From a virus, in the IMG/VR virus record IMGVR_UViG_3300031555_002240: a DNA stretch of 20,646 nt, one strand, 5' to 3'. Both the position numbers and the translations under genes were made by a program. The stretch's first letter is position 1. Each line of letters opens with the position of its first letter. Below the pieces are notes generated by a model. The model saw only the letters and a program-made list of their open reading frames with translations. It made no database searches and had not been told where the DNA came from. Shown here piece by piece: positions 1-20,646 of this stretch.

Positions 1-71
1 TTTTTTACCACGTCAGTTGCAATCTGAATAAGAGTGCTACAGTAATTGTTGACAATATTGTTGCTTGCCAT
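1..71 (-). CDS. Hypothetical protein; only the N-terminus lies in the window (MASNNIVNNYCSTLIQIATDVVK...) and the gene runs off the left edge
   Basis: ATG at 71 (minus) sits 8 nt after an AAAGGAA SD. An in-frame alternative ATG at 89 lies inside the leader motif. A sigma70-like promoter lies directly upstream. The frame stays open to position 1. Confidence 0.4.
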   Translation of the reverse strand, partial: MASNNIVNNYCSTLIQIATDVVK

Positions 72-88
72 ATTGGTTATTCCTTTCA

Positions 89-105
89 TTAATTTTGTAC
101 TGTTA
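89..105 (-). promoter_or_regulatory. Instance a of the conserved leader motif TAACAGTACAAAATTAA (minus-strand sense)
   Basis: Plus strand reads ttaattttgtactgtta. It lies between the -10 and the SD of the left-edge gene. Confidence 0.5.
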
Positions 106-132
106 TTATAGCAGATATTTCTAGTTTGTCAA
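104..132 (-). promoter_or_regulatory. Sigma70-type promoter: TTGACA, 16 nt spacer, TATAAT
   Basis: The minus strand has TTGACA at 132..127 and TATAAT at 110..105 with a 16-nt spacer. It sits between the ligase terminator and the left-edge gene. Confidence 0.65.
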
Positions 133-143
133 GTGTAAATTAA

Positions 144-170
144 GGGCACACAGCGAACCGTGTGCCCTTT
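144..170 (-). terminator. Rho-independent terminator hairpin downstream of the DNA ligase gene
   Basis: GGGCACAC at 144..151 pairs with GTGTGCCC at 160..167 around an 8-nt loop, giving an 8-bp GC-rich stem flanked by T/A runs on both strands. It starts 8 nt after the ligase stop. Confidence 0.65.
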
Positions 171-174
171 CCAA

Positions 175-2103
175 TTAACCCAACATCTTCATTAATTCTT
201 CTTCATTTGCAACTCTAACACCAAGCTGCTGTGCCTTTGTGAGCTTACTGCCAGCTTTTTCTCCTGCGAAAATAATGTCTAGGTTCTTGCTTACGGAGCT
301 AATAAACCTGGCTCCTTTCGCCTCTAGCGCCTTCTTAAGACCATCTCTTGACTGGCTAAACGATCCAGTGATGCAGAACTTTAATCCTTCTAGCGAGTTG
401 TCACTATACTCCTCTTGGAGTACAAAATTCATTTCTTCTGCAAGATCATTGACTTCTCTCCACCATTCATCTAGATAAGTGTCTAAATTCTGCGCCATTG
501 TTGGACCAAAATCCTCAAGATTTGTCCAGTCAAATCCTTGTTCAAATAGTTGATAAAACTTATCGTAACTGCCGTCGCAATGCTTAGAAATGGTTTTAGA
601 TGCAGTCAAGCCAATATTAGGAATACCAAGTGCAGCAATAAAGTTTTCTAGCTTAACATTTCTTGAATCTTCAATGGATTTTAGCAGTTTTTCGATAGAT
701 TTTTTACCAAAACCATCTAGATGAACAAGATCATTATAGTGATCAGAAAGATGGTAAATACCCTTGAAATTGTGGACAAATCCGTGCGAGAGAAGATCCT
801 GAAGGGTTGCCTCTGATAAGTTTTTAATATCCATACCCTTTTTAGAAACAAAATGAGTAAACTGCGCAAGCTTCTTTCCAGCGCATTCAGGATCTGTACA
901 GATTAGCACTTCGGATTCATTGTCTTTTTTGATAGCAGTTGCTCCTCCACAAACAGGGCATTTAGAAGGCCAGCTAAACGTATCACCCTCTTCTACGCAT
1001 TCAATAATTTGAGGAATAATTTGCATGGCTTTAATAACTTTTACTTGCGCACCAACGCCAAGTTTCAGGTTTTTACAGTAGCTAATGTTATGGCAACTTG
1101 CTTTAGACACATCTGTATTATCCAAAACTATGCTATCAAAGTGTGCTACTGGTGTAAGCTGGCCGCTTTTACCCATGCTAAATTCAAAACCTCGAATTGT
1201 TGTTTCTTCTGCATCTTGTGCAAATTTATACGCCTTGCTGTGCCTTGGAAATTTTGATGTGGCTCCCAAACTATCCCAAATAGAAGTATCATCGATTGCT
1301 ATACAAATGCCATCATAAGGATGCGACAATTTATTTGCGCTATTTTTTAACATAGAAATGCAATTGCTAATATAATTATTATCAACATATACCCAAGGCA
1401 CTACATCAAATCCTAACTCGTACAGTTCTTGTAGTCTTTCTCCATAAGAAACTTTATTTGATCCTTGGACAAACTTCCATGCTATAAAATTTAGCTGACG
1501 CTTTTTTGCCTCGTTTGGGTCTAGTAAAGAAACAGATCCGCTGGCAACTGCACGTGGGTGCTTGTAAGGAACTTCTAGCTTTGAGTTCAGTCTATCGAAA
1601 TTAGAGAATGTACAAATCGCCTCGCCGTCTATGATAAACTCTTTACCGTCTGTATTGATATGTGTCGGTATATTGGAAAAAACACATAAATTTGCTGTAA
1701 TATCAGTACCCACTTGTCCATTGCCCCTAGTTGCAATGCTTTCAATGTCTCCATCAGAATTGTAAATAATACGAATGGAAAGACCATCTTCCTTGAGAGA
1801 CATTACAGCTTTACTGTCTCCAACAAAATCAAGAATTTCCTTTTCAGTTGTAATTTTATCAAGACTGAGCATAGGAAATTTGTGTGTAATTTTAGGTAGT
1901 GCACTATTGACTTCATAGCCAACCCTAAGAGAAGGAGATGACGACATTTTATAATTGGTTTCCTGCTCCAACTTAATTAATTCATCATACAAAGTATCAT
2001 ACTCAGTATCAGAGATTAATCCCTGTCCATTATAATATGCGTCACAATATTTATTGCACAACACAGTCAATTCTTTTATTCTATCAATCTTTTGCTTGTC
2101 CAT
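175..2103 (-). CDS. ligA: NAD-dependent DNA ligase (LigA family)
   Basis: The 642-aa product has the KxDG adenylation motif (SLKEDGLS), a Cys4 zinc finger (CPVCGG...CTDPEC), an HhH region and a C-terminal BRCT-like segment (KFCITGSFS). The N-terminal Ia-domain pattern (YYNG...DTEYD) is typical of NAD ligases. A GGAG SD lies 7 nt before ATG 2103. Confidence 0.9.
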   Translation of the reverse strand: MDKQKIDRIKELTVLCNKYCDAYYNGQGLISDTEYDTLYDELIKLEQETNYKMSSSPSLRVGYEVNSALPKITHKFPMLSLDKITTEKEILDFVGDSKAVMSLKEDGLSIRIIYNSDGDIESIATRGNGQVGTDITANLCVFSNIPTHINTDGKEFIIDGEAICTFSNFDRLNSKLEVPYKHPRAVASGSVSLLDPNEAKKRQLNFIAWKFVQGSNKVSYGERLQELYELGFDVVPWVYVDNNYISNCISMLKNSANKLSHPYDGICIAIDDTSIWDSLGATSKFPRHSKAYKFAQDAEETTIRGFEFSMGKSGQLTPVAHFDSIVLDNTDVSKASCHNISYCKNLKLGVGAQVKVIKAMQIIPQIIECVEEGDTFSWPSKCPVCGGATAIKKDNESEVLICTDPECAGKKLAQFTHFVSKKGMDIKNLSEATLQDLLSHGFVHNFKGIYHLSDHYNDLVHLDGFGKKSIEKLLKSIEDSRNVKLENFIAALGIPNIGLTASKTISKHCDGSYDKFYQLFEQGFDWTNLEDFGPTMAQNLDTYLDEWWREVNDLAEEMNFVLQEEYSDNSLEGLKFCITGSFSQSRDGLKKALEAKGARFISSVSKNLDIIFAGEKAGSKLTKAQQLGVRVANEEELMKMLG

Positions 2104-2998
2104 CTTCTTTCTCCTTCATATGTTTGATAATTTTTTGCATTTTATTGAGCCAAAACGAGGTGTTATAATCTAATTTCATTCTATTACATGTTTCACAACA
2201 CGGAAGCACATTCTCTATATCATATCCTTTTGATGAATCTACCCTATCAATTCCAGAATATGGTTCGTCAAAATATTGCTTTTCATATTCTCCACAATAA
2301 TAACATGGCTTTTGTGTTATAATATCAAATTCGTCTTGTGATAACAGAAAGTCTAATCCTCGACTCCTTGCACCTCTTTTGTAAGTATTATATCTACCTG
2401 TAAAAGAATGTACGGAACAATATTTGCATGTACCATGATATCCATCTGCTGTGCTGCTGTTTTTATAAAAATTATCTATACTAAGCATTCTTTTGCACAG
2501 ACAACAAATTTTGCCGACAATATTTTTATCTTCATCGTATTCTCTTAATGATTCATTAAGTTGTGAAATTTTTTCTTTATGGACACATCCGCAACTTGTT
2601 GTAGCCCCATATGAAAGACTTGCTCCAAGAATATCTTTTTCATTGCCACACTCGCACGAACAGTGCCACATCATTTTATGAGTTCCATCATCTTCTATTT
2701 TATCGTCTGCTTGATATAAAACAGTTAATCTACCAAACACCATGCCTGTAAGATCTTTGAACGCCATATTGCGAGCAACTTCCTTTTGGAAACATCCGCA
2801 GCTTTTTGCAGATCCACTTCTTATGTTGCCACCTGGCGAAACAAATATATTTCCACATTCACATTTGCATTCCCATTGAGCTACACGATATCCTTTTGGA
2901 CTAACATAGTCATCAACCCTACGCAACACTGTAATTTTGCTATCAGGAATGCCATGTTCTTTCATAATCCAGCCAGCCATGTCTACAAATTTACCCAT
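2084..2998 (-). CDS. HNH homing endonuclease with two N-terminal Cys-rich zinc repeats
   Basis: Two repeats of the form W.C.CECGN...SCGC are present. The C-terminal HNH motif is YYCGE...GIDRVDSSKGYDIENVLPCCETCNRMK. The gene overlaps the ligA start by 20 nt, and no SD precedes ATG 2998. Confidence 0.8.
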   Translation of the reverse strand: MGKFVDMAGWIMKEHGIPDSKITVLRRVDDYVSPKGYRVAQWECKCECGNIFVSPGGNIRSGSAKSCGCFQKEVARNMAFKDLTGMVFGRLTVLYQADDKIEDDGTHKMMWHCSCECGNEKDILGASLSYGATTSCGCVHKEKISQLNESLREYDEDKNIVGKICCLCKRMLSIDNFYKNSSTADGYHGTCKYCSVHSFTGRYNTYKRGARSRGLDFLLSQDEFDIITQKPCYYCGEYEKQYFDEPYSGIDRVDSSKGYDIENVLPCCETCNRMKLDYNTSFWLNKMQKIIKHMKEKEDGQAKD

Positions 2999-3066
2999 AA
3001 ACTATTTATAAATAATTGAACCACTTTGTATCTTTTACATTATTTATTAAACCTCCTCAATATGTA

Positions 3067-3083
3067 TTAATTTTGTATTGTTA
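3067..3083 (-). promoter_or_regulatory. Instance b of the conserved leader motif GATAACAATACAAAATTAA
   Basis: The TAA stop of the 3081..3428 gene is embedded in the motif. It is followed by a GAGGAGG SD. Confidence 0.5.
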
Positions 3084-3428
3084 TCTTCTACATCTTACAC
3101 TTCCACTGCAATCAATATCACCTGAGACATTACCACAAGTCACAGATCCACTTGCATCAATGTCGCCATTAACATTGCCATCCACTTTACAAGACCCGCT
3201 ACAATCAATGGAACCACAATTGCCATGCACTTCAACAGAGCCAGCGCAGTCAACCTTATTTACGTCACCATATACAACCACTTTGATGTCACGTTCAATA
3301 CTGGATTGAATCACTTTTCCATCGATTATAACTTCGCCGTTCTGGATAGAAATATTTCTTCCAGTACAATCAATAGATTTACCGTTAATAACAACTCTAT
3401 TAAAACTGTTAGTTCTACCAAAAATCAC
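3081..3428 (-). CDS. Cys-rich beta-helical repeat protein, bactofilin-like (DUF583-like)
   Basis: The 115-aa product carries a repeating unit (V/I)DC(A/S)GSV...GN(V/C)xG(D)I of about 15-16 aa, with 11 Cys. The GTG start overlaps the TGA of the upstream gene (GTGA), and a GGAGGG SD lies 8 nt upstream. Confidence 0.45.
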   Translation of the reverse strand: MIFGRTNSFNRVVINGKSIDCTGRNISIQNGEVIIDGKVIQSSIERDIKVVVYGDVNKVDCAGSVEVHGNCGSIDCSGSCKVDGNVNGDIDASGSVTCGNVSGDIDCSGSVRCRR

Positions 3429-3871
3429 TGAAGCATCCCTCCAAGAACTTTATTAACGGCACCCATATCAGCCTTGCCCTTTAGCACAGGCGCAAGAATC
3501 TTCATAAGGACACCTCTGTTTGACTTTGAGAATTCATGTTCATTATTAATAATATCAAGAATTAGATATCGAATTTCAGTTTCGTCAGTAATTAAACTAG
3601 GCGCAAATTCTGCAACAACTGTCATCTGTGCCTTATACTCTTCAAGAGTTTCAATGCGATCAGCGGGGCAAGTGTCAATCTGCTCCTGAACCATTTTTTT
3701 ATACTTTAACAGAACTTCATCAACAAGCGGTTCTGTAATCTCAACACGACCATTATTGGTCATAGACGCCTTCTTTACTGCATCAATCATGCCAGAAAGA
3801 ACTGACTTGCGCAGCTTATCTTTGTTTTTCATGGCCTGAACCATTTCAGACTGTAGTTTTTCTAGTGTCAT
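3425..3871 (-). CDS. GatB/YqeY domain protein
   Basis: The 148-aa product has the N-terminal MK..DKL.K..L pattern and the C-terminal VLKGKADMGAVNKVLGGM pattern characteristic of YqeY/GatB C-terminal domain proteins. A GAGGTG SD precedes ATG 3871. Confidence 0.75.
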   Translation of the reverse strand: MTLEKLQSEMVQAMKNKDKLRKSVLSGMIDAVKKASMTNNGRVEITEPLVDEVLLKYKKMVQEQIDTCPADRIETLEEYKAQMTVVAEFAPSLITDETEIRYLILDIINNEHEFSKSNRGVLMKILAPVLKGKADMGAVNKVLGGMLQ

Positions 3872-3888
3872 TATTAATCACCTCTATA

Positions 3889-3905
3889 TTAATTTTGTTC
3901 TGTTA
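3889..3905 (-). promoter_or_regulatory. Instance c of the conserved leader motif TTAACAGAACAAAATTAA
   Basis: The stop codon of the 3903..4454 gene is embedded in the motif. An SD and the YqeY start follow. Confidence 0.5.
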
Positions 3906-4454
3906 ATATCTCATTCTTTTTTCAATTTCTTCATTAATAATATGTTGCAAACTCACTCCGCCGTAATAAGGTGTTGCGTCCATTACATTACCAACAAGTC
4001 TCTCTCTAATTCTATTTTTCATGTCTTCTTTATAACCGTTAATAGAATAATCAACCAATTCATTTGCAATCTGTTCAATCTTTTCTTGATAATCAGACGT
4101 TGCAATAATTTCTTCAACTTTCTTAGTTAGCTCTTCTCTAATTCTATTATTGAATTGCTTTTGAATAAGCTCACCAATTGTCATATCATTTGTTTTATAA
4201 TTGCCCCACTGATTCTTTTCACGCTCTTTGACATATGCGACCATCTTTGTGTCATACTGACTGGTATCATAATTGAATACACTTTGTCTCTTCTTAACAA
4301 AGAAATCTTTAGTAATAAAATCCATAATAGTCTGCATATCTTCTTCTGAAATTTGAGCAATGTACTGGTCAACAATTTTTTGACCAAGAATCTGGGAGAT
4401 GTCAATATTAATGCCCATCATTTCAAGCTTTCCATCTTTAATTTGTTCACTCAT
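3903..4454 (-). CDS. Hypothetical protein (183 aa, acidic, predicted helical)
   Basis: This is a long ORF with an AAGGAG SD 9 nt before ATG 4454. It is coupled to the upstream PARP-like gene, whose stop overlaps the SD. No recognisable motifs were found. Confidence 0.5.
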   Translation of the reverse strand: MSEQIKDGKLEMMGINIDISQILGQKIVDQYIAQISEEDMQTIMDFITKDFFVKKRQSVFNYDTSQYDTKMVAYVKEREKNQWGNYKTNDMTIGELIQKQFNNRIREELTKKVEEIIATSDYQEKIEQIANELVDYSINGYKEDMKNRIRERLVGNVMDATPYYGGVSLQHIINEEIEKRMRY

Positions 4455-4467
4455 TTATGTCAACTCC

Positions 4468-5688
4468 TTAATTACCAATCTCAATCAAATACTTAATAGT
4501 CATCTGCTCTTCCTTATAAACAACAATCTCGTCATTTCGTAGCATGCCTCTATCAGCATGTGCATGCAGACAATTTGCACCGGGTTTAAACTGCTGAAGT
4601 CTATTATAATCAAGGTTATAATACTTGCTATCAAAGTTATAAACATCGTAAGGAGTGCCATAAGCAACATCGAACAATGCCATGTAGGCAGTGTTGTTAC
4701 CACCGTGTGCCCAATAGGAACCAGACAGAGAAGTGTATCCAATGCTCTTTGCGCACTTGGGGGCATAGTAGCAGCCATAACCAAACATCTTACCAGTGAT
4801 AACTGCATTTGTAGGTCTTAGCACCAGTCCAGTCTTAATAATAGACCAGAAGTTTTCACTACGACTGCCATGGAATAGTAGTCTAGTATCCTTGATATTG
4901 TTATCTGCTACGAACTTGTCAAAGCGATCCTGCGTCTTTAGATTGGTGACTCTCCAAGCCTTTCTAAACTTTCCTGCAGATTCATTCATCAAAGTCTTAA
5001 TCATAGCAACATCATCAGCTGTAGTCTCTTCCATGACAAGACCAAGCTCTTCAAGAATAGTTTGCTGTTTCTTTTCTACAGTCTCGACAGGCTCATCATC
5101 CTGTTTGACATAAATCTGACCACGCATAACGTCAAGTAGATCCTGCTCCTTAGAAATAATTGTAGCAAAGTCTTCAGGCTTATTAGCAAGGTAATCTCTT
5201 ACATTGCCCATCTTTCTAGGAATGACAGTGAACAGCTTGAGCAGATTATCATTAAACTCTTCAATGGTAGAACTATAGTTTGCCAGAGCGTCAATAATTT
5301 TCTGTGCAGCATCAACCATATCCTGAGTAACAGAAGATGCCTTGACAGTGTAATTCTTACGAATGGTTTCACGAGCCATATTCTGTAGCTTTTCAACAAT
5401 TGCTCTGATAGCGGCGTTCTCAATTTCCTTATAAGGACTCTCAGGATTTGCAGAGGAAATTTCCTGTACCAAATCCTTTTTCAAGTCTGTAACATCCTGA
5501 TAGCCCTTCTTGAGCTTGCTTGCAATTTGTGCGTTCCATTTGGACATAGGATAAGTTCTAGTAGTCTTAGTGGCATCGACACGTCCGTACTCGACTCTGA
5601 ACATATCTCCTTCAGGAAAAAGGTTGTAATACTTATTGTTATTTGCAGTGGTGACCATGATAAGGTAGGTCGGCCTTACTTCTGCCAT
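4468..5688 (-). CDS. PARP2/3-like ADP-ribosyltransferase with WGR, helical regulatory and H-Y-E ART catalytic domains
   Basis: The N-terminal WGR-type segment is KYYNLF...MFRVEYGRVDA...SKLKKGY. The catalytic signature is LLFHGSRSENFWSIIKTGLVLRP...ITGKMFGYGCYYA...NDEIVVY. This is nearly colinear with PARP1 (LLWHGSR..NFAGILSQGLRIAP..TGYMFGKGIYFA..YNEYIVY). The H, Y and E triad is intact. A GGAGG SD lies 8 nt before ATG 5688, and an alternative TTG at 5703 is possible. Confidence 0.85.
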   Translation of the reverse strand: MAEVRPTYLIMVTTANNNKYYNLFPEGDMFRVEYGRVDATKTTRTYPMSKWNAQIASKLKKGYQDVTDLKKDLVQEISSANPESPYKEIENAAIRAIVEKLQNMARETIRKNYTVKASSVTQDMVDAAQKIIDALANYSSTIEEFNDNLLKLFTVIPRKMGNVRDYLANKPEDFATIISKEQDLLDVMRGQIYVKQDDEPVETVEKKQQTILEELGLVMEETTADDVAMIKTLMNESAGKFRKAWRVTNLKTQDRFDKFVADNNIKDTRLLFHGSRSENFWSIIKTGLVLRPTNAVITGKMFGYGCYYAPKCAKSIGYTSLSGSYWAHGGNNTAYMALFDVAYGTPYDVYNFDSKYYNLDYNRLQQFKPGANCLHAHADRGMLRNDEIVVYKEEQMTIKYLIEIGN

Positions 5689-5703
5689 AATTAATTCCTC
5701 CAA

Positions 5704-6129
5704 TTAAATCTCACAAATCACAATGTCAACGTCCATATCTTCAAACACTTCGCAGATAATGTCATAAACCTGGTCCCAAGAAAGCTTGTCTAGGCCACAA
5801 CCAATACGGGGCATAGCCAGCTTAGTGGCACCTAGAAAATCTAGCTGTTCCTTCATCATCTCAAGTGCCTCTCTCAGAGATTCGTAGGTGGGCTTATGCC
5901 AGCACTTTCTCTTAGTAACAAGATTAAATACATTATCAATTAGAATTGCATCACCACAATTGTATTCATAATCAGGATAGCTTCTAAATAGCTTAAATCT
6001 CATGTTGTAAACAGTGTCAAAAGTCTTTGCAATGCCAGCGCCAAGAGCGAAGTCTGCGCTGATACAGTGGGCTAGATAGTAGCCCTGAGCCATAGTGAAT
6101 AGATCCTTCTGTACAGTAGTAATAGTCAT
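5704..6129 (-). CDS. TARG1/DarG-like macrodomain (ADP-ribose glycohydrolase, the eraser)
   Basis: The 141-aa product has AHCISADFALGAGIA...WHKPTYESL...MPRIGCGLDKLSW, which aligns to the TARG1/OARD1 core. The catalytic Lys in HKPTYE and Asp in GCGLD are conserved. A GGAG SD lies 9 nt before the ATG. Its stop is 15 nt before the PARP-like start. Confidence 0.85.
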   Translation of the reverse strand: MTITTVQKDLFTMAQGYYLAHCISADFALGAGIAKTFDTVYNMRFKLFRSYPDYEYNCGDAILIDNVFNLVTKRKCWHKPTYESLREALEMMKEQLDFLGATKLAMPRIGCGLDKLSWDQVYDIICEVFEDMDVDIVICEI

Positions 6130-6148
6130 ATTGTTTTCTCCTTTATAA

Positions 6149-6165
6149 TTAATTTTGTATTGTTA
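6149..6165 (-). promoter_or_regulatory. Instance d of the conserved leader motif TTAACAATACAAAATTAA
   Basis: The stop codon of the RecJ-like gene is embedded in the motif. An AAGGAG SD and the macrodomain start follow. Confidence 0.5.
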
Positions 6166-7950
6166 ATTTATAATTTCACTATTTTCAATAATGAACTGAG
6201 CTGTTCGCACTCCCTGGAACTCATTAATTCCAACTGTGCCTACTACGTTAATAGTAATTTTGTCATTGCTGTTCCTATCCCATGCAGATGCCCATTCAAG
6301 CAATGGGTCGTCTTCTTTCATATTAAATTTCACAAATTTGATGTCATTATTTATAAAGCTTATGCTATTAAAGCTTTTGCCTTGAATACGGACTTCTTCA
6401 CGACAAATTGCAATATTTTCAACTGCAACTTTTGGCTCCTTAATACCAGTTCCCCATAGCCAATTATATTGGTCTACTGTTTGGATAAAACCAATATCAA
6501 GTTCGTCAACATCAAATATAAAATCACATGGAATTGTGGGATTGAAATCTACTAAACTTAAAAGCTCTGCAAATTTATTTTTTGCTTCATTTACATTCTC
6601 TCGTTTGATTGCAAGACCAGCCGCATTGCCATGACCAGAACAGAAAATAAAAGAGTTGGTTTTTAGAATTAAATCCTTCAGATCTGGTATAGGACTGCCA
6701 TCATAATTACGACAGCTTCCACTTAGGATTTTTTCGCCATCTTTAATAATTTCCTTAACAATAATTACTGGTCGTTTCAATGTGTCAGCCAGCTTCATAG
6801 CGCTTAGACCAACTAATCCAGTAGTTGCTTGCTGTGATTCAAGGAAAATAACTTTTTCGTTTAAGTCTGCTTGGTCTCGCAACTCATTAAATACTTTGTC
6901 TCTTTGTTTATCCTGTCTGCTCTTTGCGTTCTTAGCGATTCTAGCAGCTCTGTCATAGATGCTTTCATCTACCAATCCAACTCCACGCTTATCATAAGCA
7001 AAAGTTTCATCCGATTCTATCATTGCTCTAAAAACCAGTTCACGTTCCTCAGGAGTGCCAATTCTAGTGATAGAATTAATAACTGGTGCTATATACCAAG
7101 CAATATTATGAACTGTAATCTCGCCATGCATACTGTACTCTTGCGCTTTTGCTAGAGATACAAGAAATTTATTTTTAAAATTGGAAATGCCTTGGTTTAT
7201 AAAATATCTTGTTTCAAAATTGCGAATATCCATAACATCAGCAACGTTGCCAACAAAACACAAGTCTAAGAAGTTATCTGCGTAATCTTCCCACATCTCT
7301 TCATCTAACGCTTGAAGAAATCTATACACAACTCCTGCGCCAGACAAATCTTTGTTGTTATATTCTGAGCTCAGCTGATTATTAACAATAATAGCATTAT
7401 TATATTCTGCTGTTTGATAGTTAACCTCTTCTTCGGATTCATCTTGATAGTTTGCATCGTGGTGATCCAAAATTATAACGTCAATACCTTTTTCAATAAG
7501 TATATTGCATTCATTTGCGTCATTTGTTCCTGCATCTGCCATAATCAACAGCTTTGTGTTGTCTGGGATTTTCGTATATTCATTGCCACCCAAACCATGC
7601 ATTTTAGGTCTAGAGTGCATTACATAAAAGATAGGATAATCTGGATCTAGCGCTTTAACATATAAGTACAACATTGCAGACGATGTATAGCCGTCACAGT
7701 CTTCGTCTGGCATTATAACAATTTTATCGTATGCTTCGTAATGCTTTATAAAGCATTGTACTGCTTTTTGCATATTAGATAGTCCATTATAATCTTGTAC
7801 AACAGCACTGGTTAAATGTAAATATGTATTAGGGTCTTTGATTCCCCTGTTATTTAAAATTGTTTCTATTACATTACTGGTATTATTAGTGCCTATTAGT
7901 TCATATTTCAAATACCGCCACTCCTTTCTAGCATCGTTATTATACAGCAT
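6163..7950 (-). CDS. RecJ-like DHH/DHHA1 family phosphoesterase (ssDNA exonuclease or nanoRNase-like)
   Basis: Motifs present are PDEDCDG (DHH motif I), ILDHHD (DHH motif III) and CSGHGNAAG (DHHA1). ATG 7950 forms the end of the leader motif and has no SD. An alternative TTG start at 7911 has an AAGGAG SD 9 nt upstream and lies downstream of an embedded consensus promoter. The longest-ORF start at 8007 lies inside the terminator hairpin and was rejected. Confidence 0.75.
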   Translation of the reverse strand: MLYNNDARKEWRYLKYELIGTNNTSNVIETILNNRGIKDPNTYLHLTSAVVQDYNGLSNMQKAVQCFIKHYEAYDKIVIMPDEDCDGYTSSAMLYLYVKALDPDYPIFYVMHSRPKMHGLGGNEYTKIPDNTKLLIMADAGTNDANECNILIEKGIDVIILDHHDANYQDESEEEVNYQTAEYNNAIIVNNQLSSEYNNKDLSGAGVVYRFLQALDEEMWEDYADNFLDLCFVGNVADVMDIRNFETRYFINQGISNFKNKFLVSLAKAQEYSMHGEITVHNIAWYIAPVINSITRIGTPEERELVFRAMIESDETFAYDKRGVGLVDESIYDRAARIAKNAKSRQDKQRDKVFNELRDQADLNEKVIFLESQQATTGLVGLSAMKLADTLKRPVIIVKEIIKDGEKILSGSCRNYDGSPIPDLKDLILKTNSFIFCSGHGNAAGLAIKRENVNEAKNKFAELLSLVDFNPTIPCDFIFDVDELDIGFIQTVDQYNWLWGTGIKEPKVAVENIAICREEVRIQGKSFNSISFINNDIKFVKFNMKEDDPLLEWASAWDRNSNDKITINVVGTVGINEFQGVRTAQFIIENSEIIN

Positions 7951-7967
7951 TAATTTTGTATTGTCAA
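7939..7967 (-). promoter_or_regulatory. Sigma70 consensus promoter (TTGACA, 17 nt spacer, TATAAT) overlapping leader-motif instance e
   Basis: The minus strand has TTGACA at 7967..7962 and TATAAT at 7944..7939. The -35 hexamer is the 5' end of the leader motif TTGACAATACAAAATTAATG. An AAGGAG SD lies at 7926..7921. Confidence 0.5.
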
Positions 7968-7981
7968 TTGGACAACATGAA

Positions 7982-15880: not shown

Positions 15881-16384
15881 TTATCCCTCATAAGTTTTAA
15901 ATAGCTGCGCCATCGTCATACCGTTAGCACGAGCAAGATCTACAGCCAAAGCACACACATTTGTTTCATTAGAGGCATGAAGTTCTTCAGCAATGTATTC
16001 AGTTAGAGTGTTATACTCATTGGGACAGCGTGCAGCTACATATTCCTTGAAAGAATAATGATACGCTTCTTTCTCAGAATCTGGTTCATCGTCCCAATCA
16101 ACTCTTAAATCCATGCGCTTATACTGGTTCTCCCATGCAATTAGTTCCTTGCCGTTTACAGTAAAGAAATCGCAAGGTGTTCCCATATTAGAACCCTTGG
16201 CATATCTATACCAACCCCACTCGTCTTTCCATTCAGAAGTGTATTCTAGCTTCTTTACATCATCCTTGGAAAGCTCCCATACCTCGTAATGGGGCTTTTC
16301 ACTACCTCTATAAGTCCTGGTTGCCTTAATGCCAAGCTCCTTAAAAGCTTTATTCAACCCATTGCCGCCTAGAATCTCTGCCAT
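15881..16384 (-). CDS. Hypothetical protein (167 aa, Trp-rich)
   Basis: The ORF is coupled to the upstream gene as TAAATG with a GGAG SD. No recognisable motifs were found. Confidence 0.5.
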   Translation of the reverse strand: MAEILGGNGLNKAFKELGIKATRTYRGSEKPHYEVWELSKDDVKKLEYTSEWKDEWGWYRYAKGSNMGTPCDFFTVNGKELIAWENQYKRMDLRVDWDDEPDSEKEAYHYSFKEYVAARCPNEYNTLTEYIAEELHASNETNVCALAVDLARANGMTMAQLFKTYEG

Positions 16385-17173
16385 TTACTCATTCTCCTTG
16401 TTACTTAAATGTTCCTTCATTGCTTTAATCATATTCAAAACATCACGCTTATGAATATTTTCTTCCATCCATGCGATATAATCAGGTGCGGATTTATAAA
16501 CATCAATTAGACGCTGGCCTGCGTGTCTACCAAATGTTAATGTATAGTTTTCATCAAATTGCAATGGCGCACTTAAATCCGTAAAAATATCTTTTAGATA
16601 TTCAGGTGGCTGCATATCAATATTATTTCTACTGCTCAAAATGTCACATTCATGAATCATAACTTCCATTGGATTTTCTGGTTCAGGAAGTACAACTTTG
16701 CTTTTCTTTGAACTTGTCCACTCACCACTATGTCTTTCGCACATACGTGCAATGGCTTCCTTTGCTTTTTCATCAATGTCATGTTCAACCTTGGTTTCTC
16801 TCACCCAGGTGCCAGCTAACATTGGATGCTCGTGAACTGTATAAGTAGAACCATTCCATCCACACTTGATAGCGTCATGGAAAATAGGCACACATCGCAT
16901 AGCATCACGCTGCATTTCAGATTTGAACTTTTCCTTGTTGCACTTTAAGGAAAGTCTATAATTCAAGATCTCTGCGAACATAATGATATGATAAATCTGC
17001 CCATGAGGCTGACACTGTGTTTTATTATGATACTTTCCAGATGTGCTAGAAGGCATATCAAAAATATAATCTGGAATCTGTTTAATCATATCTGCACAAT
17101 ATAATCGCATTTGCTCAGTCTCAAACTTATCAAGCAGAGGTTGAAACACTGCAACTTTCTGTTCTTCTGTCAT
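16385..17173 (-). CDS. HD-domain phosphohydrolase with a C-terminal DUF3820-like motif
   Basis: HD-type metal ligand candidates are GKYH, IFHDAIK, HSGEW and IHECD. The C-terminal FGRHAGQRLIDV...PDYIAWM resembles the FGKYKG...L..V...DP.YL.WL tail found on many phage nucleases. A GGAGG SD lies 8 nt before the ATG. Confidence 0.55.
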   Translation of the reverse strand: MTEEQKVAVFQPLLDKFETEQMRLYCADMIKQIPDYIFDMPSSTSGKYHNKTQCQPHGQIYHIIMFAEILNYRLSLKCNKEKFKSEMQRDAMRCVPIFHDAIKCGWNGSTYTVHEHPMLAGTWVRETKVEHDIDEKAKEAIARMCERHSGEWTSSKKSKVVLPEPENPMEVMIHECDILSSRNNIDMQPPEYLKDIFTDLSAPLQFDENYTLTFGRHAGQRLIDVYKSAPDYIAWMEENIHKRDVLNMIKAMKEHLSNKENE

Positions 17174-17176
17174 TAC

Positions 17177-17338
17177 TTAATCCTCCACATACTCAACAAC
17201 GTAATCAGTTTTATGACAGCAATCACACTGATATTCTTCGTCGCTCATAACCATTTTTTTAATTTCCTTCTTAGTAGGTTTCATAATTCTAATATAACAC
17301 TTCTTGCATAGGTTTTCATACATGTCCTGCTGACCCAT
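17177..17338 (-). CDS. Small zinc-ribbon-like protein (53 aa), not in the supplied ORF track
   Basis: The product is MGQQDMYENLCKKCYIRIMKPTKKEIKKMVMSDEEYQCDCCHKTDYVVEYVED, with CxxC and CxCC motifs. Its ATG overlaps the upstream stop as TAATG. An AAGGAG SD lies 7 nt upstream, and its 3' end carries the SD for the HD gene. Confidence 0.5.
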   Translation of the reverse strand: MGQQDMYENLCKKCYIRIMKPTKKEIKKMVMSDEEYQCDCCHKTDYVVEYVED

Positions 17339-18231
17339 TATTCTTCTCCTTTAATTTTTCTAAACATATCATCAATATTATCCATGATCGGATATCTTTC
17401 AGTTGCTAAAGAATTTTTACCAAAAGTTCCATCTACCATGTCAATATAGAAAGTATAATTGCCGTCATCGCCCATGTAGAATTCTTCCCACTGCTCTTCA
17501 GGAAGATTTTCCTGTACATGAAGCTGCTTAATTGCAAGGTTATCAAAGCTTACAACCTTAAACCAACCATTGTTAATGACTTCAGGGAACAGATACTTAT
17601 CCAAGTCTTCCTGTAGAGCGTTTACAATTGCATCATTCTGTTCGTAGTAACTTTCTCCACGACGAAGATTCTTATAGCCAAGGATAAGAACCTTGAGATT
17701 ATGTCCTGCCAGACAAGTTAGGTCATGTACAGACACAACACCATTAATCACATGAACAACGGCATTAGGGATCTGAGTAATCATATTAATAAACTTGTCA
17801 GTAGGCTCTTTCAGAGATACACCAAGGCCATAGATTAAGCCCATATCAATCCACTCTTTTAGCGCATTAAAATGTCTTTCAAAATGAATTTGATTGACAG
17901 TCATATTCAGAATGATTTTCTTTTCTCTCATCTTGTACATAAAAGAGACTAGGTCAGGATGAGACAAGTCATTGCCATTGATGGCAAGCTCAGTATAGGG
18001 ATGCAGAGTTTCTAAGAACTTATAGTTCATAATGTCACCATGTCTACCGTTAGGAGTACATCCTTCATAGCAAAACGGACATCCACCATCGCACTTATCA
18101 GTAATTTTCATATCGCAATTTTCTGCAAAAGAAGGAATGAATTCATTGTCATTCGTTTCTCTAATCTTAGTGCCGTCAGACAATATAGTTACAATATAAT
18201 TTCCGTTCTTATACTTGCCAATAATATTCAT
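17338..18231 (-). CDS. Putative radical SAM-like enzyme with a CxxxCxxC motif
   Basis: CDGGCPFC is Cx3Cx2C with an aromatic residue before the third Cys. The size (297 aa) and an N-terminal extension of about 45 aa are compatible with an activase-type radical SAM protein. An AAGGAG SD precedes ATG 18231. Confidence 0.4.
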   Translation of the reverse strand: MNIIGKYKNGNYIVTILSDGTKIRETNDNEFIPSFAENCDMKITDKCDGGCPFCYEGCTPNGRHGDIMNYKFLETLHPYTELAINGNDLSHPDLVSFMYKMREKKIILNMTVNQIHFERHFNALKEWIDMGLIYGLGVSLKEPTDKFINMITQIPNAVVHVINGVVSVHDLTCLAGHNLKVLILGYKNLRRGESYYEQNDAIVNALQEDLDKYLFPEVINNGWFKVVSFDNLAIKQLHVQENLPEEQWEEFYMGDDGNYTFYIDMVDGTFGKNSLATERYPIMDNIDDMFRKIKGEE

Positions 18232-18241
18232 TTAAGTCTCC

Positions 18242-18613
18242 TTAATCATGTCCATAGTAACAAACAGCCACAATCTCTTCGCCATTGGGAGTAGTATAAT
18301 GAGTTACATCAGTCTCATAATAATGGCCCCAATTTTCGTAGGTATAAATCTCATATTCTTTAAGATATTCGTCAATATCATCGTTTTCTTCCATCGGCTT
18401 ATACCAAGATTTTGTCTTAATAAGCTCCATTGCTTCATCATATGTAAGGAATGCTTTATTCTTCAAATGAGAAGTTGTGTCGTACCACCAACCATTATTT
18501 CTATAGACCTTGCCATTTTTCCAATCATCAAACTCATTCTGAGTACACATCGTAATAGAATGTACGGAACTACTATTAGTTTCAAAAACTCCCTGTCTAA
18601 TTTGTCTCTTCAT
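18242..18613 (-). CDS. Protein of unknown function carrying the conserved N-terminal tag MKRQIRQGVFETNSSSVHSI
   Basis: A GGAGG SD lies 7 nt before ATG 18613. The first 20 aa are near-identical to the N-terminus of the adjacent upstream gene product, and the rest is unrelated. Confidence 0.55.
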   Translation of the reverse strand: MKRQIRQGVFETNSSSVHSITMCTQNEFDDWKNGKVYRNNGWWYDTTSHLKNKAFLTYDEAMELIKTKSWYKPMEENDDIDEYLKEYEIYTYENWGHYYETDVTHYTTPNGEEIVAVCYYGHD

Positions 18614-18625
18614 ATAACTTCCTCC

Positions 18626-19186
18626 TTAGTTGCCCTTGTAATACCACTCATAACTATCCCAATCACTCATGTAATATGGGTTTTTAATTTTATGTGTTGT
18701 CTTAGATGACCAGTCATACTCATCCAAGTATTCTTCTGTTCTTTCAATGAAGCATCTTTGTTGAGAATCAGAATTATCATTTCCAGTAAATACTAAACCG
18801 CCACCAAGGAATCGTACTAGTTTATCACCATCATTTAGCAGTTCATCAACAAATTCTTTTAGCTCATAACCATGATCAATATAACCATCATGACTTAGCC
18901 ATCCGTTACGCTCTTCAAAGTCAACATCATAAAAAGTAAACTCAATATCATGTGCGTTCAAAATGTCTTTCAATGTTGCAAGCTTTTCTTCTAGTTCAGC
19001 GGCTGTTTCTGAGGTATCATAAATAGCTGTATAAAAATAATCTGCGGCATCTACTTCATCCCATTCCCATCCAAACTCACCTTCACGAAAATACACACAA
19101 CTTGGCGCTGCACAATTTCTAGGAATTGCGATACTATGTGTGCTACTTGAATTGGTCTCAAACACACCTCTTCTAATTTGAATCAT
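18626..19186 (-). CDS. Protein of unknown function carrying the conserved N-terminal tag MIQIRRGVFETNSSSTHSI
   Basis: ATG 19186 is preceded by an AAAGGAAA SD from the leader motif. An in-frame alternative ATG at 19204 lies inside the motif, and the longest ORF runs to 19282. The tag matches the downstream gene at 16 of 21 positions. Confidence 0.55.
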   Translation of the reverse strand: MIQIRRGVFETNSSSTHSIAIPRNCAAPSCVYFREGEFGWEWDEVDAADYFYTAIYDTSETAAELEEKLATLKDILNAHDIEFTFYDVDFEERNGWLSHDGYIDHGYELKEFVDELLNDGDKLVRFLGGGLVFTGNDNSDSQQRCFIERTEEYLDEYDWSSKTTHKIKNPYYMSDWDSYEWYYKGN

Positions 19187-19203
19187 TTTGTAATTTCCTT
19201 TCA

Positions 19204-19220
19204 TTAATTTTGTTTTGTTA
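19204..19220 (-). promoter_or_regulatory. Instance i of the conserved leader motif TTAACAAAACAAAATTAA
   Basis: The stop of the dCMP deaminase gene is embedded in the motif. An AAAGGAAA SD and ATG 19186 follow. Confidence 0.5.
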
Positions 19221-19634
19221 ATATATAATCTCTTCATGAGAGAATCCGCCCTCATTTGAGTAATAAATGTTTCTGATTCCAAGGTCTTTTATTAAGTTAA
19301 AACAGCTCTCACAAGGCCGTGCAAGCCCCAGTTCGCCGTTTTTATAAGATCTAAATATGTAAATGTCTACATTTTTAAAATCAATATCCTTGCGCCCAAT
19401 AAGCGGCTTGAGGCAACTTGTTTCGGCGTGGCAAGTGTGTGGAGTTTCAACTGTAAATCTGTACTGATTATATTTTTTCTGAAGAGGACTTGTGCGCATA
19501 GAGTTACAGCCTGTGCTGATTACTTTGTGTTTATATACGGCGCACGCACCAATTTGAACTCTAGGAAAATCAGACAGTTTAGATACTTCCTTTGCAATAT
19601 TAAAATATGCCCTGTCTTTCTTTGTCAACTCCAC
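19218..19634 (-). CDS. dCMP/cytidine deaminase family zinc enzyme
   Basis: CHAE plus PCESC is the H(A/C)E...PCxxC zinc-binding signature of the dCMP deaminase (ComEB/Cd) family. The start is GTG at 19634 with an AAAGGTAGAG SD. Confidence 0.8.
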   Translation of the reverse strand: MELTKKDRAYFNIAKEVSKLSDFPRVQIGACAVYKHKVISTGCNSMRTSPLQKKYNQYRFTVETPHTCHAETSCLKPLIGRKDIDFKNVDIYIFRSYKNGELGLARPCESCFNLIKDLGIRNIYYSNEGGFSHEEIIY

Positions 19635-19651
19635 AACTCTCTACCTTTCTT

Positions 19652-19792
19652 TTAATCATACAGCTTTTTATTTTTGCGATCCTTTTGTCTATTGTACTTC
19701 TTACGGCTTTCAACAATTCTTGTTACTGGGCTCATGGGCCACAAGTTGCGTTGCTTCTTAGCCTCTTCCTTTTTCTGATTCTTGTCAATCAC
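19652..19792 (-). CDS. Possible small, highly basic protein (27-46 aa, Lys/Arg-rich)
   Basis: An unannotated ORF ...KKQRNLWPMSPVTRIVESRKKYNRQKDRKNKKLYD lies between the primase-like and deaminase genes. The start is either GTG 19792 (AAGGT SD, overlapping the upstream stop) or ATG 19735 (no SD). Confidence 0.25.
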   Translation of the reverse strand: MIDKNQKKEEAKKQRNLWPMSPVTRIVESRKKYNRQKDRKNKKLYD

Positions 19793-20646
19793 TTAAATCA
19801 CTACCTTTACTAACATCATAAATATGATTGCTAACAAGCTTGGTCCACTTTTCGGGGCAGTCAGATGGGCTTTCTTTTTCATCAAGAATGTTGTCTTTAT
19901 CTATAACTGCATAAACAGTGATACCGTCCATAAACATTGATGCTATTTCTTTTAACTCTGCTTCGTCAACATCCTTGTCAAGTGCAAGAATTGGAGTGCA
20001 TCCAGTTCGTGTAATTTCTTCAACTTGGTACTTAGAAATAGTTTTGCCGCCAGTCGATACGCATGAACGCACTCCAATAGTAGCCAACTGTTGAACTGCC
20101 TTTTCGCTTTCAAGGACATATATATATTTGTTTTGCTTTATGTAATCTTTGTTTTGCCAATAGCCATAAAGAATTTTGGATTTGTTACATTTTTCAAGAT
20201 AGGTGTATTTAGTATGCGTCTCATCTGGATCTCCAAAGTAACGACCTTTAACACCACATAACGTACCAAGTGAGTCTCTAATAGGAATAGTAATATAATT
20301 GCTTTGTGGATCATACCCCACTTCAAATTCTTTCTGGACTTCAAGAGAAATATTATCATCCTCAAACATTTTATTACCATAAGGAAGATAATAGCTTAAT
20401 ATTTTTTCAGATATTGGTTTGACTTGACTATTGTCTTCTTCATTATCATTTATGGCCATATCTTTAAGCATGCGAAGAATTTGCAGTGACTCAGGTAAAT
20501 CTTCTCTTTCACCATAATAGTCAATTCCTGCAATTCCACATGTAAATTTCATTGCTTCTGCGAAAGAGCAATCTTCCATATAAGCAATTAAATCAAAAAT
20601 ATCAGCTGTTCTACCATTTTTAGTTATCTGCCTTGTGTAGTTAATA
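19785..20646 (-). CDS. Toprim-domain protein, likely DnaG-type primase; C-terminal part only, the gene continues beyond the right edge
   Basis: Toprim signature: the acidic E in YVLESEKAVQQL and DxD in PILALDKDVDE. The reading frame stays open upstream of the first in-window Met through to position 20646. Confidence 0.55.
   Translation of the reverse strand, partial: INYTRQITKNGRTADIFDLIAYMEDCSFAEAMKFTCGIAGIDYYGEREDLPESLQILRMLKDMAINDNEEDNSQVKPISEKILSYYLPYGNKMFEDDNISLEVQKEFEVGYDPQSNYITIPIRDSLGTLCGVKGRYFGDPDETHTKYTYLEKCNKSKILYGYWQNKDYIKQNKYIYVLESEKAVQQLATIGVRSCVSTGGKTISKYQVEEITRTGCTPILALDKDVDEAELKEIASMFMDGITVYAVIDKDNILDEKESPSDCPEKWTKLVSNHIYDVSKGSDLSD

What the first reader, a model, noticed from the sequence alone, without database searches (positions are those of the whole stretch)
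89..19220. A 17-nt leader motif (consensus TTAACARTACAAAATTAAT, gene-strand sense) recurs immediately upstream of the SD of at least 9 genes
The plus-strand form ttaattttgtaytgtta occurs at 89, 3067, 3889, 6149, 7950, 10441, 11148, 15774 and 19204. It always lies 1-10 nt 5' of a GGAG-type SD, or of the ATG itself, on the minus strand. In four cases the TAA stop of the upstream gene forms the start of the motif (TTAACA), so it is an intercistronic element. In three cases it is the transcript leader just downstream of a consensus sigma70 promoter. In one case its TTGACA end serves as the -35 of a promoter. Such reuse argues for a function beyond the SD. Candidates are a binding site for a phage translational regulator or ribosomal protein S1 (A/U-rich enhancer), an RNA processing site, or a promoter element for a phage-modified RNA polymerase given its TTAACA -35-like 5' end.
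Basis: seen in the sequence. Interest (0 to 1): 0.6.

Follow-up and report, generated by a model that had tools for sequence, protein, structure and literature searches.

The report
Candidate phage-polymerase promoter, repeated genome-wide
A sharply defined 18-base DNA signal sits in front of about a third of the genes of an uncultured family of large gut-type phages; it is most likely the promoter read by the phages' own unusual single-subunit RNA polymerase, an enzyme family whose promoter has never been defined.

Summary
Nine copies of T(A/G)ACA(A/G)(T)ACAAAATTAAT lie on the gene-sense (minus) strand, against 0.54 expected by chance. They score 25-28 bits, with nothing else above 8 bits. 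Every intergenic gap of 31 nt or more in the window holds one.

The same 18-mer recurs in 251 unique contexts in related 140-170 kb viral contigs. Its edges are sharp and the upstream flank carries no signal.

Three results argue against a translational or other RNA-level role:
- Copies sit directly before tRNA genes with no Shine-Dalgarno (SD) sequence.
- In 23 copies the motif forms only the -35 and spacer of a host-type promoter, so that promoter does not transcribe it, yet it stays 91-100% conserved.
- It has no RNA structure and matches no Rfam family.

Selection therefore acts on DNA, in a strand-specific way and next to genes, which points to a promoter.

The clade encodes a homologue of SPbeta YonO, a two-barrel single-subunit RNA polymerase (Pfam RdRP, DFDGD loop). 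Motif 3'-end variants ("dialects") track polymerase subclades and are shared by all copies within a genome.

The best reading (about 0.55) is a phage-polymerase promoter nested with host sigma-A promoters. No transcript 5' ends were available. SPbeta, PMBT24 and c-st lack such a multi-copy motif, so the link to the polymerase is inferred.

The parts
88..105 (-). Motif copy 1 (TAACAGTACAAAATTAAT), 16 nt before the ATG of the next gene (a 161-aa product in the JGI gene calls). It abuts the -10 of a perfect host-type promoter (register a).
105..132 (-). Host sigma-A/sigma-70-type promoter TTGACA-16-TATAAT with TG. The last T of the -10 is motif position 0. A terminator-like hairpin of the ligase gene lies just upstream.
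3066..3083 (-). Motif copy 2 (exact consensus). The TAA stop of the 115-aa gene forms motif positions 0-2. It is followed by SD GAGGAGG, an ATG-TAA mini-ORF, and then the HNH-like 304-aa gene.
3888..3905 (-). Motif copy 3. The stop of the 183-aa gene forms motif positions 0-2. It precedes the YqeY-like gene.
6148..6165 (-). Motif copy 4 (exact consensus). The stop of the RecJ-like gene forms motif positions 0-2. It precedes the macro-domain and PARP genes.
7949..7966 (-). Motif copy 5 (TGACAATACAAAATTAAT). Its 5' end is the -35 of a perfect host-type promoter (register b), so that promoter does not transcribe it. It precedes the RecJ-like gene.
7939..7967 (-). Host-type promoter TTGACA-17-TATAAT overlapping motif copy 5.
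7985..8017 (-). Intrinsic terminator (14-bp stem plus T run) ending the MVP-like gene, 18 nt upstream of motif copy 5.
10440..10457 (-). Motif copy 6 (CGACAATACAAAATTAAT), 15 nt downstream of the -10 of a perfect host-type promoter at 10473-10500. It precedes the MVP-like 795-aa gene.
11146..11163 (-). Motif copy 7 (TAACAACACAAAATTAAT), 13 nt downstream of the -10 of a perfect host-type promoter at 11177-11204. It precedes the SleB-like hydrolase gene.
15772..15789 (-). Motif copy 8 (TAACAGTACAAAATGAAT). It abuts the -10 of a weaker host-type promoter at 15789-15816 (TTGATT-16-TATATT, TG; register a). It heads the unit that runs from a small gene through the RNA ligase, PNK and Thg1 genes.
19203..19220 (-). 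Motif copy 9 (TAACAAAACAAAATTAAT). The stop of the deaminase-like gene forms motif positions 0-2. It heads a six-gene unit.

Best explanation
The 18-bp element is a phage-specific promoter that is read on DNA. Its most likely reader is the YonO-type two-barrel single-subunit RNA polymerase encoded by this phage clade.

Each copy would start a transcript at or just before its 3' end, giving mRNAs with very short leaders that begin immediately before the SD. Some copies would start transcripts just ahead of tRNA genes.

About 40% of copies are nested with perfect host sigma-A promoters in two preferred registers. In one, the -10 abuts the motif. In the other, the motif's 5' end doubles as the -35. 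The same genes can therefore be reached first by the host polymerase and later by the phage polymerase.

Shown here: the element is discrete, strand-specific, next to genes, under DNA-level selection and lineage-specific, and the clade encodes the polymerase.

For: 1. The element is discrete and far above chance: 9 observed against 0.54 expected, and 25-28 bits against less than 8 bits for everything else.
2. Across 251 unique contexts (218 non-redundant), conservation is confined to 18 contiguous bp with sharp edges. No upstream -35 or -10 block is present.
3. All copies are co-oriented with the downstream gene, and every window gap of 31 nt or more has one.
4. The element is not translational. 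Copies lie directly upstream of tRNA genes without an SD or ORF: L072 ends 2 nt before tRNA-Gln, a promoter-less copy in L066 lies 35 nt before tRNA-Leu, and L075 and L069 copies precede tRNA-Ile.
5. Selection acts on DNA. In register b (23 copies, 18 independent contexts) the motif is only the -35 plus spacer of a sigma-70-type promoter, yet it is 91-100% conserved. In register a (33 copies, 25 independent) positions 2-6 lie upstream of the predicted host start, yet are 94-100% conserved apart from the usual A/G alternation at position 5. At window 7950, L010 and L063 a strong terminator lies immediately upstream.
6. The motif persists inside coding sequence, with the upstream stop codon at motif position 0 (31 cases) or position 14 (20 cases).
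7. The clade encodes a YonO-type polymerase. It matches Pfam RdRP PF05183 at E=1.4e-12, 47.5 bits, against a gathering threshold of 23.8. It has an NGFDFDGD / NGADYDSD loop and matches SPbeta yonO by tblastn at E=5e-14. It lies on contigs that share 73-80% nt identity with the window, and 17 of 28 large motif-bearing contigs are confirmed to carry it.
8. Motif 3'-end dialects (TTAAT, TTATA/T, TGAT) are shared by all copies within a genome and split cleanly along polymerase subclades: 9/9 against 37/37, with no mixing.
9. There is precedent. The P23-45 two-barrel non-virion polymerase uses a strongly conserved AT-rich motif upstream of 14 start sites. Jumbo-phage polymerases use contiguous AT-rich promoters, and AR9 genes can carry both early and late promoters.
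10. The element is absent from bacterial genomes beyond chance level, so it is not a host signal.
Against: - No transcript 5' ends were available, so initiation at the motif is not shown.
- The other YonO-family phages examined have no multi-copy motif: SPbeta has one mapped YonO promoter, and none was found in PMBT24 (first 50 kb) or c-st (first 100 kb). About 70 promoters per genome would be new for this family.
- The motif precedes replication-type, structural and tRNA genes alike, and perfect host promoters also occur in structural regions. No temporal class is evident.
- The same motif is kept across polymerases only 41-46% identical, which is looser coupling than in T7-like systems.
- Dialect co-variation could reflect shared ancestry alone.
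- Several polymerase-bearing lineages show no motif near the polymerase gene.
- About 60% of copies sit 11-22 nt from the start codon, which an RNA-leader function would also explain.
- The polymerase gene is not in the window itself.
Confidence: 0.55

Rival explanations
1. The motif is an RNA-level linear element. It would act as an endonuclease processing site or a 5'-leader stability determinant that separates cistrons and tRNAs and defines a common 5' end (…ACAAAAUUAAU-SD) on mature transcripts.
For: Many copies are intercistronic inside operons with no terminator, and they overlap the upstream stop codon. About 30 copies lie wholly within the leader of a host-type promoter. In register a, the host start would fall near motif position 7. 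That would produce natively the 5' end that cleavage would otherwise create. Copies before tRNA clusters are compatible with processing. The region is unstructured, as single-strand-specific RNases prefer.
Against: In register b (23 copies, 18 independent contexts) the adjacent promoter does not transcribe the motif, and some copies follow a strong terminator, yet the motif is fully conserved. Positions 2-6 are equally conserved in register a, although they lie upstream of the predicted host start. tRNA 5' ends need no dedicated site because RNase P makes them. One conserved copy is antisense to the adjacent integrase gene. An 18-nt near-invariant recognition sequence is unusual for bacterial endoribonucleases.
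Confidence: 0.2
2. The motif is a promoter read by the host RNA polymerase after redirection by a phage-encoded sigma-like or adaptor factor, in the manner of T4 late or SPO1 middle and late promoters. The YonO-type enzyme would not be the reader.
For: All the DNA-level and orientation evidence applies equally. In SPbeta, PMBT24 and c-st the YonO-type enzyme appears to serve one or few late promoters, not dozens. The motif is unchanged across polymerases only about 41-46% identical.
Against: No sigma-like gene was identified in the clade, although this was not searched exhaustively. Sigma-dependent promoters are normally short or bipartite, not 16-18 contiguous near-invariant bp. No -10 or -35 geometry can be fitted. 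Dialects split along YonO-type polymerase subclades.
Confidence: 0.12
3. The motif is a translational operator or enhancer: a binding site on mRNA for a phage translational regulator, ribosomal protein S1 or the ribosome, just 5' of the SD.
For: About 60% of copies place the start codon 11-22 nt after the motif, and the SD core often starts 0-8 nt after it. The sequence is A/U-rich and unstructured.
Against: Copies lie directly upstream of tRNA genes with no SD or ORF. A long tail of spacings reaches beyond 100 nt, and 46 of 251 copies have no SD-led ORF within 150 nt. Copies in registers a and b are partly or wholly absent from the adjacent host-promoter transcript yet remain fully conserved. 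Enhancers are normally degenerate, not 18-nt invariant.
Confidence: 0.05
4. The motif is the operator of a phage DNA-binding regulator that represses or roadblocks host-polymerase transcription. It would not be a promoter.
For: Registers a and b place the motif exactly over the start site or the -35 and spacer of host-type promoters. These are the classic repressor positions. The inverted copy abutting the integrase start could act as an operator.
Against: 153 of 251 copies have no host-type promoter nearby. The site is asymmetric and almost always co-oriented with the downstream gene, which orientation-independent operators need not be. A roadblock in front of a third of all genes, tRNA clusters and structural genes included, has no evident rationale.
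Confidence: 0.06

Closest known systems
Promoters of phage-encoded two-barrel RNA polymerases: P23-45 gp64 AT-rich early promoter, phiKZ/AR9 virion-polymerase early promoters, AR9 late promoter A(-11)ACA-N6-UA/G(+1)
   Same: All are contiguous, AT-rich, highly conserved, multi-copy, strand-specific motifs immediately upstream of gene starts, in phages that encode a non-canonical two-barrel polymerase. AR9 'continuous' genes carry two promoter types in tandem.
   Different: The sequence is different. AACA is present at positions 1-4, but the AR9 spacing rule fails because positions 11-12 are AA, not T and W. The element is 18 bp, not about 10-12. The candidate enzyme is a single-chain YonO-type protein, not a multisubunit or tape-measure-fused enzyme. 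The second promoter type here is a host sigma-A promoter. No start sites have been mapped.
SPbeta YonO and its single late promoter PYONO (Forrest et al. 2017, PMC5467207)
   Same: The polymerase is homologous (tblastn E=5e-14, Pfam RdRP, DFDGD-type loop). Both are large, apparently temperate Firmicutes siphophage-like genomes with an SPbeta/c-st-like replication module.
   Different: SPbeta has one mapped YonO start site heading a 37-gene late operon, and its promoter sequence is undefined. No similar motif occurs in the yonN-yonK region. Here there would be dozens of promoters spread over all gene classes.
T7-group single-subunit polymerase promoters (T7, T3, SP6; 17-23 bp)
   Same: The length, contiguity, near-invariance, AT-rich 3' end and bimodal score distribution are similar. 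Lineage-specific dialects co-vary with the polymerase. These features of the T7 group are from established knowledge and were not tested here.
   Different: The polymerase fold is unrelated (Pol-I-like against two-barrel) and the sequences share no similarity. T7-like phages do not nest their promoters with host promoters in fixed registers.
T4 RegB cleavage sites and RegA translational operators (intercistronic or SD-proximal RNA signals of large phages)
   Same: They are recurrent short signals next to ribosome-binding sites of many phage genes.
   Different: RegB cuts within GGAG, and the motif contains no G. RegA sites overlap the AUG and are degenerate. The present motif lies upstream of the SD, also precedes tRNA genes, and is conserved where it is not transcribed.

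Membership tests
Phage-polymerase-specific promoter | Multi-copy, contiguous, highly conserved motif that is strand-specific and upstream of genes | tested here: met
   Nine window copies at 25-28 bits against less than 8 bits for background. 251 contexts in relatives with sharp 18-bp boundaries, co-oriented with genes.
Phage-polymerase-specific promoter | The phage encodes its own RNA polymerase | tested here: met
   A YonO-type polymerase is present on related contigs. It is not inside the 20.6-kb window itself. It is linked to the window through contigs that share 73-80% nt identity with it.
Phage-polymerase-specific promoter | The signal acts on DNA, not on RNA | tested here: met
   The motif is fully conserved where it is only the -35 and spacer of a host-type promoter (register b) and where it lies upstream of the predicted host start (register a). 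Copies occur before tRNA genes.
Phage-polymerase-specific promoter | Promoter and polymerase co-vary between lineages | tested here: inconclusive
   3'-end dialects split cleanly along polymerase subclades and are shared within genomes. Shared ancestry is not excluded, and the core is unchanged across polymerases 41-46% identical.
Phage-polymerase-specific promoter | Primary transcript 5' ends at a fixed distance from the motif, and polymerase-dependent initiation in vitro | not testable with these tools
   No transcriptome or biochemistry is available. Only a bound can be given: any start must lie at or before about motif position 16-20.
Bacterial sigma-70/sigma-A promoter | -35 and -10 hexamers separated by 16-18 bp | tested here: not met
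   The 153 copies without an annotated host-type promoter show a flat upstream profile. They have no TAnnnT at positions 22-27, which is the SD region.
AR9-type late promoter (AACA-N6-T-W) | AACA at -11..-8 and T, W at -1/+1 | tested here: not met
   AACA lies at motif positions 1-4, but positions 11-12 are invariant AA.
Translational enhancer or operator (S1/epsilon/RegA type) | Present in the mRNA at a functional distance from an SD or AUG | tested here: not met
   There are tRNA-proximal copies without an SD, and a long tail of spacings with 46 of 251 copies lacking an SD-led ORF. Copies are absent from host-promoter transcripts in register b.
Known structured RNA families (Rfam 15) | Covariance-model match at the gathering score | tested here: not met
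   There are no matches in the window. Folding z-scores range from -1.2 to +1.4 and the motif is unpaired.
YonO-type two-barrel RNA polymerase (the candidate reader) | RdRP/two-barrel profile match, a DxDGD metal-binding loop, and homology to SPbeta YonO | tested here: met
   PF05183 at 47.5 bits against a gathering threshold of 23.8. NGFDFDGD or NGADYDSD is invariant as NGxDxDxD. yonO tblastn E=5e-14. The structure was not modelled because the tool is restricted to window proteins.

The most novel reading that the evidence does not exclude
This would be the first promoter consensus for the YonO family of single-chain two-barrel RNA polymerases. In this clade the enzyme would not be confined to one late operon as in SPbeta. 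It would serve about 70 promoters genome-wide, tRNA clusters and its own gene included. Each promoter is packed against or into a perfect host sigma-A promoter in two fixed registers, so that two unrelated polymerases share the same gene-start architecture.
Probability: 0.42. Interest if true: 0.72.

Novelty: new member of a known kind. Interest (0 to 1): 0.58.

Why it matters
YonO-type enzymes are minimal single-chain relatives of cellular multisubunit RNA polymerases. Forrest et al. 2017 stated that how they find promoters, and whether they need factors to do so, was unknown. No later definition was found in the searchable literature.

A near-invariant 18-bp candidate promoter with hundreds of natural variants and lineage dialects makes that question directly testable. 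The test would use one recombinant protein and short DNA templates. It could also yield a compact orthogonal polymerase-promoter pair.

For genome annotation, the motif delimits transcription units in a widespread family of uncultured 140-170 kb phages.

Tried and rejected
1. Megablast of the whole window against cultured phages gave no hit.
2. The nearest cultured relative by RNA ligase, Bacillus phage Kirov, has only TGnTATAAT promoters and lacks the motif.
3. The region around the mapped SPbeta YonO start (yonN-yonK) has no similar sequence, which is uninformative at 25% polymerase identity.
4. I searched for an analogous multi-copy motif in PMBT24 (first 50 kb) and c-st (first 100 kb) and found none.
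5. I searched for replacement motifs in polymerase lineages that lack the 18-mer. L125-type phages have only a possible diverged form (…ACAAAGTGATTGA, three copies). The L146 and L149 repeats proved to be clustered iterons, not gene-proximal signals.
6. I predicted that the polymerase gene would always sit behind a host promoter and never behind the motif. The result was mixed: the motif lies at -32 to -38 in five loci, and a host-type promoter lies at about -80 in four.
7. The divergent-gene test gave one recurrent case, in which the motif is antisense to an integrase gene and fires into a non-coding, repeat-rich region. This is suggestive but not decisive.
8. The bacterial-genome scan for hosts gave chance-level scatter. 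Only a few Firmicutes MAG contigs carry several copies.
9. A literature search for the sequence returned only unrelated primer matches.
10. Rejected without further work: a Chi-like or packaging signal, because the motif is gene-start-specific; sporulation-sigma promoters, because there is no upstream partner element; and an ops/RfaH-like element, because it would need to be transcribed through, which conflicts with register b.


Full report
**The observation**

The plus-strand pattern TTAATTTTGTAYTGTTA, allowing up to 3 mismatches, occurs nine times. All nine are on one strand. Shuffles give a mean of 0.54 and a maximum of 3.

All genes of the window are on the minus strand, so every copy is gene-sense. 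In gene-sense register the conserved block is 18 nt, T(A/G)ACA(A/G)(T/A/C)ACAAAATTAAT. A position-weight scan gives nine sites at 24.9-28.0 bits and nothing else at 8 bits or more on either strand. The element is therefore discrete and not a tail of AT-rich composition.

- Four stop codons form the first three bases of the motif.
- Perfect TTGACA-16/17-TATAAT promoters lie upstream of three copies.
- One copy supplies the -35 of a host-type promoter.

A fourth, weaker promoter at 15789-15816 was missed. The motif directly precedes the SD at seven of nine sites.

Every junction of 31 nt or more between genes contains a copy, and no junction of 18 nt or less does. The apparent gap at 19634-19785 is filled by a 46-aa ORF.

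**Context**

The window is a phage nucleic-acid-metabolism block. It encodes these genes:
- NAD-dependent ligase, an HNH-like gene, and YqeY
- PARP plus a macro-domain gene
- a RecJ-like gene and a major-vault-protein-like gene
- a SleB-like hydrolase
- Thg1, PNK/HD and an RNA ligase
- a deaminase-like gene and a primase-like gene

It comes from JGI metagenome 3300029305, and independent gene calls agree with mine. It has no close cultured relative. The nearest by RNA ligase are about 165-kb Bacillus siphophages at 47% identity, and these lack the motif.

**The motif belongs to a whole phage clade**

The exact 18-mer TAACAATACAAAATTAAT occurs in at least 120 stretches of IMG/VR contigs, mostly 140-170 kb, often several times per contig and spread along them. 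The window shares 70-91% nucleotide identity in patches with these contigs.

Scanning the stretches gives 251 unique motif contexts, 218 after removing flanks at least 75% identical. In these:
- Information content is confined to positions 0-17, with a C-depleted position 18.
- The upstream flank is flat.
- A purine-rich SD follows at positions 20-26.

About 60% of copies place a start codon 11-22 nt after the motif. There is a long tail of larger spacings, and 46 copies have no SD-led ORF within 150 nt. Copies occur in replication-type, structural (portal, terminase, tape-measure) and tRNA regions.

**DNA or RNA?**

Four results bear on this.

First, several copies lie directly upstream of tRNA genes with no SD or ORF between:
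- In L072 the motif ends 2 nt before mature tRNA-Gln.
- In L066 an exact copy with no promoter follows an ORF and lies 35 nt before tRNA-Leu.
- In L075 and L069 a copy precedes tRNA-Ile.

A purely translational function is therefore excluded.

Second, 100 of 251 copies have a sigma-70-type promoter (at least 10/12) nearby, and its position is quantised. In 32 copies the last T of the -10 is motif position 0 (register a). In 23 copies the motif's own (T)TGACA is the -35 (register b). In about 30 copies the -10 ends 3-24 nt upstream.

In register b the motif is merely the -35 plus the spacer of the promoter, and the spacer has no sequence requirement. That promoter does not transcribe the motif, yet all positions remain 91-100% conserved in 18 independent contexts. 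In register a, positions 2-6 lie upstream of the predicted host start but remain 94-100% conserved, apart from the usual A/G alternation at position 5, in 25 independent contexts. At window 7950, L010 and L063 a strong terminator lies immediately upstream of a register-b copy.

Third, the 153 copies without a host-type promoter have no -10-like or -35-like signal anywhere. They often overlap the end of the upstream gene, with the stop at motif position 0 (31 cases) or position 14 (20 cases). The sequence is therefore maintained even as coding DNA.

Fourth, there is no Rfam match and no RNA structure. Folding z-scores range from -1.2 to +1.4 and the motif is unpaired.

Together these results indicate a DNA-level, strand-specific, gene-proximal signal, which is a promoter. 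A processing site that acts only on read-through transcripts is weakened but not excluded.

**A candidate reader**

Among large ORFs of the related contigs, a 925-aa protein contains NGADYDSD. The evidence that it is a polymerase is as follows:
- It matches Pfam RdRP (PF05183, two-barrel fold) at 47.5 bits against a gathering score of 23.8.
- It matches only PHROGs of unknown function and no solved structure by sequence.
- By tblastn it is homologous to SPbeta YonO (E=5e-14). It is closer, at 37-38% identity, to genes of Clostridium phage c-st and Enterocloster phages, some of which are annotated 'RNA-dependent RNA polymerase'.
- Other clade members carry the canonical NGFDFDGD, and NGxDxDxD, AKIGVLD and FRAPM are invariant.

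YonO is an experimentally proven DNA-dependent RNA polymerase that transcribes the SPbeta late operon from a single start site. Its promoter sequence was explicitly left undefined. I found no later definition.

The gene lies on contigs that also carry window-like sequence: 3300029305_001452, 3300022661_000062 and 3300024269_000024. Two scans found it on 17 of the 28 motif-bearing contigs of at least 140 kb. The other 11 are unresolved, because 59 lower-identity hits were not listed. No motif-rich genome lacking the polymerase was seen.

**Co-variation**

The 3' end of the motif comes in dialects: …AAAATTAAT (the window's), …AAAATTATA/T and …AAAATGAT. Within a genome nearly all copies share one dialect, as in L057, L133, L134, L142 and L151.

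Dialects follow polymerase lineage. Within one catalytic-region cluster, a subclade of 7 loci has 9/9 TAA copies, and a subclade of 20 loci has 37/37 TAT copies, with no mixing.

This is the pattern expected for a phage-encoded reader, but shared ancestry could also produce it. The core is unchanged between polymerases only 41-46% identical. Some polymerase lineages show no motif near the gene.

**Limits**

- SPbeta shows no similar sequence near its YonO start.
- PMBT24 and c-st have no multi-copy gene-proximal motif.
- A genome-wide set of roughly 70 promoters (9 per 20.6 kb) would therefore be a novelty within the family.
- No temporal class is evident, because both motif and perfect host promoters occur in all modules.
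- The polymerase gene is preceded by the motif in some phages and by a host-type promoter in others.
- A host polymerase redirected by a phage factor remains possible. Sigma-like genes were not searched exhaustively.

**Where would transcription start?**

The SD core begins 0-2 nt after the motif in 37 copies. A mature tRNA begins 2 nt after it in L072. Any start must therefore lie at or before about motif position 16-20, which is within or at the AT-only 3' half (AAAATTAAT). This gives leaders only a few nucleotides longer than the SD-to-AUG segment. It is an inference.

**Comparison with known systems**

The architecture matches promoters of phage-encoded polymerases: contiguous, AT-rich, near-invariant, multi-copy and directly upstream of genes.

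The closest by enzyme type are the two-barrel enzymes. P23-45 gp64 has a strongly conserved AT-rich motif upstream of 14 start sites. Jumbo-phage virion polymerases use AT-rich elements of about 10 nt near -10. The AR9 late promoter reads A(-11)ACA-N6-UA/G(+1), and AR9 'continuous' genes carry two promoter types.

The AR9 rule is not met here. AACA is present, but positions 11-12 are AA. The crAss-like phi14:2 polymerase has no detectable promoter motif. The motif is not a sigma-70 promoter, not a RegA or RegB site, and not a known RNA family.

**Verdict**

The motif is best filed as a new member of the class of phage-polymerase-specific promoters, and as the first candidate for a YonO-type enzyme. 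My confidence is about 0.55 that it is a phage-specific promoter read by that enzyme, and about 0.67 for a phage-specific promoter of any kind. Experimental 5'-end mapping and in vitro transcription would settle it.

Noticed in passing
window 3035-3062 (minus strand): A strong SD (GAGGAGG) is followed after 11 nt by a minimal start-stop ORF (ATG TAA). The HNH-like 304-aa ORF begins 37 nt further on at 2998 with no recognisable SD. This may be a start-stop regulatory device or a sign of a recently inserted homing-endonuclease gene.
   Followed up: partly
L009 reverse-complement 8394-12223 (also L141, L131, L132, L148, L151, L143; L115 has a 243-nt gap): The YonO-type polymerase gene is split into a 657-aa part and a 267-aa part. 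In L009 a 223-aa ORF with its own motif copy sits between the halves. It may be an intron or a homing-endonuclease insertion in the polymerase gene.
   Followed up: no
L048 5459-7226 (same in L007, L071, L083, L097, L119): An integrase-like 383-aa gene and an Xis-like 77-aa gene flank a non-coding region of about 350 nt rich in GTACCACA-type repeats. An exact motif copy abuts the integrase SD in antisense orientation and points into the repeats. This suggests the clade is temperate, and that there may be an antisense transcript against the xis-int region.
   Followed up: partly
L146 121-3040 and 3885-4040; L149 8363-8520: There are arrays of the palindrome GTTTTTAAAAAC (14 copies) and tandem iterons containing TATTGTAATACA with a period of about 29 nt, all in non-coding DNA. 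These phages belong to a polymerase lineage that lacks the 18-mer. The arrays look like replication-origin or partition repeats.
   Followed up: partly
window 8032-10419: This 795-aa protein has major-vault-protein shoulder, Vault_3 and SPFH/Band-7 domains. Its only hits in the phage collection, at 39-40% identity over the full length, are in 462-735 kb uncultured 'huge phage' records LR756500-LR756503.
   Followed up: no
window 4468-6129: A PARP catalytic-domain protein (411 aa) lies immediately downstream of a macro-domain protein (141 aa) in one motif-delimited unit. This is a possible ADP-ribosylation writer-eraser pair.
   Followed up: no
window 11213-15560: One motif-headed unit contains Thg1-like tRNA-His guanylyltransferase, PNK/HD, a nucleotidyltransferase-like ORF and an RNA ligase. 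It looks like a tRNA-repair cassette, and the clade also carries large tRNA clusters (10-14 genes per locus in L005, L069, L075).
   Followed up: no
window 18242-18613 and 18626-19186: Two adjacent ORFs share the N-terminal motif I(R/Q)(R/Q)GVFETNSSS(T/V)HSI. They appear to be tandem paralogues of unknown function, and the first is the gene headed by motif copy 9.
   Followed up: no
window 105-132, 7939-7967, 10473-10500, 11177-11204 (minus strand): There are four 12/12 matches to TTGACA-16/17-TATAAT, three of them with an extended TG. Such perfect consensus promoters are also abundant in relatives, including inside structural-gene regions (L117, L098).
   Followed up: partly
L125 (also L126, L127, L139): This polymerase-bearing lineage lacks the 18-mer but has three copies of …A(C/T)A.AAAG(T/G)GATTGA just upstream of SDs, one of them in front of the polymerase gene. 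It may be a strongly diverged dialect of the motif.
   Followed up: partly
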